This document shows, piece by piece, positions 1-64,000 of a stretch of DNA of 64,000 nt. A program made the translations under genes and the position numbers. The notes under the pieces are model-generated. The model saw only the letters and a list, made by a program, of their open reading frames with translations. It made no database searches and had not been told where the DNA came from. The number at the start of each line of letters is the position of its first letter. The stretch's first letter is position 1. The stretch spans positions 514-64,513 of the forward strand of contig CBIHRW010000015.1 of NCBI GenBank assembly GCA_966212545.1, given 5' to 3'. The stretch comes from an uncultured Noviherbaspirillum sp. Lineage in GTDB: Bacteria > Pseudomonadota > Gammaproteobacteria > Burkholderiales > Burkholderiaceae_D.

Positions 1-464
1 TGGATTTAATGCTCTCGGAGGAATTCAGTAACGACACGGAAATCCTGGAAAAGCAGGTCGTTGCTACGCCTCCCCACCTGCAGCAACAGTTTGGCGGCAT
101 CGGGAAGATCATGATGATCAGGCGCCTTGTCAAACTCGATGCTCAGCCGTGGAGCTATTCGACGCACTATGTACTTCCTGAACTGGGAAGAAAAATGACG
201 ACCGCTCAATTGAAACGCTTCCCGATGTTTCGAATCGTCCGGGAATGCCTGGAGATCGCACTGGATAACGTGGAGATGAATGTTGAGGCCGTCACCGCGC
301 CAATTGAAATCACCCGACTTTTGGGAGTTGACCCGCTGGCCCCTGTGCTTCTCTTCACCGGCGCGCTATACGCGGCGGACGGCTTGTTGGTTGATGTCCC
401 CGAAATTTACTACCGCGGTGACAGGTTTAAGTTTCGTTTAAATATGAATCTTGCCAGTGTCTGA
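1..464 (+). CDS. GntR/HutC-family transcriptional regulator, C-terminal UTRA effector-binding domain only (5' end outside window)
   Basis: The frame of ORF 9..464 stays open to the window edge. The tail ...EIYYRGDRFKFRL and the overall pattern are typical of UTRA domains. No wHTH is present because the N-terminus is cut off. Confidence 0.6.
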   Translation, partial: DLMLSEEFSNDTEILEKQVVATPPHLQQQFGGIGKIMMIRRLVKLDAQPWSYSTHYVLPELGRKMTTAQLKRFPMFRIVRECLEIALDNVEMNVEAVTAPIEITRLLGVDPLAPVLLFTGALYAADGLLVDVPEIYYRGDRFKFRLNMNLASV

Positions 465-759
465 GGACGTAACGTGTATTAGTCACGAAATACGCTTCGA
501 ATGCGCCGTCGCATACGGCGGCATGAGACCGGACCTCCTCATTGTCCGTGCCGTGACGCTTTCCCAAGACACCTGGCGCAAGCCGGTCGCTGACATCTGG
601 ACGATCAACGCGCGCCCGGAAATCGGGATGAATGCGCACAATCCCAAGGTATACCGGTCTCCTTCATTGCTGGAAGAAAACAGCGATCGCGTGTAAACCG
701 TGCCGGAGAGCCTTTGCTCTGCTCGGGCGCGTATTTCGCGATCAATCTCCCGTTTTCAA

Positions 760-3240
760 TCAACGCCCGGCAGCCCCGGCATACTCGGGACCGATTGCCG
801 CAGGCGCGGAATCGGTTACTGTGCCGGGCGAATGCACCGCCTCGACGGCCTGCTCCGTGATGCGCTCCATTTCATCCTCGCGCAGGTCCGGCACAGGTTC
901 CGGCGCCGGTGTGCGAGGCGGCGCGACAGGGCGGCGAGGCGCAGGCAGCGGCTCGTCCTTCTTCCAGCCGAAGAACCCGGTCACCTTCCCCATCAGCGAT
1001 GCGAGGAACGATTCGGGCGGCTTCGGGAAGCGTGCATTGGCTTCGACGAGCCGCGCCTGCAGTGAGCGCCGCGTGAAGTCGCCCACCATAGGCAGCGCGG
1101 TATGCGCACCCTGCCCCCAATGGTTGCTGCGCATGGTGATGCGCGCGTCGTTGAAGCCGACCCAGGCACCGGCGACCAGGCGCGGATGCATGAGGATGAA
1201 CCAGCCGTCGGTATTGTTCTGCGTCGTGCCGGTCTTGCCGGCGACATCGACGCGGCTGCCGACCTGCCACTTGATCGCCCGGCCGGTGCCCTGGTCGATC
1301 ACCGCGCGCAGCATGCCGGTGAGCGCGTATGCGGTGTCTTCGTCGAGTACGCGCCTGCCGTCGCTGCTGAAGCGGTCCAGCACCTTGCCGTCCTTGTCGA
1401 GGATGCGGCTGACCATGATGGGCTTGCGTGCTTCACCGCCGCTGGCAATGGTGCCATATGCGGACACCATTTCCAGCAGCGTGACCGGGCTGGTGCCGAG
1501 GGCGAGCGCGGGAACCTGCTCGAGCGGGCTTTGGTTTACGCCGAGACGGCGCGCGAAGTCGGCCACGCGCCGCGGGCCGACTTCCTGCATCACTTGCGCG
1601 GTAATCGTGTTCTTGGAAAGTGCCAGGCCTTCGCGCAGCGTCATGTCGCGACCGCTGGGGCCAGACATGTCGGTCGGCTTCCAGACTGTCCCGTCGGGCA
1701 TCTTGATCTCGACTTCGGAATCGGTGAAGCGCTTGTCGGGCGACATGCCTTTTTCCAGCGCTGCACCGTAGACAAAGGGCTTGAACGTGGAGCCCGGCTG
1801 GCGGCGCGCCGTCGCCACATGGTCGAACTGGTCGAGGGTGAAGTCGCGGCTGCCCACCCATGCCTTCACATGGCCGGTCGCAGGATCGATGGCCAGGAAG
1901 CCGGTTTCCAACCGTGTCTTGTCCGCCAGCAGCGGAACGACGAATGCCGCGTTTTCCTTGAGCTGTTTCAGCGCCGCTTCCGGGGCTGTGCCGCCCTCGA
2001 CTGCCTTGCGATACGCGGCCGACTCGCGCACGAAGGCATCGAGCAGGTCGCTGCGCGTTCTCCAGAGATAGCCGGACGGACGCATGGCGGGGTGGATTGT
2101 TGAATTCGCCGACATCCGGCGCATTGCCCCTGTTCCCCATTCGCCGTCGGCGACGCCTTGCAGCACCCGCATCTGGCGCGCGACGGCCTGTTCGGCGTAG
2201 GACTGCATGCGCGAATCGATGGTGGATACCACGACCAGGCCATCGGAATACAGGTTGTAGTCGTTGCGGTCGGCCCAGTCGATCAGCCATTTGCGGACCT
2301 GCACCGCGAGATGGGGCGCGATGCCAACCGGTTCCGGCTGACGCTCGAAGTCGAGGCGCAGCGGGCGCGTCTTCAGGCGCTCGAACTCGGCCTTGCCCAG
2401 CACACCGCGCTTGGCCATCTGCGACAGCACGACGTTGCGGCGATCGAGCGCACGTTCGGGACGCAGGACCGGGTTGTAGTAGCTGGTGCCCTTGAGCATG
2501 CCGACCAGGGTCGCGCTTTCGAGCACGTTGAGGTCGGCGGCGGACTTGTCGAAGTAGGTGCGCGCGCCCATCTCGATGCCGAAGGCGTTGTACAGGAAGG
2601 GCATCGTGTTGAGATAGGTGAGCAGGATCTCCTTCTTCGAGTAGGCATACTCGATCTTGAGCGCGGTGATCAGCTCCTTGATCTTGCGGGTAATGGTGCG
2701 CTGGCGTCCGATCTCTTCCGGATAAAGATTGCGCGCCAGCTGCTGGGTAAGCGTGGAGCCGCCCTCCGGGTCGCCCTGCAGGGTACGCAGGATGCCGGCC
2801 GCGGTGCGCTTGAGGTCGACGCCGAAGTGCTGGTAGAAGCGGTGGTCCTCGGTCGCAATCAGCGCATTGACCACATGCGGCGAGATCCGGTCCAGCTCGA
2901 CCCACTCGCGGTTCATGCGCTTGAAGACGGCCAGTTCCTTGCCGTCGGCGGAGACAAGGACGCTAGGCGTTTCCGCCTTGGCCTTGCGGATGTCCGCAAT
3001 GCCCGGCGTGAAGGGAATCAGAACGATTGCATAGACGACAAGCAGCACGACGCCAATGACACCGCTGGCGACAGCGGCCTTGAACAGCGCGGCAAGCCTT
3101 GCGCGCCGGCCCAGTGCGGGATTGATGACGGATTTGAAATAGCCGGCCACGCGGACGGCAAGCTGCATGGCCAAGCGTGCGGCATTTTGCGCGGCGCCTC
3201 GCACAAGGGGGGGACGCGGCTTGAGGTCTTCTTCCAACAT
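760..3240 (-). CDS. mrcA: Penicillin-binding protein 1A (bifunctional glycosyltransferase GT51 / transpeptidase) with Pro-rich C-terminal tail
   Basis: 826 aa with an N-terminal TM helix. GT51 motif EDHRFYQHFGVD, transpeptidase SxxK (STFKPFVY) and KTGTT box are present. Confidence 0.9.
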   Translation of the reverse strand: MLEEDLKPRPPLVRGAAQNAARLAMQLAVRVAGYFKSVINPALGRRARLAALFKAAVASGVIGVVLLVVYAIVLIPFTPGIADIRKAKAETPSVLVSADGKELAVFKRMNREWVELDRISPHVVNALIATEDHRFYQHFGVDLKRTAAGILRTLQGDPEGGSTLTQQLARNLYPEEIGRQRTITRKIKELITALKIEYAYSKKEILLTYLNTMPFLYNAFGIEMGARTYFDKSAADLNVLESATLVGMLKGTSYYNPVLRPERALDRRNVVLSQMAKRGVLGKAEFERLKTRPLRLDFERQPEPVGIAPHLAVQVRKWLIDWADRNDYNLYSDGLVVVSTIDSRMQSYAEQAVARQMRVLQGVADGEWGTGAMRRMSANSTIHPAMRPSGYLWRTRSDLLDAFVRESAAYRKAVEGGTAPEAALKQLKENAAFVVPLLADKTRLETGFLAIDPATGHVKAWVGSRDFTLDQFDHVATARRQPGSTFKPFVYGAALEKGMSPDKRFTDSEVEIKMPDGTVWKPTDMSGPSGRDMTLREGLALSKNTITAQVMQEVGPRRVADFARRLGVNQSPLEQVPALALGTSPVTLLEMVSAYGTIASGGEARKPIMVSRILDKDGKVLDRFSSDGRRVLDEDTAYALTGMLRAVIDQGTGRAIKWQVGSRVDVAGKTGTTQNNTDGWFILMHPRLVAGAWVGFNDARITMRSNHWGQGAHTALPMVGDFTRRSLQARLVEANARFPKPPESFLASLMGKVTGFFGWKKDEPLPAPRRPVAPPRTPAPEPVPDLREDEMERITEQAVEAVHSPGTVTDSAPAAIGPEYAGAAGR

Positions 3241-3415
3241 GGATTCCTGCGTGGCGGCCGTCCCTTTGCGGGAAGGCCATATGGTAGACCTGCTATTTTA
3301 CCGTCTGGAAATGTCAGCAGTGCCGCAACCGACGTGCGTCAAGGAACGAAGCTGGATGCGCAATGCCAAACAGGCATGCCCGGTATCCCCCGGGATGCTC
3401 CTATCGAGGCCACCA

Positions 3416-3661
3416 ATGTCAGGAATTTTTCCGAAAGCGCCGGCGATTGCCTCAACGGAACCAGACACCACGCCAGTTCGCGAGTGGGTGATGCCGGTGC
3501 CGAAGCGGAACTTTGCTCGGGTCTGCACGGCGCTGCCTCCCGGCATGCCGGATTGCCTCGAAGTGAGCATCGTGCGTTCGGGTGAAGGCGTCGAGCGGAC
3601 GACCGCCGTGATCTACGGCAGGCGGGCTTACCTCATCCACTATGAGTTCAAGCCGAATTGA
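3416..3661 (+). CDS. Possible small hypothetical protein (81 aa)
   Basis: Distal part of ORF 3167..3661 inside an otherwise empty ~600-bp gap. ATG at 3416 is preceded by GAGG. Third codon positions are mostly G/C, as in neighbouring genes. No recognisable family. Confidence 0.25.
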   Translation: MSGIFPKAPAIASTEPDTTPVREWVMPVPKRNFARVCTALPPGMPDCLEVSIVRSGEGVERTTAVIYGRRAYLIHYEFKPN

Positions 3662-3859
3662 AGGTGAGTCACCCGCTTCGTGCCGGGTTGCTGTTAAAGG
3701 CGGTGAGACGTGGATGCGCCGTTGCACATCGTTATCGATGCAACAGGTCGGTACCCGGGATTGAACGCCTCACCGGCATAAGCCTGGACAACAATCAGGA
3801 AGAATGTCCTTGGCATATCGCGCGGACTGTAGCCGCTTCCGTGGAGTCAGCGCACGCAA

Positions 3860-4450
3860 CTATCGTGCATAGAACGGCGGCGTGCCGTAAGTAGCGAGCG
3901 GTACGGCTTGCCCCACAGGAGTGACCCAGAGGCTCGCATACGACTTCGGTGCGCAGGTGCCGTCATACAGGCGCTCCGACTGAATGGCGACCTGGGTGTA
4001 AGTCGGATTCTGGGCGCTGACATTTGCTGTCCACACATCACCTTGCTTTGTCGGCGCGACAAGGTATTGCGATCCGTATGCCGGCGGCGAGTAGTCCGGC
4101 CCTGTCGTCGGTGCGGGAGCGCCTTGCGCTGCCGGTGCCTTGGGCGAGGTGCCGATGTAGGCGGTGCCGGTGCAATCGGCCGTTGCGTAGTACACAGGCA
4201 CATGCTTCCACGTCAGTCCACTGGAAACAGGCCTGCCCTGGGAGTAATCCCAATGCCCTTCCGTATAAATTCTTACAGGCTGGTTGTTGTACGAAATGAC
4301 TACCGAGTCGCCCTTGTACTGGCCGACAGCCTTTCCTGTCGAGTCGTAAAGGTCGGGCGTAGCCTGCCCCCATGCGAGGGAAGCAGTAGCCGTCATGGCT
4401 GTGAATGCCGTCGCTTGAATCAATTTACCCATCATCAATCTCCACTTCAT
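3860..4450 (-). CDS. Secreted hypothetical protein (Sec signal peptide)
   Basis: Internal start MKWRLMMGKLIQATAFTAMTATASLAWGQ looks like a signal peptide with an A-x-A-type cleavage site. No family recognised. Confidence 0.5.
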   Translation of the reverse strand: MKWRLMMGKLIQATAFTAMTATASLAWGQATPDLYDSTGKAVGQYKGDSVVISYNNQPVRIYTEGHWDYSQGRPVSSGLTWKHVPVYYATADCTGTAYIGTSPKAPAAQGAPAPTTGPDYSPPAYGSQYLVAPTKQGDVWTANVSAQNPTYTQVAIQSERLYDGTCAPKSYASLWVTPVGQAVPLATYGTPPFYAR

Positions 4451-4831
4451 GAAACAAGAAAATAGCGCGCAAACCGCAAGCGCGAGGTTCAGACTAGTAG
4501 TTATCGTTCCGGATAGAAGATCAGGCGCATAAGTCGGCTTGAGGTAAGTCAAGCGGGCCGGTGCAGAAACGATGCAAGGCACCATACCGTGCAGGCGGCG
4601 CATGCATACAGGCACGGTTCACGAAGGTCCCTCCGAGCTGCAGTCCATCGGTTTCGGCCCCATAGCCGATATCAATCACTGCCCTTCGTTCCGCACGCCA
4701 TTGTTCACGCTATCGCAGGTTGCCGTTGCCCTGCGCGCCCCTGCTTCGCTACACTTCATCATTTCGACACGGAAGCAAGACAGCCGCCAGGCACAAGCCT
4801 GCCGCCATTTCCCCCTTTCACCGACAAGACC

Positions 4832-6019
4832 ATGAAGAAGACGAAACAACCCGCCGCGCCAACCGAGGACAGGGATGAAGTGCTGGCCGACCGCCTGGTC
4901 GAACTTGCGCTTGACCTGCGCGAGTCCGGTCTCTACGCCGTGCTGCCGGATGCGCTGCAGAAAGCGCAGGCCGAGATGCGCAAGACGATCCGCAAGTGCC
5001 TGCAGCAGCAGCGCGAGCAGGCGCTCGATGAAGCGCTCGAGCGCAGCTTCGACGAAGACGTTGAAGCCTGGAACGTGCTGCGCGAACATGTGGAAGACAT
5101 GTCCGGCACGATCCTGCTTCACCGCGACGGCACGGAACTGGAGATCAATGCCTTCGTCGTACCGTTCTTCGTGCACACATCGGGCGGCCTGCGCAGTGAA
5201 CAATGTTTCCAGGACGAGCAAGCCTTCGAGCAACTGCGCGACAGCTTCCAGGAAGACGGGTTGGAAAGCCGCAAGGCAAACGTGGTGCTGGTCAGCCATG
5301 CCTACCATCTCGACGAAATCGAACGCATCGGCTATTGCCATCTCAATGAAATGGTGAGCGAGGCCTGCGACGCGATGACCCGCAAGAAGGCCACCTCGGC
5401 CGACGCCATCGGCCGCAGCATGCGTGGCTGGCCGCCGTCGAACTTCGCTCCGGATGACAGCGCGATGGAACTGCGTTTCCTGCTCGGCTTCGCGCTGAAG
5501 TCGATGGACGATCCCTTCTACCAGGTACCGCAAAAGGAGGCCGCGGCCGATCGCTACTTCGAGGCGCGCGCCGAACGCTTCCGCACGTGGTCTCAACAGA
5601 TCGTGCCGGTGCTGCAGCGCTGCCTGGTGACGGACGGGCGCGACGCGCAGTTCGACTTCCTGTACCAGGACCTGTTTCATGGCGGGAAGGAAGCGGCGGT
5701 GCGGGAGCTGGACATGCTCCGTCTGCTCTCCGACGTACGGCAGGCGATGGAGGAGAACGCCGCCGCGCCGGCGGGCATCCGCGCAGTCGTCGGGCCGACG
5801 GAAGCGGATGACGACGCGGTCGTGCGTGTGGCACTGTATGCGGGGGCCGATGAAGTTGCGACGGTCGACAAGACGCTCGGCCGGACCGAAAAGCTTGAAG
5901 GCGCGGTTGCGGATATCGCGGACGCGCTGGCGAGTATCGCGGTGGGCGAAATACAGATCGCAAGGAAGTTCGACACGGACGGAGCGCCGGTCAGCGTGCG
6001 CCCGTATTCGCCGCGCTAA
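4832..6019 (+). CDS. Conserved hypothetical protein (possibly DUF2863-like; family assignment from memory only)
   Basis: Start MKKTKQPAAP at 4832. The upstream part of ORF 4589.. is Arg/His-rich junk. Acidic, helical, 395 aa, with coding-like codon usage. Confidence 0.55.
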   Translation: MKKTKQPAAPTEDRDEVLADRLVELALDLRESGLYAVLPDALQKAQAEMRKTIRKCLQQQREQALDEALERSFDEDVEAWNVLREHVEDMSGTILLHRDGTELEINAFVVPFFVHTSGGLRSEQCFQDEQAFEQLRDSFQEDGLESRKANVVLVSHAYHLDEIERIGYCHLNEMVSEACDAMTRKKATSADAIGRSMRGWPPSNFAPDDSAMELRFLLGFALKSMDDPFYQVPQKEAAADRYFEARAERFRTWSQQIVPVLQRCLVTDGRDAQFDFLYQDLFHGGKEAAVRELDMLRLLSDVRQAMEENAAAPAGIRAVVGPTEADDDAVVRVALYAGADEVATVDKTLGRTEKLEGAVADIADALASIAVGEIQIARKFDTDGAPVSVRPYSPR

Positions 6020-6038
6020 ATCAGGTCACATCCCTCCT

Positions 6039-6063
6039 TCGCCGGCGCGTGTGGCGCCGGCGA
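6039..6063 (+). terminator. GC-rich hairpin 20 nt after the stop of the 4832..6019 gene (no U-tract)
   Basis: tcgccggcgc / gcgccggcga form a 10-bp perfect stem with a 5-nt loop. Confidence 0.35.
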
Positions 6064-6241
6064 TAGCAATCCGAACTCAGCCTCGCGCATGACGCTGCAA
6101 GGCGTCCGCCAGTGCATCGAAGGTCGCCTTGCAGCGCGGACTGTGCCGACGGCTTTGTCTTTACGCGCATGAACAATGCCCGGCTATACTCTTACGCACA
6201 CCGTGTACGTTCACGGATCGAGCGATCCTTTACCATCGGGC

Positions 6242-6718
6242 ATGAACAAGAAACTTTTCCTCGTTGGCGCAGCGGCTGCCGCCGCAATCGGCGGCGCTGC
6301 ACTCATGAATTTCGGCGGCGACAAGCAGGCACGCGCCTTCATCGACCCTGCCGACCAGACACTGGTGGCACGGGGCAAGACTGTCTACGCCAGTCAATGC
6401 GCCGCCTGCCATGGCGCGAAACTGGAAGGACAACCGGAATGGCGGACGCGCCGCCCCGACGGACGCCTGCCGGCCCCACCGCATGACGAGACCGGTCACA
6501 CCTGGCATCATCCCGACGCCGTGCTCTTCGACATCGTCAAGAACGGCCTGGTGGCCGGCAAGACGGCGCCGGACGGGTACCAAAGCGACATGCCCGCCTA
6601 CGCGCAAGTGCTTTCCGACGAAGACATCACGGCAGTGCTGGCGTACATCAAGAGCACATGGCCGGCAGAGATTCGCGACATGCAGAAGAACGTGAGCTTG
6701 CAACGCGATCACAAGTAA
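6242..6718 (+). CDS. c-type cytochrome (mono-haem, class I-like), exported
   Basis: Start MNKKLFLVGAAAAAAIGGAAL (signal or anchor). Single CAACH haem-binding motif with a downstream Met region (SDMPAY). Confidence 0.8.
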   Translation: MNKKLFLVGAAAAAAIGGAALMNFGGDKQARAFIDPADQTLVARGKTVYASQCAACHGAKLEGQPEWRTRRPDGRLPAPPHDETGHTWHHPDAVLFDIVKNGLVAGKTAPDGYQSDMPAYAQVLSDEDITAVLAYIKSTWPAEIRDMQKNVSLQRDHK

Positions 6719-6769
6719 GGCACGGCATCGAATACGCGCCACAGGATTCCAAGGAACATTTACCCGCTC

Positions 6770-7318
6770 ATGCAAGCGAAAACACAGTACTACGCCGCAT
6801 CCAGCCTCGACGGCTTCATCGCCACACGCGACCACTCGCTGGCGTGGCTGCTCCAGTTCGGCAGCACCGACAACACGAGCTACCCGGCATTCATCCGGGA
6901 TGTCGGCGCCCTCGCGATGGGCTCCGCGACGTACGAATGGCTGCTGCGCCACCTGGGCGATACGCAAGCATGGCCGTACACCCAGCCGGCATGGGTCTTC
7001 ACATCGCGGCAGCTTTCCGTCATGCCCGGCGCGGATGTACGCTTTGTCAGCGGCGACGTGCGGCCGGTCCATGCGGACATGCTCGCCGCCGCAGGCGGAA
7101 GGAACGTATGGATCGTCGGCGGCGGCGAACTTGCGGGGAAGCTTTTCGATGCCGGCCTGCTCGACGAACTGATCATCCAGGTCGCGTCGGTCACGCTGGG
7201 AGATGGACAGCCCCTGCTGCCAAGGCGGATCGATCAGCCGCCGCTGCGCCTGTTATCGGCGACGACCTTTGGCGATTCCTTTGCCGAATTGCGTTACGCG
7301 GTGCCGAAGCGAGCGTAA
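6770..7318 (+). CDS. Dihydrofolate reductase family protein (RibD C-terminal domain-like)
   Basis: YYAASSLDGFIATRDHSLAWL... and ...NVWIVGGGELAGKLFDAGLLDELIIQVASVTLGDG match the RibD_C/DHFR-like fold family. Confidence 0.75.
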   Translation: MQAKTQYYAASSLDGFIATRDHSLAWLLQFGSTDNTSYPAFIRDVGALAMGSATYEWLLRHLGDTQAWPYTQPAWVFTSRQLSVMPGADVRFVSGDVRPVHADMLAAAGGRNVWIVGGGELAGKLFDAGLLDELIIQVASVTLGDGQPLLPRRIDQPPLRLLSATTFGDSFAELRYAVPKRA

Positions 7319-7326
7319 CGAGTGGT

Positions 7327-7887
7327 TCACGGCACCTTCAGTCTGCCGACCACGCGCAAACGCTCCCCGGGACCTGCCGGCGGCGTGACGACGAAAATTT
7401 CACCCGACGCCACCGCCTCCCCTGTCAACGCGGTGATGTTGACCTGGTGCGTGACCAGCATCAGGTTCTTCGGCGGCTTGACGTTACCGATAAGTGCCTG
7501 TACGTCCGTGGTCTGCTGCGGCCTTCTTTCCGGCGCGTCGAAAAAGGAATTGAGCGGCGGCCACACGGTTGCCGCGCCGAAAGCCAACCGGGCGGTGTCG
7601 AGGCAACGGCACCACGCGCTGCTGCGCACTTCATCCAGCGCAATCCCGCGCGCGCGGAATGCCTCTCCCGTGCGCCTGGCCTGCGCCCTTCCCGCTTCAG
7701 ACAGGTTGCGCTGGGTCTTGCAATCGTCGAGCGAATACCCTGGCGGGTCGCCGGTCCCCTCTACCGTCTGCGCATGCCGCATCAGCAGCACGTAACCGCC
7801 CGTGCGAAGCATTTCCCAGACCGCATCCTGAGCGGACGCGCCCGTGCACAGCAAGGAAAGAACCAATCCGATGCCGACGTGTCGCAT
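7327..7887 (-). CDS. Histidine phosphatase family protein (SixA/PGAM-like), exported
   Basis: Signal peptide MRHVGIGLVLSLLCTGASAQ. Catalytic RHA motif (LLMRHAQT). GGAGAG RBS upstream. Confidence 0.7.
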   Translation of the reverse strand: MRHVGIGLVLSLLCTGASAQDAVWEMLRTGGYVLLMRHAQTVEGTGDPPGYSLDDCKTQRNLSEAGRAQARRTGEAFRARGIALDEVRSSAWCRCLDTARLAFGAATVWPPLNSFFDAPERRPQQTTDVQALIGNVKPPKNLMLVTHQVNITALTGEAVASGEIFVVTPPAGPGERLRVVGRLKVP

Positions 7888-7992
7888 GATCTCTCCTGTT
7901 GGAAACCGGCGTCCTGGCGCGCTTTGTGCCTCGCCTCTGCACGCATGAAGCTATAATCGGGCCAATTCTTTCCCACAAGGTTGCTCTCTTCC

Positions 7993-8835
7993 ATGCGCTT
8001 TTCCGTACTGCATCAATATCTGTTGCCGAAACAGGCCCTGACGGCGCTTGCCGGACGAATCGCTTCCTCGGGCAACGCGCTTACACCCCATGTGATCCGC
8101 TGGTTCGCAAAGAAGTATGGCGTGAATATGGAAGAAGCGCTGAACCCGGACCTGGCGAGCTATCCGAGCTTCAATGAATTCTTTACGCGCGCGCTGCGCC
8201 ATGACGCGCGTCCGATCGCCGATGCCGATTTCATCTGCCCGGTGGACGGCGCGATCAGCCAGTTCGGTTCCATCGAGCACGACCAGATTTTCCAGGCCAA
8301 GGGCCACCGTTATACGACGACCGCGCTGGTCGGCGGCGACGGTACGCTGGCGGCGCAGTTCGACCACGGCAGCTTCGCGACGCTCTACCTCAGCCCGCGC
8401 GACTACCACCGCATCCACATGCCCTGCGACGGCAAGCTCAAGCGCATGATCTATGTGCCCGGCTCGCTGTTTTCGGTGAACCCGGCAACGGCGCGCGGCG
8501 TGCCGGGCTTGTTTGCACGCAACGAGCGCGTGGTGTGCGTGTTCGACGGCCCGCACGGTCCGTTCATACTGGTGCTGGTCGGCGCGACCATTGTCGGCAG
8601 CATGGCGACGGTGTGGCACGGCGTGGTGAATCCGCCGCGCGGCGGACTGGTGCGCGAGTGGGAATACCTTGACAAGGACATCGTGCTGAAGAAAGGTGAG
8701 GAGATGGGCCGCTTCCTGCTTGGCTCCACCGTGGTGATGCTCTTTCCGCGCGGCGTGATCGAATTCAATCCGGAATGGCTGGCGGAGCGTTCGATCCGCA
8801 TGGGCGAGGCGATGGGGCACAAGCCCTCAGCGTAA
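7993..8835 (+). CDS. psd: Phosphatidylserine decarboxylase proenzyme
   Basis: Full-length Psd pattern with the LGST self-cleavage motif (FLLGSTVVMLF). ATG at 7993 (MRFSVLHQYLLPK). Confidence 0.9.
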   Translation: MRFSVLHQYLLPKQALTALAGRIASSGNALTPHVIRWFAKKYGVNMEEALNPDLASYPSFNEFFTRALRHDARPIADADFICPVDGAISQFGSIEHDQIFQAKGHRYTTTALVGGDGTLAAQFDHGSFATLYLSPRDYHRIHMPCDGKLKRMIYVPGSLFSVNPATARGVPGLFARNERVVCVFDGPHGPFILVLVGATIVGSMATVWHGVVNPPRGGLVREWEYLDKDIVLKKGEEMGRFLLGSTVVMLFPRGVIEFNPEWLAERSIRMGEAMGHKPSA

Positions 8836-8882
8836 ATCGAATTTGTTGCCGCAGTACCGCAGTACCGCAATATGGAGGCCAG

Positions 8883-9299
8883 ATGACGCGTCAATCCATC
8901 CTCGAGTTTTCCACCGCCGGGCGCGGCACGCGCAATATCACCGAGTCCATCGCGCGCGTGGTTGCCGATTCCGGCGTGCGGACCGGCATTGCGCATGTGT
9001 TCGTGCAGCACACCAGTTGCTCCCTGACGGTCACGGAAAATGCCGATCCGGACGTGCGGCGCGATCTCGACACCATCCTCGGCCGTCTCGCGCCGGACGG
9101 CGATCCGGCTTACCGGCACGACCTGGAAGGGCCGGATGACATGGCGGCACATGCACGCTCGGTGCTGACAGACTCGGCGTTGACCATTCCCGTCGGCGAC
9201 GGCCGCCTGCTGCTCGGCACCTGGCAGGGCGTCTTCCTCTGGGAACACCGCACGTCGCCGCAGAAGCGGCGCGTGGTGGTGACCCTGCTCGGCGACTGA
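8883..9299 (+). CDS. yjbQ: YjbQ/UPF0047 family protein (secondary thiamine-phosphate synthase-like)
   Basis: Start MTRQSILEFSTAGRGTRNIT. Family-typical ...HTSCSLTVTENADPDVRRDL... and ...GTWQGVFLWEHR. Confidence 0.8.
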   Translation: MTRQSILEFSTAGRGTRNITESIARVVADSGVRTGIAHVFVQHTSCSLTVTENADPDVRRDLDTILGRLAPDGDPAYRHDLEGPDDMAAHARSVLTDSALTIPVGDGRLLLGTWQGVFLWEHRTSPQKRRVVVTLLGD

Positions 9300-9304
9300 A
9301 CCGG

Positions 9305-10255
9305 CTAGGCAGTCACGGTTTCCCTGACCAGGTGCAGCGGCGTTGACGCAGCCGGCTGCCCGCCGGCATTTGCCTCTTCGAACAGAAATTCCGTCGCCAT
9401 GCGGATGATCTCCGGTGATCCGGTCATCTTGTAATGCCCGATTCCCTCAACCTTTTCGAAACGCGCCCCGCGGATGAGCTGCCCGTAGCGCTGGCCATGC
9501 GAAAACGGCACGATGTCGTCCGACGGGTTATGGAACAGCAGCACCGGCGTCTTGATCCTGGGGGCAACCGTCTCGACATCGACGTCGGCGAACGTCACGC
9601 CGTGCGTTCTTTCAATCCGGCGCTGTATCCCGTCGACCACCTTGCGCGACATCCCGAGCATCGCGCCGAACTGGTCGAGGAACACGCGCGGATGTTTAGG
9701 CGGCGCAAGCAATACTGCGCGCATATCGCTCCGACCCGATTCCGCCAGCACAAACGCAGTCGCCGCGGCACCCAGGGAATGCGCGACGATGCCCTTGACC
9801 GTGGGGAATGACGCAAACAGTTCGCGCGTCGTATGGATAAATACCGGCAATGACGAGAACTTGCCGTTGCTGCGGCCGTGCGCCACGTGGTCGACAGCCA
9901 CCACGGCCATACCCTGCTCCAGCAGCGCCGGGACGAATCCCGCAAGCTGCAGGCCCCAGCCATTCCATCCATGCAGGAGCAGCACCACCGGCTGAGACGC
10001 CGGGTCACCCCATACGTACGCCGACACGTCGCCGCCGGACAGCGGCAGCGTGCGGGTCAGCGGCGGCGGCAGTGTCGCTTCGGGCGCCAGGCGGGCTTTG
10101 CCGGGGCGCATGGGGGTGCCGAACATGCGGAAGCCCTTTTCCACCGCAAGCCGCGGCGCGACGACTGAACCAAGCGCGAAGGCAGTGCGATAGGAAATAA
10201 ATAAAAACGACCGAACGGTCTTTTTTACGGCAAGCTTGAATGACGCGTTTTTCAT
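9305..10255 (-). CDS. Alpha/beta hydrolase
   Basis: Oxyanion region LLLHGWNGW, nucleophile elbow AHSLGA, C-terminal His region (GIGHY). Confidence 0.75.
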   Translation of the reverse strand: MKNASFKLAVKKTVRSFLFISYRTAFALGSVVAPRLAVEKGFRMFGTPMRPGKARLAPEATLPPPLTRTLPLSGGDVSAYVWGDPASQPVVLLLHGWNGWGLQLAGFVPALLEQGMAVVAVDHVAHGRSNGKFSSLPVFIHTTRELFASFPTVKGIVAHSLGAAATAFVLAESGRSDMRAVLLAPPKHPRVFLDQFGAMLGMSRKVVDGIQRRIERTHGVTFADVDVETVAPRIKTPVLLFHNPSDDIVPFSHGQRYGQLIRGARFEKVEGIGHYKMTGSPEIIRMATEFLFEEANAGGQPAASTPLHLVRETVTA

Positions 10256-10266
10256 GGCGTTCTCCG

Positions 10267-10878
10267 TCAGGGTTGGGAATGAGCTATGTGGGTCAATTGA
10301 TCGAAAGCCTGCATCGCGCGGGCATTCACCTGCTTGCGCCCGAGCAGGCGCCTTTCCATCTGCGCAGCGCTGATCAGGCCATGCATCACCATTACAAGGG
10401 CGTCAGGTGCGAGCCCTGCAGGCAGTTGCCCGGCGTCAGCCGCCTTGCGTGCCTGGTTCACCAGGTAGCTGTTCCACTCCGCGGTAGCGTGCCGCAGGTG
10501 CTCGCGGACCTGGTTCTGTTCGTCATCGAATTCCTGCTGCGCACAGAGCAGCGGGCAACCGCCCCGCAACCCCGCCCTGTCGATCCAGCTCAGCCAGTAT
10601 TCGAGGATTGCACGAAGGCGCGGCAAGCCGGCCGGTACAGGCTGGGCTGGGATCAGGACGAGCTCACGGAAGCGCCGGAATGCATGATCCAGCACCGCGA
10701 TCCGCAGACTTTCCTTGCTGGGGAAATGGCGCAGTAGACCGCCCTTCGAACGACCTGCGGCGGCTGCCAGCGGCGCCAGCGTCAGACGGGCGACGCCGGT
10801 CATGCTGGCTTCCTGCAGCGCGGTATCGAGGAAGGCTTCGCGCGTCAATTCACTCTTGGAAAGGGTTCTCTGGTCCAT
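10267..10878 (-). CDS. TetR/AcrR family transcriptional regulator
   Basis: N-terminal HTH region (REAFLDTALQEASMTGVARLTLAPLAAAAGRSKGGLLRHFPSKE). Co-oriented with, and 12 nt upstream of, the hydrolase gene. Confidence 0.8.
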   Translation of the reverse strand: MDQRTLSKSELTREAFLDTALQEASMTGVARLTLAPLAAAAGRSKGGLLRHFPSKESLRIAVLDHAFRRFRELVLIPAQPVPAGLPRLRAILEYWLSWIDRAGLRGGCPLLCAQQEFDDEQNQVREHLRHATAEWNSYLVNQARKAADAGQLPAGLAPDALVMVMHGLISAAQMERRLLGRKQVNARAMQAFDQLTHIAHSQP

Positions 10879-11108
10879 ACGTCATCTTGCGACCGATTGG
10901 TCTTTTTTAGGAGAATAGCACGAAAACGAAAAAGCATGGTCTTCGATGATTTTGATCGAGAATCGGCCGTCATTGAAATGCGGGCTAAAAGGCAGAAACC
11001 GTCTCAAAACTGCAGTTCGGAAAGCGAAGATTCAACGCCGTTTTAACCGGCGCGCTTGCGCAACAGTGTTGAAATGCAAGTTAGCCCTCAGATTGCAGCA
11101 AGGTTTGT

Positions 11109-11597
11109 TCACGCCTGACCTTTTGCAAAGTCACCCATTGGATCGAAGATGATGATTTCTTTCGATTGAGAGAACGAGTGAGCCAACAAAATTCTTGCGT
11201 ACTGAAACCGCTCACCATCGATCCTGCGAACGTAGACGGTTCTCGCGTCCGTGAGCCCGACGAGATGCCCCCGGTTTTCGACGTTACCAAGGTCGTCAAT
11301 TTCGTCGGACCAAGCAACCGGGATTGATTTGCCCTTTGAATCGTAGACCGTCAAGTCAGTGATGCACGCTTTACGCTTCGACTTGTTGAAGAGAGGAATT
11401 TGAAGAACGCAGTCCGAATTCTGGCGCACGTTCAAACCCGGATGACTAACTTTACGAATAAAGATGCGCTCATCGGATTTAGCATCTTCCTGGATTGACT
11501 TGGCGAGGAGATAGCTGCGGAACGCAGTTGCGGCAGAGAACACCGCCATGAGCGCCGAAAACGTGGCAGTGGCGATCGATACTGACTGTGCGTCCAT
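11109..11597 (-). CDS. Orphan hypothetical protein with one N-terminal TM helix, in a low-GC islet
   Basis: ATG preceded by AAAGGAA. TM segment SVSIATATFSALMAVFSAATAF followed by a ~130-aa beta-rich-looking domain. Visibly AT-richer than the neighbours. No family recognised. Confidence 0.5.
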   Translation of the reverse strand: MDAQSVSIATATFSALMAVFSAATAFRSYLLAKSIQEDAKSDERIFIRKVSHPGLNVRQNSDCVLQIPLFNKSKRKACITDLTVYDSKGKSIPVAWSDEIDDLGNVENRGHLVGLTDARTVYVRRIDGERFQYARILLAHSFSQSKEIIIFDPMGDFAKGQA

Positions 11598-11917
11598 GCG
11601 AATTCCTTTCTGAGGTCTAACTTCATTAGACGGGCAAATACCGTCCGATTAACTTGGAACCGTGTCCGTATAACTAGGCTGGCACAAACGCCAAGTCATT
11701 GACAACAAAGACAATTTCTCACGACTTGATTGGTTAATCATACCTAACCAACCAGGAAATGCGGACAACCAACCCTGACGGGCTGTACCCTTAAGAGACA
11801 TGAGCCTGACTCCTCAGCCCGAGCTGGACTTCTTCCTTGGTTCAATATTTGCAGAGCTGCAGTGCGAGCAAGGCCAATATCAGGCCCGCGCCCACGACTT
11901 TTCACACAGACAAGCAC

Positions 11918-13702
11918 TCAATCCACCCGCGCCTCGTCCTTCACCTTGATCCCGTCCTGCTCGAAGGATTGCTCCAGCGCCTCGCGCGCAGCCCTGGCGA
12001 TGGAGATGGTTTTCATGTCGTCGCGGAAGTGCGGGAACATCGCGTCCAGCGTCTCCAAGTTGTGCTCCCGGAACTTGACCCGGGCGAGTTCTGCGGTGTG
12101 CGGATCGAATCCCATCTGTTCCAGTGCCCTGCGCGCGATGAGCAAAGCCGATTCGAATGTTTCCCGCTCGAACATCTCGATGCCGCGACTGCGCAGCTCG
12201 AAGACATGGGGCACATCGCGCGCCCTGCTGATGAGCTTGAGGTGCGGGAAATGCGAGCGCACCAGGTCGACCAGCCTGAGGTTGCTCTCGACGTCGTCGA
12301 TGGCGTTGATCAGCAGGATTGCCTTGTCCGCCTCCGCCGCGCGCAGCAAGTCCAGCCGCGTGGCATCGCCGTAGTAGACCTTGAAGCCGAAGCGGCTGAC
12401 GGTGTCGATCATGTCCGGGTCGTTGTCGAGCACGGTGGCTTTAATGCCCGAGGCATAGAGCATGCGGCCGACGATCTGGCCGACGCGGCCGAAGCCGGCG
12501 ATGATGACGCGCGCGCCGCCGGGTTCGATGGTGTCGGTCTCGCGCGGCGGCGCTTCATGGAACTTCCTGCCCAGCCAGTTGCCGGCGTTTAAAGCCAGCG
12601 GCGTCAGTGCCATGGACACGGCAACCACCAGGGGCAGCATGTCGTTCCAGGGTTGCGGGATGAGCTTGGCGTCGCTCGCGGCGGCGAACAGCACGAATGC
12701 GAATTCACTGCCCTGCGCCAGCAGTCCGGCAAAGCTCAAGCGCTGGACAGGGGCAATCGGCAGCACGCGCGCGAGCAGGCCGAGCAGCGCCATCTTCAGC
12801 AGCATGTAGACCACCGTGACGCCGAGGATGGTCAGCGGCGCCGATGCCAGCAGGTCAAGGTTCATCGACATGCCGACCGAGGTGAAGAACAGGCCGAGCA
12901 GCAGGCCCTTGAAGGGCTCAAGGTCGGTCTCCAGCGCCTTGCGGTACTCCGACTGTGCAAGCAGGACGCCGGCGAGGAAGGCGCCCAGACCCATCGACAG
13001 GTTGGCCAGCGTCATCAAATGCGCCGTTCCCAGCACCAGCAGCAACGAGAACGCGGTGAAAATTTCTCGCAGCTTGGTGCGCGCAATCAGGCGCAGGCAG
13101 GGGCGCAGCATGTAGCGGCCCATGAGGTAGACAGCGGCGAGCGCGGCAGCGGCCAGCAGCCAGTTGAAGCCTTCGCCGCTTGCCGCCCTCTGCGCGCCGA
13201 GCAGCGGCACGACGACCAGCAGCGGAATTGCCGCCATGTCCTGGAACAGCAGGATGGCGAAGGCGTTCTTGCCCGCCGGCGTATTCTGCAGATGCTTCTC
13301 CTGCATGCTTTGCATTGCGATCGCGGTCGACGACAGCGCCAGTGCGAGCCCGGTGACAAGCGCAGCCACCAAGGGCATCCCGGCGAGCCAGGCCACGCCG
13401 GCCAGCGGAATGCCGCATGCCAGCATCTGCAGGGTGCCGCCGCCGAACACGATGGTGCGCATCTCCAGCAGCTTCTTCGGCTGCAGTTCCAGGCCGATGA
13501 GGAAGAGCATCAGTACCACACCGATCTCGGCAACATGGCTGATCACCTCGACGTTCTTGACCACAGCCAGTCCCCAGGGGCCGATGAGGCATCCGCCGAC
13601 CAGGTAGCCGAGCACGGAACCGAGGCCGAGCCGCTGCGCGAGCGGCACGAGCAGGACGGCGGTCAGGAGGAAAACGAGAGGCGTAGGCAGCAGGTCGTGC
13701 AT
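11918..13702 (-). CDS. Glutathione-regulated K+ efflux / CPA2 monovalent cation:proton antiporter (KefB/KefC type) with C-terminal RCK/TrkA-N domain
   Basis: 594 aa. Roughly 12 TM helices, then a Rossmann motif IIAGFGRVGQIVGR and the KTN domain. Confidence 0.85.
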   Translation of the reverse strand: MHDLLPTPLVFLLTAVLLVPLAQRLGLGSVLGYLVGGCLIGPWGLAVVKNVEVISHVAEIGVVLMLFLIGLELQPKKLLEMRTIVFGGGTLQMLACGIPLAGVAWLAGMPLVAALVTGLALALSSTAIAMQSMQEKHLQNTPAGKNAFAILLFQDMAAIPLLVVVPLLGAQRAASGEGFNWLLAAAALAAVYLMGRYMLRPCLRLIARTKLREIFTAFSLLLVLGTAHLMTLANLSMGLGAFLAGVLLAQSEYRKALETDLEPFKGLLLGLFFTSVGMSMNLDLLASAPLTILGVTVVYMLLKMALLGLLARVLPIAPVQRLSFAGLLAQGSEFAFVLFAAASDAKLIPQPWNDMLPLVVAVSMALTPLALNAGNWLGRKFHEAPPRETDTIEPGGARVIIAGFGRVGQIVGRMLYASGIKATVLDNDPDMIDTVSRFGFKVYYGDATRLDLLRAAEADKAILLINAIDDVESNLRLVDLVRSHFPHLKLISRARDVPHVFELRSRGIEMFERETFESALLIARRALEQMGFDPHTAELARVKFREHNLETLDAMFPHFRDDMKTISIARAAREALEQSFEQDGIKVKDEARVD

Positions 13703-13826
13703 GGTTGGTCTTCTTTAGATGCTTGGTAGAGCGCAGGCTAACCGCCGCGCAGCAGTCGCGAGCGCTACTTAGGGCATCGCTTGCGATTCATGGAAAAAAC
13801 AACGGACTCAACTATTTACCATATTC

Positions 13827-14462
13827 ATGAGTTACCTAAAAGAAATCGCTCTTCTACAGTGCGAGAAGGCGGTGGAGCGTCCTGGCGGTTTGCTTCGTCC
13901 CGCCCCGCCCTTGAATAGGGCAGTCCAACGCTTCACCGTCCTGATCGCGCTCTTCACTGCCGGGTTCCTGCTTTACGGTGCGTGGTCCTTCAAGACGCTG
14001 GAGGAGCTGAAAGTCAACGGCCCGCTCTACCAGCGCATCGTTCAGTGCAGGAACCTGATCGCCGACATCCTGCCGCCTCCCGAATACGTCATCGAGTCCT
14101 GCCTGGTCACCATGCAGATGCATGACGCCGCAGACAAGGCTGAGGTGGATCGCCTCAAGGTCCTGAAGGGCGACTACGACATACGTCATGCGTTCTGGCA
14201 AAAGGAAGTCCTGGAGAAGGATCTTGCCGATGCCTTCCTGCGCAGCGCACATGATCCGACAACCGCTTTTTATGGGGTGGCATTCAATGAATTCATCCCT
14301 GTCGTGCAGAAGCAGGATAAGGATGTGGCGAACACGGCGAAGGGGCGCATGAAGCAGCACGACGAGGCACATTGCAAGGCGGTCCACCAAGTGGTGCAGA
14401 TGACGACCCGGCGCTACGAGGGTGACGAGGCGGGTGCCAGGGCGAGCATCGAGTCCAGATGA
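13827..14462 (+). CDS. Membrane-anchored helical-domain protein, sensor-module-like, with no output domain
   Basis: TM helix FTVLIALFTAGFLLYGAW, then a helical region with NGPLYQRIV...ADILPPPEYVIES. This resembles (from memory) N-terminal ligand-binding bundles of MCP/GGDEF proteins. The ORF ends at 211 aa and is followed by a hairpin terminator. No obvious RBS. Confidence 0.45.
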   Translation: MSYLKEIALLQCEKAVERPGGLLRPAPPLNRAVQRFTVLIALFTAGFLLYGAWSFKTLEELKVNGPLYQRIVQCRNLIADILPPPEYVIESCLVTMQMHDAADKAEVDRLKVLKGDYDIRHAFWQKEVLEKDLADAFLRSAHDPTTAFYGVAFNEFIPVVQKQDKDVANTAKGRMKQHDEAHCKAVHQVVQMTTRRYEGDEAGARASIESR

Positions 14463-14471
14463 ATTTGACGG

Positions 14472-14508
14472 GGGTGCATTGATCGAAGAGAAATGCACCC
14501 TCCTCTTT
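14472..14508 (+). terminator. Intrinsic terminator candidate after the 13827..14462 gene
   Basis: gggtgcatt / aatgcaccc form a 9-bp stem with an 11-nt loop, followed by tcctcttt. Confidence 0.5.
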
Positions 14509-14594
14509 AAGGGCAGCCGGCGGGGTGGAAGGTTGGGATGGGGGTAATGAAATCTAGCGATCCGTCTTTGTCCCGCATGCACCACCTCCCGGCT

Positions 14595-17318
14595 TCACAC
14601 TCCAGACGCTGTCCTCTCGCTCCCCAGCACCGTATTCAGCAGCAAGGCCAGGTTGCGCGCGGCCGCGGTCAACTGCGCCGTCACGATCGGCTTGCAGCGG
14701 CTGTCGTACGCCGCCTTCCCTTCCCACGAGACCTTGTACTTGCCGCCGTCCAGCCTGTCGGTGATGCGCAGGGTCTCGTAGGCGGCGCGCGCATGCAGGA
14801 GCGCCGTATTGGCCCACTGCACGCCCCATTGGTCTGGCGGCACGGTTTCCGCGAGGCCGACTGCATCCTCTCCCGTTGTCGTCCTGTTCGCTTCGATCAT
14901 TTCCAGCAGCTTGTTGATGAAACGCTTCTTCATGTCCGGGCTGGCCGGTTCGTCGCTTCCACCCGCCGTCATCGCTTCGATATTGCCGGGAATGCGGCTG
15001 TCCCAGTAGGCATGCAGGCTTACATTGCCGCCGAGGGGCAGGATGAGGTTGTTGCCGCCCTTGTCGTGCGGCAGCCTTTTGCGCAGGATGGTCTGCGGGT
15101 CGGACACCAGTTGCGGCATGCCCCCGGATGCATCGATGAAGCCGCAGCCGATGTGCACCGGCTGGTGCACGTCACCGACCAGATGCACCAGCCAGCGCAA
15201 CGCGTTCAGCTTGCTCATCACCTTAGAGTCGCCCTGCAGCACCCGCACCGTAACCCGGACCATTTCCACCACATCGTCGCTGCGCGTAAATTCGAGGCGC
15301 TTCGCCTCGGCATAGCTGGGCACGCCGAGCGGCAGGTTGACGTAGTGCCAGTCCCTGCTTTCCGCATTCGGAAAATCGCGCAGGAATTCGGCGGTGTCCG
15401 GATCGACGCTGGATCCCGGCCCGCCGCCCTTGATGCGGTCGGCCCAGCCTGCGATCTCCCTCAGGCTGGCCTCTGTGCCGAGCGGCGCGAGCAGGCGCTC
15501 GACCTCTTCGCGGGCGCGCTGGTTCAGCAGGCGGTCGGCTGCACCGGCGATCAGCTCGTGGCGCGAGATGCCCCAGAACTCGGAGGCATACAGAGTGGCG
15601 TTCTCCCTGGTCAGCTCGTCGCGCGGTACCGTGCGGCCATAGACCGGCGCCGCGGCGCCGCCGCGCGGCTGCGCAGAAGGATTGTGCAGCGGCTGCAGGC
15701 TTTCGAAGGCCGCGCGTACCGCTGCGTCCGCATCGACGCAGCCATGCCCGAAGTAGATGGAATGGCCGTTTTCATCATACGTCTCGGGGTCGCCGACCTT
15801 GCGTGCCGTGCTCTGCAGAATCTGCTTCACCTGCCGCGCCGTCAGCGCGGGGTTGACCGACAGCACCAGCGCGCAGATGCCGGCCACCAGCGGCGTGGCG
15901 CTCGAGGTGCCGCCGAAGGTCCGGGTGTAGTCGCCGGCCTCGTATCCGGCCTCATACGTCACACCCTGGAACTGGAAGGTGCCGCGTACATCGGAGGTAA
16001 GGATGCCCCTGCCACCCGCGCCGCTCGACGGTGCGCAGATAGCGATTTCCTTGCCGAAGTTGGAGTAATTCGATTTTTCGTCGCGGCTGTTGCAGGCGGC
16101 GACGGCAAGCACATCGGGATGCGTGGCGAATCCGTCCACGGTGCCGCCTTGCGGATCGTTGATGTCATGATTGGAATTTCCCGCCGCAAAGACCACGACG
16201 CAGCCCCGTCCGTTGCGGCCTTCGGTCGCGCATTCGGCAATGGCTTCGTCCATTGCCGTCGACAGGTAGAACTCGTCCGCGGCGACGCCCCAGCTGCAGC
16301 TCACTACCCACGCCCCTTGCGTTGCGACGTAGGCGAACTGCCGCCTGATGGTGTCGTCGGAGATCGAGCTGTTCCAGCGCACAGGCATGAAGCGGCAGCC
16401 CGGCGCGGCGCCGATGATGCCGCCGGCGCTGGCATTGCCGATCGCCACGCCCGCGCAGGCGGTGCCGTGGTAGTCGCCACGCCGCGAATCGGGATGGAAG
16501 CGCCTGGGCGAAGGATTGTCGGTGTTCGTCGTGAAATCCCATGGCGCAACAACTTTGCTGTTGCCCGACAGGTCGGGATGCGACAGATCAAAGCCGTCGT
16601 CGATCACCGCGACGATGCACGCCGGCGAACCGAGCGATTGCGCGCGCTCCCATGCGGCGGTGACGCGCGCATCCGCGCCGGGTTTCAGACCCAGCGAACT
16701 GCCGAACTGGACGCCGTCATTTTTCAGGTGCCACTGGTCCCGGAGGAAGCTGTCGACCGGCATCTGGAAAGCAAGCAATTGCCCCGGCGTAGCCAGGTCG
16801 GGTTCGGCAAGCGCCACCACACCGCCATCCTGCTGCAGCTTCTCGGCAACCTTGAGCGGATTGGGCGCATCGGGCGTCGTCCTCACGGTGAATGTCTCGA
16901 CAGCGGTGCCGTCAGGTTTCTGCTTGAGCGCCGACTCAACGATTTCGAGGTGATTGTCGTCGAGCACCTTCTGGCGCTGGTCGAAGCTCGATGCCGGCGT
17001 GAAGCGCAGCATGATCTTGCCGGTCGGGACGATCGGCGCGGAGCTCTTCGGCGTGTGATAGACGTGCGTGCCGGCATCGACGAGGTAATGGCTGCGCAGC
17101 TTGTCGAGGGTCTCCTCCACCTTGTCCTTCGCCGCGCGCACCTTGACGATCTCGAAGCCGCCGATGCTGGATCCGACATCCGTCGTCGAGACCGCATCCG
17201 GCACCGATGCCAGGACTTCCGCGACTCCCGCCTGCGATGTCGGCCGTATCGCGATCAGGTCATCGCTCTTGACGAGATTGACCATGCCACGGCCGCGCTT
17301 GAGGGTTACCTTGTCCAT
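14595..17318 (-). CDS. Fusion protein: I9-like propeptide region + subtilisin-family (S8) serine protease + S1/P1-type zinc nuclease; no signal peptide
   Basis: Start MDKVTLKRG at 17318, preceded by AAGGA. S8 triad motifs are VAVIDDGFD, HGTACAG and GGTSSATP, plus oxyanion AAGNS. The C-terminal domain has WGISRH, GWADRIK, WHYVNLP, LVHLVGDVHQPVH, DKGGNN and LHAYWD, the full S1/P1 nuclease ligand pattern. Confidence 0.85.
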   Translation of the reverse strand: MDKVTLKRGRGMVNLVKSDDLIAIRPTSQAGVAEVLASVPDAVSTTDVGSSIGGFEIVKVRAAKDKVEETLDKLRSHYLVDAGTHVYHTPKSSAPIVPTGKIMLRFTPASSFDQRQKVLDDNHLEIVESALKQKPDGTAVETFTVRTTPDAPNPLKVAEKLQQDGGVVALAEPDLATPGQLLAFQMPVDSFLRDQWHLKNDGVQFGSSLGLKPGADARVTAAWERAQSLGSPACIVAVIDDGFDLSHPDLSGNSKVVAPWDFTTNTDNPSPRRFHPDSRRGDYHGTACAGVAIGNASAGGIIGAAPGCRFMPVRWNSSISDDTIRRQFAYVATQGAWVVSCSWGVAADEFYLSTAMDEAIAECATEGRNGRGCVVVFAAGNSNHDINDPQGGTVDGFATHPDVLAVAACNSRDEKSNYSNFGKEIAICAPSSGAGGRGILTSDVRGTFQFQGVTYEAGYEAGDYTRTFGGTSSATPLVAGICALVLSVNPALTARQVKQILQSTARKVGDPETYDENGHSIYFGHGCVDADAAVRAAFESLQPLHNPSAQPRGGAAAPVYGRTVPRDELTRENATLYASEFWGISRHELIAGAADRLLNQRAREEVERLLAPLGTEASLREIAGWADRIKGGGPGSSVDPDTAEFLRDFPNAESRDWHYVNLPLGVPSYAEAKRLEFTRSDDVVEMVRVTVRVLQGDSKVMSKLNALRWLVHLVGDVHQPVHIGCGFIDASGGMPQLVSDPQTILRKRLPHDKGGNNLILPLGGNVSLHAYWDSRIPGNIEAMTAGGSDEPASPDMKKRFINKLLEMIEANRTTTGEDAVGLAETVPPDQWGVQWANTALLHARAAYETLRITDRLDGGKYKVSWEGKAAYDSRCKPIVTAQLTAAARNLALLLNTVLGSERTASGV

Positions 17319-17601
17319 TGTCGAATCCTTTCCAGAACTCAATTCATAAACAGGAGAGCCGGCGCCCCCCGGCGCCCGCGGTACAAGACGCGTTGCCAGG
17401 GCAGGCTCCAGGGCGCCTTCGCGATCTCGCCCGATGCGGCGAACGGCCCCATGAGAAAAGACGCCCAGGGGGGCCCCCAAGGACAGCTTAGCCGGACATT
17501 GTCACCGGCCGCTGATCTTCGGCAAAGCTACGCGCCGGAAGGTGGATATGATTTCGATTAAGATTGCCGGCGGCCATAATCAAAAATCACGGGAGACATC
17601 A

Positions 17602-18090
17602 TTGAGCACACATACCGGCTGCCTGTTCTGCAAGATCGTGGGGAAGAAGGAACCTGCGGTGCATGTTCATGAAGACGACGTCTGCATTGCCTTCATGGAC
17701 ATTCATCCGCTGGGCAAGGGGCATGTGCTTGTCATTCCGCGCCGGCACGCGCAAAAGCTCGATGAACTCGATACGCGCTCCCGCATGCACCTTTACGCGG
17801 TGTGCGACCGCATCGTTGCTGCGCAGCGCCTGGCGGGCTTCGGCGTGAACGGGTCGCATCTGCTGCTCAATGACGGCAAGGCGGCAAACCAGCATGTGCC
17901 GCATGTGCACTTTCATCTGATTCCCCGCAGCGGAAGCGACAGTCTCGGATTCTTTTTCCGGATGCTCCTGCACTTCACCGGATTGTTCGGGCTGCGGACG
18001 CCTGCCCGGACGCTGCAGTTGCAGGCGGACCTGATCCGCAAGCAGATGCAGCGGGCTGAAGCCGACGAGGCGCTTGCCCGCTCCGCGTAA
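17602..18090 (+). CDS. HIT family protein (histidine triad nucleotide hydrolase/transferase) with ~45-aa C-terminal extension
   Basis: CLFCKIV..., then the histidine triad HVPHVHFHLIP. The likely start is TTG at 17602, 5 nt after GGGAGA. The ORF-track start at 17542 is the alternative. Confidence 0.8.
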   Translation: MSTHTGCLFCKIVGKKEPAVHVHEDDVCIAFMDIHPLGKGHVLVIPRRHAQKLDELDTRSRMHLYAVCDRIVAAQRLAGFGVNGSHLLLNDGKAANQHVPHVHFHLIPRSGSDSLGFFFRMLLHFTGLFGLRTPARTLQLQADLIRKQMQRAEADEALARSA

Positions 18091-18128
18091 CGGCAGAACA
18101 AGAAGATCGACCGTCGAAGGCCAGCACA

Positions 18129-18830
18129 GTGACAGCCCTGCCTTACTCGATGAAAGTTCGAAATCCATACATGAAGACAAACACTTTCACACCGGTGGAC
18201 GCGACAGTCGGCCTTACCCTCGTCGCGTTTACAGCATTGCTTGCAGTTTTGCCCCTGGTGATGGAAAGGGGGCAGTTCATATGGGCGCTCTCGGAGCAAG
18301 GACCGTTTGAACAGCTTTCCCTTGCCGGTTGGCTGTTTGCTGCCGCCGTCATCCTGTTCCGCGTCCGGCCGCTTGGCAGGTCCGGCCTGGCGTTCGCGCT
18401 GCTGTTTACCCTGTTCGCTGCACGCGAGGCGGACTGGCACAAGGCGTTCACCGCCGACAGCATCCTGAAGACCAACTACTACAGGCATTCGCTGGCGCCG
18501 ATCGCGGAGAAAGTGATCGCGGGTGCGATCGCAGCGATCGTCATCTTGTTGATCGTGTATGTCGGATTTCTGATCCTGCGTTTCCTGTTCCTCCGCGGCG
18601 GGTGGCGTACCCGCGCCGGCTTCTGGCTGCTGCTCGCCTCGGTCCTGATGGTTCTGGGCAAAATGCTCGACCGTACGCAGGCGACACTGGCGGAAGACTT
18701 CGGCGTGCTTTTGCCGCCTTTGGCACAGCTCTATATGAAAGCCTTCGATGACGGATTCGAGTTGGCCCATCCGCTGCTCATGGCCTGGGCAGTGTGGCTG
18801 GGCAAGACAGATGGCCTGTTTGATCGTTAG
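18129..18830 (+). CDS. Integral membrane protein, hypothetical
   Basis: About 6 hydrophobic helices. Start is uncertain: GTG 18129, ATG 18150 or ATG 18171. Co-oriented with the HIT gene. Confidence 0.55.
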   Translation: MTALPYSMKVRNPYMKTNTFTPVDATVGLTLVAFTALLAVLPLVMERGQFIWALSEQGPFEQLSLAGWLFAAAVILFRVRPLGRSGLAFALLFTLFAAREADWHKAFTADSILKTNYYRHSLAPIAEKVIAGAIAAIVILLIVYVGFLILRFLFLRGGWRTRAGFWLLLASVLMVLGKMLDRTQATLAEDFGVLLPPLAQLYMKAFDDGFELAHPLLMAWAVWLGKTDGLFDR

Positions 18831-18850
18831 ACCGGCCGCAGAATGAAATG

Positions 18851-18880
18851 AAAAAGCCACCGAGGGATCGGTGGCTTTTA
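18851..18880. terminator. Bidirectional rho-independent terminator between convergent genes
   Basis: aaaa-AGCCACCGA-ggga-TCGGTGGCT-tttt: a 9-bp perfect stem with an A-run and a T-run on either side. Confidence 0.75.
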
Positions 18881-18937
18881 CTTTGGATGACGGCACTGCC
18901 GTCACCGGTTAGCGCGATTTTCCAGCTATGACGGAGA

Positions 18938-19405
18938 TCACTTGTAGATGCCGACCGCGAAGTAGATATCGTCCACGCGCTCGACATAGGTGCTCTTCGG
19001 CTCGATGGCCTTGGTCACCGGATTAGGCCACTTGTAGTCGACCCAGCCCTTGCCTTCCTTGGACAGCGCGATCTCGATGATCTTCTTGGCGAACGGGAAA
19101 CCGTCCGCATCCTTCAGTTCGCCCATGTCCTTGCCGACCATGCGCGGGTTGGCGCCATGTGACGCCAGCGGCGAACCTTCCTTGGCGAGACTGCCGAACA
19201 CGTACAGGTCCTTGTACTTGAAGTCCGGATTCTGTTCATTGATGGCGGCCCAGGTCTTTTCCTTGCCATTGGCCTTGTAGAAGGCGATGACCTTCTTGAC
19301 CAAGGCCGTCGCGTCGGCGGCCGTGCCGCGGTCCTGGGCGATGGAGGGTGCCGCCGCCACGAAAGCGGTGGCAGCGATGAGCAGACGAGCGAGCAGATGT
19401 TTCAT
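18938..19405 (-). CDS. Periplasmic single-Cache (sCache_2-like) domain protein
   Basis: Signal peptide MKHLLARLLIAATAFVAAAPSIAQ. Cache-type pattern ...FKYKDLYVFG...HGANPRMVGKDM...DADG...GKGWVDYKWPNP...KSTYVERV. GGGAGA RBS. Confidence 0.7.
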   Translation of the reverse strand: MKHLLARLLIAATAFVAAAPSIAQDRGTAADATALVKKVIAFYKANGKEKTWAAINEQNPDFKYKDLYVFGSLAKEGSPLASHGANPRMVGKDMGELKDADGFPFAKKIIEIALSKEGKGWVDYKWPNPVTKAIEPKSTYVERVDDIYFAVGIYK

Positions 19406-19595
19406 GATGAGGTCTCCCGAGGATGTGTAGAAAAAACTTGTTCTTGTTGCGTTGATTCTACAATCCCCGGGCAATTTTAACGTTGCCGATGAGCAACAGA
19501 ATGCCGCTTAACGATAGAGGAAAGCATTCATATTTCAGCCACTGCATGAATCATGTAGGACGCATTCCGTCACACCGGCTGCTCGCGGTTCCCGC

Positions 19596-20069
19596 TCAAG
19601 GATTCGCGCCGCGACTTTCTGCCCGCTCGAGCTTCTTGGCGAGCCGCTTCAATCCGATTGTTGCGCGCTTCCGCATGACCCGCCGCGCCAGCGGCAGCAA
19701 CGTGAAGCGGAACACGAGTCCGCGATTGCGGCTGAGCATGCGCCACGTGAGGTCGCAAGATCCGCCCTCGCCCGGCGCGAACTCCACCTCCATGCGCGGC
19801 AGCAGCGGCGGGAACTTTCCCTCCGTTGCAAAGAACTGGCACGGCTGCGACTCGCGCACGACGATGCTGATCTGGCGCTGGCCGCGCAGTGGCACAGCCA
19901 CCGTTTCCAGGTACTCCTTGCCAGTCTGGCCATGCTTGTGCCAGTTGGCCGGCTCGATTGCAAGCACGCCCGGGAACCAGTCGCCGAAGCGCTCCATGTC
20001 CGTGACGTAGTCGAACACGTCGGGCACGGGGCGTTTGATGTTGATGCTTTTTTCAGCGAGCAGGTGCAC
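19596..20069 (-). CDS. SRPBCC (START/polyketide-cyclase-like) family protein
   Basis: GTG start at 20069 preceded by GGAGAGAAAG. INIKRPVPDVFDYVTDMERFGDWFPGV is typical of the SRPBCC N-terminus. Confidence 0.65.
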   Translation of the reverse strand: MHLLAEKSINIKRPVPDVFDYVTDMERFGDWFPGVLAIEPANWHKHGQTGKEYLETVAVPLRGQRQISIVVRESQPCQFFATEGKFPPLLPRMEVEFAPGEGGSCDLTWRMLSRNRGLVFRFTLLPLARRVMRKRATIGLKRLAKKLERAESRGANP

Positions 20070-20496
20070 GCTTTCTCTCCTTTTTTCTCTCCTTGACGGC
20101 GGGCAGGTACAACCCACCTGCCACCAGCGCGGTGGTGACGATATCGGCTGCCGTGTGGTAGCGCTGCACCAGCATCAGCGCGGCATACGCCAGCAGCGAT
20201 ACCCCGCACCACAAGCGCACGTTTGGCGCGTGTGCGGCAATGAACATCGCCAGCACCAGCGCGACCGCAGTATGCGTGCTGTAGTCCATGCCAAGTGCGG
20301 GCCAGAGCTGCAGCCAATTGTCCAGGAACATTAGCCCGTATGCGACGAGCGCACCAGCCGCCAGTCTTGCCATCCGGGCGCCAAGCACTTGCCATTGCAG
20401 CCCGCCGGGCGCGCGCAGCAGGACTGCGAGGGCGGCGAGCGCCAGCAGGGGCGTATAGAGGTCGGCAATGGCGTCAAGGGTTTCGTAACTGGGCAT
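20053..20496 (-). CDS. Small integral membrane protein with weak PAP2 (phosphatase)-like motifs
   Basis: Four hydrophobic helices. DYSTHTA and RYHTAADIV resemble PAP2 motifs C2/C3. ATG at 20496 preceded by AGGAA. The 3' end overlaps the SRPBCC start by 17 nt. Confidence 0.45.
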   Translation of the reverse strand: MPSYETLDAIADLYTPLLALAALAVLLRAPGGLQWQVLGARMARLAAGALVAYGLMFLDNWLQLWPALGMDYSTHTAVALVLAMFIAAHAPNVRLWCGVSLLAYAALMLVQRYHTAADIVTTALVAGGLYLPAVKERKKERKRAPAR

Positions 20497-20687
20497 GCAG
20501 ATTCCTGGCATGTTGATGATTGGGCAATCAACGCCTTATACCATCGTGGCGGGGCGGCCGCTTCAAGAAAAGATGCCGCATCGCACAGGCGGACAGCACG
20601 TGTGCGACGGAAGGAAGTCAATCAAACCTTGCCGTCTTGCACGATGTGCAATAAGCTCATAACAGGTGGCACCAAAGGACTGCCTTC

Positions 20688-21545
20688 ATGACGACTCCGC
20701 TATCGGGCATCGAATCCTGGACCGACTTCCTCGGCGACAAGGAAGCCCCGGTCCTGCGGCGCACCGCCTCTGCCATTGCCGAAGCGCGCACGCGCGCCGA
20801 CCGTATCAATGTGCGCGAGATCGCCGACATTATCCTGCACGACCCGATGATGGCGGCACGTGTGCTGCGCTTTTCCGCCAGCCATCGCGGACGGCGGCAG
20901 CTGCAGGACCTGTCCACGGTCGAGCATGCAGTGATGATGCTCGGCGTCGAACCCTTCTTCCATCACTTCGCGCGATTCGAGATCATCGAAGACCACCTCA
21001 AGGCACAGCCGCATGCCCTGCTCGGCCTGCTGCACGTGGTCCGCCGCGCGCAACGGGCCGCGCGCTATGCACTGGACTGGGCGACGTGGCGCTGCGATCT
21101 CAACTGCGAGGAAGTGTCGGTTGCGGCGCTGCTGCACGACCTGGCCGAAATGCTGGTGTGGTGCCATGCGCCGGAGCAGGCATTGAAGATTCAGGCTCTG
21201 CAGAAGGCCAACCCTGCCATGCGCAGCGCGGATGCGCAGGTGGCCGTACTGGGCTTCCAATTGAACGAACTGCAGGCGCTCGTGTGCAGGAAATGGGAAT
21301 TGCCGGAGCTGCTGCTGATTCTGATGGACGACGCATCCTGCGAGAAGCCGCGCGTGAAGAATGTGAAGCTCGCGGTCGATCTCGCCCGCCACACCGCACA
21401 CGGCTGGGATGATCCTGCGCTGCCTGACGATTTCCGCGCGATCGCAACACTGATGAATATCGATGAGGACACGTTGCGCGCGCGGCTTGGTTTGAAGTCA
21501 TCCGGCGAGGACGATGCGTCGAAGGCCGGCGATGCATCACAATGA
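20688..21545 (+). CDS. HDOD domain-containing signalling protein
   Basis: ILHDPMMAARVLRF..., LGVEPFF... and AALLHDLAEMLVW are typical HDOD elements. AAAGGA RBS. Confidence 0.8.
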   Translation: MTTPLSGIESWTDFLGDKEAPVLRRTASAIAEARTRADRINVREIADIILHDPMMAARVLRFSASHRGRRQLQDLSTVEHAVMMLGVEPFFHHFARFEIIEDHLKAQPHALLGLLHVVRRAQRAARYALDWATWRCDLNCEEVSVAALLHDLAEMLVWCHAPEQALKIQALQKANPAMRSADAQVAVLGFQLNELQALVCRKWELPELLLILMDDASCEKPRVKNVKLAVDLARHTAHGWDDPALPDDFRAIATLMNIDEDTLRARLGLKSSGEDDASKAGDASQ

Positions 21546-21740
21546 CAAATCGATATGGATCAACCAGGTTACGCAATGTAACACCTGCGTCAATTTTTCC
21601 GTGTAATATCCGGCCCCATGCAGCCATCGGAGTGAGACCCTGGTTTTCAAAAGAACAGGTTGCATCCACCGGAGCTGGCGGGAGGAAAGTAGTACCAGCA
21701 CCAAATTCGAAGCCCTCCGCACGCGGAGGGCTTTTCATTT
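21546..21740 (+). ncRNA. Candidate 3'UTR-derived or independent small RNA ending at an intrinsic terminator (speculative)
   Basis: A non-coding tract of ~190 nt lies between the HDOD stop and a strong plus-strand terminator. There is no plus-strand ORF, and the next gene is on the opposite strand. Confidence 0.2.
21711..21740 (+). terminator. Rho-independent terminator
   Basis: AGCCCTCC-gcacgc-GGAGGGCT followed by TTTT. Confidence 0.65.
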
Positions 21741-21892
21741 CTACCATACGGAAAAGCCAAGCACTGCGATATAGAGCGCTTTGATTGTCAGTGCAAGGGA
21801 GGTCAGGTCGGGCCGAGAAGCGCAACCGTACGTGAGGTACGGTGAGCATCGCAGGCACGAGATGCCTCCCTTTCACTGACAGGCAAACCGCT

Positions 21893-22216
21893 CTATCGGC
21901 TCAACTCGCGAAGCTTGCCTTTCACCTCCGCCCACAGATGCGCGTCCTCCGGCGCCGCCTTCCTTTCAATGATCGGACTCCATGCCTCGGCCAGTTCGCG
22001 GTTGAGTGCGATGAATTCCTGCTGGTCGGCGGGCACGTCGGCATCCGCGTAGATCGCATTGACCGGGCATGCCGGCACGCACAGCGCGCAGTCGATGCAG
22101 TCGTCCGGCGAAATCACGAGGAAATTCGGCCCTTCGCGAAAGGCGTCCGCGGGACAGGGTTCGACGCAATCGGTATGCTTGCATCGGATGCAGCTCTCCG
22201 TAACAACATAGGTCAT
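21893..22216 (-). CDS. fdxA: 7Fe ferredoxin (3Fe-4S + 4Fe-4S), FdxA type
   Basis: MTYVVTESCIRCKHTDCVEPCP ... CIDCALCVPACP, the classic FdxA cysteine pattern and length. Confidence 0.9.
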   Translation of the reverse strand: MTYVVTESCIRCKHTDCVEPCPADAFREGPNFLVISPDDCIDCALCVPACPVNAIYADADVPADQQEFIALNRELAEAWSPIIERKAAPEDAHLWAEVKGKLRELSR

Positions 22217-22292
22217 GACCATCCTCCATGTGCAATAGACGTGTGGGGATAGTGTCAGGAGAAACAGCGGTGGTCACAAGCGATATAAATTC

Positions 22293-22595
22293 GTGACATC
22301 ATGCGCCGCGGGAATGATCTTCGAAGACACGCGGCTCATCCCTGCGGCGCCAATCATCCGGCTGAAAACCACTCACGAGAAGATCAATGCATGCCTGAAG
22401 ACCTTCGAGCGGATTCCGGAGATCCTGGAGGCGCATCGGATCACCGGCGAAGACTGTTTCGTGGTGAAGGTGACGTTCGCGGAAATGCCACGGCTCGAAG
22501 CCGTGATCGACGCCTTGGCAAAATTCGGGTCGGTTACGACATCGCTTGTGCTGGCGGCATACAAGCCGAAGCCATTGATAGCGCCTGCCGCATGA
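22293..22595 (+). CDS. Stand-alone Lrp/AsnC ligand-binding (RAM) domain protein; no HTH
   Basis: The beta-alpha-beta-beta-alpha-beta pattern (IIRLKT...ILEAHRITGEDCFVVKVTF...TTSLVL) matches the C-terminal half of Lrp/AsnC regulators. Only 76 bp lie upstream before fdxA, so no HTH can be encoded. Start uncertain (GTG 22293 or ATG 22314). Confidence 0.55.
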   Translation: MTSCAAGMIFEDTRLIPAAPIIRLKTTHEKINACLKTFERIPEILEAHRITGEDCFVVKVTFAEMPRLEAVIDALAKFGSVTTSLVLAAYKPKPLIAPAA

Positions 22596-22597
22596 CG

Positions 22598-23278
22598 TTA
22601 GGCGGAAAGCCTGCCCTCTGCGAAAGGAACGGCCTGCCGCAGGTCCTGTACGAAGCGCGCATACGAGGCCTCGCGCGCCTCATCCGGCACGCGCAGCAGG
22701 TACGACGGATGCACCGTGATCAGAATCTGCATGCCGGCGGCGAAAGGCATCACCCTGCCCCGGTTGACCTCGATCGGCGTTGCGCGGCCGAGCAGCGCAC
22801 GCGCCGCCGTCGCGCCCATCGCCACTACGAGCTGCGGTGCAACCAGTTCGAGTTCGCGTTCCAGCCATTGATGGCAGGCGGCGATCTCGGCCTCGCCCGG
22901 TTTCTTGTGCAGACGCCGCTTGCCGCGCGGCTCCCATTTGAAATGCTTGACTGCGTTCGTGACGTAGACCCTGTCGCGGTCGATGCCTGCGTCCTCCAAT
23001 GCACGATCCAGCAACTGCCCGGCAGGACCGACGAAAGGATGACCTTGGCGGTCTTCCTGATCACCCGGCTGCTCGCCGACCAGCATGATGCGGGCATGTT
23101 CCGGGCCTTCGCCGAATACGGTCTGCGTAGCATTGGCCCACAGGGGGCAAGCCCTGCAGTCGTGCGCAGCAGTGCGCACATCGTCGAGGTCGCCCGTGTC
23201 GGGTGCCACGCGCGGCGGTGCCTGCTTCGAAACGCGCGGTGCGCGTTTTCTTTCTACCGGTTGGTGCGTAGTGGGCAT
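22598..23278 (-). CDS. Family-4-related uracil-DNA glycosylase of the UdgX type
   Basis: CRACPLW (Fe-S Cys), motif A GEGP...LVGEQPGDQED, GPAG, and the UdgX-type insertion VKHFKWEPRGKRRLHKKP (KRR[IL]H loop). Start MPTTHQP at 23278 is assumed. Confidence 0.8.
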   Translation of the reverse strand: MPTTHQPVERKRAPRVSKQAPPRVAPDTGDLDDVRTAAHDCRACPLWANATQTVFGEGPEHARIMLVGEQPGDQEDRQGHPFVGPAGQLLDRALEDAGIDRDRVYVTNAVKHFKWEPRGKRRLHKKPGEAEIAACHQWLERELELVAPQLVVAMGATAARALLGRATPIEVNRGRVMPFAAGMQILITVHPSYLLRVPDEAREASYARFVQDLRQAVPFAEGRLSA

Positions 23279-23351
23279 AGGCGTCGCGAAGAATAACGAT
23301 CGGTAACCATTCTGATTCCTGGAACCGTAATTCGTTCGCAACACATCCTTC

Positions 23352-23813
23352 TTAGAAGTACTTCTTGACCACTTCGCCGAACGCTTCCTCGGCAGACTTG
23401 CCCTGCCTCATCAACTGGGTGATTTCTTCGGTGTGCTGGGAAATGGCCGGCGGCAGAGTGCTCCGGTTATTGCGGTAGTACTCGTAGCGCTGCGCGGCGA
23501 ACTGCTCGTCCAGCTTGGCGGCGCTGGTGCGCGTGCCGGTGCCGCTGCCCGCACGGACTACGCGCGCCGCTCGCGGCGTCGATGTGCGGGAACCGAGTCC
23601 GATGCCGGACACAGCCGCCTTGACCTGTTCGACCGTGAATGCGCTGGTGGCATTGGCGCCGGCGAATTCATGCCCTTCCGGACGCATCAGGTGGTGGTTC
23701 CTGTCGAACGCCATGGTCTTGCCGTGCAGGTTGGTGATCTGGTAGCTCGGCTCCGGACCGCCGGTGACCAATGAAAACTGGACGCGTTCGCCGTAGTCGG
23801 CCATTTTTTCCAT
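23352..23813 (-). CDS. Hypothetical protein with a central basic Ser/Thr/Gly/Arg-rich linker
   Basis: Start MEKMADYGERV is assumed. A ~85-aa N-domain, the low-complexity stretch GSRTSTPRAARVVRAGSGTGTRTS, then a helical C-terminus. Lies 73 nt upstream of, and co-oriented with, the UdgX-type gene. Confidence 0.45.
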   Translation of the reverse strand: MEKMADYGERVQFSLVTGGPEPSYQITNLHGKTMAFDRNHHLMRPEGHEFAGANATSAFTVEQVKAAVSGIGLGSRTSTPRAARVVRAGSGTGTRTSAAKLDEQFAAQRYEYYRNNRSTLPPAISQHTEEITQLMRQGKSAEEAFGEVVKKYF

Positions 23814-24140
23814 GACGCCTTTGAGGAATTCTGCCGAAAGGGAATCGACGTTCCCGTTCCAACGTTTGCTTCTGGTTACCAAGGTAAGTTGCCTTCAAAA
23901 AAGTTGCGGAGATACTGATATTCCGTCGCGCCGGCGCTGCGGCAAGAGGGGACAGGGGCGGAATTATCGCTCATCCGCGCGAGGGATGGTTTGATCAATC
24001 AGGAATGCAGCAATGTTTCAGGACATGTTTCGGAATGCCTGGATACAACTCTCACTTTCACCCGGCCAGATAGCGGACGCCATCTGGTCCGTAGCGCTCG
24101 GTGAGGGGCTCGCCCGCCTGCGGGTAAACGATGGTCTCGG

Positions 24141-24788
24141 TCAGCCTTCGGCAAGGACCTGGCGCAAGGCCTGTTCGAATACATCGACCGGCTGACCGCC
24201 CGAGATCAGGTAACGGTCGTTAAGGATCACCACAGGTACGGAATGAATGCCCTGTTCGAGGAAGAAATTTTCCTGCTCTCGCGTCTCGGCCGCATAAGCG
24301 TCCGAGGAAAGAATCTCTCTCGCGCGCGCGACGTCGAGACCGACCTCGCCGGCGAGTCGCAACAACACGTCGTGTGCACCCGGATTCTCGCCATCCGTGA
24401 AATAGGCCTTGAGCAGGGCGTGCTTGAGTTCCTTCTGTTTTCCCTCTTCTGCCGCCCAGAGCAGCAGGCGGTGTGCGTCGAAGGTGTTGTAGATGCGTCC
24501 GCGTTTGTCCATGTTGAAGACGAAGCCGACTTCCTCGCCGCGCGCACGGATCATGTCGCGCGTCTGCTGCGACTGTTCGGGCGAGGCGCCGTACTTCTGC
24601 GCGAGGTGTTCGTTGATGTCCTGGCCTTCCGGGCCCATTTGCGGATTAAGCTCGAACGGATGGAAGATGAGATCGGCACGGACGTCGTCGCCGATACGCT
24701 CGAGCGCCTTTTCCAGGGAGCGCAGTCCGATCGCGCACCACGGGCAGGACACGTCGGAGACGAAATCGATTTTCATCAGTTGCGCCAT
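24141..24788 (-). CDS. DsbA-family thiol:disulfide oxidoreductase (FrnE/HCCA-isomerase-like)
   Basis: CPWC active site near the N-terminus (VSDVSCPWCAIG). GAGGAA RBS before the ATG at 24788. Confidence 0.8.
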   Translation of the reverse strand: MAQLMKIDFVSDVSCPWCAIGLRSLEKALERIGDDVRADLIFHPFELNPQMGPEGQDINEHLAQKYGASPEQSQQTRDMIRARGEEVGFVFNMDKRGRIYNTFDAHRLLLWAAEEGKQKELKHALLKAYFTDGENPGAHDVLLRLAGEVGLDVARAREILSSDAYAAETREQENFFLEQGIHSVPVVILNDRYLISGGQPVDVFEQALRQVLAEG

Positions 24789-24864
24789 GGAATTCCTCAC
24801 TGAATGTTGATCACTCGATTCAGTTTACTCTTTTGCGCAAGCCTCTGCCGGTTCGCGACCGATC

Positions 24865-25590
24865 TCAGCCCACCAGAAGCCAGGAAAAGGCATGCGCCAG
24901 CACGTGCGCGATGATGGCCGACTCCAGTCCGCGCCGCCAGTAGAGTGCCCCGGCGACAACGCCGAAGATGGCATTGCCGGCGACAACGTACAGCGCAGTA
25001 CCTGCATCAAGCGGCCCGGCGAAGGACGCTGCGGCCGGCAGGTGCATCACGCCAAAAGACAAGGCGCTGACGGCTATGGCAAGCCAAAGATGTGCCGGGG
25101 AAGGCTTGTCACCCCGCCCTGGTGTTACGCGCCAGAACAGCCAGGCGAGGAAGCTCATCAAGCCCCAACGCACCAGGATTTCCTCGGTGATGCCACCGTA
25201 CAGGATGCGCGCCGCGAGCGGCTGAACAACCTGGCCCTGCAACTGCGCGAGCGGCTCCGGCGCAAAGCGGCTGAACGCCCAGAGAAGGGCCGCACCGAAC
25301 AGGCCGCCAAGAATACCGGGCGCCAGCTGACGCCGCAGCTTACCTGCGTCGTGCCGGGTACCAGCAAGCGGCAGCAGGACCGGCGCCTGGAGGCCGGTCT
25401 TTGGTGCGAAGCGAATGCCGGTATACACCGCGAGGGCGAGCAGCATCATGCTTTGTACAGCGCTCGCGGCACTAATGACCCACATCGGTGCGGGAAGCGG
25501 CCGGCCGGCCATCAGAGCAGGCAAGGCGAGCCAGGATACGGCGATGATACCGGGCAGGCCGACGGTCCAGAGTGTGAAAAAGCGTTTCAT
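24865..25590 (-). CDS. CPBP (CAAX) family intramembrane glutamic endopeptidase
   Basis: Multi-TM protein with motif 1 EEILVRWG and motif 2 FGVMH. Confidence 0.75.
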   Translation of the reverse strand: MKRFFTLWTVGLPGIIAVSWLALPALMAGRPLPAPMWVISAASAVQSMMLLALAVYTGIRFAPKTGLQAPVLLPLAGTRHDAGKLRRQLAPGILGGLFGAALLWAFSRFAPEPLAQLQGQVVQPLAARILYGGITEEILVRWGLMSFLAWLFWRVTPGRGDKPSPAHLWLAIAVSALSFGVMHLPAAASFAGPLDAGTALYVVAGNAIFGVVAGALYWRRGLESAIIAHVLAHAFSWLLVG

Positions 25591-25684
25591 GAAGGCGAAT
25601 ATTAGATCTGTTTGATGGATATGGTGTTGATCCGGTCGCGTCCCGTGCAGCAGGCACTGCAAGAGGCGACGCGACCCGTACGCG

Positions 25685-28078
25685 CTACTGGGCGTCGATG
25701 ATCCGGCCGCTGCTGCGGACCGTCATTGTCCGGTAGCCGGGATCGGCGGCGATCTGTGCTTCGCTGAACGGCAACGCGATCCACTGCTTGCGCGAGAACC
25801 GCTCGGTCTGGTCGGCATGGTACGGAGAGCCCCGGTTAGCTGACTGCGAATAGGCGAGCAATGCATTGGCCCTCGGCCCGGTGTCGTCAAACGCGACCGA
25901 CTGTACGTAGGTAGTGCCCGATACCGTCTCGAGCGTGCCATCCTGCGCCGGATAGCCGACGATCACGTTATAGACGCCCAGTTCGTCGAGGCCGCCGTGA
26001 ACTGGAATAGTCTTCCCGGCGCGGCGCGCCACCTGGATCTCTCCAAGCCGCGCATCCGGCGACCAGCCCAGTTGATTCGCGCGCTGCACTGCCGCCACGA
26101 GCGCATCTCGAAGGATGGCAGCCACCATCGGATCGTCGTGCCTCAGGCCGCGCGGCGTATGGCGCGGATCCGCCGGGTTGTAGGGCACGGCCCATACCTC
26201 TGGGTTGCCGATGACCCGTTCCATCATCCCCATGAAGTAAAAATAACCCATGCCTGTATCGAGGTTGGCGGTGCGGTCCCATGCTGCGAGGCGGTTGCAA
26301 CCCGTCGACAATTCGGCCGGCACGCCCTGGCCAGCGGTCCTGCACAAGGCGAGCACATCGTCCATGACCAGTTGCGCCAGGTAGACGCGGTTACCCAGTG
26401 CCATGTCCTGCAAGTCCTGCTGGGTCATGCGACGCCGCCCTTGTACGCCGGTGCCGAGCCGGGACTGCAGCTCGGTCAGTCCGAATCGCGTGCGCATGCT
26501 CTGCGGTGTACCGTCCTTGCTGATCACAGGAGAGAATCCGGTCAACGGCGCACTTGGGTTGGTCAGCCATGCGCTGTCATTGCTGTTATGCACATAGTCG
26601 CTGCGGGTCAGGATGGGCAGCCTGCTGCCGGCAACAATGCCCTGTTGCGGCGCTTCCGCGTCCCGGTCCCAGTCGCACCGGCTGGTATCGCCGGCAAGGA
26701 CGAACAAGCCTTTGTCTGCATGAGCCCGGTAAGCCTCGGGAATGCAGGAAGCCAGCCGCGCTTCGTTCAGGTTCGGGATGGGCGACACGTTCATGTACAG
26801 AGTATTGCCGTCCTTGTCAGCGGCAACGGTGTTGTTCCACGGATTGCCGACGATGCGAGCATTGACCGACTGGAGTTCTTTCAGCGACGCGGCCCGGTTC
26901 ATCGCGTACCACTGCTCGATCACGCGATGGTTCTCCACGTTCGCATCGCGGATCGCATAAGCGGTCGTGCCAGTCCATTCCAGGCCGGCCTTCGGGAACA
27001 CCACCACCGGGCCGAAGCGTGTACCGTAGAACTCACGCAATTGCCGGACTACCTTCCCATCCGCCTCCTTGACCTCGACGCTGATCGTCTTGCGCGTCAT
27101 GTCGGCGACCTGCCCGTCCACCACATACCGAGTCGGGTCCTTGTCGTCTAGACGCAGCGCGTACATGGTGTAGTGCGCCGAGGTGTCGGTGGTATGGCTC
27201 CACGCAAAATCGCGGGTGAAGCCAATACCGACAATCGGCAGCCCCGGCAAGGTGGCTCCCATCACGTCGAGCTTGCCCGGAATAGTCAGGTGCAATTGGT
27301 AGAAGCGGAACGTGTCCGCCCATGGAAGGTGGGGCTGTCCGAGCAACATGCCTTTGCCGTTGTCAGTCGCATCCCTTCCGAGTGCAAGCGCGTTGCTGGC
27401 AGTGACACGCCGGGACAGCGCCTTCGTCAAGGCCGGTTGCGCGGATTCGGCGGCGGGCTTGCCGGCGGCGGGAGGACGCGCAGCCACCAGTCCATCCATG
27501 AAGTAGACGGAACTGTTCGCCAACGCCGTGCGGCGCATCAGTTTCATCACGTCGCGCTCATCGATCGCGCGTACCCAGGCTTCTTTCCGGCAGGCGTCCG
27601 GGAGACTGGCGGCGCCGGTCTTTTCGAGATAGGCGTTCACTCCGGCGACATATCCCCGGACCAGCGCCTGCACCTCCGCCGGTTGATTCTGCCACGCAGC
27701 GGCAATGGTTTCCTCGTCATTGACCAGCCGGAAGAAGTAATCCGAGGTGAGGTTGTCCTTCTGCAGAATGGGCGACTCCGAACTGGCGCCCTCCGCGCCG
27801 AAATATTTCGAGCGCTCGCCGTTCACCGTGAGGATCTCATTGGCCAGCAGACAGAAGCTGTCCTCCGCGTAAGCATATCCGATGCCGTAGCCGAGGCTGG
27901 CGTCATCGTCGGCCTTGATATGGGGGATGCCAAACGAAGTGCGGCGAATTTCGGCGCTATAGGCATAAGTTGCGCTCGCTTTCGCGCTGCCCGACGTCCC
28001 GCCGCCGCATGCGGACAGCAGGACGGCTGTCGCAAGGCCCGCGCGCTGCAGGACGCGCATCGTGATCGATCTCGTCAT
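25685..28078 (-). CDS. Penicillin-acylase-family Ntn hydrolase, probable acyl-homoserine-lactone acylase (PvdQ/QuiP-like)
   Basis: 797 aa with a lipoprotein-like signal (LLSACGG). Internal SNALALG fits the beta-subunit N-terminal nucleophile Ser. Family-wide similarity throughout. Confidence 0.8.
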   Translation of the reverse strand: MTRSITMRVLQRAGLATAVLLSACGGGTSGSAKASATYAYSAEIRRTSFGIPHIKADDDASLGYGIGYAYAEDSFCLLANEILTVNGERSKYFGAEGASSESPILQKDNLTSDYFFRLVNDEETIAAAWQNQPAEVQALVRGYVAGVNAYLEKTGAASLPDACRKEAWVRAIDERDVMKLMRRTALANSSVYFMDGLVAARPPAAGKPAAESAQPALTKALSRRVTASNALALGRDATDNGKGMLLGQPHLPWADTFRFYQLHLTIPGKLDVMGATLPGLPIVGIGFTRDFAWSHTTDTSAHYTMYALRLDDKDPTRYVVDGQVADMTRKTISVEVKEADGKVVRQLREFYGTRFGPVVVFPKAGLEWTGTTAYAIRDANVENHRVIEQWYAMNRAASLKELQSVNARIVGNPWNNTVAADKDGNTLYMNVSPIPNLNEARLASCIPEAYRAHADKGLFVLAGDTSRCDWDRDAEAPQQGIVAGSRLPILTRSDYVHNSNDSAWLTNPSAPLTGFSPVISKDGTPQSMRTRFGLTELQSRLGTGVQGRRRMTQQDLQDMALGNRVYLAQLVMDDVLALCRTAGQGVPAELSTGCNRLAAWDRTANLDTGMGYFYFMGMMERVIGNPEVWAVPYNPADPRHTPRGLRHDDPMVAAILRDALVAAVQRANQLGWSPDARLGEIQVARRAGKTIPVHGGLDELGVYNVIVGYPAQDGTLETVSGTTYVQSVAFDDTGPRANALLAYSQSANRGSPYHADQTERFSRKQWIALPFSEAQIAADPGYRTMTVRSSGRIIDAQ

Positions 28079-28091
28079 CAGTGCCCGCCGT

Positions 28092-28661
28092 TCAGAAGTG
28101 GTACTTGAGATTGACGCTCAGCATCGCCGCATCGCTCTTCTTCGATACTGCGCCGATGTTGTCGAGCTCGATGGATGCCGTCGTTTGCGGTGTGAACGCG
28201 TACTCCGCTCCAACGCTGCCGAGCGTGACGCTCCGGCTGCTGCGGCGCAGGTCGGCAAATTCGGGGATGGAACTGCTCGCAGACGAGGCATCGGTGCGGC
28301 CGTAGGCCAGCATCACCTTCGCGGTCAGGGCAAACCGATCGGAGACAGGCAGCCGTCCGGTTCCCGCCAGGTAGAACGCTTCGGCGCGCCCCTTGAAGTT
28401 GCCGGCCGCATAGGTGTTTCTGATATGTCCGAGATTGGCATAGCCCACTTCGGCGCCCCAGTGCTCGGTAAACCGGTAGCCGACAAACAGCTTTTGCGCC
28501 GGGCTGGAGCGGTCGCTTGCGGTGCGCGGGGATGAGATCGCGTCAAAGTCGAAGCGGCTGGCGCCGACACCGATGCCGACATAAGGCCCGACGGCGACGT
28601 CGGCACGCGCGGCCGCGGCGAGTGTCGTAATGGCCAGAGCAGCCAGGATGTGTTTCTGCAT
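28092..28661 (-). CDS. Outer-membrane beta-barrel protein (small porin/OmpW-OmpA-barrel-like)
   Basis: Signal peptide MQKHILAALAITTLAAAARA, alternating amphipathic strands, C-terminal aromatic ...NLKYHF. Confidence 0.75.
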   Translation of the reverse strand: MQKHILAALAITTLAAAARADVAVGPYVGIGVGASRFDFDAISSPRTASDRSSPAQKLFVGYRFTEHWGAEVGYANLGHIRNTYAAGNFKGRAEAFYLAGTGRLPVSDRFALTAKVMLAYGRTDASSASSSIPEFADLRRSSRSVTLGSVGAEYAFTPQTTASIELDNIGAVSKKSDAAMLSVNLKYHF

Positions 28662-28768
28662 ATCGCTCTCCAATTAAAGGTTCGAAAGGCGATTGTGAAA
28701 AGTCAGGCTTAAGGAATGCCAAAGGCCGCCTTAAAGTTTTCTTAAACATTCGCTGGTAAAGTGACGGC

Positions 28769-29425
28769 ATGAAAATCTGCCAAATCGAAGACGACCTCGA
28801 ACTCGGCCGCGCGCTGCAGGCGGCCCTGCAGGATGCCGGCCACGACGTGGTGTGGGTGCGGCGCGGCACCGATGCCCGCGACTGGGTCGGCCGCGAAGAT
28901 TTCGACGCGATCCTGCTCGATCTCGGACTGCCGGACTGCAACGGCCTGGACTTGCTGCGCCATTTCCGCGCGGCCGCGCAACCGCTCCCGATCCTTGTGA
29001 TCACCGCACGCGACTCTCTCGACGACCGACTGCAGGGGCTGGACCTCGGCGCCGACGACTACCTCGTCAAGCCTTTTGCCGTCAGCGAACTACTGGCGCG
29101 CCTGCGCGCGGTTGCGCGCCGTGTATCGGGCTGGAATGAAGCAATGGAACCGGTGTGGAAAGTGAAAGACCTTGTGCTCGACGAAAAGCGGATGACGGTC
29201 ACCCGCGGCGGCAAACCTGTGGTGCTGTCCAAGACCGAATTCGCATTGCTCCACCTGCTGATGCGTCGCGCGGATCGCGTGCTTACCCGGCGCGAGCTGG
29301 AGGAATGGGCATTGCCCAACAGCGAAAGCCAGGCGCTCGACGTCCACATGTCCAACCTGCGCCGGAAGATCGATGAAGGCTACATCCGCACGGTGCGCGG
29401 CGTCGGCTACGTGCTCGAAAAATGA
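28769..29425 (+). CDS. OmpR/PhoB-family response regulator
   Basis: Receiver domain (ILLDLGLPDCNG; KPF) plus winged-helix output (RTVRGVGYVL). The stop overlaps the kinase start. Confidence 0.9.
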   Translation: MKICQIEDDLELGRALQAALQDAGHDVVWVRRGTDARDWVGREDFDAILLDLGLPDCNGLDLLRHFRAAAQPLPILVITARDSLDDRLQGLDLGADDYLVKPFAVSELLARLRAVARRVSGWNEAMEPVWKVKDLVLDEKRMTVTRGGKPVVLSKTEFALLHLLMRRADRVLTRRELEEWALPNSESQALDVHMSNLRRKIDEGYIRTVRGVGYVLEK

Positions 29426-30822
29426 GAGGCCGGCATCGCTCCCTCTTCCTGCGCCTGGTCGCGGGCTTCATGCTGGTAATGTTCGGCGTGTGGACCTGTC
29501 TGGTCGGTGCCGTCATCTACGAAGCACTGAACCAGAGTGCGCGGATGGAAGAAGTCGCCCTCGACGCCAGCGCGCAACAAGCGATGCTGCTGATGCAGGC
29601 GCTGTCGGACCAACGAGCCGCAATGGCCGTTGCAGTGGCGCAGTTCGAGCTGACGGAAAACAGGCGCCGGGTGTCCTACGACGGCGAGTTCGCACGGACG
29701 CTGCATGTGCAGGCATGGAAGGACGGCGCATTTGTCCACGGCGCGGCACATCTGCCCGCCGCCGTACCCGCAGACAGCGGACGCAGCACGCTGCAGGTAG
29801 ACGGCCGCGCACTTCTCGCCGCCACGCGGTTCGATCCCGACCGCCGTATCGCGGTCCGTGCTGTTGTGGACGACCCCGAATCGGTGCTGTTGCAACCTTC
29901 CAGCATCGGCTATTACGTGTTACCGCTGCTGATCAGCTTTCCTTTCCTGATGCTACCGGTATGGTTCACCGTGCGCGCGGGACTGCGCCCGGTGAGAAAC
30001 ATGATCGACGAGATCGAACAGCGCGAAGCATCGGACCTGACCCCGCTGGGCCAGTCGCCGTACAAGGAGCTGTCCCCCCTGGTGTTTGCCATCAACCGCC
30101 TGATGGAGCGGCTGAAGGAACGCCTCGAGCGCGAGAAGGAGTTTCTGGCCGACGCTGCGCACGAGCTGAAGACGCCGCTCACGGTGATCCAGGTGAACGC
30201 CGAGGCGCTCTGCAACGCACGCGGCGCGGGTAATAACATACGGGCAGGCGAGGCAGAGGCCGGCCTGCAGTCCGGCGTCGTCCGCGCGGCGCATGCGGTG
30301 CACCAACTGCTCGCCTATGCGCGCTCCGGCGCCGACAGGGAAAGGACGGGTCTTGCCAACCTCGACCTCGTCGAACTCGTGCGCGGACGCATGGCATTGC
30401 TTGCCCCGCTTGCGCTGCAGCGCAAGATCGAACTGGAACTACGCGGCCCGGATCACTGCATGCTGCCGCTGCACCGGGAGAGCACGGTGCTGCTGATCGA
30501 CAACCTCATCGACAACGCGATCAAATACTCCCCTTATGGCAGTCATGTTGCGGTCCGCATCGAGATCACGCCAGGCAGCGTCCGGCTCGCCATCGTCGAC
30601 CAGGGGCCGGGCATTGACGAGTCGCTGCGCCGCAAGGTGTTCGAGCGATTCTATCGGGTTCCGGGACAAGACCAGCCCGGCAGCGGACTGGGGCTGGCAA
30701 TCGCGGAACGGGCGGCGCAACGAAACAAGGCGACGATCTCCTTGGATGCGGGGCCGGCGGGAAAAGGATTGGTCGCCAATGTCGATTTTTCTCGGTCCGG
30801 CGAACGCGGTGATATGCTTTAG
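29422..30822 (+). CDS. Sensor histidine kinase (two TM helices, HisKA + HATPase_c)
   Basis: H-box FLADAAHELKTPLT, N-box LIDNAIKY, G-boxes DQGPGI and GSGLGLAI. Confidence 0.85.
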   Translation: MRGRHRSLFLRLVAGFMLVMFGVWTCLVGAVIYEALNQSARMEEVALDASAQQAMLLMQALSDQRAAMAVAVAQFELTENRRRVSYDGEFARTLHVQAWKDGAFVHGAAHLPAAVPADSGRSTLQVDGRALLAATRFDPDRRIAVRAVVDDPESVLLQPSSIGYYVLPLLISFPFLMLPVWFTVRAGLRPVRNMIDEIEQREASDLTPLGQSPYKELSPLVFAINRLMERLKERLEREKEFLADAAHELKTPLTVIQVNAEALCNARGAGNNIRAGEAEAGLQSGVVRAAHAVHQLLAYARSGADRERTGLANLDLVELVRGRMALLAPLALQRKIELELRGPDHCMLPLHRESTVLLIDNLIDNAIKYSPYGSHVAVRIEITPGSVRLAIVDQGPGIDESLRRKVFERFYRVPGQDQPGSGLGLAIAERAAQRNKATISLDAGPAGKGLVANVDFSRSGERGDML

Positions 30823-30887
30823 CCCGCGCGATTTCCAGGCGCAGTTTCAACGCGCAGCATCCAGATTCACAGACTCGGATCACAACA

Positions 30888-31241
30888 ATGAAGCTTGAAG
30901 ATTTCCTGAAAAAACTGAACGACGCCCCCGCTTCCGTAACCTTCGACGATACGATGGCGGCAATTGCCGACACGTACGAATTCACCCCCGCCGCCTTCAC
31001 CAATGGCGACACGCGCAATGAAGCCGGCCAGAATTCCGGCTCCTGCAAGCTGTTCGCCTTTGCGATGCTCAACAAGCTGAGCAAGGAACAGACGCTCGCC
31101 TGCTTCGGCGCCTATTATCGTGATGACGTGCTGAAGAACCCGGACGGAACCGACCACCAGAACATCCGCAATTTCATGAAGTACGGCTGGGACGGCGTGA
31201 AGTTCGACAGCATGCCGCTGGCACCGAAATCCCCAACCTGA
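30888..31241 (+). CDS. HopJ (type III effector HopPmaJ)-family protein
   Basis: NEAGQNSGSCKLFAFA...ACFGAYYRDDVLKNPDGTDHQNIRNFMKYGW is near-identical in pattern to HopJ family members as I remember them. Confidence 0.75.
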   Translation: MKLEDFLKKLNDAPASVTFDDTMAAIADTYEFTPAAFTNGDTRNEAGQNSGSCKLFAFAMLNKLSKEQTLACFGAYYRDDVLKNPDGTDHQNIRNFMKYGWDGVKFDSMPLAPKSPT

Positions 31242-31259
31242 TCATGTACGGGTCACGCG

Positions 31260-31541
31260 CTACCCGCCCATCTCCGCCGTCGTCGGGTCGATGACCCCGC
31301 GCACCGTCGCGACACTGTTGATCGGGAATCCTCCCCGCTTCGCATGCTCGCGCACAAGCTCCTCGGATTGAGCGATGTAGACGCAATAGATCTTGTCGTC
31401 GGTCACATAACTCTCCTGCCACTGGATCGCCGGCCCCATGTTGCGCAGAACGTCGCAGGACTTGGCAGAGATGCTGAACAATTCATCGTCGGACAGCTTT
31501 CCCGCATTGGGGAGGTCGCGTTCAATGATGTACTTGGGCAT
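31260..31541 (-). CDS. DUF4242 domain-containing protein
   Basis: MPKYIIERDLPNAGKLS...SCDVLRNMGPAIQWQESYVTDDKIYCVYIA...HAKRGGFP is the typical DUF4242 sequence. GGAGAC RBS. Confidence 0.65.
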   Translation of the reverse strand: MPKYIIERDLPNAGKLSDDELFSISAKSCDVLRNMGPAIQWQESYVTDDKIYCVYIAQSEELVREHAKRGGFPINSVATVRGVIDPTTAEMGG

Positions 31542-31728
31542 GATGGTCTCCTTGGTTCGTTGACGCGCAGGACGGCAGCGCTTGACACTCACGAACCACC
31601 ACCATAGGCCCGGACATGCAGCACTGTTTGAGCACGCTCAAACAGTGCCATCCTGTCGCGCCGCTCGTCACATTCGCGTAGAGCAACAAACAGCGCAACC
31701 CTGCAGGAAACGATGCTCCAGGTGCACT

Positions 31729-32457
31729 TCAGGGGCGTGCGCCCGCATCCGGACCGGAGGAGCCCGCCGTCCCGGCAGTACCGCCCGACGCGCCGGAAGC
31801 GCCGGCCGCATCGGTGCCGCCAGTTGCGGCTGATCCGCCCGTATTGCCAGCATCTCCTGCGGTACCCGACGCGCGTGCCTGCGCATCACGCTCCAATGCA
31901 TCCACTGCCGCCGCGCCCGCAAAGCCGGTTGCGGTGCCGGTATCGGATCCCGTCGCGTTGCTCACGCCCGATGCTGCCGGCCCAGCCACCGTTCCCGTGT
32001 GCGACGGGGAACGGTCCGGCTCCGCCGGCGTCGACACTTTCTCGACCAGTGGCGCAACGTCCTGCTGTTTGATGCCTTCGTCCGCTTTCGCAGCGAGATC
32101 GCCGAGCGACACGATACCGACCAGGCGGTGCGCGTCGTCATGCGAGACCACTGGCACGCGGCGGATCTGCGTATCGGCCATCTGCCGCATCACGTCATCC
32201 AGCGGCTGGTCCTCGAAACACCAGCGCACGTCGATGCTCATCACTTCATCCACATGCGCCTCGCCCGGGGAGCGTCCGGCGGCAATGCCGCGCACCGTGA
32301 TGTCACGGTCGGTGACCATACCGATCAGGCGCTCGCCGTCACACACGGGCAAGGCGCCGACATTCAGTTCATCCATCATTTGCGCGGCGCGCTGCAGGCT
32401 CTCGTGGGGCGAGATGAACTGCACATTGCGCGTCATTACTTCTGAAACCATCTGCAT
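31729..32457 (-). CDS. CBS-pair domain protein with ~100-aa Gly/Ala/Ser/Thr-rich disordered tail
   Basis: Two CBS motifs (VSEVMTRNVQFISP...LPVCDGERLIGMVTDRDI; ...VPVVSHDDAHRLVGIVSLGDL), then low complexity. Confidence 0.8.
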   Translation of the reverse strand: MQMVSEVMTRNVQFISPHESLQRAAQMMDELNVGALPVCDGERLIGMVTDRDITVRGIAAGRSPGEAHVDEVMSIDVRWCFEDQPLDDVMRQMADTQIRRVPVVSHDDAHRLVGIVSLGDLAAKADEGIKQQDVAPLVEKVSTPAEPDRSPSHTGTVAGPAASGVSNATGSDTGTATGFAGAAAVDALERDAQARASGTAGDAGNTGGSAATGGTDAAGASGASGGTAGTAGSSGPDAGARP

Positions 32458-32482
32458 GGCTGCCTCCTGTCACTCGAATGCC

Positions 32483-33346
32483 TCACGCGCCACTGCCTTT
32501 GCCCGGATCCCGCGTGCCGGACGTCCCGCCACCTGTCAGTGAGGCAGCGGAACCTGATGGGGTTCCGGTTCCCGTACGCGTATCGCTTGCGCTTGCAGTC
32601 TGTCCGAGGCCGGTTCCTCCGGCGGCACCGACTACCTCGGACATGGCGCCGCCTTGGCGCGACGTTGCATTCCCTGCCTCGCCGGACGGACTCTGGCCAG
32701 CGGATGCTACCGGCGAGGTGGAATCTTCATCGCCCGACCATCCTTCCGATCCGGCGGCATAGCTCGAGGTCGGCACAGGTGAATTGCGCGGGCTGTCACG
32801 GTCGCCTTGCGCAGACCGGATACTTTCCTGCTGGCGGACGTTTTCACTGGCCTGGACGGGCGTGTGATCCGTTTGCCCGCCCGTGACCTGCCCGCCGTGC
32901 ACTTCGCCGCGCCATGCGCCTGTTTCCGCTCCGCGCCGTTCGACGAAATCCTTGAGCCGCGCAAGGTCGGTCTTCAACCGCTGCGCAAGCTCTTGCTCGC
33001 TGTTGCCGGCGTCAGAGCCGGGCACCTGTTGCGGCTCGGATTCAAGCGTGAAAACGACGCGTGACGCCTCCTGGCCGAGCGGCTGGACCTCGACACGTGC
33101 GGAGGTCGACGGGCCGCTGGTGTTGTGCCAGGTGATGCAGCGGTCGGGTTCCTGCTCGGTGATCTCCGCATCCCACTCCACCGGACGGTTGGACATCATC
33201 GTGCGCCAGTGCAGGTGGGTGTCATCGAGCTGTTGAACGGCTTCGACTTCCTCCATGAACTGGGGATAGTCTTCAAACTGCGTCAGCTGGTTGTAGGCCG
33301 TATGAACCGGGACCCGGATGTCGATGGATTGCTGCACGGTTGCCAT
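32483..33346 (-). CDS. SRPBCC (cyclase/dehydrase) family protein with ~140-aa disordered Ser/Gly/Thr-rich tail
   Basis: VQQSIDIRVPVHTAYNQLTQFEDYPQFMEEVEAVQQLDDTHLHWR... is the typical polyketide_cyc2 N-domain. The C-terminal half is low complexity. Confidence 0.75.
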   Translation of the reverse strand: MATVQQSIDIRVPVHTAYNQLTQFEDYPQFMEEVEAVQQLDDTHLHWRTMMSNRPVEWDAEITEQEPDRCITWHNTSGPSTSARVEVQPLGQEASRVVFTLESEPQQVPGSDAGNSEQELAQRLKTDLARLKDFVERRGAETGAWRGEVHGGQVTGGQTDHTPVQASENVRQQESIRSAQGDRDSPRNSPVPTSSYAAGSEGWSGDEDSTSPVASAGQSPSGEAGNATSRQGGAMSEVVGAAGGTGLGQTASASDTRTGTGTPSGSAASLTGGGTSGTRDPGKGSGA

Positions 33347-33370
33347 ATTGCATCTCCTTGTCTCTCGTCG

Positions 33371-33394
33371 GCCGGTTCATATATGAGAACCGGC
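33371..33394. other. 8-bp stem hairpin in the lepB-paralogue / SRPBCC intergenic region
   Basis: gccggttc-atatatga-gaaccggc. Confidence 0.6.
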
Positions 33395-33426
33395 ACATGG
33401 TGAGACATGAGAGCGCAAGCCGCGCG

Positions 33427-33450
33427 ACAAGTTGCGGCACAAGTTGCGGC
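33427..33450. repeat. Perfect 12-bp x 2 tandem direct repeat (acaagttgcggc)
   Basis: Read directly: acaagttgcggc acaagttgcggc, ~80-100 bp upstream of the SRPBCC start. Confidence 0.9.
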
Positions 33451-33486
33451 ATTTAGGCTCGCAATGGACTCGACCGTGGATGAACC

Positions 33487-34185
33487 CTAGTTGATGGCAG
33501 GCCCGAGGGGAGCGCCGAAGCGATCGGTGCGCGGCAGGTAATACTGCTCCTTGTCGAGCGAGAACGCGACGCGCTTGGCTTGGCCGGTAATCAGTTCGCG
33601 ACGGACAAAACCGATGTAGCGCGAATCCATGCTGGCGTCCCGGTTATCGCCGAGCATTAGGTAATGTCCATCGGGTACCGTGACAGGGCCGAAGGAGCGC
33701 ATGGCCGCCCGCTCCGGCATCACGACAATGTGACGCCGGTTGCCGAGAACGCTTTCGGTGAGGATGAGTTGCTGCCCGATGTAGTCGGGTACGAGCTGTG
33801 TGGCCACATCACCTTCGGCGAGGCTGTACGAGGCTTTCTCGCCGTTGATGATCAATTCTTCGCCGCGCATTTCAATTACGTCGCCGGGCAGGCCGACAAT
33901 GCGCTTGATCAGGCGTGTTCCGTCTTCCGGCGAACTGAACGTGACGATGTCGCCGCGCTGCGGGTCGGCAAGATGCTTGACGATGACGTCCGTAAAAGGA
34001 AGTTTGACGTCATAGGCAAGCCGGTCCGCGACGACGCGGTCACCGATTACCAGTGTGGGATACATGGAGCCGGAGGGAACGTCATACCAGTCGGCAATCG
34101 CACTGCGCACCAGCAACATGCCCAAGAAAAAGAACAAAAAGCCTTTATTGGCTGCGACCAATCTCTTTACGCTCGCGGTTCCCAT
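33487..34185 (-). CDS. Signal peptidase I (S26A), short paralogue
   Basis: SGSMYPTL (Ser nucleophile), KRIVGLPGD (Lys box), GDNRDASMDSRYIG. Confidence 0.85.
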   Translation of the reverse strand: MGTASVKRLVAANKGFLFFFLGMLLVRSAIADWYDVPSGSMYPTLVIGDRVVADRLAYDVKLPFTDVIVKHLADPQRGDIVTFSSPEDGTRLIKRIVGLPGDVIEMRGEELIINGEKASYSLAEGDVATQLVPDYIGQQLILTESVLGNRRHIVVMPERAAMRSFGPVTVPDGHYLMLGDNRDASMDSRYIGFVRRELITGQAKRVAFSLDKEQYYLPRTDRFGAPLGPAIN

Positions 34186-34225
34186 ACAGTCACACCTCCC
34201 CTGATGATGAGGCGATCAATATAGC

Positions 34226-34252
34226 AAAACGCCCCGGCAAGCGGGGCGTTTT
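34226..34252 (-). terminator. Rho-independent terminator downstream of gap
   Basis: aaaa-CGCCCCG-gcaag-CGGGGCG-tttt. Symmetric flanks mean it could work in both directions. Confidence 0.7.
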
Positions 34253-34272
34253 GGACTGCGGTACCGAATCGA

Positions 34273-35286
34273 TTACTTGGCGTTCATCAACGCCACAGTG
34301 GTATCGAGCATGCGGTTGGAGAAACCCCACTCGTTGTCGTACCAGGACGATACCTTCACCAGACGGCCGGACACCTTGGTCAGCGTCGCATCGAAGTTGC
34401 TCGACGCCGGGTTGTGGTTGAAGTCCACGGACACCAGCGGTTCGGTGTTGTAGGTCAGGATGCCCTTCAACGCGCCGCTGGCGGCAGCATCCTTCATGAT
34501 CTGGTTCACTTCCTCGACCGTGGTGTCACGGGCAGCGATGAAGGACAGGTCGACGATCGACACGTTGATGGTCGGCACGCGGATCGCGTAGCCATCCAGC
34601 TTGCCGTTCAGTTCCGGCAACACCAGGCCGACCGCGGCAGCGGCGCCGGTCTTGGTCGGGATCATCGACTGGGTGGCGGAACGGGCGCGGCGCAGGTCTT
34701 CATGCATCACGTCGGTCAGCACCTGGTCGTTGGTGTAGGCGTGCACCGTGGTCATCAAGCCATTGAGCAGGCCGATCTTGTCGTGCAGCGGCTTGACCAG
34801 CGGCGCCAGGCAGTTGGTGGTGCAGGAGGCGTTCGAGATGACGGTGTCGGACGCCTTCAGCACATCCTGGTTGACGCCGAACACCACGGTCGCGTCCACA
34901 TCCTTGCCGCCGGGAGCGGAAATGATCACCTTCTTGGCACCGCCCTTCAGGTGCGCGGACGCCTTTTCCTTGGTGGTGAAGAAACCGGTGCACTCGAGCA
35001 CGACGTCGACGTTCAGTTCGCCCCAGGGGATTTGCGCCGGGTCGCGCTGCGCGAAGACCTTGATCTTGTCGCCGTTGACGATCATGTATTCGCCGTCGAC
35101 TTCAACGGTGCCCGGGAACTTGCCATGGGTGGTGTCGTAGCGGGTCAGGTGGGCATTCGACTGGGTATTGCCAAGGTCGTTGATGGCAACGATCTGGATG
35201 TCTTGCTTCTTGCCGCCTTCGTAAAACGCACGAAGGACGTTGCGGCCGATGCGGCCATAGCCGTTGATTGCGACGCGAATGGTCAT
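34273..35286 (-). CDS. gap: Type I glyceraldehyde-3-phosphate dehydrogenase
   Basis: [14 protein letters not shown], active-site [12 protein letters not shown], 337 aa. Confidence 0.92.
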
Positions 35287-35305
35287 GGTTTTCTCCTGAA
35301 CGTTG

Positions 35306-37300
35306 TTAAGCTAAAACCGATTTCACCTTGGCGACGACGTTCTCCGTCGTGAAGCCAAAGTGCTTGAACAGCACACCTGCCGGCGCCGATTCGCCGAAGG
35401 TGTCGATACCCACTACGCCGCCTTCGAGGCCGACGTACTTGTACCAGAAATCAGTCACACCAGCCTCGATGGCGACGCGCGGCAGGCCCTTCGTCAGCAC
35501 GCTGGCTTTGTACGAAGCATCCTGGCGGTCGAACAGGTCGGTGCTCGGCATCGAAACGACGCGTACCGGGATACCCTGCTTGGCCAGTTCGTCGGCGGAC
35601 TTCAGCGCGAGTTCGACTTCAGAACCGGTGGCGATCAAGATGGCCTTGGCGCCTTCCGCGTCGCGCAGCACGTAGCCGCCGCGGTTGATCGCGAGGATCT
35701 GTTCCGGCGTGCGTTCGACGTACGGCAGGTTCTGGCGCGAGAAGATCAACGTAGTCGGTCCGTGACGGCGCGCAACGGCATGTTTCCACGCGATTGCCGA
35801 TTCGACCGTATCGCAGGGACGCCAGTTCTCCAGGTTCGGGATCAGGCGCAGGCTGGACACATGCTCGACCGACTGGTGGGTCGGGCCATCCTCGCCCAGG
35901 CCGATCGAATCGTGCGTGAATACGAAGATCGTGCGAATCTTCATCAGTGCAGCCATGCGGATCGCATTGCGGCTGTAGTCGGAGAAGGTCAGGAAGGTGC
36001 CGCCGAACGGAATGTAGCCGCCGTGCAGCGTGATGCCGTTCATGATCGCGCTCATGCCGAATTCGCGCACACCGTAGTTGATGTGGTTGCCGGCCTTGTC
36101 GGCGCGCACTGCGACGCACTCCTTCCAGTTGGTCAGGTTGGAACCAGTGAGGTCGGCCGAACCGCCGAGCAATTCAGGCAGCGCCGGCGCCAGCGCCTGG
36201 ATGGCGTTCTGGCTGGCTTTACGGGTAGCAATGGTTTCCTTCTTTTCGACGCAGGTCTTGATGTAGGCATCGATCACGTCGTTCAGCTTGCCCGGCAGCT
36301 CGCCCTTCATACGGCGCAGCAGCTCGCCCGCTTCTTGCGGGTAGCGCTCGCTGTAGGCCTTGAACAGCGCGTCCCACTCGCTTTCCAATTTCTGGCCGGA
36401 AGCCTTGGCATCCCATGCGGCATACACGTCGGCCGGGATTTCGAACGGTGCGTGAGGCCAGCCGATCGCTTCGCGGGTAGCGGCAATTTCCTTGTCGCCC
36501 AGTGCGGCGCCGTGCACATCGTGCGTACCGGCCTTGTTCGGGCTGCCCTTGCCGATCACGGTCTTGCAGCAGATCAGGGTCGGTTTGTCGGATTTTTTCG
36601 CGGCTTCGATCGCGGCATCCACGGCGGCGACATTGTGGCCGTCGACGTTGCGGATCACGTTCCAGTTGTAGGCTTCGAAGCGCTTCGGCGTGTCGTCGAT
36701 GAACCAGCCTTCGACGTGCCCGTCGATGGAGATGCCGTTGTCGTCATACAGCGCGATCAGCTTGTTCAGGCGCAGCGCGCCGGCAAACGAGCAGACTTCA
36801 TGCGAAATGCCTTCCATCAGGCAGCCGTCGCCGAGGAAAACATAGGTGTGGTGATTGACCACATCGAATCCGGGCTTGTTGAATTCCGCTGCCAGCAGAC
36901 GCTCCGCGAGTGCCATGCCAACCGCATTGGAAATACCCTGGCCGAGCGGGCCGGTGGTGGTTTCCACGCCGGGGGTGATGTGTACTTCAGGGTGGCCGGC
37001 GGTCTTGGAATGCAGCTGGCGGAAGTTCTTGATCTCCTCCATCGGCAGGTCGTAACCGGTCAGGTGCAGCAGCGCATAGTGCAGCATCGAGCCGTGGCCG
37101 TTGGAGACGACGAAGCGGTCGCGGTCGATCCAGTGCGGATTCGCCGGGTTGTGGCGGTAGTGCTTGGCCCACAAGGCAACGGCGATTTCCGCCATGCCCA
37201 TCGGCATGCCGGGGTGGCCGGAGTTCGCCTTTTGGACTGCGTCCATCGCCAGTGCGCGGATCGCATTGGCCATCGTGCTGGTGGGGAGAGAAGAAGTCAT
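35306..37300 (-). CDS. tkt: Transketolase
   Basis: 664 aa. [25 protein letters not shown], the ThDP motif GDGCLMEG, and the Pyr and C-terminal domains. Confidence 0.92.
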
Positions 37301-37564
37301 GTCAAATCAGGTATGTGGCAGGTCTTGGAGCGGGTTCCGGCTCCACGGGAACCGGAAGATGCAAAGCCCGTTATTTTACCAGACTGAATCAACCGGAATT
37401 ACAATCGGGGGATTCCCTTTGCCAACCCCGCCGATGAACGCCTGCCCCACATCATGCACTCCCCTGCCGCAACCCGCTTTGCGAGGCAGCAATGCGACGC
37501 TATGCATTGCCAGTTTTGAAACAGGATTGCGTCTCCAGAAGCGCCATTCCTGCCGGAATTGAGC

Positions 37565-38290
37565 ATGCCGCGTTTCTATTGCCCCATCCCGCTTGCCATC
37601 GGCGCAGTCGTCACGCTGCCGGATGACATTGCGCGCCACATACATGTCCTCCGGCTGACCGTTGGCGACTCGATCACGCTTTTCAACGGTGAAGGCGGCG
37701 AATACACCGCAACGCTGGTTGCCGTCGACAAGAAGCGCGCCGTGGCCGAGGTCAAGACATTCTCGCCGCGCGAAGCGGAATTGCCCTACTCCGTGACCAT
37801 CGCCCAGGCACTGCCGGAAGGTTCGAAGATCGACTGGATCGTCGAAAAGGCCGTCGAACTCGGCGCGGCGGCACTCCAGCCGATCGCCGCGCAGCGCTGC
37901 GTAGTGCGGCTCTCTGCGGAACGTGCTGCCAAGAAACTTGAACACTGGCGCGGTATCGCTGCCTCTGCGGCGGAGCAAAGCGGGCGCAACCGGCTGCTTC
38001 ATGTCGGTGAACCGGTGGATTTTCACGAATGGATAAGCCAACGGAACTTGCACTCGCGCATCATGCTCTCCCCGCGAGCGGAACAACCGTTGTCCGATTG
38101 GGCGAGGCACCACCCCCCGCAGGCAGTCGCGCTATTGATCGGCCCGGAGGGCGGATTCACCGAGCAGGAGGAGCAGGCCGCCATCAAACACGGCGTCCAG
38201 CCTTTGTCCATCGGCCCGCGCGTCCTGCGCACCGAGACCGCTGCCCTTGCCGCATTAGCGGCATTAAATGCTGTCTGGGGGGAAATTTAA
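37565..38290 (+). CDS. rsmE: 16S rRNA (uracil1498-N3)-methyltransferase
   Basis: The MPRFYC start is typical of RsmE. PUA-like N-domain plus SPOUT C-domain (LLIGPEGGFTEQE). Confidence 0.85.
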   Translation: MPRFYCPIPLAIGAVVTLPDDIARHIHVLRLTVGDSITLFNGEGGEYTATLVAVDKKRAVAEVKTFSPREAELPYSVTIAQALPEGSKIDWIVEKAVELGAAALQPIAAQRCVVRLSAERAAKKLEHWRGIAASAAEQSGRNRLLHVGEPVDFHEWISQRNLHSRIMLSPRAEQPLSDWARHHPPQAVALLIGPEGGFTEQEEQAAIKHGVQPLSIGPRVLRTETAALAALAALNAVWGEI

Positions 38291-38390
38291 CCGCCCTTCA
38301 ATCCGCATCAAACATCAGGCAGATTCCTCACCGGTATGGCACGGTTTCTTCTATGTTGACGGTTTTACCTGCCGCAAGATGAGGTACAAG

Positions 38391-38810
38391 ATGGGAATAC
38401 TCGACAAGGCCATTGAAATGCTTGGTGGCAACCACTTGCCGATGATGGATGCGCGAACGAAGCTGATACAAGCAGCACTCTCTTTGCTCGCAAACAATGG
38501 CCATGCGGGCGGCCTGAACGGCTTGGTCGAGCAATTCAGTCGCGCCGGGCTCGGAAACGTCATTCAATCCTGGATCGGCAGCGGGGAAAACGTGCCGGTC
38601 ACGGGTGAGCAAATCCAGCAGGTCCTGGACCCGAACCAGCTCCACCGGATTGCCGAGGATACCGACATGTCCGAGCCGGAAGCCGCCGCCCAGTTGGGCG
38701 ACATCCTGCCCGACCTCGTGGACAAGCTGACGCCGGCAGGCCACGTGCCGCAGGGCGGATTGGGCAATATGAGCGCGCTGCTCGACCATTTCCTCGGCCG
38801 TTACCATTGA
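38391..38810 (+). CDS. YidB family protein (DUF937)
   Basis: MGILDKAIEMLGG..., GGLNGLVEQFSRAGLGNVIQSWIGSGENVPVTGEQIQQVL and ...LPDLVDKLTP fit the YidB/DUF937 pattern. Confidence 0.7.
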   Translation: MGILDKAIEMLGGNHLPMMDARTKLIQAALSLLANNGHAGGLNGLVEQFSRAGLGNVIQSWIGSGENVPVTGEQIQQVLDPNQLHRIAEDTDMSEPEAAAQLGDILPDLVDKLTPAGHVPQGGLGNMSALLDHFLGRYH

Positions 38811-38852
38811 TGCGATGTTGTGGCGGGGATCAAATATCCGCCACAATGCGCT

Positions 38853-39683
38853 ATGCAATGGCTCAAACAATTATTCAATCGCAGAAAACCGCAGATCCCG
38901 GCACCGCTCTGGCAAGACTGCCTTGAGCGGCTGCCCTTTCTCGCATTCCTGTCCGCACAAGACCTGGAGCGCCTGAAGTCTCTGTGCGAAGACCTGCTTG
39001 ACAGGAAAACTTTCACCGGCGCGGCCGGATTCGAACTGACGGATGAAGTTGCGGTCCTGATCGCCACACAGGCCGCCCTGCCCATCCTGAACCTGACGCT
39101 CGACCTGTACGACGACATGGCGGGCATCATCGTCTACCCGTCGGCATTCATGATCCCGCAAAGCGAGATGGACGAAGCCGGCGTCGTGCATGAATGGCAT
39201 GAACCGGCCTCCGGCGAGGCGGTGCACGCGGGCGGCGCTGTTGTCCTGTCATGGGAAGACGCCCAGGCCTTGGATGCCCCCGGGTACAACGTGGTCATCC
39301 ACGAATTCGCGCACAAGATCGACATGGCGCGCGACGCGGCCAACGGCTGCCCGCCCTTCCTGGCGCGCTACCACGACGACATCAGCCCGGCGCAGTGGAA
39401 AAAGACGTTCTCCGAGGCCTATGAGGACTTTGCCCGGCGCGTGGACGAGTTGGATGCGCAATTGCCGGAAGATTTCGACGACAGCAATCCCAGACACGCG
39501 GCGTTTTACGACGAACTGTTCGGCGACCTGCCGCTCGATCCGTATGCCGCCCGGCATCCGGCGGAATTCTTTGCGGTCGCGTCGGAAGCCTTTTTCGTGC
39601 TTCCCGATCCGTTGGCCGAGGACTATCCCGAGGTCTTCCGGTTGTTGTCGTTGTATTACCGTCAGGATCCCCTGGGTAGGTAA
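38853..39683 (+). CDS. mtfA: MtfA (Mlc titration factor A) / peptidase M90 family protein
   Basis: Collinear with E. coli MtfA as remembered. HEXXH as VVIHEFAHKID, and C-terminal ...PAEFFAVASEAFF...YYRQDP. Confidence 0.75.
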   Translation: MQWLKQLFNRRKPQIPAPLWQDCLERLPFLAFLSAQDLERLKSLCEDLLDRKTFTGAAGFELTDEVAVLIATQAALPILNLTLDLYDDMAGIIVYPSAFMIPQSEMDEAGVVHEWHEPASGEAVHAGGAVVLSWEDAQALDAPGYNVVIHEFAHKIDMARDAANGCPPFLARYHDDISPAQWKKTFSEAYEDFARRVDELDAQLPEDFDDSNPRHAAFYDELFGDLPLDPYAARHPAEFFAVASEAFFVLPDPLAEDYPEVFRLLSLYYRQDPLGR

Positions 39684-39763
39684 AACGGCCTCTTGCGACA
39701 AAGAAAACCCGTGGAAAGCATTTATAATCATAGGTTTTCCGTTAAAACCACGGATCGACCTGC

Positions 39764-40741
39764 ATGAAGGTATTTCGCGGACTTCCCAACGCCGAGTCGC
39801 GGGCGGCATGCGCCCTGACGATCGGCAACTTCGACGGCGTGCATCGCGGCCACCAGGCGCTGCTGGCCCGCGTGCGCGAAGCCGCGACCCGGCTCGGCGT
39901 CGAAGCCGCCGTCATGACCTTCGAACCGCATCCGCGCGAATTCTTCGCCCGCCTGGCCGGCGACCTGTCGAAGGCCCCCACCCGCATCGCCAATCTGCGC
40001 GACAAGCTGCAGTCTCTGGATAACGCCGGCGTCGACCGCGTGATCGTGGAGCATTTCAATGCCCATTTCGCATCGATGTCGCCGGATGATTTCGTCGAGA
40101 AGGTGCTGGTTCAGGGCCTGCATGTGAAATGGCTGATGGTCGGCGAGGATTTCTGCTATGGCTCCAAGCGGGCTGGCAATCTCGCCACGCTGAGAGAAGC
40201 CGGCAAGAAGTACGGTTTCCACGTCGAGGCGCTGCCGACCGTGATGAACGACGGCACGCGCATTTCCTCGTCCGCCGTACGCGCCGCCCTCGCCGCCAGC
40301 GATTTCGCGCTTGCCGCCCAGCTGCTCGGCCATCCATACGCGGTTTCCGGCCACGTCGCCCATGGCAAGAAGCTCGGCCGCACCATCGGTTTCCCGACCA
40401 TGAACCTGCGCGTCGCCCACAAGCGTCCTGCCATTTCGGGCGTCTTCGTGGTAGAGGTGCACGGCCTGGCAGACAAGCCGCTGCCGGGCGTCGCCAGCCT
40501 CGGCGTGCGGCCCACCATCGAGGATGAAGGCCGCGTGCTGCTTGAAACCTATGTGTTCGACTACAACGAGCAGTGCTACGGCAAGGTGGTGCGCGTGGAA
40601 TTCCTGAAGAAGCTGCGCGACGAGGAAAAGTACGTCGACCTGCCGACGCTGACCGCTGCCATCGAACGTGATGCGCAGCAGGCGCGCGATTTATTCAAGG
40701 CGCGCGAAGCCCAGGCGATTTCCGCGACCGACCGAATTTGA
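39764..40741 (+). CDS. ribF: Bifunctional riboflavin kinase / FMN adenylyltransferase
   Basis: [16 protein letters not shown], ...ISSSAVR..., GHVAHGKKLGRTIGFPTMN, E..Y.FD. Confidence 0.9.
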   Translation: MKVFRGLPNAESRAACALTIGNFDGVHRGHQALLARVREAATRLGVEAAVMTFEPHPREFFARLAGDLSKAPTRIANLRDKLQSLDNAGVDRVIVEHFNAHFASMSPDDFVEKVLVQGLHVKWLMVGEDFCYGSKRAGNLATLREAGKKYGFHVEALPTVMNDGTRISSSAVRAALAASDFALAAQLLGHPYAVSGHVAHGKKLGRTIGFPTMNLRVAHKRPAISGVFVVEVHGLADKPLPGVASLGVRPTIEDEGRVLLETYVFDYNEQCYGKVVRVEFLKKLRDEEKYVDLPTLTAAIERDAQQARDLFKAREAQAISATDRI

Positions 40742-40798
40742 CGATCAGACACGTCCCCCAACCTGTTTGATCCACCGATTTTTAAGACTGAAACCATC

Positions 40799-43648
40799 AT
40801 GTCCGAGCAAAAAAACAAGTACCCGGTCAACCTGATCGACACGCCCTTCCCGATGCGCGGCGACCTCGCCAAGCGCGAACCCAAGTGGGTCAAGGAATGG
40901 CAGGAAAAGAAGATCTACCAGCGCATCCGCAAGGCGTCCAAGGGACGTCCGAAGTGGATCCTGCACGACGGCCCGCCGTATGCGAACGGCGACATCCATA
41001 TCGGCCACGCGGTCAACAAGATCCTCAAGGACATGATCGTCAAGGCCCGCAACATGGCGGGCTTCGACGCGCAGTATGTGCCCGGCTGGGACTGCCACGG
41101 CATGCCGATCGAGATCCAGATCGAGAAGCAGTTCGGCAAGCACCTGCCGACCGCCGAAGTGCAGGCCAAGTCGCGCGCTTACGCGAGCGAGCAGATCGAA
41201 CGCCAGAAGAAGGACTTCATCCGCCTCGGCGTGCTCGGCGAATGGGACCGTCCGTACAAGACCATGGACTTCGGGAACGAAGCCGATGAGATCCGCGTGC
41301 TGGGCAAGATCCTCGAGAAGGGCTACGTGTATCGCGGCCTGAAGCCGGTCAACTGGTGCTTCGACTGCGGCTCCGCGCTGGCGGAAGCGGAAGTGGAATA
41401 CCAGGACAAGCGCGACCCGGCGATCGACGTCGGCTTCCCGTTTGCCGAACACGACAAGCTCGCCCACGCCTTCGGCCTCGACAAGCTGCCGACCAACAAG
41501 GGCTATGCGGTGATCTGGACCACCACACCGTGGACCATTCCCGCCAACCAGGCGCTGAACGTGCATCCGGACCACCGCTATGCGCTGGTACAGACCGAGC
41601 GCAACGGCGAGACCATCCTGCTGCTGCTCGCGGCAGAGCTCGTTGCCGCCTGCCTGCAGCGCTACGGCCTGGAAGGCAAGATCATCGCGACCTGCGGCGG
41701 CGAAGCGCTGTCGATGATCAAGTTCAAGCATCCGTTCGCGGACGCGGACAAGGGCTATGACCGCCACTCCCCGATTTATGTCGGCGACTATGTGACGCTC
41801 GACACCGGTACCGGCATCGTGCACTCCGCACCGGCATACGGCCTGGACGACTTCGTGTCCTGCAAGTCGCACGGCATGACCGACGATGAAATCCTGAAGC
41901 CGGTGATGGGCGACGGCAAGTACGCGTCCTGGCTACCCTTCTTCGGCGGCATGACGATCTGGGAAGCCTCCAAGCCGATCTGCGCGAAGCTGGAAGAAGT
42001 CGGCTCACTGTTCAAGCTGGTGATGTTCGACCATAGCTACATGCACTGCTGGCGCCACAAGTCGCCGATCATCTACCGCGCGACCTCGCAATGGTTCGCC
42101 GGCATGGACGTGACGCCGAAAGATGGCGGCAAGAGCCTGCGTGAAACCGCACTGGCCGGTGTCGAAGCGACTGCCTTCTACCCGAGCTGGGGCAAGGCCC
42201 GCCTGCACGGCATGATCGCCAACCGCCCGGACTGGACCCTGTCGCGACAGCGCCAATGGGGCGTGCCAATGGCCTTCTTCGTGCACAAGGAAACCGGCGA
42301 ACTGCATCCGCGCACGCCGGAACTGCTCGAAGCCGTGGCCAAGCTGGTTGAGAAGAGCGGCATCGAGGCCTGGCAGGCGCTCGATCCGAAGGACCTGCTC
42401 GGCGCCGATGCCGAGATGTATGTGAAGAACAAGGACACGCTGGATGTGTGGTTCGATTCCGGCTCCACACACCAGACCGTGCTGCGCGGCTCGCATGCCG
42501 ACGAGTCTCATTTCCCGGCCGACCTCTACCTGGAAGGCTCGGACCAGCACCGCGGCTGGTTCCACTCCTCGCTGCTGACCTCGTCCATGACCGATGGCCA
42601 GCCGCCCTACAAGGCGCTGCTCACCCACGGTTTCGTGGTTGACGGCGAAGGCAAGAAGATGTCCAAGTCCAAGGGCAACGTGGTCGCGCCGCAGAAGGTG
42701 TCCGACACGCTGGGTGCGGAAATCCTGCGTCTGTGGGTGGCTTCCACTGATTATTCAGGCGAACTGTCGATCTCCGACGAGATCCTCAAGCGCGTGGTGG
42801 AAGCCTACCGCCGCATCCGCAATACGCTACGATTCCTGCTGGCCAACACCTCCGACTTCGACCCGAAGACGGATGCGGTGCCGGTGGCCGAACTGCTCGA
42901 GATTGACCGCTACGCGATCGCGCGCATGGCGCAGCTGCAGGGCGAAATCCTGCAGCACTTCGAAGGATTCGAGTTCCATCCGGTGGTCGCCAAGCTGCAG
43001 ATGTACTGCTCGGAAGACCTTGGTGGCTTCTATCTCGACATCCTGAAGGACCGTCTCTACACCTGCGGCACGACCTCCAAGGCGCGCCGCTCCGCCCAAA
43101 CCGCGATCTGGCACATTACGCACGCGCTGCTGCGCGTGATGGCGCCGATGCTGTCCTTCACGGCGGAAGAGGCATGGGCGGTCTTCGCAGGCGCGGAAGG
43201 TTACTCGGAAAGCGACGAAACCATCTTCACCCAAACCTACTACACGCTCCCGGAAGTAGCGGACGGCGCCGCACTGCTGGACAAGTTCTCGGCACTGCGC
43301 GAGCTGCGTGCCGAAGTGACCAAGCAGTTGGAGGAAGTGCGCGTTGCCGGGGGCATCGGCTCGTCCTTGCAGGCGGAAGTCGAGATCAAGGCCAGCGGCG
43401 ACAAGTTCGCGTTGCTCGAAAGCCTGGGCGAGGACCTGAAATTCGTCTTCATCACCTCGCAGGCAAAGGTCACGAAGGTTGCCAGCGAAGCGGAAGAAGG
43501 CGTCGTCGTCACGCCGTCGTCGCACCAGAAGTGCGAACGCTGCTGGCACTATCGCGCGGATGTGGGCACGCATGCCGACCATTCGGGCATTTGCGGCCGC
43601 TGCGTGAGCAACCTGTTTGGTGAAGGCGAAGCACGCCAATTTGCTTAA
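40799..43648 (+). CDS. ileS: Isoleucine--tRNA ligase
   Basis: 949 aa. HIGH motif ([12 protein letters not shown]), KMSKS, and a C-terminal zinc-finger Cys pairs (CERCWHY...CGRC). Confidence 0.95.
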
Positions 43649-43656
43649 CCGTATCA

Positions 43657-43720
43657 TCACTCCCGCGCAGGCACGAAAACAGCGGCCGTCGGCCCAGTTT
43701 TTCTGCCTGCGCGGGAGTGA
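43657..43720 (+). repeat. 64-nt near-perfect hairpin (17-bp perfect inverted repeat plus internal pairing) between ileS and lspA
   Basis: Left arm tcactcccgcgcaggca (43657..43673) is the exact reverse complement of tgcctgcgcgggagtga (43704..43720). The 30-nt spacer is itself self-complementary (gaaaac/gttttc, ggcc/ggcc). It is followed by ctttta. Confidence 0.7.
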
Positions 43721-43739
43721 CTTTTATAGAAGACCCCAT

Positions 43740-44249
43740 ATGGCAAAGCAAAAGAGTTTCAAGAACCTGTCCGCGAGCCCGAGCAACAGCATGGCCCCAT
43801 GGCTCGGTATCGCTGTCATCATCGTCCTGCTCGACCAGGTCACAAAAGTCACCATCGCCCGCATCTTCAGCTACGGCGAATCGCTGGCGGTCACGTCGTT
43901 CTTCAATCTGGTGCGCGCCCACAACAAGGGGGCAGCATTCAGTTTCCTTGCCACCGAGTCCGGTTGGCAGCGTTATTTCTTCACTGGCATCGCCATTGCT
44001 GCAGTCGTGTTCATTCTCTACCTGCTGAAACGCCACGCCGGACAGAGGCTGTTCTGCTGGGCGCTCGCGCTGATCCTCGGCGGCGCCATCGGCAACCTGA
44101 TCGACCGCGTGCTGTATGGCTACGTGATCGATTTCCTCGATTTCTACGTCGGCAGATGGCACTGGCCGGCCTTCAATGTCGCCGACATGGCGATCGTCGG
44201 CGGCGCCGGGTTGTTCATCCTGGATGAATTACGGCGGGTCGGGAAATAA
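43740..44249 (+). CDS. lspA: Lipoprotein signal peptidase (signal peptidase II)
   Basis: LDQVTK..., [35 protein letters not shown]. Confidence 0.9.
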
Positions 44250-44296
44250 GTCCCGAACGCAACTGTTACACTAGCGCGGTCAAATCAGGAGGCCCC

Positions 44297-45487
44297 ATGG
44301 ATCTCGCCGGAAAAAAGATCGTCCTCGGAATGACCGGAGGCATCGCCTGCTACAAGGTTGCGGAGCTTACCCGCGGCCTGACCAAGGCGGGCGCAACAGT
44401 GCAGGTCGTCATGACGCAGTCGGCAACACAGTTCATCACGCCGATCACGATGCAGGCCTTGTCAGGCCGTCCCGTCTATACCGACCAATGGGATGCGCGC
44501 ATCGACAACAACATGGCGCACATCGACCTGACACGCGATGCCGATGCAGTCGTCATCGCGCCCTGCTCCACTGATTTCATGTTCAAACTGGCCCATGGCG
44601 CGTGCGACGACCTGCTGTCGACGCTGTGCGTGGCGCGCCCCATGACCATGCCGTTGCTGATCGCCCCCGCCATGAATGTGGAGATGTGGCAGAACCCGGC
44701 AACACAGCGCAATCTCGCGCAAATCAAGGCCGACGGCATTGCTGTCCTGGGTCCGGACGCGGGCGACCAGGCTTGCGGCGAAACCGGCATGGGCCGCATG
44801 CTGGAACCGGAACAGTTGCTGGAAGAAGTAATTGCCTCGTTCCAGCCCAAGCGCCTGGCAGGCAAGCGTGTCCTCGTGACCGCAGGCCCGACCTTCGAAC
44901 CGATCGACCCGGTGCGCGGCATCACCAATCTCTCGTCCGGCAAGATGGGTTATGCCATCGCCCGCGCGGCTCGCGAAGCCGGTGCGGATGTGTGCCTCGT
45001 ATCCGGTCCGACAGCCCTGGACGCACCCTACGGTGTCCATCGCATCAATGTGCAGACCGCGCAGCAGATGCATGACGTGGTGATGTCGCACGCAAGCGGA
45101 CAGGACGTCTTCATCGCGGTCGCTGCCGTCGCCGACTGGCGCGTGGTCAACGCGAGCGAACAGAAGCTGAAAAAGAACGGCCAGGGCGACGTGCCGCAAT
45201 TGCAGTTCGAGCAGAACCCCGACATCCTCGCGTCAGTCGCCGCGTTGCCCAAACGCCCCTACTGTGTCGGCTTTGCCGCCGAATCGGAGAACCTGCTGCA
45301 GTACGGGGAAGAGAAACGCAAGAAGAAGGGCATTCCACTCCTCATCGGGAACATCGGCCACCAGACCTTCGGCAAGGATGAGAACGAACTGGTGCTGTTC
45401 GACGACAAAGGCAACCGGCGCATCGCGCGCGCAGCAAAGCAGAACCTTGCGCGGCAACTGATCGCCGAGATCGCCGCACGACTCTGA
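44297..45487 (+). CDS. coaBC: Bifunctional phosphopantothenoylcysteine decarboxylase / phosphopantothenate--cysteine ligase
   Basis: [48 protein letters not shown]. Confidence 0.92.
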
Positions 45488-45548
45488 TCTGTATCTTTTT
45501 GTAATGCCCGTCCTGCATGGCGGGTGCATCACTTTATCCTTATCGCCA

Positions 45549-45998
45549 ATGAAACAAATCGACGTCAAAATCCTCGACCCACGCATGAAGGAACAATTGC
45601 CGGCCTATGCCACCAGCGGCAGCGCCGGACTCGATCTGCGGGCCTGCATCGATGCGCCGCTGACCATCAAGCCGGGCGAGACCCACCTGGTTCCCACCGG
45701 ACTGGCAATCCATATCGCCGACCCCGGCTATGCAGCGATGATCCTGCCGCGCAGCGGCATGGGCCACAAGCACGGCATCGTGCTGGGCAACCTGGTCGGC
45801 CTGATCGACTCGGACTACCAGGGCCAGCTGATGGTCTCCACCTGGAATCGCGGGCAGACGGAATTCACGCTCAATCCGATGGAACGCCTGGCGCAACTCG
45901 TGATCGTGCCTGTCCTTCAGGTCGGATTCAATGTCGTGGAGGAGTTTGACAGCAGCGAACGGGGTGCCGGCGGTTTCGGCAGCACGGGCAAACACTAA
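45549..45998 (+). CDS. dut: dUTP diphosphatase
   Basis: [12 protein letters not shown]..., [46 protein letters not shown]. Confidence 0.92.
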
Positions 45999-46013
45999 AC
46001 GAGGGAGATACGG

Positions 46014-47129
46014 ATGTCGGGCATTTTTCGCAACGAGCTGATTCAACTGACGCGGCAGGCCGTGCAGAAACGTTTCATGTTGCTGCCAGCGTCGCTGCTG
46101 ATGGTTGCATGTGCCACACCTGTTTCCCCGCCCTCCGGCGACGCACCGTCCACTGCACCGGCAAGCCCTGCGGCTGCGCCGGCCAAGCCATCCGCCACCG
46201 GCGCGGAGCAGCAGGCCCTGCAGACCATGGTATCGATGCAGGACCGCTTGTATCGCGTCGCCGCGCCGCTATTGGTCAATAACACCGAACTGTGCAAGAA
46301 GAACGCACGCAACCTGCTGGGCTTCACCGCAAAGAACCGCTATTCCTATTCGGGCGAGTTTGCAAACGCTGCGCAGAAATCGCTCGGTCTCGACGACCGG
46401 CTGCAAGTGATGGGCGTTCTCGCGGGCGGGGGCGCAGCGCGCGCGGGGGTGAAGCACGGCGACATCCTGCTGGCGGTCGATGACAAGCCCCTCCCCAAGG
46501 GAGAAACCGCGGAGCGCGACGCGGCGGCCATCCTCGCGCCGATGATGAGCGGGCGCTCGAACATCGCACTGACTGTCCTGCGCGACGGATCACGCGTGTC
46601 GCTGAACGTGCCGCTCACCTACGCCTGCGCGTTTGGCATCGAACTGGGCAATACCGACAACGTCACCGCCTATGCGGACGGCCATCGCATCCTCGTCACG
46701 CGCGGGATGCTGAATGCAACGCGCACGGATGACGAACTCGCTTACGTGCTGGCCAAGGAAATGGCGCACAACGCGCTGTCGCACGCAACGAAGCAACGCA
46801 CCAGCGCGACCATCGGCGGCATTATCGACAACCTCACGCGCATCCGTCCGGACATGAGCACGATGAGCGGAATGGCGGGCTTGCGTCCGATGCCGCAGGA
46901 TCTCGATGCGATGGCGGACAAACTGTCGATCTACATGCTCGCGCGCGCCGGCTACAACATCGACCAGGTCGCGCCGTTCTGGCAGCGCATGGCGAGCCAG
47001 TATCCGGCTAATGTACTGAATGGTTACACCGCGCTCCATCCGTCCACCAATTATCGTGTCGCAGCGATGGAAAAGGCGATCAAGGACATTCGTTCCAAGC
47101 AGGCGCGCAAGAAGCCGCTGATGCCATGA
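46014..47129 (+). CDS. M48-like lipoprotein with inserted PDZ domain; zinc motif degenerate (KEMAH)
   Basis: GGGAGA RBS and lipobox LLMVAC. PDZ-like GVKHGDILLAVDDKPL. The M48 helix reads YVLAKEMAHNALSH where HEXXH is expected. Confidence 0.7.
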   Translation: MSGIFRNELIQLTRQAVQKRFMLLPASLLMVACATPVSPPSGDAPSTAPASPAAAPAKPSATGAEQQALQTMVSMQDRLYRVAAPLLVNNTELCKKNARNLLGFTAKNRYSYSGEFANAAQKSLGLDDRLQVMGVLAGGGAARAGVKHGDILLAVDDKPLPKGETAERDAAAILAPMMSGRSNIALTVLRDGSRVSLNVPLTYACAFGIELGNTDNVTAYADGHRILVTRGMLNATRTDDELAYVLAKEMAHNALSHATKQRTSATIGGIIDNLTRIRPDMSTMSGMAGLRPMPQDLDAMADKLSIYMLARAGYNIDQVAPFWQRMASQYPANVLNGYTALHPSTNYRVAAMEKAIKDIRSKQARKKPLMP

Positions 47130-47496
47130 TCGCGTCTTCTTTCCTTTCGTAATCGTTTTGATGAAATCGCGGTGTGCGAAGATCGCACGCCGCTTCCCCC
47201 CTCGATCCAGCCGTACGATTCGTATCGCTCCAGGCTCGTTGCCAGCCCGCAAGTCAATGACTATAAGGTCTTCGTAAGCCTGCTGGTGATAATCTCCCAC
47301 TCAGACCTCCTCTCCGTCCGCACAGCCGGACGGACTCTGTTCTACGGTGAACAAGTGCGTTTGCAGTTGCGGAGCAGACGCTTCACCTAGAGCGGTTTGC
47401 GGGTCAGTTGAGGGGGCGCGCTTCGAGGACTTCATTCGCATCAACGCCCTGCGCGGCGAATGCGGTCCCAGCGATGTGGATGCCCAACTGACTGGA

Positions 47497-48423
47497 TCAG
47501 CCGCCGGCGCTGAGCGCCGTTTCGATATCGGATCGTTTCAGGCCGGGTGCGAAGCGCAGGATGAATTCGTAGGTATACGCACGCAGGTAGGCGCCGCGCC
47601 GCACCGCAAGCCTTGTCACGTTCGGCGCGAACAGGTGCGACGCCTCGATTGCCCGCAACCCGCCGGCAAGATTGTTCTCCACCGCCATTGACGCCACGAT
47701 GCCCACGCCTAATCCGAGCGATACGTACTGCTGGATCACGTCCGAATCCATCGCGGTCAGCACGATATCGGTGGCAATGCCTGCCTGCGCGAAGGCGTCG
47801 TCGATATGGCCGCGGCCGGTGAAACCGACGTCGTAGGTGATCAGTGAATGCGCTGCGAGATCCGCGAGCGACACCGAGGTCAACGCCGCCAGCGGATGCC
47901 CTTCCGGCACGACGATCATGTGGCTCCAGCTGTAGCACGGGAAGGACACCAGGTCCTCGAACTGGCTCAGACCTTCGGTGGCGATGCCGACATCGGCCTT
48001 GCCGGAGATGACCCACTCCGCGATGTGTTCCGGCGAGCTCTGCTGCAGGGCGATGCGCACATCGGGAAAGGAGGCGCGAAATGTCTGCACCACTTTCGGC
48101 AGCACATAACGCGCCTGCGTATGCGTCGTGGCTACTGCCAGCGTGCCGCTACGCTCGCCGGCATATTCGCGGCTGGCCTGGCGCAGGTTCTCTGCTTCGA
48201 GCAACAGGCGTTCGATGATATGCAGGATGCCCTTGCCTGGGTCGGTGAGGCCGGTGAGGCGCTTGCCGTTGCGCTCGAAAATCTCGACGCCAAGTTCTTC
48301 TTCGAGTTCACGGATCTGCCGGCTCACGCCCGGCTGCGAGGTGAACAACACATTGGCCACCTCGGTCAGGTTGTAGCCGCGCCTGGCTGCTTCGCGGACC
48401 GATCGCAATTGTTGAAAGTTCAT
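47497..48423 (-). CDS. cysB: LysR-family transcriptional regulator, CysB type
   Basis: The MNFQQLRSVREAARRGYNLTEVANVLFTSQPGVSRQIRELEEELGVEIF N-terminus is characteristic of CysB/Cbl. It sits 13 nt downstream of cysA. Confidence 0.75.
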   Translation of the reverse strand: MNFQQLRSVREAARRGYNLTEVANVLFTSQPGVSRQIRELEEELGVEIFERNGKRLTGLTDPGKGILHIIERLLLEAENLRQASREYAGERSGTLAVATTHTQARYVLPKVVQTFRASFPDVRIALQQSSPEHIAEWVISGKADVGIATEGLSQFEDLVSFPCYSWSHMIVVPEGHPLAALTSVSLADLAAHSLITYDVGFTGRGHIDDAFAQAGIATDIVLTAMDSDVIQQYVSLGLGVGIVASMAVENNLAGGLRAIEASHLFAPNVTRLAVRRGAYLRAYTYEFILRFAPGLKRSDIETALSAGG

Positions 48424-48435
48424 GGCGGTCTCCGC

Positions 48436-49503
48436 TCAAACCGCTTCGTCGACGAACACGCGCAGGCGCTTCGGTCGAACGATGAGTGTTTCGCCTTCCT
48501 GCAGCGCGAGTTGCGCGTAGCGCTCGGTGGAAATCACTGCCTCGATCATCTGCGCGTTGTCCGCGCGCTCGAGTTCCAGTTGCGCGAGCGGGCCGATGGC
48601 GTGGGCGCGGCGCAGGCGGGCGATGATGCCTTCCGCATCGGCGGTGTAACGCTCGACCTCGATGTCGTGCGGGCGGACGAAGCCGATGCCTTGCGCATCC
48701 TTCGCCTCCGCATGGTCGGGCGCTTCCAATGCGAAGCCGCCCGCATCCAGCACGCCTTCATGCACACGGCCGTGGAATAGATTGACGTTGCCGAGGAAGC
48801 CATAGACGAAAGGCGATGCAGGCTGGTTGTAGACCTGGTCGGGTGATCCGATCTGCTCGACCTTGCCCTTGTTCATCAGCACGACCTGGTCCGCCACTTC
48901 CAGCGCTTCTTCCTGGTCGTGGGTGACGAAAATACTAGTGACATGCAATTCGTCATGCAGGCGGCGCAACCAGCGGCGCAGCTCCTTGCGCACCTTGGCA
49001 TCGAGCGCGCCGAAGGGTTCGTCCAGCAGCAGTACGCGCGGTTCGACCGCCAGCGCGCGCGCCAAGGCGATGCGCTGACGCTGGCCGCCGGAAAGCTGCG
49101 GCGGATAGCGGTCGGCCAGCCAGTCGAGCTGCACCAGCTCCAACAGCGACATCACCTTCTTGCGGATCTCGGATTCGGACGGACGCTGGTTGCGCGGCTT
49201 CACACGCAGGCCGAAGGCGATGTTCTCAAACACGCTCATGTGCTTGAACAGCGCATAGTGCTGGAACACGAAACCGACCTGGCGTTCGCGCACATGACTG
49301 CCCGACGCATCCTCGCCGTCGAGGAAGACCTGGCCGGCATCCGGCTGCTCGAGGCCGGCGATGATGCGCAGCAGCGTAGTCTTGCCGCAGCCGGAGGGTC
49401 CGAGCAAGGCGGTGAGTTCGCCCGGCGGGAAATTGAGCGAGACGTTGTCGAGCGCGACGAAATTGCCGAAGCGCTTGTTGATGTTCCTGACCTCGATGCC
49501 CAT
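48436..49503 (-). CDS. cysA: Sulfate/thiosulfate ABC transporter ATP-binding protein
   Basis: Walker [10 protein letters not shown], signature LSGGQRQR, Walker B LLLDEP. The C-terminal TOBE-like regulatory domain is typical of CysA. Confidence 0.88.
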
Positions 49504-49505
49504 GA

Positions 49506-50411
49506 TTACTGTCCTTCGTGTAGCGGTTGTAGGTTGCTGTCCTGCGCGCGCCATTCGACGAAGGTCTTGAGCGCCAGCGTGACGAGTGCGAGCAAGGCGA
49601 GCAGTGATGCCACTGCGAACGCCGCCGCGAAGTTGTATTCGTTGTAGAGGATTTCAACCTGCAGCGGCATGGTGTTGGTCTCGCCGCGGATGTGGCCGGA
49701 CACGACCGACACCGCGCCGAACTCGCCCATGGCACGGGCGTTACACAGGATCACGCCATACAGCAGGCCCCACTTGATATTGGGCAGCGTCACATGCCAG
49801 AAGGTGCGCCAGCCGGAGGCACCGAGCACCAGTGCGGCCTCTTCCTCTTCCGTGCCCTGCGATTGCATCAGCGGGATCAGCTCGCGTGCGACGAAGGGGA
49901 AGGTCACAAAGACGGTCGCCAGCACGATACCCGGTACGGCGAAAAGGATCTTGATGTCATGCTCGCGCAGCCATTCGCCGAACCAGCCCTGCGCGCCGAA
50001 CAGCAGCACATAGATCAGACCGGAGATCACCGGCGACACCGAGAACGGCAAGTCGATCAGGGTAAGCAGCACGTTCTTGCCGCGGAAGTCGAATTTGGCG
50101 ATGGTCCAGGCAGCCGCAACGCCAAACACCAGGTTCAGCGGGACGGCAATGGCCGCCGTGATCAGCGTCAGTTTGATGGCGGAGATCGCATCCGGCTCGA
50201 CGATGGCCGCGAGATAGGCGTCCCAACCCTTCTTCAATGCCTCCGAAAACACTGCGACCAGCGGAATGAACAGGAACAGCGTCAGGAAAGTGAGTGCGAT
50301 GCCGATCAGCAGCGCGCGTACCCAGACGGGCTCGACAGTGGCCGCGCGGGCGTACGCGGGTTCTGCACGCGGCGGGGCGGAAATCGGTAGTGTTGCAGCA
50401 GCTCCGGCCAT
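49506..50411 (-). CDS. cysW: Sulfate ABC transporter permease CysW
   Basis: Start [11 protein letters not shown] at 50411. The remaining upstream part of the 500-aa ORF is a read-through artefact. EAA-type permease loop ([15 protein letters not shown]). Confidence 0.88.
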
Positions 50412-50413
50412 GA

Positions 50414-51283
50414 TCAGACTTTCTCTGCCCGGCCGCGCCTGCGGGTCCAGGCTTGCAACAGGTTGATGGTCAGCAGCAATACAAACGACACCAGCAGCAT
50501 CACCACGGCAATCGCGGTGGCGCCGGTGTAGTCGTACTGCTCCAGCTTGGTAATGATGAACAGCGGCGTAATCTCCGACACCATCGGCATGTTGCCGGCG
50601 ATGAAGATCACGGAGCCGTACTCGCCGGTGGCGCGGGCAAAGGCCAACGCGAAGCCGGTCAGCAGCGCCGGCAGGATGGTCGGGAAGATGACCTTGATGA
50701 AGGTTTGCAGGCGGTTGGCGCCGAGGCTGGCGGCGGCTTCTTCGAGTTCTCGCTCGGCTTCCTCGAGAACCGGTTGCACGGTGCGGACCACGAAGGGCAA
50801 GCCGATGAAGGTCAGCGCAACGATCACGCCGAGCGGGGTAAACGCGACCTTGATCCCGAGCGGTTCGAGATAGCGGCCGATCCAGCCGTTGGACGAGTAC
50901 AGCGCGGTCAGGGCAATGCCGGCAACCGCGGTCGGCAGCGCAAACGGCAGGTCGACCAGGGCATCGATGATCTTCTTGCCTGGGAAACGATAGCGCACCA
51001 GCACCCAAGCCACGATACCGCCGAACACGACATTGAAGGTCGCGCCGATGAGCGAGGCGCCAAAGGTCAGCTTATATGACGCCACCACCCGCTCGTTTGT
51101 CACGGCCGTCCAGAAGGCATCCCAGGTCATGGTGAATGTCTTCAGGAAAACCGCCGACAGCGGGATCAGGACGATCAGCGCCAGGTAGAACAGGGTAAAG
51201 CCCAGCGACAGCTGGAATCCCGGTATGACCCGGGACGCGCTGTTGCGTCCTCCTGTTTGTGCGATTGCGTGTGCGCCCGCCAT
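50414..51283 (-). CDS. cysT: Sulfate ABC transporter permease CysT (CysU)
   Basis: The stop lies 2 nt before the cysW start. Permease loop [12 protein letters not shown]...[17 protein letters not shown]. Confidence 0.85.
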
Positions 51284-51485
51284 GGAAACCCCCTCTTTAT
51301 TACAAATTCAGCTATTGAGGGGCAATAATTGCATTCAAACGTTATAAAAAGAACGATTATTTTTGCATGTGCATAGTACGAATTCAGATATTGCTTCCCT
51401 TACATGGAAGGCAGCTGGATGGCTGAACACAATCCATGAACGACTCTTTTCCCTATAAAACAAAGCATTACGCAGCCCATACCAC

Positions 51486-51504
51486 TTATTGCCGCGTGTA
51501 ATAA
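51486..51504. promoter_or_regulatory. Candidate LysR-type (T-N11-A-like) box upstream of cysT
   Basis: TTATT-gccgcgtgt-AATAA dyad in the AT-rich 267-bp region upstream of cysT, ~200 bp from the start codon. Confidence 0.2.
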
Positions 51505-51532
51505 CTTTGTTCTACCGCGGACTTAAGGAATA

Positions 51533-51565
51533 ACTTCGTTATAACCGTATCTACTTTGTTATAAC
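51533..51565. promoter_or_regulatory. Two copies of ACTT(C/T)GTTATAAC, each holding the palindrome GTTATAAC, 20 bp apart
   Basis: GTTATAAC at 51538..51545 and 51558..51565. A third partial copy AACTTTGTT is at 51503..51511. The second copy overlaps the stop codon of the EAL-like gene. Confidence 0.25.
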
Positions 51566-52441
51566 TTGTATGCACTCAAGTCGACGGCGTCCGGCGTGCA
51601 CGACTTCCTTCCGCGCCGTCGCCGCAATCGATGCGTTCGGCAAATCCCACAGGAAGCCCTGCGCATGGATGGGCAGGCCGCTCACAGAGGCGATGCGGTT
51701 CAGCGCATCCAGCGTGTCGGCATGCTCGACGCGTTTGAATATCACGCGCACATTGCTTGCCGCGCACTTTTCCAGCAGCCGCAGCGCGGGACCGTCATGG
51801 ACGGTCTGCCGGGTATCGACCTTGACGACTTCGGGCCGCACCCGGTCGACCAGCGCGAGCGCTTCCAGCGAATCGACGGCATTGACCGCGATGCGGAAAC
51901 CGTTGCGGCGGTAGTTATCCGCCACATAGTTCGCCAGCCAGCCCTGATGGTCGACGATCACCGGCAACTGCAGCACGACACGTTCCTTCGGCAGGTCGAG
52001 CACCTTGAGGATGCGGCTGAAGGCCGTCCCATGATTGCCGTCCACTGCCGCCAGCAGGCGCGCATGCACGCTGAGATAGAGGTCGCTGCCTGCCGCCTCC
52101 GGCTGCCTGAAGAAGTTGATCGAATGCAGCATGCGGCATAGCCGGTCGAGTTCGACCGACTCGTCGTCATTGGCCGCATGGTCGAGCAGCCTCCACAGGC
52201 ACAAGCCCTGGTCGGTTTCCGAATAACTGCGCGCGAAGCCTTCGTAGCCGATGATGCGGTCCGTGCCCAGCAAACGGATGGGCTGGAACGCGCTCGTCAG
52301 TGTGGAGTTGAAGTAGCGTCCGGTCGCACGTCCTTCGGCATCGGCCCACACGCGCATACCGGCTTGGGACGTGCTGTAGAGATGCGCGAGATACTGTTCC
52401 AGTCCGGCGTAGGGAACGCTTGCTGAGTTTGCAGCGGGCAT
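51551..52441 (-). CDS. EAL-domain protein with degenerate catalytic motifs
   Basis: FQPI...YEGFAR (EAL -> EGF), DRLCR, VKVD, FKRVE and HAQGF align to EAL landmarks. The metal-binding N (LSVH), ExxE (VLQLPV) and DDFG (AVNAVD) positions are substituted. Confidence 0.7.
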   Translation of the reverse strand: MPAANSASVPYAGLEQYLAHLYSTSQAGMRVWADAEGRATGRYFNSTLTSAFQPIRLLGTDRIIGYEGFARSYSETDQGLCLWRLLDHAANDDESVELDRLCRMLHSINFFRQPEAAGSDLYLSVHARLLAAVDGNHGTAFSRILKVLDLPKERVVLQLPVIVDHQGWLANYVADNYRRNGFRIAVNAVDSLEALALVDRVRPEVVKVDTRQTVHDGPALRLLEKCAASNVRVIFKRVEHADTLDALNRIASVSGLPIHAQGFLWDLPNASIAATARKEVVHAGRRRLECIQVITK

Positions 52442-52466
52442 GGCAGCGCCTCCATTCCTGTAGAAC

Positions 52467-52682
52467 TCAGATCTTGGCGATCGAGACTTCCGTCGCCTTC
52501 ACCAACGCGACCACTTCGACGCCCGGCTCGAGACCGAGGTCGCGTACCGAACGCGTGGTGATGACGGACGTGACGATGCCTGCCGGGGTTTCGACATCGA
52601 CCTCGGACACGACCGGGCCGTCGATGATGGCCTTGACCTTGCCGCGGAACTGGTTGCGTACGTTGATTGCCTGGATGCTCAT
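52467..52682 (-). CDS. ssuF: TOBE/Mop-like small protein, SsuF-like
   Basis: 71 aa, MSIQAINVRNQFRGKVKAI...VVALVKATEVSIAK, a single TOBE (molbindin) domain. It sits directly downstream of ssuB, as in the Pseudomonas putida ssuEADCBF operon. Confidence 0.7.
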   Translation of the reverse strand: MSIQAINVRNQFRGKVKAIIDGPVVSEVDVETPAGIVTSVITTRSVRDLGLEPGVEVVALVKATEVSIAKI

Positions 52683-52716
52683 GGTTTCTCCTTTAGGTGA
52701 GCGGATTAAAAAAATA

Positions 52717-53550
52717 CTAGATCGCCCATGCGACCTGGTTCACGGTTTTCAGTAGGGACACATCGCCCAGCGATGTATCCGGTCTGGAAGCGGGATGCTT
52801 GAGCACGCGCGACAGCACGTATTCCTCGAGCTGGGCAAAGGCGGCGTTGCCGCGTGCGCGCGGACGCGGCAGGTCAATGCGCTGGTCGAGTGCAATCTGC
52901 CCGTCCTCGATCAGCACCACGCGGTCCGCAAGTGCAATCGCTTCCTGAACGTCATGTGTAACCAGCACGGCGGTGAAGCCGCGCTCCTGCCATAGCGTTT
53001 CAATCAGTTGCTGCATCTCGATGCGGGTCAGCGCGTCGAGGGCGCCGAGCGGTTCGTCGAGCAGCAGCAGTTCCGGTTCGTGCACGAGGGCTCGAGCCAG
53101 TGCGACACGCTGACGCTGGCCGCCGGACAGCACCGCCGGCCACTCCTTCGCGCGGTCCTTGAGGCCGACGTTCTGCAATGTCGCCAATGCCTTGTCCTTC
53201 GCGCCGTTCAGGCCCAGTGCCACGTTGTCCAGCACGCGCTGCCACGGCAGCAGACGGGAATCCTGGAACATCACCCGGATCTCCGGCGTGCGCGGCGCTT
53301 CGTACTGCGAACCGAAAGCGATGCGGCCGCTGTCCGGCGATTCGAGCCCGGCAACGAGACGCAGCAGCGTGCTCTTGCCGCAACCGCTGCGCCCTACCAC
53401 CGCGACGAATTCGCCTTGTTCGATATGCAGGTCGACAGCCCGCAGCACATGTCGTCCGGAATAGGATTTCCACAACCCCTGCACCCCGACCTGCACGCCG
53501 CGCGCGGAGGCGGTCTTTACTTGCTGATGTTCTGTCTTGTCATTTTTCAT
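52717..53550 (-). CDS. ssuB: Aliphatic sulfonate ABC transporter ATP-binding protein
   Basis: Walker [24 protein letters not shown]. Operon context supports the call. Confidence 0.85.
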
Positions 53551-53566
53551 GTCGGCACCTTCAAGA

Positions 53567-54394
53567 TCATTGATAACCCGGATGCCAGCGCAAGGCCGTG
53601 CGCTCCACGGTGCGGGCAAGTACGTCGGCCAGCTTGCCGAGCAGTGCGTACAGCAGGATGCCCACCAGCACCACGTCCGTCTGCAGGAATTCACGCGCGT
53701 TCATGGTCATGTAGCCGATGCCTGATTGCGCCGAGATGGTTTCCGATACGATCAGCAGCACCCAGACCAGCCCCAGCGAGAAGCGCACGCCGACCAGGAT
53801 CGACGGCAGCGCGCCGGGCAGGATCACGTCGCGGTACAGCCCCCAGCCCGACAGACCGTAGCTCCTGGCCATCTCGATCAACCCCTTGTCGACCGAGCGG
53901 ATGCCGTGGAAGGTGTTGAGATATACCGGGAAGAACACCCCCACCGACACCAGGAACAGCTTGGCCGCCTCGTCGATGCCGAACCACAGGATCACCAGTG
54001 GAATCAGCGCCAGCGCCGGGATGTTGCGGATCATCTGGATGGTCGTGTCGAGCAGGGTTTCCGCCTGCCGGAAGGTGCCGGTCAGCAGCCCAAGCACGAG
54101 GCCGAGGCCGCCGCCCACCGCGAACGCGGACAGGGCGCGCCATGCACTAACCCTGACGTGCTCCCACAGCTCGCCCGACTCGGCCAGCGTCCATGCGGCC
54201 CGCAGCACGGCGAGCGGCTCCGGCAGGATGCGGCTGGACAGCCAGCCGAGCTGCGCGGCGAGTTGCCACACGATGACGAGCGTGGCGGGCACGATCCATG
54301 GTGCGATCTTCGACAGCGCCGCCTGATTCCAGCCGGGGGATTTGGCAGCCGCCTGAGTGGCCGCCATCTCGAGATCTGCAGATGTCACTGACAT
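53567..54394 (-). CDS. ssuC: Aliphatic sulfonate ABC transporter permease
   Basis: Six-TM BPD-type permease with an EAA loop ([24 protein letters not shown]). Confidence 0.85.
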
Positions 54395-54404
54395 GCGTTC
54401 CTCC

Positions 54405-55559
54405 TCAGCTCTGCGCCACTTTGGGCAAAAAACCGTTCGCCACCACTTCGCCGAACGGTCCGGTCAGCGAAGCGCCTTGCTCGCCCGGACGCGCCTTGCC
54501 CAGCAGCGGGAAGACGAGTTCGGAGAAGCGATACGCTTCTTCCAGATGCGGATAGCCCGAGAAAATGAAGGTCTCGATGCCGAGGTCCGCATACTCCTTA
54601 ATGCGCGCCGTGACCGTTTCCGGATCGCCGACCAGCGCGGTCCCCGCACCGCCGCGCACCAGCCCGACGCCCGCCCACAGGTTGGGCGACACTTCCAGCT
54701 TGTCGCGCTTGCCGCCGTGCAGCGCGGCCATGCGGCGCTGTCCGACCGAATCCATCTTCGCGAACGCAGCCTGCGCCCTGGCGATCACGCCATCATCGAG
54801 GTGGCTGATCAGTTCGTCGGCAGCCTTCCATGCGGCCTCATTCGTCTCACGTACGATCACGTGCAGGCGAATACCGAACCGCACTGTACGGCCATGCTTC
54901 GCGGCGCGCGCACGGATGTCGGCGATCTTCTCCGCGACGGCAGCCGGCGGCTCACCCCAGGTCAGGTAGACGTCCACTTGTTCCGCCGCCAGCTCGTGCG
55001 CCGCCTCCGACGAGCCGCCAAAGTACAGCGGCGGATGCGGTTTCTGAACAGGTGGGAACAATGTCTTCGCGCCCTTGACCTTGATGTGCTTGCCCTCGTA
55101 GTCGAAGCCGGCATCCCCACCCTCGCCCGCCAGCGCCGCGCGCCACACGCGCAGGAATTCGGACGAGATGTCGTAGCGTGTCTCGTGATCGGCAAACAGG
55201 CCGTCCGCCTCCAGCTCGCCCTGGTCGCCGCCGGTGACGACGTTGACCAGCAGGCGACCGCCGGAAAGGCGATCGAAGGTCGCCGCAGTGCGTACCGCAA
55301 GTCCGGGCGTGCTCAGGCCGGGACGGATCGCAACCAGGAACTTGAGGTTCTTCGTCGCGCCGATCAGGCTGGAGGCAACTACCCACGGGTCTTCGCAGGA
55401 ACGTCCGGTGGGGATCAGCACACCGTCATAGCCATTGGTGTCGGCAGCGACGGCAATCTGGCGCAGGTAGTCGAAATTCACCGATCGCGCGCCGCGTGTG
55501 GTGCCCAGGTAGCGGCTGTCGCCGTGGGTGGGCAGGAACCAGAAGATGTTCAGACTCAT
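54405..55559 (-). CDS. ssuD: FMNH2-dependent alkanesulfonate monooxygenase
   Basis: The [19 protein letters not shown] start and luciferase-like TIM barrel are characteristic of SsuD. Confidence 0.9.
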
Positions 55560-55584
55560 GAAAATTTTCCTTTCGTCGTCGCTG

Positions 55585-56580
55585 TCAATTCGATTTGGCT
55601 TGCTGCACGGGCGGCTGCCAGAACACATCCTTGACGCGGATCTGCTTCGGGATCAGGTTCTGGCGCAAGAAGGTATCGGCAATCACCTGCTGCTCGTCGC
55701 TCATCGGCGTCGTCAGGTAGGCGACCGGGGAACGCGGGCGGCGCTTGATATAGGTGTTGATCGTCGCCAGGTCCAGCCCGGTGCTTTCCGCGACGATGCG
55801 TACGGCGTCGGCATGGTTGTGCTTGACGAAGGTATCGCTCTTCGTCAGTTCCTCGAACAGCACGTGGATCACGTCGGGATGCTTGTCGGCGAAGCTGCGG
55901 CTGGCAAGGTAGAAGGTGTGGTTGCTCACCAGCCCGCGGCTGGTCACGAGCACGCGCGGGGAAACCGCCTTCTCGACCGCGGCCCAGTACGGGACCCAGA
56001 TCGTCCACGCATCCACACTGCCGCGCTCGAAGGCGGCACGCGCGTCGGCAGGCGCGAGGTAGACCGGCGTGATGTCGCTCCATTGCAGACCGCCCTGCTG
56101 GAGCGCTCGCACCGTGAGGTAATGCGCGCTCGATCCCTTCTGCAAGGCAATCTTCTTGCCCTTGAGTTCAGCCACGGACTTGATCGGTGAATCCTGCTTC
56201 ACCAGCAGCGCACTGTTGTCCGGCTTGGCAGGCTCTGCGCCGACATACACGAGGTTGCTCCCTGCTGCTTGCGCGAAGATCGGCGGCGGATCGCCCGTCA
56301 TCGCGAAATCGATGCTGCCCACGGACAGCGCCTCGAGCATCTGCGGCCCGGCGTTGAACTCGAACCAGCTCACCTTGACACCCGGCAGTCGCTGCTCCAG
56401 CCCCTTGCGCTGCTTGAGCAGGGTGAGGTTAACCGAACTCTTCTGGAAGCCGACGCGCAGCTCCTTGGGCAGTGTCGCCGCGCGCGCCTGATCCACGCTC
56501 CACAGGGACAGGCCGACCGCGGCGATCGCGCCGGCGACGAGATTCAGGAAGATGCGTCTTGTCTTGGCAGGAATGGTCAT
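55585..56580 (-). CDS. ssuA: Aliphatic sulfonate ABC transporter substrate-binding protein (Tat-type signal TRRIFL)
   Basis: [23 protein letters not shown], then an NMT1/SsuA-type periplasmic binding fold (LRVGFQKSS...). Confidence 0.8.
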
Positions 56581-56590
56581 CGCATCACCC

Positions 56591-57562
56591 TCACAGCTTC
56601 GCCTGCAAGACGGCATCCTTGACGACGATCTTCTTCGGAATCAGTTTCAGGTTCGCGAATACGTCGGCGATCTTCTGCTGCTCGGCGAGCACGGCATCGC
56701 TGACCGGCTTGACGCCGTAGGTGTAGCGCGACGCCGCAAGCTCGACGATTGCCGGCTCGAGGCCGATCTGCGTCGAAAGAATGCTGGCCACTTCCTTGAT
56801 GTTGCTGCGGCCCCATTCATCCACCTTCACCAGCTCTTCGAGGATGATCTTGACGACCTCCGGATTCTTTTCCGCATAGGGGCGCGACGCGAGGAAGAAC
56901 TGATGGTTCGCGACCAGCCCCTTGCCATCGGCGAGGATGCGTGCACCCAACTGCTTCTCTGCGGCGGCGAGGAACGGATCCCAGATCACCCAGGCATCCA
57001 CACTGCCGCGCTCGAAAGCGGCACGGGCGTCAGACGGCGGCAGGAAAACGGTTTCCACGTCCTTGTAGTCGAGGCCGGCTTTCTCCAGCGCCTTGACCAG
57101 CAGGTAATGAACGTTCGAACCCTTGTTGAGCGCAACCTTCTTGCCCTTCAGGTCGGCGACGATTTTCAGCGTCGAGTTCTTCGGCACGACGATGCCCTCG
57201 CTCAGCGGTGCCGGCGGCTCGTTGGCGACATAGACCAGGTTGGCGCCTGCGGCTTGCGCGAAGATGGGCGGTGCTTCGCCGACGGTGCCGAAGTCGACGC
57301 TGCCGACGTTCAGTCCTTCCAGCAACACCGGGCCGGATGGGAATTCCGTCCATTTGACCTCGATGCCCTGCGACGCGAGGCGTTTTTCCAGCGTGCCGCG
57401 GGCCTTCAGGAGGGTAAGCGTGCCGTACTTCTGGTAGCCGATGCGCAGCGTGCCTTTCGACTGTGCGAACAGGGTCTGCGGCAACGCCGATGCGACGGCC
57501 ACGGCGGACAGGATGCCGAGGGTACGGCGGCGGATGCTGCGTTTGTCATTCGAATTCGTCAT
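56591..57562 (-). CDS. Second SsuA-like sulfonate substrate-binding protein (tandem paralogue)
   Basis: Collinear with the neighbouring SsuA (LRIGYQKYGTL.., [24 protein letters not shown]..). Twin-Arg containing signal SIRRRTLGILSAVAVASA. Confidence 0.75.
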   Translation of the reverse strand: MTNSNDKRSIRRRTLGILSAVAVASALPQTLFAQSKGTLRIGYQKYGTLTLLKARGTLEKRLASQGIEVKWTEFPSGPVLLEGLNVGSVDFGTVGEAPPIFAQAAGANLVYVANEPPAPLSEGIVVPKNSTLKIVADLKGKKVALNKGSNVHYLLVKALEKAGLDYKDVETVFLPPSDARAAFERGSVDAWVIWDPFLAAAEKQLGARILADGKGLVANHQFFLASRPYAEKNPEVVKIILEELVKVDEWGRSNIKEVASILSTQIGLEPAIVELAASRYTYGVKPVSDAVLAEQQKIADVFANLKLIPKKIVVKDAVLQAKL

Positions 57563-57710
57563 GTTGATATCCTTTTTCTGTTTGATGGCGACAGGGAATG
57601 CGAACCCCTCCGATGCAGACCTCGGATACGGAAGCCGCAACAACGCGGCTTGTCTCAAGCGGAAGGGAAAATCAGGGTGTTACGACACGGACCGGGAGCG
57701 TGCGCTCCCG

Positions 57711-58301
57711 TCAGACGCTACATCGCACCTGGGAAAAAGGTACGGGCGTGAACTCGGTGAAACGTGTAGTGCGAAGGGCATGCAGGTTGGCGGACAAGTG
57801 CTCCACGCCATCGCTGACGCGCTGGGCAATCGCAGGATCGAGCACGAGGCCGTTGTCCGCATTCCAGACAACTTGCGAGTCGGTCGCGTAGATGCTCGGC
57901 AGCACATGCTTCGCGCCGAGAGCCGACAGCACCGGGCGCAACGCGTAATCGAGGGCAAGCATGTGGGACTGGCTGCCGCCGGTGGCAAGCGGCAGCACCA
58001 GCTTGCCGGCAAAGCCATCCTGCGGCAGCAGGTCGAGGAAGGCCTTCAGGATGCCGCTGTAGGCCGCCTTGTACACCGGTGTGCCGATGACGATGGCGTC
58101 GGCCAGTTCGACCTGCGTCTTTGCCGCCTTGACGTCGGTATTGTTGAAGTCGGCCTGCAACAATGCCTGCGCCGGCAGGTCTAGCACGTGCAGCTTGCTG
58201 CTGCGATGGCCGAGCGCCGCGAGGCGCTCGCCAACGTGATGCAGCAGCCGCGTGGAGCGGGACGGGATCGACGGACTGCCGGCGAGCAGGAGGATGGACA
58301 T
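57711..58301 (-). CDS. ssuE: NADPH-dependent FMN reductase
   Basis: MSILLLAGSPSIPSRSTRLL..., IVIGTPVYKAAYSG. Position at the head of the ssu genes supports the call. Confidence 0.8.
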   Translation of the reverse strand: MSILLLAGSPSIPSRSTRLLHHVGERLAALGHRSSKLHVLDLPAQALLQADFNNTDVKAAKTQVELADAIVIGTPVYKAAYSGILKAFLDLLPQDGFAGKLVLPLATGGSQSHMLALDYALRPVLSALGAKHVLPSIYATDSQVVWNADNGLVLDPAIAQRVSDGVEHLSANLHALRTTRFTEFTPVPFSQVRCSV

Positions 58302-58330
58302 GATGGTTCCTGGCGTGATCGGTCAGGTGT

Positions 58331-59335
58331 TTACTTCTTGCCCGGCTGGTAGATCTGGTCGAAGGTGCCGCCATCGGCGAAGTGTGCCTTCTGCGCCTTG
58401 GTCCAGCCGCCGAACACGTCGTCGATGGTGAACAGCTTTACCTTCGGGAACTGCGCGGCATACTTCTTCGCGACCTTGTCGGAGATCGGGCGGTAGTAGT
58501 TCTGCGCGGCGATTTCCTGGCCTTCATCGGTGTACAGGTATTGCAGGTAGGCTTCCGCGACCTTGCGGGTGCCCTTCTTGTCCACGACCTTGTCGACCAC
58601 GGCGACAGGCGGCTCGGCCAGGATGCTGGTGGCCGGCGCGACGACTTCAAACTTGTCCGGACCGAGTTCCTTGATGGCTAGGATGGCTTCGTTCTCCCAA
58701 GCGATCAGCACGTCGCCGATACCGCGCTCGACGAAGGTGGTGGTCGATCCGCGCGCGCCGGAATCCAGCACCGGCACGTTCTTGAAAATCTTCGCCACGA
58801 AGTCCTTGGCTGCGGCGTCGGAACCGCCCTGCTGCTTCAGCGCGTAGCCCCAGGCAGCGAGATAGTTCCAGCGGGCGCCGCCGGAAGTCTTCGGGTTCGG
58901 CGTGATGACCGAAACGCCAGGCTTGGCGAGATCGCTCCAGTCCTTGATGCCCTTGGGATTACCCTTGCGCACCAGGAATACGATGGTCGAGGTATAAGGC
59001 GAGCTGTTATGCGGGAGACGCTTCTGCCAGTCCTTCGCAAGCAATCCCTTGCCGGCGATTTCGTCGATGTCATACGCCAGTGCCAGCGTAACGATGTCGG
59101 CATCCAGCCCGTCGATCACCGAACGCGCCTGCTTGCCGGACCCACCGTGCGACTGCTTCACGGTCACGTTGTCGCCACCCTTGGCTTTCCACTGGGCCGA
59201 GAAGGCCTTGTTGAAGTCCTGGTACAACTCGCGCGTCGGATCGTAGGATACGTTCAGCAGCGAGACGTCGGCGGCAAAGGCCGGGGCGGCCAGTGCAATT
59301 GCCAGCGCGGACTGAATGAGTTTCTTGAGCAACAT
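58331..59335 (-). CDS. sbp: Sulfate/thiosulfate ABC transporter substrate-binding protein
   Basis: Signal peptide plus [13 protein letters not shown]..., [30 protein letters not shown] (Sbp/CysP family). Confidence 0.88.
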
Positions 59336-59458
59336 CTGTCTTCTCCCCTGAGAAATCTGGTTTCGGAAGTCGACAGGTTAATAAAGCGCTTATGGAAAAA
59401 GAACGAATACTTTTGCGCTTCTTTATGCGATACGCATATATGGAGAGGGCGGCAGGCA

Positions 59459-59486
59459 AGAAAAAAGCCGCATTTACACGGCTTTC
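59459..59486 (-). terminator. Rho-independent terminator downstream of the GNAT gene
   Basis: On the minus strand: AAAGCCG-tgtaaatg-CGGCTTT followed by TTTTTTC. Confidence 0.65.
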
Positions 59487-59505
59487 ATACGAAATAAGGG
59501 ATTCG

Positions 59506-60003
59506 CTACTTGCCGCAACCGCAACCGCCTGAACCCGGCAGCTTTTTGGCAAGAGATACGGCATCGGTACCGAAGGCAGTCCTGGTCGAACCGCAGTAGT
59601 CGAAGCCGTTGCGCTCGTAGAAATTGCGCGCCGACAGGGTGCTGGCCACCTGGATGGCCCGCAGGCCCCACTCCTTCGCCTGCGCCTCAAGCGCCTTCAG
59701 CAAGGCCTTGCCGGTACCGGTGGAGCGGACTTCAGGTGCTATATAGAAAAGGACAATACGCCCCTGGCGTGTCAGGATGGCCACACCGACCACCGTATCG
59801 CCCGTGCAGGCCACGATGGAATGATGCGCGGCGCATTCAAACCAGGAGGCGACATTTTCCGGCGTCTTGTTGCCCAGCCAGGCGGCAAGGACGGCGGCAT
59901 CGTTGCGGTGGTCTTCCGCACAACATTCTGAAATCGAGCGGCACAACAAGTGGCAGGCCGGGGCGGCATCCGCTTGGGTGGCGGCTCTGATGACTGCATT
60001 CAT
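59506..60003 (-). CDS. GNAT family N-acetyltransferase with C-terminal GSGGCGCGK tail
   Basis: Acetyl-CoA motif A region (FYIAPEVRSTGTGKALL) and ...NFYERNGF. Confidence 0.75.
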   Translation of the reverse strand: MNAVIRAATQADAAPACHLLCRSISECCAEDHRNDAAVLAAWLGNKTPENVASWFECAAHHSIVACTGDTVVGVAILTRQGRIVLFYIAPEVRSTGTGKALLKALEAQAKEWGLRAIQVASTLSARNFYERNGFDYCGSTRTAFGTDAVSLAKKLPGSGGCGCGK

Positions 60004-60123
60004 TCCAGCACCAAACAATACTTCTGTTACTTGGAGAGGCCGGCGTGTTCGCCCTGCCCCGGTTTTCGCTGGAGGAAAGTATAGCAGTGAACGGAAGAAA
60101 GCCTTCCGGGGCGCAAATTCCAG

Positions 60124-60546
60124 CTAGTTCAGCCGTCCGTTGACGCCGCCCAGGCTGTATCGCCCGGCGCCGAGCAAGGCAACCGCGATGGCGGAGAACA
60201 GGAACATGCCCTGCAACTCCAGCGCCCAACCGCCGGTCTTGGTCAGCGTCAGCAGCTCGTCCATATGGACCAGTCCGATGGCGACCACCATGTTGCCCGC
60301 AACAACAAGCGCTGCCAGCCGCGTCCATGCGCCGATGAGGATCAGGATCGGGGCAAGCACTTCACCGACGAGCACGAGGTAAGCAAACGCCGGCGGCAGG
60401 CCGATCTTTTCCAGCATGCCGGCGATGTGGCCTACACCGCCGCTGAGCTTCGCCACGCCATGGAAAAGAATCAGAACGGCCAGCGTGACGCGCAGGATCA
60501 GCTTGCCCAGGTCCTCCGCTGTGCTGCTTGCTATGGCATTCCTCAT
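60124..60546 (-). CDS. DoxX family membrane protein
   Basis: LGKLILRVTLAVLILFHGVAKL... with four TM helices. AAAGGAG RBS before the ATG at 60546. Confidence 0.75.
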   Translation of the reverse strand: MRNAIASSTAEDLGKLILRVTLAVLILFHGVAKLSGGVGHIAGMLEKIGLPPAFAYLVLVGEVLAPILILIGAWTRLAALVVAGNMVVAIGLVHMDELLTLTKTGGWALELQGMFLFSAIAVALLGAGRYSLGGVNGRLN

Positions 60547-60815
60547 GATCGCTCCTTTGGATGTTGTCGCCGGCGTCCTGGGCGTTTGCCGGATAGTCTG
60601 CGCCACCGGACCAGCCTCCGTATTGCGCATGCTTAACATTGCTGCGCGTTCCTACCGATGGTGGCGATGCAACTTCACGCATATCGATATACGGCAGCAC
60701 CACGTATCCAAACCCGAAACCAACCGCTCCTTCGCAACCGTCTTCAGCGACAGCCATGCGCGCGGGATTTATCCCCGGCTTTATTTGAAAGATGATACGT
60801 ATGAGCAGGAACCTG

Positions 60816-61214
60816 TCAGCGGACGACCAGCGGTCCCGCGATCAGCAGCCATGTGAGCCCTGCCAGCGACAGCGCGAGGAATACCGCGGCGCTGCCGAAA
60901 TCCTTGGCGTTCTTCGACAAGGGATGGCGCTCGAAGGAAATGCGGTCGACCACCGCTTCGATTGCGGAATTGATGAGTTCGACAATCAGAACAAGAATCA
61001 GCACAGCAATCAGCGCGATTTTTTCGAGTGCGGAAACCGGCAGAAGCAGCGCAACGACCACGCCCGGGATCACCAGCATCAGCTCCTGCCGGAACGCATG
61101 CTCGCTCTTCCACGCCATGCGAAAACCCTGCATGGAATACAAAAAAGCGGCGTAAATCCGCTTTACGCCGCTTTTGCTTTTGAACTCGCTTACCTGTTGT
61201 TGGTGCTCTGTCAT
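60816..61214 (-). CDS. dgkA: Diacylglycerol kinase (prokaryotic DgkA)
   Basis: EHAFRQE..., VELINSAIEAVVDRIS..., AKDFGSAAV match E. coli DgkA landmarks. Confidence 0.85.
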   Translation of the reverse strand: MTEHQQQVSEFKSKSGVKRIYAAFLYSMQGFRMAWKSEHAFRQELMLVIPGVVVALLLPVSALEKIALIAVLILVLIVELINSAIEAVVDRISFERHPLSKNAKDFGSAAVFLALSLAGLTWLLIAGPLVVR

Positions 61215-62617
61215 CGTCGCTGTTTATATAACTCGCGGAATGTCTTGCCGTTCGGCGCAGGCATATCACGATAATCCGTCCATCCGCCGGCGAACGGGAG
61301 GCTCGAAATGGTCTTCCCTTTACCCGCCATCATGCGCAGAAAGCGTACACCGATTTTGGTGGCGAGTCGATAAAGCGCCGGCCGTTTGGCCACGAAGGCC
61401 CAAACCTTCAACCCCAGCCGCTCGGCCGCCGGACGCAGGTGCTCTTCCACCTGCTTTTCCCGCAGCTTGCGCAACAGGTCGGGAAGCGGGATCTTGACAG
61501 GGCAAACAACATGGCACTCGCCGCACAGCGTCGAGGCCTGCGGCAGGTCGATTGCATTTTCGATGCCGGCGTAGGACGGCGTCAGCACGCTGCCCATAGG
61601 ACCCGGGTACACCCAGCCGTAGCTGTGGCCGCCGATCTTCTGATACACCGGGCAATGGTTCATGCACGCGCCGCATCGGATGCAGCGCAGCATGTCCTGG
61701 AATTCGGTGCCGACCAGGCCGGTGCGGCCGGCATCGACCAGCACGAAATACATGTGCTCCGGACCTTCCGCGTCACCGTCGCGCTTCGGTCCGGTGAGCA
61801 GGGAAACGTAGTTCGTGATCGACTGCCCGGTCGCCGAACGCGGCAGCAGGCGCAGCACCGTGGCGAAATCTTCCAGCGTCGGCAGCACCTTCTCGATGCC
61901 AGTCACGACGACATGCACCTTTGGCGGCAAGATCGTGCACATGCCTTCATTACCTTCGTTGGTGACGATGGCAACCGAACCGGTTTCGGCAATCACGAAA
62001 TTGCCACCGGTGACGCCCATGTCGGCCGACAAAAATTGTGGGCGCAGCATCTCTCGCGCCTCGCGCGTCATCTGGGGGATGTCGGTCAAGCGCGGGCGGT
62101 TGTGCACGCGGGCGAACAGATCGGAAATTTCTTCCTTGTCCTTGTGCACCACCGGCGCGACGATGTGCGACGGCGCCTCGTTGTTGTTGATCTGCAGGAT
62201 GTACTCGCCCAAGTCGGTCTCGACCGCCTGCACGCCGGCGGCTTCCAGCGCCTTGTTGAGCGCCATTTCCTCGGACACCATGGACTTGGACTTGGTGACC
62301 TTCTTCACGCCGTGCTTCTTCGCGATTTCGACGACGAGGCGGGAGGCGTCTTCCGCGCTCTCTGCGTACAGAACCGTCGCGCCCTGCGCCGTTGCGTTCT
62401 TTTCGAAGGTGTCGAGCCAGACGTCGAGATTCTCGATCGCGCGCATGCGGCGCTCTATCGCCGCGTTGCGCGTGCCTTCGAAGTCGTCCAGTTCCAGGAT
62501 GGCGGAGGCACGTCCGCTGACCCACTTGGTGGACAGTTTCTTGAGGTTCGCTTGCAGGCGCTGGTCCGCCAGCTTTTCACCCACGCGGGCTTTGAAATGC
62601 ATCGAATGGATCTGCAT
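61211..62617 (-). CDS. lutB: Lactate utilization protein B (LUD domain + 2x[4Fe-4S]), YkgF/LldF type
   Basis: Start MQIHSMHFKAR at 62617 (ATGA overlap with the lutA stop). CIRCGACMNHCP and CGECHVVCP clusters. Confidence 0.85.
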   Translation of the reverse strand: MQIHSMHFKARVGEKLADQRLQANLKKLSTKWVSGRASAILELDDFEGTRNAAIERRMRAIENLDVWLDTFEKNATAQGATVLYAESAEDASRLVVEIAKKHGVKKVTKSKSMVSEEMALNKALEAAGVQAVETDLGEYILQINNNEAPSHIVAPVVHKDKEEISDLFARVHNRPRLTDIPQMTREAREMLRPQFLSADMGVTGGNFVIAETGSVAIVTNEGNEGMCTILPPKVHVVVTGIEKVLPTLEDFATVLRLLPRSATGQSITNYVSLLTGPKRDGDAEGPEHMYFVLVDAGRTGLVGTEFQDMLRCIRCGACMNHCPVYQKIGGHSYGWVYPGPMGSVLTPSYAGIENAIDLPQASTLCGECHVVCPVKIPLPDLLRKLREKQVEEHLRPAAERLGLKVWAFVAKRPALYRLATKIGVRFLRMMAGKGKTISSLPFAGGWTDYRDMPAPNGKTFRELYKQRR

Positions 62618-63351
62618 CACGCGTCCCCCGCCAGGACTTGTGCGACGTGCAGCACGCGGGTGGTATTGTCGCCGGTGCGGCGCAGGCGGCCTTCGATGTT
62701 GAGCATGCAGCCGAGGTCGCCGAGCACGACGGCTTCCGCCCCGGAATCCTGGATGTTCTTGCACTTGTCGTCCACGATCGCGGCGGAGACGTTGCCGTAC
62801 TTGAGCGAGAAGGTGCCGCCAAAGCCGCAGCACTGGCGATGGTCCTTCATTTCCGTCACGGTCACGCCGGCTTTTTCCAGCAGCGCGCGCGGCTGCTTAT
62901 GCACGCCGAGCTCGCGCAGGCCGCAACAGGAATCGTGGTAGGTCACCGGCCCCTTGAGGCTGTTCTTCCCTTCCCCGGGCAGTTTCTCGATCTTCACCAC
63001 GTTGTACAGGAAGTCGGTCAGCTCGAAGACGCGCGGCGCGAGGCGCTCCATGCGTGCCAGCCATGCCGGGGCGTCGGAGAACAAGTCGCTGTAATGCGTC
63101 TTCACATGGCCGCCGCAGGAGCCGGAAGGGATGACCACGTAATCGAACTCTTCGAATTCCTCGACGAACTTCTCGGCCAGTGCACGCGCCGCCTTGCGGT
63201 CGCCGGAGCTGTAAGCCGGCTGTCCGCAGCATGTCTGGTTTTCCGGCACGACGATTTCGCAACCGGCGGCCTCGAGAAGTTTGATGACGGAAAAGCCGAT
63301 TTCCGGCCGCATCATGTCGATCAGGCAAGTATGAAAAAATCCGACGCGCAT
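62617..63351 (-). CDS. lutA: Lactate utilization protein A ((Fe-S)-binding CCG-domain oxidoreductase), YkgE/LldE type
   Basis: MRVGFFHTCLIDMM start. CCG motifs QTCCGQP and RQCCGFGG. Confidence 0.85.
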   Translation of the reverse strand: MRVGFFHTCLIDMMRPEIGFSVIKLLEAAGCEIVVPENQTCCGQPAYSSGDRKAARALAEKFVEEFEEFDYVVIPSGSCGGHVKTHYSDLFSDAPAWLARMERLAPRVFELTDFLYNVVKIEKLPGEGKNSLKGPVTYHDSCCGLRELGVHKQPRALLEKAGVTVTEMKDHRQCCGFGGTFSLKYGNVSAAIVDDKCKNIQDSGAEAVVLGDLGCMLNIEGRLRRTGDNTTRVLHVAQVLAGDA

Positions 63352-63522
63352 CACGCTGTCCTCAGGTTTGCAAGGGCTCCATTATGTGTGCCGATGCGCG
63401 TCAAAAAGTCCTCCGCAACGGATGAAATAATTTAGAGACTTTCTCCAAATATTTTCCGCACGACTTTTTCATTTTTTCACAATGTGGTATAAAGAACCTT
63501 ATTGCAACGCATCAACCACGAT

Positions 63523-64000
63523 ATGAAACCTGAACAGACTTCCGAGAACAGTCAAATTTCGATCCAGGTGATCGAACGCATGATTTCGCTCTTGGATGCG
63601 CTCGCCCAATACCCTGATCCGGTGAGCCTGAAAGAACTGTCAACCGTGACCGGCCTGCACCCATCCACTGCACACCGCATCCTGAACGACCTCGTCGTCA
63701 AACGTTTCGTCGACCGCGCCGAGGCCGGCTCCTATCGCCTCGGCATGCGCCTGCTGGAGCTGGGCAATATCGTCAAAAGCCGCCTGAACGTGCGCGAAGC
63801 CGCGCTCGATTTCATGCGCGCGCTGCACCGCAAGACCCACCAGACCATCAACCTGTCGGTGCGACAGGGCGACGAAATCGTCTACATCGACCGCTCCTTC
63901 TCCGAACGCTCCGGCATGCAAGTGGTGCGCGCCATCGGTGGCCGCGCGCCGCTGCACCTGACCTCGACCGGCAAGCTGTTCCTGTCGGCCGATGACCCAA
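63523..64000 (+). CDS. IclR family transcriptional regulator (3' end outside window)
   Basis: My own translation from ATG 63523 gives ...VIERMISLLDALAQYPDPVSLKELSTVTGLHPSTAHRILNDLV...YRLGMRLLELG...INLSVRQGDEIVYID. The frame is open to the window end. Divergent from lutA. Confidence 0.8.
   Translation, partial: MKPEQTSENSQISIQVIERMISLLDALAQYPDPVSLKELSTVTGLHPSTAHRILNDLVVKRFVDRAEAGSYRLGMRLLELGNIVKSRLNVREAALDFMRALHRKTHQTINLSVRQGDEIVYIDRSFSERSGMQVVRAIGGRAPLHLTSTGKLFLSADDP

Follow-up and report, generated by a model that had tools for sequence, protein, structure and literature searches.

A gene on the minus strand of a 64,000-nucleotide stretch of DNA (the window) from an uncultured Noviherbaspirillum sp. 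encodes a protein of 907 amino acids that joins a subtilase (S8) protease and an S1/P1 nuclease, both catalytically complete by their residues. With moderate confidence, we regard the product as a cytoplasmic, self-contained two-stage zymogen, that is, a protease-gated nuclease; beyond the two intact domains, its steps are those that we infer. A first cut by the S8 domain, probably after F184, would detach it from its prodomain, and the released protease would then cleave the bond between F581 and W582, or one close by, in cis or in trans. This cut would expose the amino terminus of the tryptophan, complete the zinc site and switch the nuclease on. In this way, a fused or adjacent peptidase would stand in for the signal peptidase on which secreted relatives depend. 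The likely use would be regulated self-destruction or conflict, such as abortive-infection-like defence or programmed nucleic-acid breakdown, and the protein is possibly an effector of this kind.

The gene and its two enzyme domains

The whole gene occupies positions 14595..17318 of the minus strand (907 codons and a stop at 14595-14597) and encodes a prodomain region, the S8 protease, a linker and the S1/P1 nuclease. The ORF list gives a longer entry, 14595..17480 (minus strand, 961 aa), counted from an upstream TTG at 17480, while translation from the ATG at 17318-17316 yields 907 aa and a stop. The ATG at 17318 is favoured over the TTG because a Shine-Dalgarno-like GGAAAGGA, read from the sequence (17326..17333, minus strand), is spaced 7 nt 5' of it, and because homologues start with MDxVTLKRGRG and have lengths of about 900-908 aa at 100% coverage. 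The frame has a GC3 of 0.81 and is uninterrupted from this methionine, as the initial annotation had it, and in the translation every catalytic or ligand residue named there sits at its stated position. Compared with the L001 orthologue, the dN/dS of the whole gene is 0.125. By segment, it is 0.06-0.19 in the domains, 0.13 in the pro-motif (residues 575-581) and 0.45 in the linker. Purifying selection acts on every domain of the 907-aa protein.

The prodomain region (residues 1-177) is tandem and ferredoxin-like, with two subdomains. The first (residues 1-88; 17055..17318, minus strand) has a ferredoxin-like beta/alpha fold in the AlphaFold secondary structure, and no Pfam family matched it. 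Foldseek searches with the N-terminal model alone returned only weak tandem RRM/ACT-like matches (E of at least 2e-3). The subdomain is conserved alongside the S8 domain across 75 homologues and is a candidate regulatory domain or second prodomain. The second (residues 96-177; 16788..17033, minus strand) is a beta-alpha-beta-beta-alpha-beta unit located where subtilases have their (I9-like) propeptide. Its elements are predicted by AlphaFold in the order strand 96-106, helix 112-121, strand 124-133, strand 139-147, helix 154-162 and strand 168-177. An I9-type propeptide at about residues 100-180 had been proposed, and this stands in part. Inhibitor_I9 (PF05922) gave no match, either to the whole protein at E<=0.1 or to residues 1-230 at E<=10, but the predicted topology fits, and the full predicted model can be aligned over 440-498 columns with pro-subtilisin E and pro-Tk-subtilisin in their unautoprocessed forms.

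The junction between prodomain and protease, PGQLLAF/QMPVDSFL (residues 178-192; 16743..16787, minus strand), carries a predicted autoprocessing site after F184. AlphaFold pLDDT is below 50 at residues 179-189, and F184 is kept in at least 90% of the aligned sequences. Residue 4 of the mirolase chain aligns with residue 188 of the query, and chain residue 1 would therefore fall at approximately Q185.

The S8 catalytic domain (residues 193-541; 15696..16742, minus strand) is matched by Peptidase_S8 (PF00082) at residues 234-514, with an E-value of 2.7e-42 and 145.5 bits against a cutoff of 21.8. The full triad and oxyanion asparagine recognised at the outset are present as D240 (codon 16599-16601), H284 (16467-16469), N381 (16176-16178) and S472 (15903-15905), all on the minus strand, and these residues are invariant both in 27 of 27 fusions and in the 75-sequence alignment. 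The nearest solved relatives, by sequence and structure matches, are mirolase (8ehe), kexin and furin. D241, D282 and D395 of the domain align with D176, D211 and D325 of Kex2, which in kexin bind basic P2 and P1 residues. The exact scissile bond in front of the nuclease is uncertain, since acidic residues of the kexin type fit poorly with Glu-Phe at P2-P1.

The trinuclear-zinc S1/P1 nuclease domain (residues 582-907; 14598..15575, minus strand) is covered at residues 582-898 by S1-P1_nuclease (PF02265). The match has an E-value of 1.4e-28, takes in nearly the full profile (positions 1-257 out of 258) and scores 100.9 bits where the cutoff is 29.5; both Pfam matches thus lie above the curated thresholds. 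A PDB search with the domain profile returned no matches besides solved S1/P1 nucleases. All nine zinc ligands are present: W582, H587, D627, H658, H712, D716, H722, H769 and D773. Seven of them (W582, H587, D627, H712, D716, H722 and H769) are kept in 26 of 27 fusions, and H658 and D773 in the 15 members of the close clade. The distant clade has P or E in the columns of the latter two, which is probably a misalignment. The profile match and the conservation of the ligands agree with the complete nine-ligand nuclease that had been read from the sequence.

The tryptophan and the pro-motif in front of it

Protease and nuclease are separated by a flexible, fast-evolving linker (residues 542-574; 15597..15695, minus strand), which differs in length and sequence between homologues. 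AlphaFold pLDDT is below 50 throughout residues 542-582, indicating a disordered linker of about 40 residues; together with the relaxed dN/dS, this bears out the linker of about 45 aa noted initially. In the more distant fusion clade, the linker has only about 10 residues, and the residue preceding the tryptophan is F, L, M, T or A, which counts against the zymogen reading.

Directly before the zinc-ligand tryptophan lies the pro-motif T-L-Y-A-S-E-F (residues 575-581; 15576..15596, minus strand), with the proposed scissile bond at F581/W582. Both predicted cuts, after F184 and after F581, follow a conserved phenylalanine. Among 65 free-standing signal-less nucleases, Leu is found at P6 in 56, Tyr or Phe at P5 in 54, Glu at P2 in 52 and Phe at P1 in 52; the corresponding counts in 62 fused proteins are 33 (Leu), 29 (Tyr), 32 (Glu) and 39 (Phe). 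The L-Y-x-x-E-F motif is also found in fusions of the nuclease to unrelated N-terminal modules. Relatives at about 37-60% identity have a hydrophilic extension ending in L-Y-x-x-E-F/W, and more distant nuclease relatives have classical signal peptides ending in AxA/W. By this comparison of sequences, the conserved hydrophilic motif stands where related nucleases have their signal peptide. If the mechanism holds, F581/W582 is a defined and easily testable cleavage site.

Profile position 33 (Trp) aligns to residue 1 of 8qjl, 4cxo, 3w52, 3sng and 1ak0. The ligand Trp is chain residue 582 as encoded here, compared with residue 1 in all solved S1/P1 members. In SmNuc1, for which the nine zinc ligands are listed, the main chain of the N-terminal Trp coordinates the zinc cluster (PMC11705217). 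As W582 lies within the chain, tied up in a peptide bond, the nuclease is expected to be latent. If so, this is a new form of nuclease safety, in which the metal site is blocked until the peptide bond beside a ligand residue is cut. The zinc phospholipase C (PC-PLC) of Listeria monocytogenes belongs to the same zinc phospholipase C/P1 nuclease fold group and likewise has an N-terminal Trp in its metal site. Its proenzyme is inactive, one extra residue before W1 abolishes activity, and the propeptide is removed by a separate protease, Mpl (PMC10576769). Unlike the protein described here, PC-PLC is a secreted phospholipase, and its activator is a separately encoded metalloprotease rather than a fused subtilase. 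Two fusions of the distant clade give weak matches to Zn_dep_PLPC.

The initial annotation argued that such an enzyme must be gated, and this idea fits both the masked internal Trp and the link to a protease. The accompanying picture of one enzyme degrading both protein and nucleic acid fares less well. Since the S8 domain is nearest to processing proteases and the Trp is internal behind a pro-motif, the protease is more likely to be the activator of the nuclease than a second degradative activity.

Homologues, localisation and alternative explanations

Both domains are present in about 59 of the best 120 homologues, which belong to Noviherbaspirillum, Pyrinomonadaceae and Rhodocytophaga and are 65-89% identical. 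Full-length fusions, about 60 in number, occur across Betaproteobacteria, Acidobacteriota and Bacteroidota, including the complete genome of Rhodocytophaga rosea (CP048222). Other arrangements are also encountered. A two-gene version in Chitinophaga (L011) has a 538-aa S8 gene overlapping a 311-aa nuclease gene, and this nuclease begins with a 21-residue hydrophilic extension ending in QEL/W. In P0042, the domain order is reversed, and the nuclease extension has 14 residues and ends in VF/F. At five metagenome loci, a second type of signal-less S8 gene lies directly beside a masked nuclease. In Pseudomonas tructae and Variovorax, the masked nuclease is in an operon with an HAD-M28 peptidase, while P0247 is a single protein of 1891 aa in which the nuclease is joined to an M28 peptidase. 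Fusion, adjacency, both domain orders and several peptidase types together indicate that the link between protease and nuclease is functional.

It is tempting to go further and see in these proteins a family of suicide or conflict nucleases of the cytoplasm that has so far gone undescribed, in which a portable cassette tagged with L-Y-x-x-E-F/W is wired to varied activators and sensors. The trinuclear zinc site would be completed only once a dedicated peptidase had freed the alpha-amino group of the ligand Trp, and this cut would be the committing step that leads from sensing to the breakdown of nucleic acid, whether the cell's own or an invader's. We hold this extension tentatively. The activators and sensors of such a family would comprise two kinds of S8, M28, SLOG nucleotide-binding proteins and a GMC-oxidoreductase/ferritin-like/cupin cassette. 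If the gating mechanism holds, the network of M28, SLOG, RpiA-like and oxidoreductase partners across phyla is a place to seek conflict or signalling systems.

The absence of an export signal or transmembrane segment, already noted from the sequence, is borne out by hydropathy. The 19-residue windows starting within the first 60 residues reach a maximum of 1.08, and the top window of the whole protein falls on the helix at 474 in the S8 domain. None of 119 homologous protease modules and none of 69 free pro-nucleases has a hydrophobic core at its N-terminus, compared with 36 of 42 signal-type nucleases.

These counts bear on an alternative that we consider unlikely, namely that the protein is an extracellular or periplasmic scavenging or attack enzyme, exported non-classically (by lysis, in vesicles or through an unrecognised signal), with the S8 domain serving for maturation and as a bulk protease. 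The nuclease would then harvest nucleotides or phosphate. Secretion is typical of S8 proteases and of S1/P1 nucleases, distant nuclease relatives have signal peptides, and the hosts (Chitinophaga, Sorangium, Rhodocytophaga and Acidobacteriota) live in soil as degraders and predators. The recurrent neighbours of related loci include GMC oxidoreductase and DyP peroxidase, which are often extracellular enzyme types. The protein also has 12 cysteines, and the conserved ones, which lie in both domains and include C288, C341, C363, C428, C482, C527, C725 and C875, could form disulfides and imply an oxidising compartment, which weighs against a cytoplasmic zymogen. However, the signal-less N-termini extend over at least four phyla with different envelopes, and no signal peptide was found in the recurrent partners (GMC, ferritin-like, cupin, DyP, M28, SLOG and RpiA-like). 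Because this whole partner network is signal-less, the non-classically secreted scavenger, offered initially as the plain alternative, is weakened. Neither secretion-system genes nor a T9SS-type C-terminal domain was seen at the loci examined, and it is specifically the signal peptide of the related nucleases that has been swapped for a conserved hydrophilic motif. If the protein is exported instead, this would point to an unrecognised export route common to a set of signal-less enzymes.

Rather improbable, in our estimate, is a pair of independent and constitutively competent cytoplasmic enzymes for regulated turnover of protein and nucleic acid (for instance in starvation, dormancy or development), in which the internal Trp is tolerated and the motif is structural or autoinhibitory. 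The same nuclease and motif are indeed fused to modules that have no recognisable peptidase: SLOG, a ferritin-like domain with Endonuclease I, or unknown regions of about 900-1100 aa. In these fusions, either a protease acts in trans or the clade tolerates an internal Trp. Turnover enzymes would also suit the housekeeping neighbourhood that is conserved in the window and in two related metagenome contigs, as well as the distant clade of the protease module, which is a syntenic core gene in cyanobacteria. Set against this are the Trp at residue 1 of every solved family member and the loss of activity caused by one added residue in the related phospholipase. Moreover, the three peptidase types linked to the nuclease are hard to explain without a protease-substrate relationship, and a non-specific nuclease that was always active in the cytoplasm would be expected to kill the cell.

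Genomic context and comparison with known systems

The gene's neighbours in the window are housekeeping genes, syntenic with a Noviherbaspirillum MAG. No defence-island context was found in this window, and none of the partner genes seen at other loci is present within it. With PADLOC-DB 2.0 (library dated 2023), the sole relevant match of the protein is to a generic 'subtilase' model (E 7e-13, S8 domain only); none of ten partner proteins taken from related loci had a match, and no system was recognised. Conflict-type neighbours in other genomes are anecdotal.

It is very unlikely that the protein is a polymorphic-toxin-type or secretion-system-delivered antibacterial effector, whose S8 domain would free a C-terminal nuclease toxin in or near the target cell. 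Subtilisin is named as one of the proteases that process polymorphic toxins and toxins delivered by PVC (PMC3482391), and a C-terminal nuclease without a Sec signal resembles contact-dependent effectors. Nevertheless, profile searches found no PAAR, VgrG, RHS, LXG, WXG, TpsA or other trafficking domain, and there are no secretion-system genes nearby. No conserved immunity gene was found downstream; even the window and its closest relative have different genes there, a 211-aa ORF in the former and a histidine kinase in the latter. In addition, the C-terminal domain is not polymorphic and co-evolves with the protease module.

At a related locus, L199, the two halves are found as overlapping ORFs in different frames. 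Frame errors therefore occur in the assemblies of this family, but an assembly or frameshift artefact joining two separate genes can be dismissed, since the error at L199 breaks a fusion apart, the frame is unbroken with a GC3 of 0.81, dN/dS is low throughout, and the roughly 60 independent fusions, from different phyla and data sources and with complete genomes among them, make the fusion real and recurrent.

No published description of an S8 and S1/P1 fusion was found in the literature searched, and to this extent the initial impression that no such protease-nuclease fusion has been described holds. A built-in protease safety catch is, in the same literature, probably new for the S1/P1 nuclease family. 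Like the secreted members (P1, S1, plant ENDO2/TBN1 and Stenotrophomonas SmNuc1), the nuclease domain has the full profile and the nine ligands in the same order, and the bacterial SmNuc1 (8qjl) is its best solved match. Those enzymes, however, are exported, and their Trp is made residue 1 by signal-peptide removal, whereas here there is no signal, and Trp 582 lies behind a hydrophilic pro-motif and a fused protease. Insertions also lengthen the domain by about 70 residues relative to the secreted enzymes. If the mechanism holds, S1/P1 nucleases extend from secreted scavengers to regulated intracellular effectors.

The Peptidase-NucA conflict systems ('System 3' of Kaur, Burroughs, Iyer and Aravind, 2020) couple a nuclease effector, by fusion or adjacency, to one or more peptidases, occasionally S8; according to the authors' proposal, the endonuclease is deployed through a proteolytic cascade (PMC7159879). 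Although the logic is similar, the 907-aa protein is, judged from its domains, not a member of this system. The nuclease there is of the NucA/HNH type, and a trypsin-like enzyme forms the core peptidase, frequently accompanied by TM segments, EAD1 or STAND, none of which is present here; only in the S1/P1 case is a metal-binding N-terminus masked.

The gasdermins of bacterial immunity are latent lethal effectors that are released by an adjacent protease through a site-specific cut. The 907-aa protein would resemble them in logic only, as a latent effector armed by its cognate protease. It differs in effector type and fold, protease and effector are here usually one polypeptide, and PADLOC gave no system match. 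If the mechanism holds, a protease-armed nuclease joins the proteolytically triggered cell-death effectors of bacteria. A self-activating protease-nuclease pair could, moreover, serve as an inducible kill switch.

The protease half is organised like the kexin/furin convertases and mirolase, with a prodomain followed by the catalytic domain, and its DDG and D-Y-H-G-T motifs are as in kexin. Unlike these enzymes, it has no P-domain, no signal peptide and a tandem prodomain, its predicted sites have Phe at P1 rather than dibasic residues, and its presumed substrate lies on the same polypeptide. One relative, P0051, does carry a P-domain.

A protease-nuclease on a single chain

The initial annotation described one uninterrupted frame encoding a subtilase joined to a complete S1/P1 nuclease, and this description holds. 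The ORF list gives the frame as 14595..17480 on the reverse strand, and from the ATG at 17318 it encodes 907 residues and a stop. This ATG is the credible start, since reading of the sequence places GGAAAGGA 7 nt 5' of it and homologues of 899-916 aa share its MDxVTLKRGRG start and cover 100% of the fusion protein. In Pfam, Peptidase_S8 matches at residues 234-514 (E 2.7e-42) and S1-P1_nuclease at 582-898 (profile positions 1-257 of 258, E 1.4e-28), both far over the curated cutoffs, and all the catalytic and zinc-binding residues that had been named lie where they were placed. Across 75 homologues, neither the S8 triad nor the oxyanion Asn varies. Seven of the nine nuclease zinc ligands are kept in 26 of 27 fusions, and the other two in all 15 close-clade members. 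The suggested lack of an export signal was borne out, with none of the 19-residue windows near the N-terminus being hydrophobic. Judged from sequence, both enzymes are very probably functional and made in the cytoplasm.

Of the 120 best homologues, roughly half (~60 fusions) have both Pfam domains. Identity to the window protein is 89% in a Noviherbaspirillum MAG, 70% in Pyrinomonadaceae and 65% in the complete genome of Rhodocytophaga rosea; because identities that high span three phyla, horizontal spread of the fusion is suggested. Against the Noviherbaspirillum MAG orthologue, dN/dS is 0.065 for the S8 domain, 0.14 for the nuclease, 0.19 for the N-terminal region and 0.45 for the linker, so both enzymes are maintained while the linker is free to vary. 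An assembly or frameshift artefact joining two genes is ruled out by the ~60 independent fusions and the uniform purifying selection.

Proposed masking of the ligand tryptophan and its predicted release

When a profile of the nuclease clade is aligned with the solved S1/P1 nucleases, its ligand Trp (W582 in the window protein) falls on residue 1 of each of them, with 32 positions of the profile ahead of this Trp. In SmNuc1, for which nine ligands are listed, the N-terminal Trp participates via its main chain (PMC11705217). The homologous zinc phospholipase C of Listeria is inactive as a proenzyme, from which a dedicated protease removes a 26-residue propeptide; one residue added before W1 switches the enzyme off, and the W1F variant is still active (PMC10576769).

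The N-termini of the nuclease relatives divide sharply. In about 70 free-standing nucleases (37-60% identity) a hydrophilic extension of 13-46 residues precedes the Trp, whereas more distant relatives have classical signal peptides with the Trp immediately after AxA. Ahead of the Trp, 65 signal-less free-standing nucleases have Leu at P6 (56), Tyr or Phe at P5 (54), Glu at P2 (52) and Phe at P1 (52). The same motif is seen in the 62 nucleases fused to S8 (P6 Leu in 33, P5 Tyr in 29, P2 Glu in 32 and P1 Phe in 39), while the 36 signal-bearing nucleases have Ala at P3 (25) and P1 (26). A simple hydrophobic-core test was passed by 36 of 42 signal-type nucleases, and by none of 119 protease modules or 69 pro-nucleases. 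This pro-motif also stands ahead of the nuclease in fusions to very different N-terminal modules. The simplest reading is that this masked clade would use a dedicated cytoplasmic peptidase, in place of signal peptidase, for exposing the Trp.

The protease half resembles enzymes that act by limited cleavage. Mirolase, kexin and furin, limited-proteolysis enzymes with inhibitory prodomains, are the solved proteins nearest to the S8 domain in sequence as well as in fold. An I9-type propeptide had been proposed for the window protein; this is supported at the level of fold only, and a Pfam search gives no Inhibitor_I9 match. In the AlphaFold model (mean pLDDT 82.5), residues 3-88 and 96-177 are each predicted as a ferredoxin-like unit, with beta-alpha-beta-beta-alpha-beta order in the latter. 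Taken as a whole, the model can be aligned with unautoprocessed pro-subtilisins over 440-498 columns, a longer span than the catalytic domain by itself. Foldseek with the N-terminal 232 residues alone gave weak tandem RRM/ACT-like matches, none diagnostic. Some clade-B fusions (P0058, P0065, P0075 and similar proteins) have an extra bacterial SH3-like domain of ~90 residues before the tandem prodomain, and likewise no signal peptide.

Given that the model shows disorder where the prodomain meets the catalytic domain (179-189), that F184 is kept in at least 90% of sequences, and that mature mirolase starts at about the equivalent of Q185, the protease would process itself after F184. Phe at both predicted sites (F184 and F581) fits a single specificity. 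Kexin-like dibasic cleavage was considered because D241, D282 and D395 of the S8 domain align with kexin residues that bind basic P2 and P1 side chains. Neither junction has a conserved dibasic site, however, so the specificity and the exact bonds named here are tentative.

The coupling of peptidase and nuclease takes several forms in relatives. Chitinophaga sp. HK235 has the two halves as separate genes that overlap, and its nuclease begins with 21 hydrophilic residues ending in QEL, followed by Trp. The order is reversed in the homologue P0042, where a nuclease with a 14-residue extension ending VF|F precedes the N-terminal module and S8. Five metagenome loci have, flanking the nuclease, an S8 gene of another type that is signal-less and ~455 aa long. 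In Pseudomonas tructae and Variovorax (L092:8001-13398 and L093:8001-13370), the masked nuclease is first in an operon that also encodes a HAD-Peptidase_M28 protein of 635 aa and a 776-aa protein of unknown family, and in P0247 (1891 aa) an M28 peptidase and the nuclease share a single chain. Two unrelated peptidase families (S8 in two types, and M28) are thus linked to the nuclease, whether fused or adjacent and with the domains in either order, and this argues for a protease-substrate relationship. A further apparent split pair, P0034/P0121 (L199:4416-7119), was left out of the count of such pairs: its two ORFs are in different frames and share 59 nt, that of the nuclease begins within what is the linker of fused relatives, and the pair is probably a frameshifted fusion gene, by sequencing error or real. 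In Ruegeria, genes homologous to the M28 and 776-aa ones occur in the vicinity of the S8 module.

We moderately favour the view that the nuclease requires proteolytic unmasking by the fused S8. The parts of the protein are known families, and protease-armed effector logic is itself known, with precedents in the Listeria PC-PLC/Mpl pair and in the peptidase-NucA systems proposed by Kaur et al. Three things appear to be new: a clade of S1/P1 nucleases that are intracellular and lack a signal peptide, a conserved pro-motif that masks their ligand Trp, and the joining of an S1/P1 nuclease to a subtilase. As the initial annotation had supposed, no S8 and S1/P1 fusion was found described in the literature searched, which also held nothing relevant on S1/P1 nucleases in defence.

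Possible role and neighbouring genes

A role in conflict or self-destruction is a tentative proposal, and the combined explanation, a latent cytoplasmic nuclease armed by its fused S8 and put to such use, we would judge about evenly balanced. Neighbours at other loci include TIR_2 with transposases, patatin with IS elements, McrBC, a caspase-like peptidase, TPR-CHAT and GmrSD. At two loci (L005:10985-12780 and L097:9758-10690) the fusion has downstream of it a YLATT-pYEATS gene, with domains known from prokaryotic conflict systems. In L005 this gene and the fusion are separated by an overlapping ORF (279 aa, unknown family), and a HopA1-domain gene is upstream.

A four-gene cluster beside the nuclease locus is common to Rhodocytophaga rosea (Bacteroidota, L003:13911-19843) and Pseudomonas tructae (Gammaproteobacteria, L092:505-5359), with 42-58% identity. 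It encodes proteins of 608/641 and 368/358 aa, together with a SLOG LDcluster4 protein and one that is RpiA-like, and has no PADLOC match. In a cluster of the same type, L163, the nuclease is fused directly to a SLOG-like region. Taken as anecdotal observations, these patterns (TIR_2, McrBC, the SLOG cluster and others) look like those of a conflict-system network.

A different cassette, comprising a 164-aa protein, a GMC oxidoreductase, a ferritin-like protein (PF12902) and a cupin, adjoins S8/nuclease genes at L011:3822-7581 (Chitinophaga sp. HK235), L101:4551-8117, L104:3647-8939 and L199:1310-4247, with 47-59% identity. Endonuclease_1 and the S1/P1 nuclease are joined to the ferritin-like domain in one L104 protein, and DyP peroxidase and DUF8225 are upstream in L101 and L199. 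None of the partner proteins (GMC, ferritin-like, cupin, DyP and others) has a signal peptide.

Several more specific origins or systems were rejected. Clustering of neighbours for a conserved immunity or inhibitor gene beside fusions gave lineage-specific synteny only. A known defence system is not indicated, with PADLOC yielding a generic subtilase match only and none for ten partner proteins. As for phage origin, viral contigs carry only distant S1/P1 nucleases (22-34% identity) and the masked clade is absent from them. An IetS/IetA-type AAA and subtilase system was also considered, but no ATPase neighbour appears at any locus examined.

The window and the protease module elsewhere

In the window, the fusion gene is a singleton amid housekeeping genes. 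Synteny with the Noviherbaspirillum MAG contig (L001) covers phosphatidylserine decarboxylase, a hydrolase, TetR, a KefB-like antiporter, the fusion and HIT. The slot between fusion and antiporter is variable: the window has a 211-aa ORF (13827-14462, forward strand, convergent to the fusion gene; GC3 0.75, coding-like, no Pfam match), whereas the syntenic Noviherbaspirillum contigs L001 and L095 have a hybrid histidine kinase of ~840 aa. By tblastn with all partner proteins, the window contains none of the partner genes of other loci; it also has no tRNA and no Rfam family, and no integrase signal is nearby. At 10001-12000 there is a GC dip (0.565 versus ~0.62), in which the LysE and DUF7684 genes of L001 are missing and a 162-aa ORF (11109-11597) has a weak Ig-like match only.

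The N-terminal module and S8 also occur without a nuclease. A distant clade (~36% identity, L033-L091) is widespread in filamentous cyanobacteria as a stand-alone gene of ~540 aa with no nuclease partner, in conserved housekeeping synteny with a monothiol glutaredoxin-like protein, a TadA-like deaminase and fructose bisphosphatase. In Bradyrhizobium japonicum (L007:9646-11345), two genes of 112 and 453 aa, without Pfam or PADLOC match, come after a stand-alone S8 module, inside a transposase-rich island that also has a patatin-like gene. These two genes could be another effector for the same protease module.

Follow-up and report, generated by a model that had tools for sequence, protein, structure and literature searches.

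According to the S1 nuclease and SmNuc1 papers, the mature chain of these enzymes starts at a Trp once the signal peptide has been removed, and this N-terminal Trp is part of the tri-zinc cluster. The gene studied here lies in the window (the whole stretch of 64,000 nucleotides that was analyzed) and encodes a nuclease of the same family, with the equivalent Trp in the middle of the polypeptide, behind a subtilisin-like protease domain and without a signal peptide. The chain as encoded thus lacks the free N-terminus at the Trp that canonical S1/P1 nucleases have. The question raised by this locus is how such a nuclease could obtain its N-terminal zinc ligand, and whether the attached protease provides it.

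Domain organization of the fusion protein

The coding sequence (14595..17318, minus strand, as are all features described below) starts with MDKVTLK at 17318 and stops at 14595..14597. It encodes 907 aa plus a stop codon, organized as an N-terminal domain, an S8 protease, a linker and an S1/P1 nuclease. The start motif (MDxVTLKxGRG) is kept in homologues. Pfam profiles and the model of the N-terminus revealed neither a signal peptide nor a trafficking domain, and residues 3-26 are modelled by AF2 as beta strands within a confidently predicted domain.

The Peptidase S8 catalytic domain spans aa 234-514 (15777..16619) and matches the Pfam family Peptidase_S8 with 145.5 bits (E 2.7e-42). The triad in subtilase order, D240 (16599..16601), H284 (16467..16469) and S472 (15903..15905), and the oxyanion residue N381 (16176..16178) are invariant across 55 fusion proteins. 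Foldseek matched the AF2 model to subtilases with E-values down to 1e-19. The alignments of the full-length model with pro-subtilisin, fervidolysin and ProN-Tk-SP (443-495 columns) are longer than those with mature subtilisins (approximately 320 columns).

The N-terminal domain (aa 1-181; 16776..17318) is predicted to consist of two tandem ferredoxin-like (beta-alpha-beta-beta-alpha-beta) units with an AF2 pLDDT of 83. When its model was submitted alone, Foldseek gave weak matches to tandem ACT/RRM ferredoxin-like folds, and no Pfam family matched this domain in the query. The earlier note had proposed an I9-like propeptide, which was not confirmed: Inhibitor_I9 matched neither the query (E up to 0.1) nor any of 70 relatives (E up to 1). 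It is instead the fervidolysin N-prodomain family (Fervidolysin_NPro-like) that is matched, weakly and in 18 of the 70 relatives, the query not being one of them; Peptidase_S8_N is matched by eight. The modelled resemblance to prodomains stands only at the level of the fold, at which the N-terminal domain is probably a subtilase prodomain and possibly comprises an added regulatory unit.

A Phe is found at the position of F184 (16767..16769) in 67 of 70 S8 modules, fused and stand-alone, within the motif PG[KRQ]LxAF followed by xLPxDxLLxxQWHL. In the AF2 model, F184 directly follows the final strand of the prodomain and lies where a segment with a pLDDT below 50 (aa 183-195) begins. By analogy with pro-subtilisins and kexins, F184 is a candidate site of prodomain autoprocessing, with Phe as P1.

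The S1/P1 nuclease domain comprises aa 582-907 (14598..15575). The Pfam profile S1-P1_nuclease (PF02265) matches aa 582-898 (E 1.4e-28; score 100.9 bits, threshold 29.5) over positions 1-257 of 258, and its position 1 falls on W582 (15573..15575). Every solved S1/P1 chain compared (8qjl, 3w52/4cxo) aligns its residue 1, a Trp, with W582; the best relative in the PDB is 8qjl (E 1.3e-22). In P1, the zinc ligands are Trp1, His6, Asp45, His60, His116, Asp120, His126, His149 and Asp153. All nine positions are present in the query (W582, H587, D627, H658, H712, D716, H722, H769, and D773) and are invariant in an alignment of 22 subfamily sequences, and the nuclease motifs align residue by residue to SmNuc1. 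W582 is also invariant in the 55 fusion proteins.

The junction between linker and nuclease

The codon at 15573..15575 reads cca on the plus strand and encodes W582, and 15576..15578 encodes F581, so that RENATLYASEF is followed by WGISRHELIAG. The earlier note had placed the equivalent of the N-terminal ligand in mid-chain with a Phe before it, and the open reading frame, the start of the Pfam match and the PDB alignment all bear this out. Its premise of an N-terminal Trp as a zinc ligand also agrees with the literature on S1 nuclease, SmNuc1 and the Listeria phospholipase PC-PLC.

Two stretches precede W582: a hypervariable linker (aa 541-574; 15597..15698), predicted from pLDDT and entropy to be disordered, and the segment T-L-Y-A-S-E-F (aa 575-581; 15576..15596), which is a putative pro-segment and would form P7-P1 of an activation site. 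We compared both in the 31 closest sequences (the query and 30 relatives at least 59% identical). The linker has a mean top-residue frequency of 0.42, an entropy of 2.49 bits and a length of 19-40 residues, and the pre-Trp segment has a frequency of 0.81 and an entropy of 0.83 bits. L576, F581, and W582 are invariant in this set, with Y577 kept at 0.90 and E580 at 0.87. Since these three residues are invariant beside a hypervariable linker, the internal Trp and its preceding segment are no chance feature. The full-length AF2 model has a pLDDT below 50 for aa 542-584 and is uninformative on docking in the S8 cleft or on the placement of W582 at the zinc site. The linker is probably accessible, given its low pLDDT and hypervariability.

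A nuclease subfamily distinct from the secreted S1/P1 enzymes

Judged by its sequence, the query nuclease belongs to a distinct S1/P1 subfamily, which we named after its motif W-x-x-x-R-H (xxxRH). We compared 143 members of this type, including 98 stand-alone proteins, with 84-87 canonical sequences of the xxxGH type. Among the canonical enzymes, 82 of 84 carry a signal peptide whose cleavage site immediately precedes the Trp, position -1 being occupied by A, G, P or S. In contrast, none of the 98 stand-alone xxxRH members has a signal peptide, and none encodes an N-terminal Trp: the Trp (or Phe) is found at residue 10-51, with 9-50 hydrophilic residues ahead of it. The length of this extension is variable and only its last seven or so residues are conserved. 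The nuclease of a split Chitinophaga pair (an S8 protein of 538 aa and a nuclease of 311 aa), for instance, begins with MSSTPNDPTRNTAAAATPQEL followed by WGPVRH, so that this nuclease bears a hydrophilic extension of 21 residues even though it is not fused.

The motif [LIM][YF]xxx[FWLMYI] (consensus L[YF]xxEF) stands right before the Trp in 104 of 143 xxxRH members versus 0 of 87 canonical enzymes. Position -1 is Phe in 110 of the 143 members, and about 15% have S, E, A, D, K or Q there; position -2 is Glu in 94. The ligand Trp itself is replaced by Phe in 26 of 143, which fits the observation that the W1F variant of Listeria PC-PLC stays active. Conservation of the residue before the Trp and the N-termini of stand-alone clade members had both been proposed as checks in the earlier note, whose reading of the internal Trp is left standing by these counts. 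The xxxRH type is a widespread and apparently undescribed group of nucleases, in most cases accompanied by a protease; neither an S8-S1/P1 fusion nor a protease-gated S1/P1 nuclease was found described in the open-access literature searched.

Peptidase partners of the subfamily

Fused S8 and nuclease domains occur in several phyla and make up more than 50 protein clusters. The same two domains occur as neighboring genes, with S8 encoded directly upstream (nine loci, among them L231), and in permuted order in one protein, which substantiates the protease-nuclease link suggested earlier. Other members have a different partner. A HAD+M28 protein adjoins the nuclease at two loci and is fused to it in one protein, an M36 peptidase is adjacent at one locus and astacin/M10/M12-like peptidases are adjacent at two. 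A C14 peptidase occurs at one further locus and is fused to the nuclease in three members. The subfamily nuclease is thus repeatedly fused or adjacent to at least five peptidase families (S8, M28, M36, M10/M12-like, and C14), and a signal-peptide-like N-terminus is absent from all these partner peptidases.

The L[YF]xxEF motif before the Trp persists where the partner is M28, M36 or C14, peptidases of other specificity, instead of S8, and within a second clade of S8 fusions position -1 varies (F10, A5, L3, T2, S2, M1, Q1), as it does in about 15% of the subfamily. For these reasons, the Phe at F581 is not simply a subtilisin signature. There is a first hint that the junction follows the class of the partner, with R before F in the case of M10/M12-like peptidases and EF before W in the case of the others. 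The suggestion that it was selected as a subtilisin P1 residue is therefore part of the story at best: a Phe is indeed the usual residue at this position, but it is kept with unrelated partners and replaced in some S8 fusions.

No recognizable peptidase was found at the nuclease loci L106/L112 and L232. At some other loci, the sole partners belong to two families of approximately 800 aa, X1 and X2, which had no match in Pfam, NCBIfam or PDB sequence searches; if the activation mechanism proposed below is correct, X1 and X2 are candidate proteases or sensors. In a scan of species-representative genomes, the matches listed were mostly canonical secreted loci, and three were of the query type (L006, L007, and L008). 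The hosts of the subfamily are soil saprophytes or predators, e.g., Chitinophaga, Sorangium and Acidobacteriota. We also observed that the S8-nuclease pair at L231 lies beside secreted nucleases, that in IS-rich regions the S8 module is followed by differing genes and that some relatives are located in regions rich in IS elements, integrase, Fic or patatin genes.

Proposed activation mechanism

The protein is best explained, with a probability of about 0.55, as a cytoplasmic protease-nuclease zymogen that is activated by proteolytic unmasking of W582. In such a zymogen, W582 would be locked in a peptide bond behind the pro-segment TLYASEF, at the end of the disordered linker. As long as the F581-W582 bond is intact, there would be no alpha-amino ligand and the preceding residue would not fit the buried Trp pocket, leaving the nuclease latent. 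Endoproteolysis immediately before W582 would then create the free N-terminus and switch the nuclease on. The cutting protease would most likely be the attached S8 domain, acting intra- or intermolecularly, and this domain would probably first have released itself from its fervidolysin-type prodomain at the conserved F184, in a two-step cascade encoded by one gene. The Phe at P1 that F184 and F581 have in common was counted in favor of one protease cutting both sites.

An activation cut might, on the other hand, be dispensable. The internal Trp would then be functional as it stands, with the pre-Trp segment as a permanent cap in which another group (e.g., the E580 carboxylate) replaces the alpha-amino group, and protease and nuclease would be parallel degradative activities that are inherited together. 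The Glu at -2 and the Phe at -1 are kept across partner types, as they would be if they were structurally part of the nuclease, and the loci with no recognizable peptidase point in the same direction. However, Listeria PC-PLC, the one enzyme with this fold in which the effect has been tested, loses its activity when a single residue is added before W1. The segment also ends a disordered, hypervariable linker and, in the stand-alone members with their 9-50 residues before the Trp, the last seven or so are the conserved ones, which is a pattern resembling that of a pro-segment rather than a folded cap. Parallel action alone would, moreover, hardly account for the recurrent coupling to five unrelated peptidase families, and we consider this explanation unlikely.

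A second alternative retains the unmasking of W582 as the activating event but not a single cut between F581 and W582 by the fused S8 domain. The linker could be cut first and the remainder trimmed, or another protease of the cell or of an invader could act on it, with S8 serving elsewhere. M28 peptidases are typically exopeptidases (aminopeptidases), and their presence as partners suggests trimming in some systems; the long, disordered linker and a junction motif that is not specific to S8 partners are also compatible with this route. At the window locus, however, there is no second peptidase near the gene, the invariant L576 and F581 together with the matching F184 fit a single protease that uses one P1 preference twice, and S8 and nuclease are kept together in the fused, split and permuted architectures. 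We rate this route slightly below the first alternative, and we retain the single cut by the attached S8 domain as the preferred form of W582 unmasking.

Genomic context and possible function

The biological role is the weakest step of the proposed mechanism. The zymogen would likely be a protease-licensed toxic effector with a function in conflict, abortive infection or programmed cell death. The window gene is flanked by KefB-like and HIT genes, and its GC content is ordinary and resembles that of the flanks. In the flanks of this gene and of its closest relative we found KefB-like, HIT and sensor-kinase genes and an ORF of 211 aa. There are no defence neighbors at the window locus. PADLOC gave a generic ‘subtilase’ match to the fusion protein (E 6.9e-13) and no matches to the conserved neighbors.

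Several other origins and functions were considered for the locus. A horizontally acquired island is unsupported, as the GC content matches that of the flanks. Phage origin was set aside, as viral contigs in IMG/VR gave only distant canonical S1/P1 enzymes (at most 34% identity) and no subfamily member. A role in nucleotide salvage (from nuclease via a LOG-like nucleosidase to RpiA) was suggested by neighbors common to two other loci (L004 and L092), but these genes are absent from the window locus.

The least probable of the alternatives weighed is an exported toxin or a digestive or predatory enzyme of the polymorphic-toxin type, which would be exported independently of Sec and be processed outside by its built-in releasing peptidase: subtilisin-type peptidases are listed among polymorphic toxins, the hosts include saprophytes and predators, the L231 pair adjoins secreted nucleases and the S8 module has variable downstream genes in IS-rich regions, but nucleases and partner peptidases have no signal peptide or known trafficking domain, the N-terminus forms a folded module resembling a prodomain, and annotation-level inspection found no secretion-system or immunity-like gene in the flanks of the window gene or of the relative closest to it.

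If the cytoplasmic zymogen is extended beyond the query, the xxxRH enzymes could be widespread, undescribed cytoplasmic nuclease zymogens that are activated by proteolytic creation of their own N-terminal zinc ligand and that have recruited unrelated partners (S8, M28, M36, M10/M12-like, C14 caspase-like, X1, and X2) as licensing proteases. The module would then kill the cell in the course of abortive infection or programmed cell death. In this reading, the conserved E-F pair ahead of the Trp may also act as a plug that mimics a substrate, with the carboxylate on zinc and the ring in the base pocket. We propose this generalization tentatively, with less confidence than the activation of the query itself. 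If true, it would account for a signal-peptide-less branch in a family known only as secreted enzymes. S1/P1 nucleases are also used as biotechnology reagents, for which a protease-switchable version could be useful.

Comparison with known systems

The canonical S1/P1 nucleases (P1, S1, SmNuc1, and AtBFN2/TBN1) share the Pfam family, the nine zinc-ligand positions and the WxxxxH start with the query; the activity characteristic of the family is the zinc-dependent degradation of ssDNA/RNA to 5'-mononucleotides. They differ in how Trp1 is exposed, which is achieved by signal peptidase in these enzymes, and the query subfamily is further set apart by its L[YF]xxEF pro-segment, the motif RHELIA and its peptidase partners. 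The protease half of the query is comparable to pro-subtilisins, fervidolysin and Tk-SP, which also have a ferredoxin-like prodomain before S8 and a hydrophobic residue at the junction (F184 in the query, as the candidate site). Unlike these proteases, the query has no signal peptide, two tandem N-terminal units with no Pfam prodomain match of their own, and an additional C-terminal client domain, the nuclease.

Polymorphic toxins may contain in-built releasing peptidases, including those of the subtilisin type (Zhang et al., 2012). They resemble the query in having a C-terminal domain that degrades nucleic acids after a subtilisin-type peptidase, and in their modular partners. The query differs from them in lacking a trafficking domain, a signal peptide, a secretion-system neighborhood and an obvious immunity gene.

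The closest precedent for the proposed switch is PC-PLC (PlcB) of Listeria monocytogenes, which is made as an inactive proenzyme with a propeptide of 26 residues that is removed by the protease Mpl. [quoted passage not shown] The propeptide masks W1 and a dedicated metalloprotease takes it off. The query has both corresponding elements, a non-signal extension directly before the ligand Trp (581 residues upstream) and a genetically linked protease (S8, fused or adjacent, and other families in other members). PC-PLC, however, is a phospholipase that is secreted by means of a signal peptide ahead of the propeptide, and its protease is secreted as a protein of its own. The query, in contrast, is a nuclease without a signal peptide, has an unrelated pro-segment motif, and its protease is fused or encoded by the next gene.

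[quoted passage not shown] As in the query subfamily, the effector is fused or adjacent to the protease, and one effector family is combined with several protease classes including S8. The toxic effector is latent and, in the case of the zinc-dependent nuclease, is licensed by cleavage, which is what we propose for the query. These modules have recognizable sensors (STAND, Hachiman, and others) and shown phage phenotypes, whereas no sensor or defence context is evident at the window locus, and we found no mention of an S1/P1 nuclease in the preprint of Evans et al. (2025). If the proposed mechanism is true, a large nuclease family would be added to the lethal effectors that prokaryotes, as an emerging rule, store as zymogens to be licensed by a linked protease. 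Its gating would differ from the two-site activation of the MBL nuclease and would be an unusually simple chemical switch, in which the cut itself makes the N-terminal metal ligand.

Organization of the fusion protein

The fusion gene runs on the minus strand of the window from a conserved start (MDKVTLK) at 17318 to the stop codon at 14595..14597 and encodes a product of 907 aa. Pfam places a Peptidase_S8 domain at aa 234-514 (E 2.7e-42) and an S1-P1_nuclease domain at aa 582-898 (E 1.4e-28), with position 1 of the latter profile falling exactly on W582 (codon 15573..15575, minus strand; context RENATLYASEF|WGISRHELIAG). Residue 1 (Trp) of the solved S1/P1 chains 8qjl, 3w52 and 4cxo aligns with the same residue. 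The equivalent of the zinc-ligand Trp is thus internal and preceded by Phe (F581, codon 15576..15578, minus strand), as the earlier note had proposed. The interval 15573..15710 (minus strand) encodes residues 537-582, a span that reaches from the end of the protease domain across the inter-domain linker to the Trp. The S8 residues D240, H284 and S472 and the oxyanion residue N381 do not vary across 55 fusion homologues. All nine zinc-ligand positions of S1/P1 nucleases are present in the query (W582, H587, D627, H658, H712, D716, H722, H769, and D773) and show no variation in the subfamily alignment.

The fusion protein looks cytoplasmic, since its N-terminus has no hydrophobic signal-like stretch and residues 3-26 are modeled by AF2 as beta strands of a confidently folded domain. 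The full-length AF2 model has a mean pLDDT of 75.8, with residues 542-584 below 50, which fits a flexible, protease-accessible linker; at pLDDT <50 the model is uninformative on the position of W582 or of the preceding TLYASEF segment (aa 575-581).

Zinc chemistry at the N-terminal tryptophan

In S1 nuclease, removal of the signal peptide leaves a mature chain that begins at Trp, and this Trp takes part in the zinc cluster (PMC5201275). The zinc cluster of SmNuc1 is likewise coordinated by the N-terminal Trp27, and a cleavable MalE signal peptide was placed in front of the enzyme for its production (PMC11705217). Listeria PC-PLC, which shares the phospholipase C/P1 fold, is an inactive proenzyme from which the protease Mpl takes off a 26-residue propeptide that is also inhibitory in trans; its W1F variant is still active (PMC10576769). 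The Trp1 chemistry given in the earlier note is therefore right, and PC-PLC, although not a nuclease, is a proven precedent for this kind of zymogen within the fold superfamily.

We propose, with a probability of about 0.55, that the fusion protein is a protease-gated nuclease zymogen. A protease, most likely the attached S8 domain once released from its own prodomain, would cut directly ahead of W582, creating the alpha-amino zinc ligand. It is unlikely that the uncleaved enzyme is active through a substitute ligand in place of the alpha-amino group; in PC-PLC, one extra residue ahead of W1 turns the enzyme off (PMC10576769).

A nuclease subfamily without signal peptides

The nuclease domain was searched against 1.84 billion representative proteins, a second homologue search was added, and matches were aligned to a subfamily model. 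The S1/P1 matches separated cleanly into 143 representatives of the query type (WxxxRH, usually RHELIA) and 87 of the canonical type (WGxxGH). None of the 98 stand-alone query-type members has a signal-peptide-like N-terminus, compared with 82 of 84 in the canonical type. The Trp of query-type proteins lies at residue 10-51 (median 27.5) and never at the start of the encoded protein, whereas the canonical Trp stands immediately behind the signal peptide. Upstream fusion to another module occurs in 45 query-type and three canonical sequences. The Trp position itself is occupied by W115, F26, Y1, and H1 in the query type and by W71, Y8, and F8 in the canonical type. Ahead of it, query-type members carry F at -1 (110/143) and E at -2 (94/143), while canonical enzymes have A, G, P or S at -1 (83/87) and mainly F, L or W at -2. 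The motif [LIM][YF]xxx[FWLMYI] precedes the Trp in 104/143 query-type and 0/87 canonical sequences. Judged from these alignments, the pre-Trp segment is a hallmark of the S1/P1 branch without signal peptides.

In the 31 closest sequences (the query and 30 relatives), L576, F581, W582, R586, H587, and E588 are unvarying, and Y577 and E580 reach 0.90 and 0.87. By entropy, linker 541-574 is hypervariable (2.49 bits, compared with 0.83 for aa 575-581), and its length ranges between 19 and 40 residues. Selection is therefore on the seven residues directly ahead of the Trp and not on the whole linker. The Trp is internal as well in a further group of S8 fusions that is more remote from the query (WGxxGH type, short linker), where F10, A5, L3, T2, S2, M1, and Q1 stand at -1 and often Pro at -2.

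Specificity rests mainly on P1 in subtilisins and mainly on a bulky hydrophobic P1' in thermolysin-like, M36 and matrixin-like enzymes. With Phe at P1 and Trp or Phe at P1', the junction would suit a cut immediately ahead of the Trp. None of the outcomes that the earlier note named as refuting its scheme was seen among the sequences compared, but the segment is found in query-type members both with and without a fused protease, so a subtilisin recognition site is too narrow a reading of it. Processing by a different route or protease, trimming included, is unlikely, slightly more so than an active uncleaved enzyme.

Possible control of the protease

The N-domain had been taken for an I9-like propeptide that probably restrains the S8 domain, which is borne out in part. 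I9 itself was not matched, and the query N-domain has no Pfam match of any kind; 18 of 70 relatives weakly match a Fervidolysin_NPro-like profile (best E 1.1e-05). Peptidase_S8_N is matched by eight of the 70. AF2 models aa 1-181 as two ferredoxin-like units in tandem (pLDDT 83), for which Foldseek returned weak matches of ACT/RRM type. The full-length model aligns with pro-subtilisin E, fervidolysin and ProN-Tk-SP over 443-495 columns, against ~320 with mature subtilisins. The final strand of the prodomain is followed immediately by the conserved motif PG[KRQ]LxAF|xLPxDxLLxxQWHL; by analogy with pro-subtilisins and kexins, its F184 (67/70 sequences) is likely the autoprocessing site of the prodomain. 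This putative site and the F581|W582 junction share Phe at P1.

Peptidase partners of the nuclease

More than 50 protein clusters share the S8 + S1/P1 architecture; their sources are Betaproteobacteria (Noviherbaspirillum, at 89% identity), Acidobacteriota (Pyrinomonadaceae) and Bacteroidota (Rhodocytophaga, at 65%). Gene neighborhoods were drawn from contigs of homologues and from one scan each of genomes and metagenomes. The S8 domain is fused to the nuclease in the window and in loci L001/L093, L004, L006, L094-L098, and L103, and is encoded directly upstream in Chitinophaga L005 and L007 and in L008, L090, L104, L107, L110, L117, and L231. Both genes share a 4-nt overlap in L005, and the split Chitinophaga nuclease begins with MSSTPNDPTRNTAAAATPQEL|WGPVRH. 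Protein P0042 has the permuted order, nuclease first and S8 second. HAD+Peptidase_M28 is the next gene in Variovorax (L091) and Pseudomonas tructae (L092) and is fused to the nuclease in P0125 (1891 aa). Directly upstream of the nuclease lies a Peptidase_M36 with an FTP propeptide motif in L108. Astacin/matrixin-like and M10/M12-like peptidases lie upstream in L113 and L114, and an astacin, a Peptidase_C14 protein and an 836-aa protein in L233; the long fusions P0129, L100, and L102 begin with ~250 residues homologous to this C14 protein. In L106/L112 and L232 no partner was seen.

In the remaining cases the partner belongs to one of two mutually unrelated families of ~800 aa, X1 (L099:886-3231, L092:9068-11398, L165:3262-6000) and X2 (L101:3514-5955, L233:2467-4977, L100:1092-4130), fused at the nuclease N-terminus or encoded beside it. 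Neither matched Pfam, NCBIfam or PDB sequences, and both are candidate proteases or sensors.

Nucleases partnered with M10/M12/astacin-like peptidases (L113:5950-6876, L114:2164-3081, L116:578-1495) lack the L[YF]xxEF motif and have a basic residue followed by Phe (R|F[GS]APRH), consistent with P1'-selecting partners. This hints that the junction may co-vary with the class of partner protease.

By raw count, a recognizable peptidase gene was adjacent or within ~4 kb in about 15 of ~20 evaluable stand-alone loci. The partner peptidases checked all lack a signal-peptide-like N-terminus, which departs from the norm for M36, astacin and S8 enzymes; an exported toxin carrying its releasing peptidase is the least likely of the alternatives. 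Five unrelated peptidase families thus pair with one nuclease subfamily. Combining one effector family with several protease classes is the pattern of protease-effector modules (PMC12642450), which argues that the nuclease is probably a client of the protease; this multi-family pairing is the strongest evidence here.

Genomic context and possible role

The fusion gene is flanked by a KefB-like antiporter gene (11918..13702) and a HIT-family gene (17542..18090). The flank varies between close relatives, since in the window a 211-aa ORF (13827..14462, plus strand) separates the KefB-like gene from the fusion gene, whereas L001, with an 89%-identical fusion gene, encodes a MASE4 sensor histidine kinase of 836 aa at this position. 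A 1007-aa plus-strand ORF (14538..17561), antisense over the entire fusion gene, is most simply explained as a frame that happens to lack stops opposite a GC-rich (~0.65) gene; its BLAST matches to antisense ORFs at homologous loci are as expected from sense-strand homology. GC content at the locus is unremarkable, PADLOC gave a generic subtilase match only, and no subfamily member was found in IMG/VR viral contigs.

A possible role as an effector in conflict or cell death is suggested by the patchy cross-phylum spread at 65-70% identity, by the predicted cytoplasmic placement of a nuclease that is non-specific, by partners being exchanged as modules and by the occurrence of relatives in regions rich in IS, integrase, Fic or patatin genes.

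Two loci, L003:4333-7635 and L086:1-7626, carry the N-domain+S8 module as a gene of its own, with 80% and 52% identity to that of the query. A nuclease is missing from their surroundings, which include patatin-like phospholipase genes and are rich in integrase, Fic, SMC-like or IS genes. Other effectors may also be served by the S8 module. Degradative genes are densely clustered in L231:1-10984 (GCA_943369735.1): an EEP-family gene, a canonical S1/P1 nuclease and an Endonuclease_NS (the latter two secreted, with signal peptides) are followed by an S8 (547 aa), the P0133 nuclease without signal peptide, an S8 (478 aa), a cupin and a GMC oxidoreductase. GMC oxidoreductase, ferritin-like (PF12902) and cupin genes recur beside the S8-nuclease pair or fusion (L004:3513-7271, L005:2822-6987, L007:1157-5314, L110:152-4293, L231:7810-10984), and their sizes in L110 agree with those in L005 and L007. 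The Rhodocytophaga fusion (L004:11911-17843) and the P. tructae nuclease+M28 locus (L092:1-5574) have three neighbors in common, encoding proteins of ~608/641 aa and ~368/358 aa and ribose-5-phosphate isomerase A; L004 additionally carries a SLOG/LOG-like gene. These neighbors could hint at nucleotide salvage or a nucleotide-centered conflict system.

Comparison with known systems

To our knowledge, the S1/P1 family is known only as secreted enzymes. It is absent from one survey of protease-effector modules (PMC12642450), and the open-access literature searched gave no description of the S8-S1/P1 fusion or the xxxRH subfamily. The main interest of the comparative data is that they turn a guess from a single sequence into a family-wide, directly testable hypothesis. 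As a protease-gated zymogen, the S8-nuclease protein would work much like the protease-effector modules of antiviral defense and like PC-PLC and Mpl, here with a nuclease of the S1/P1 family.
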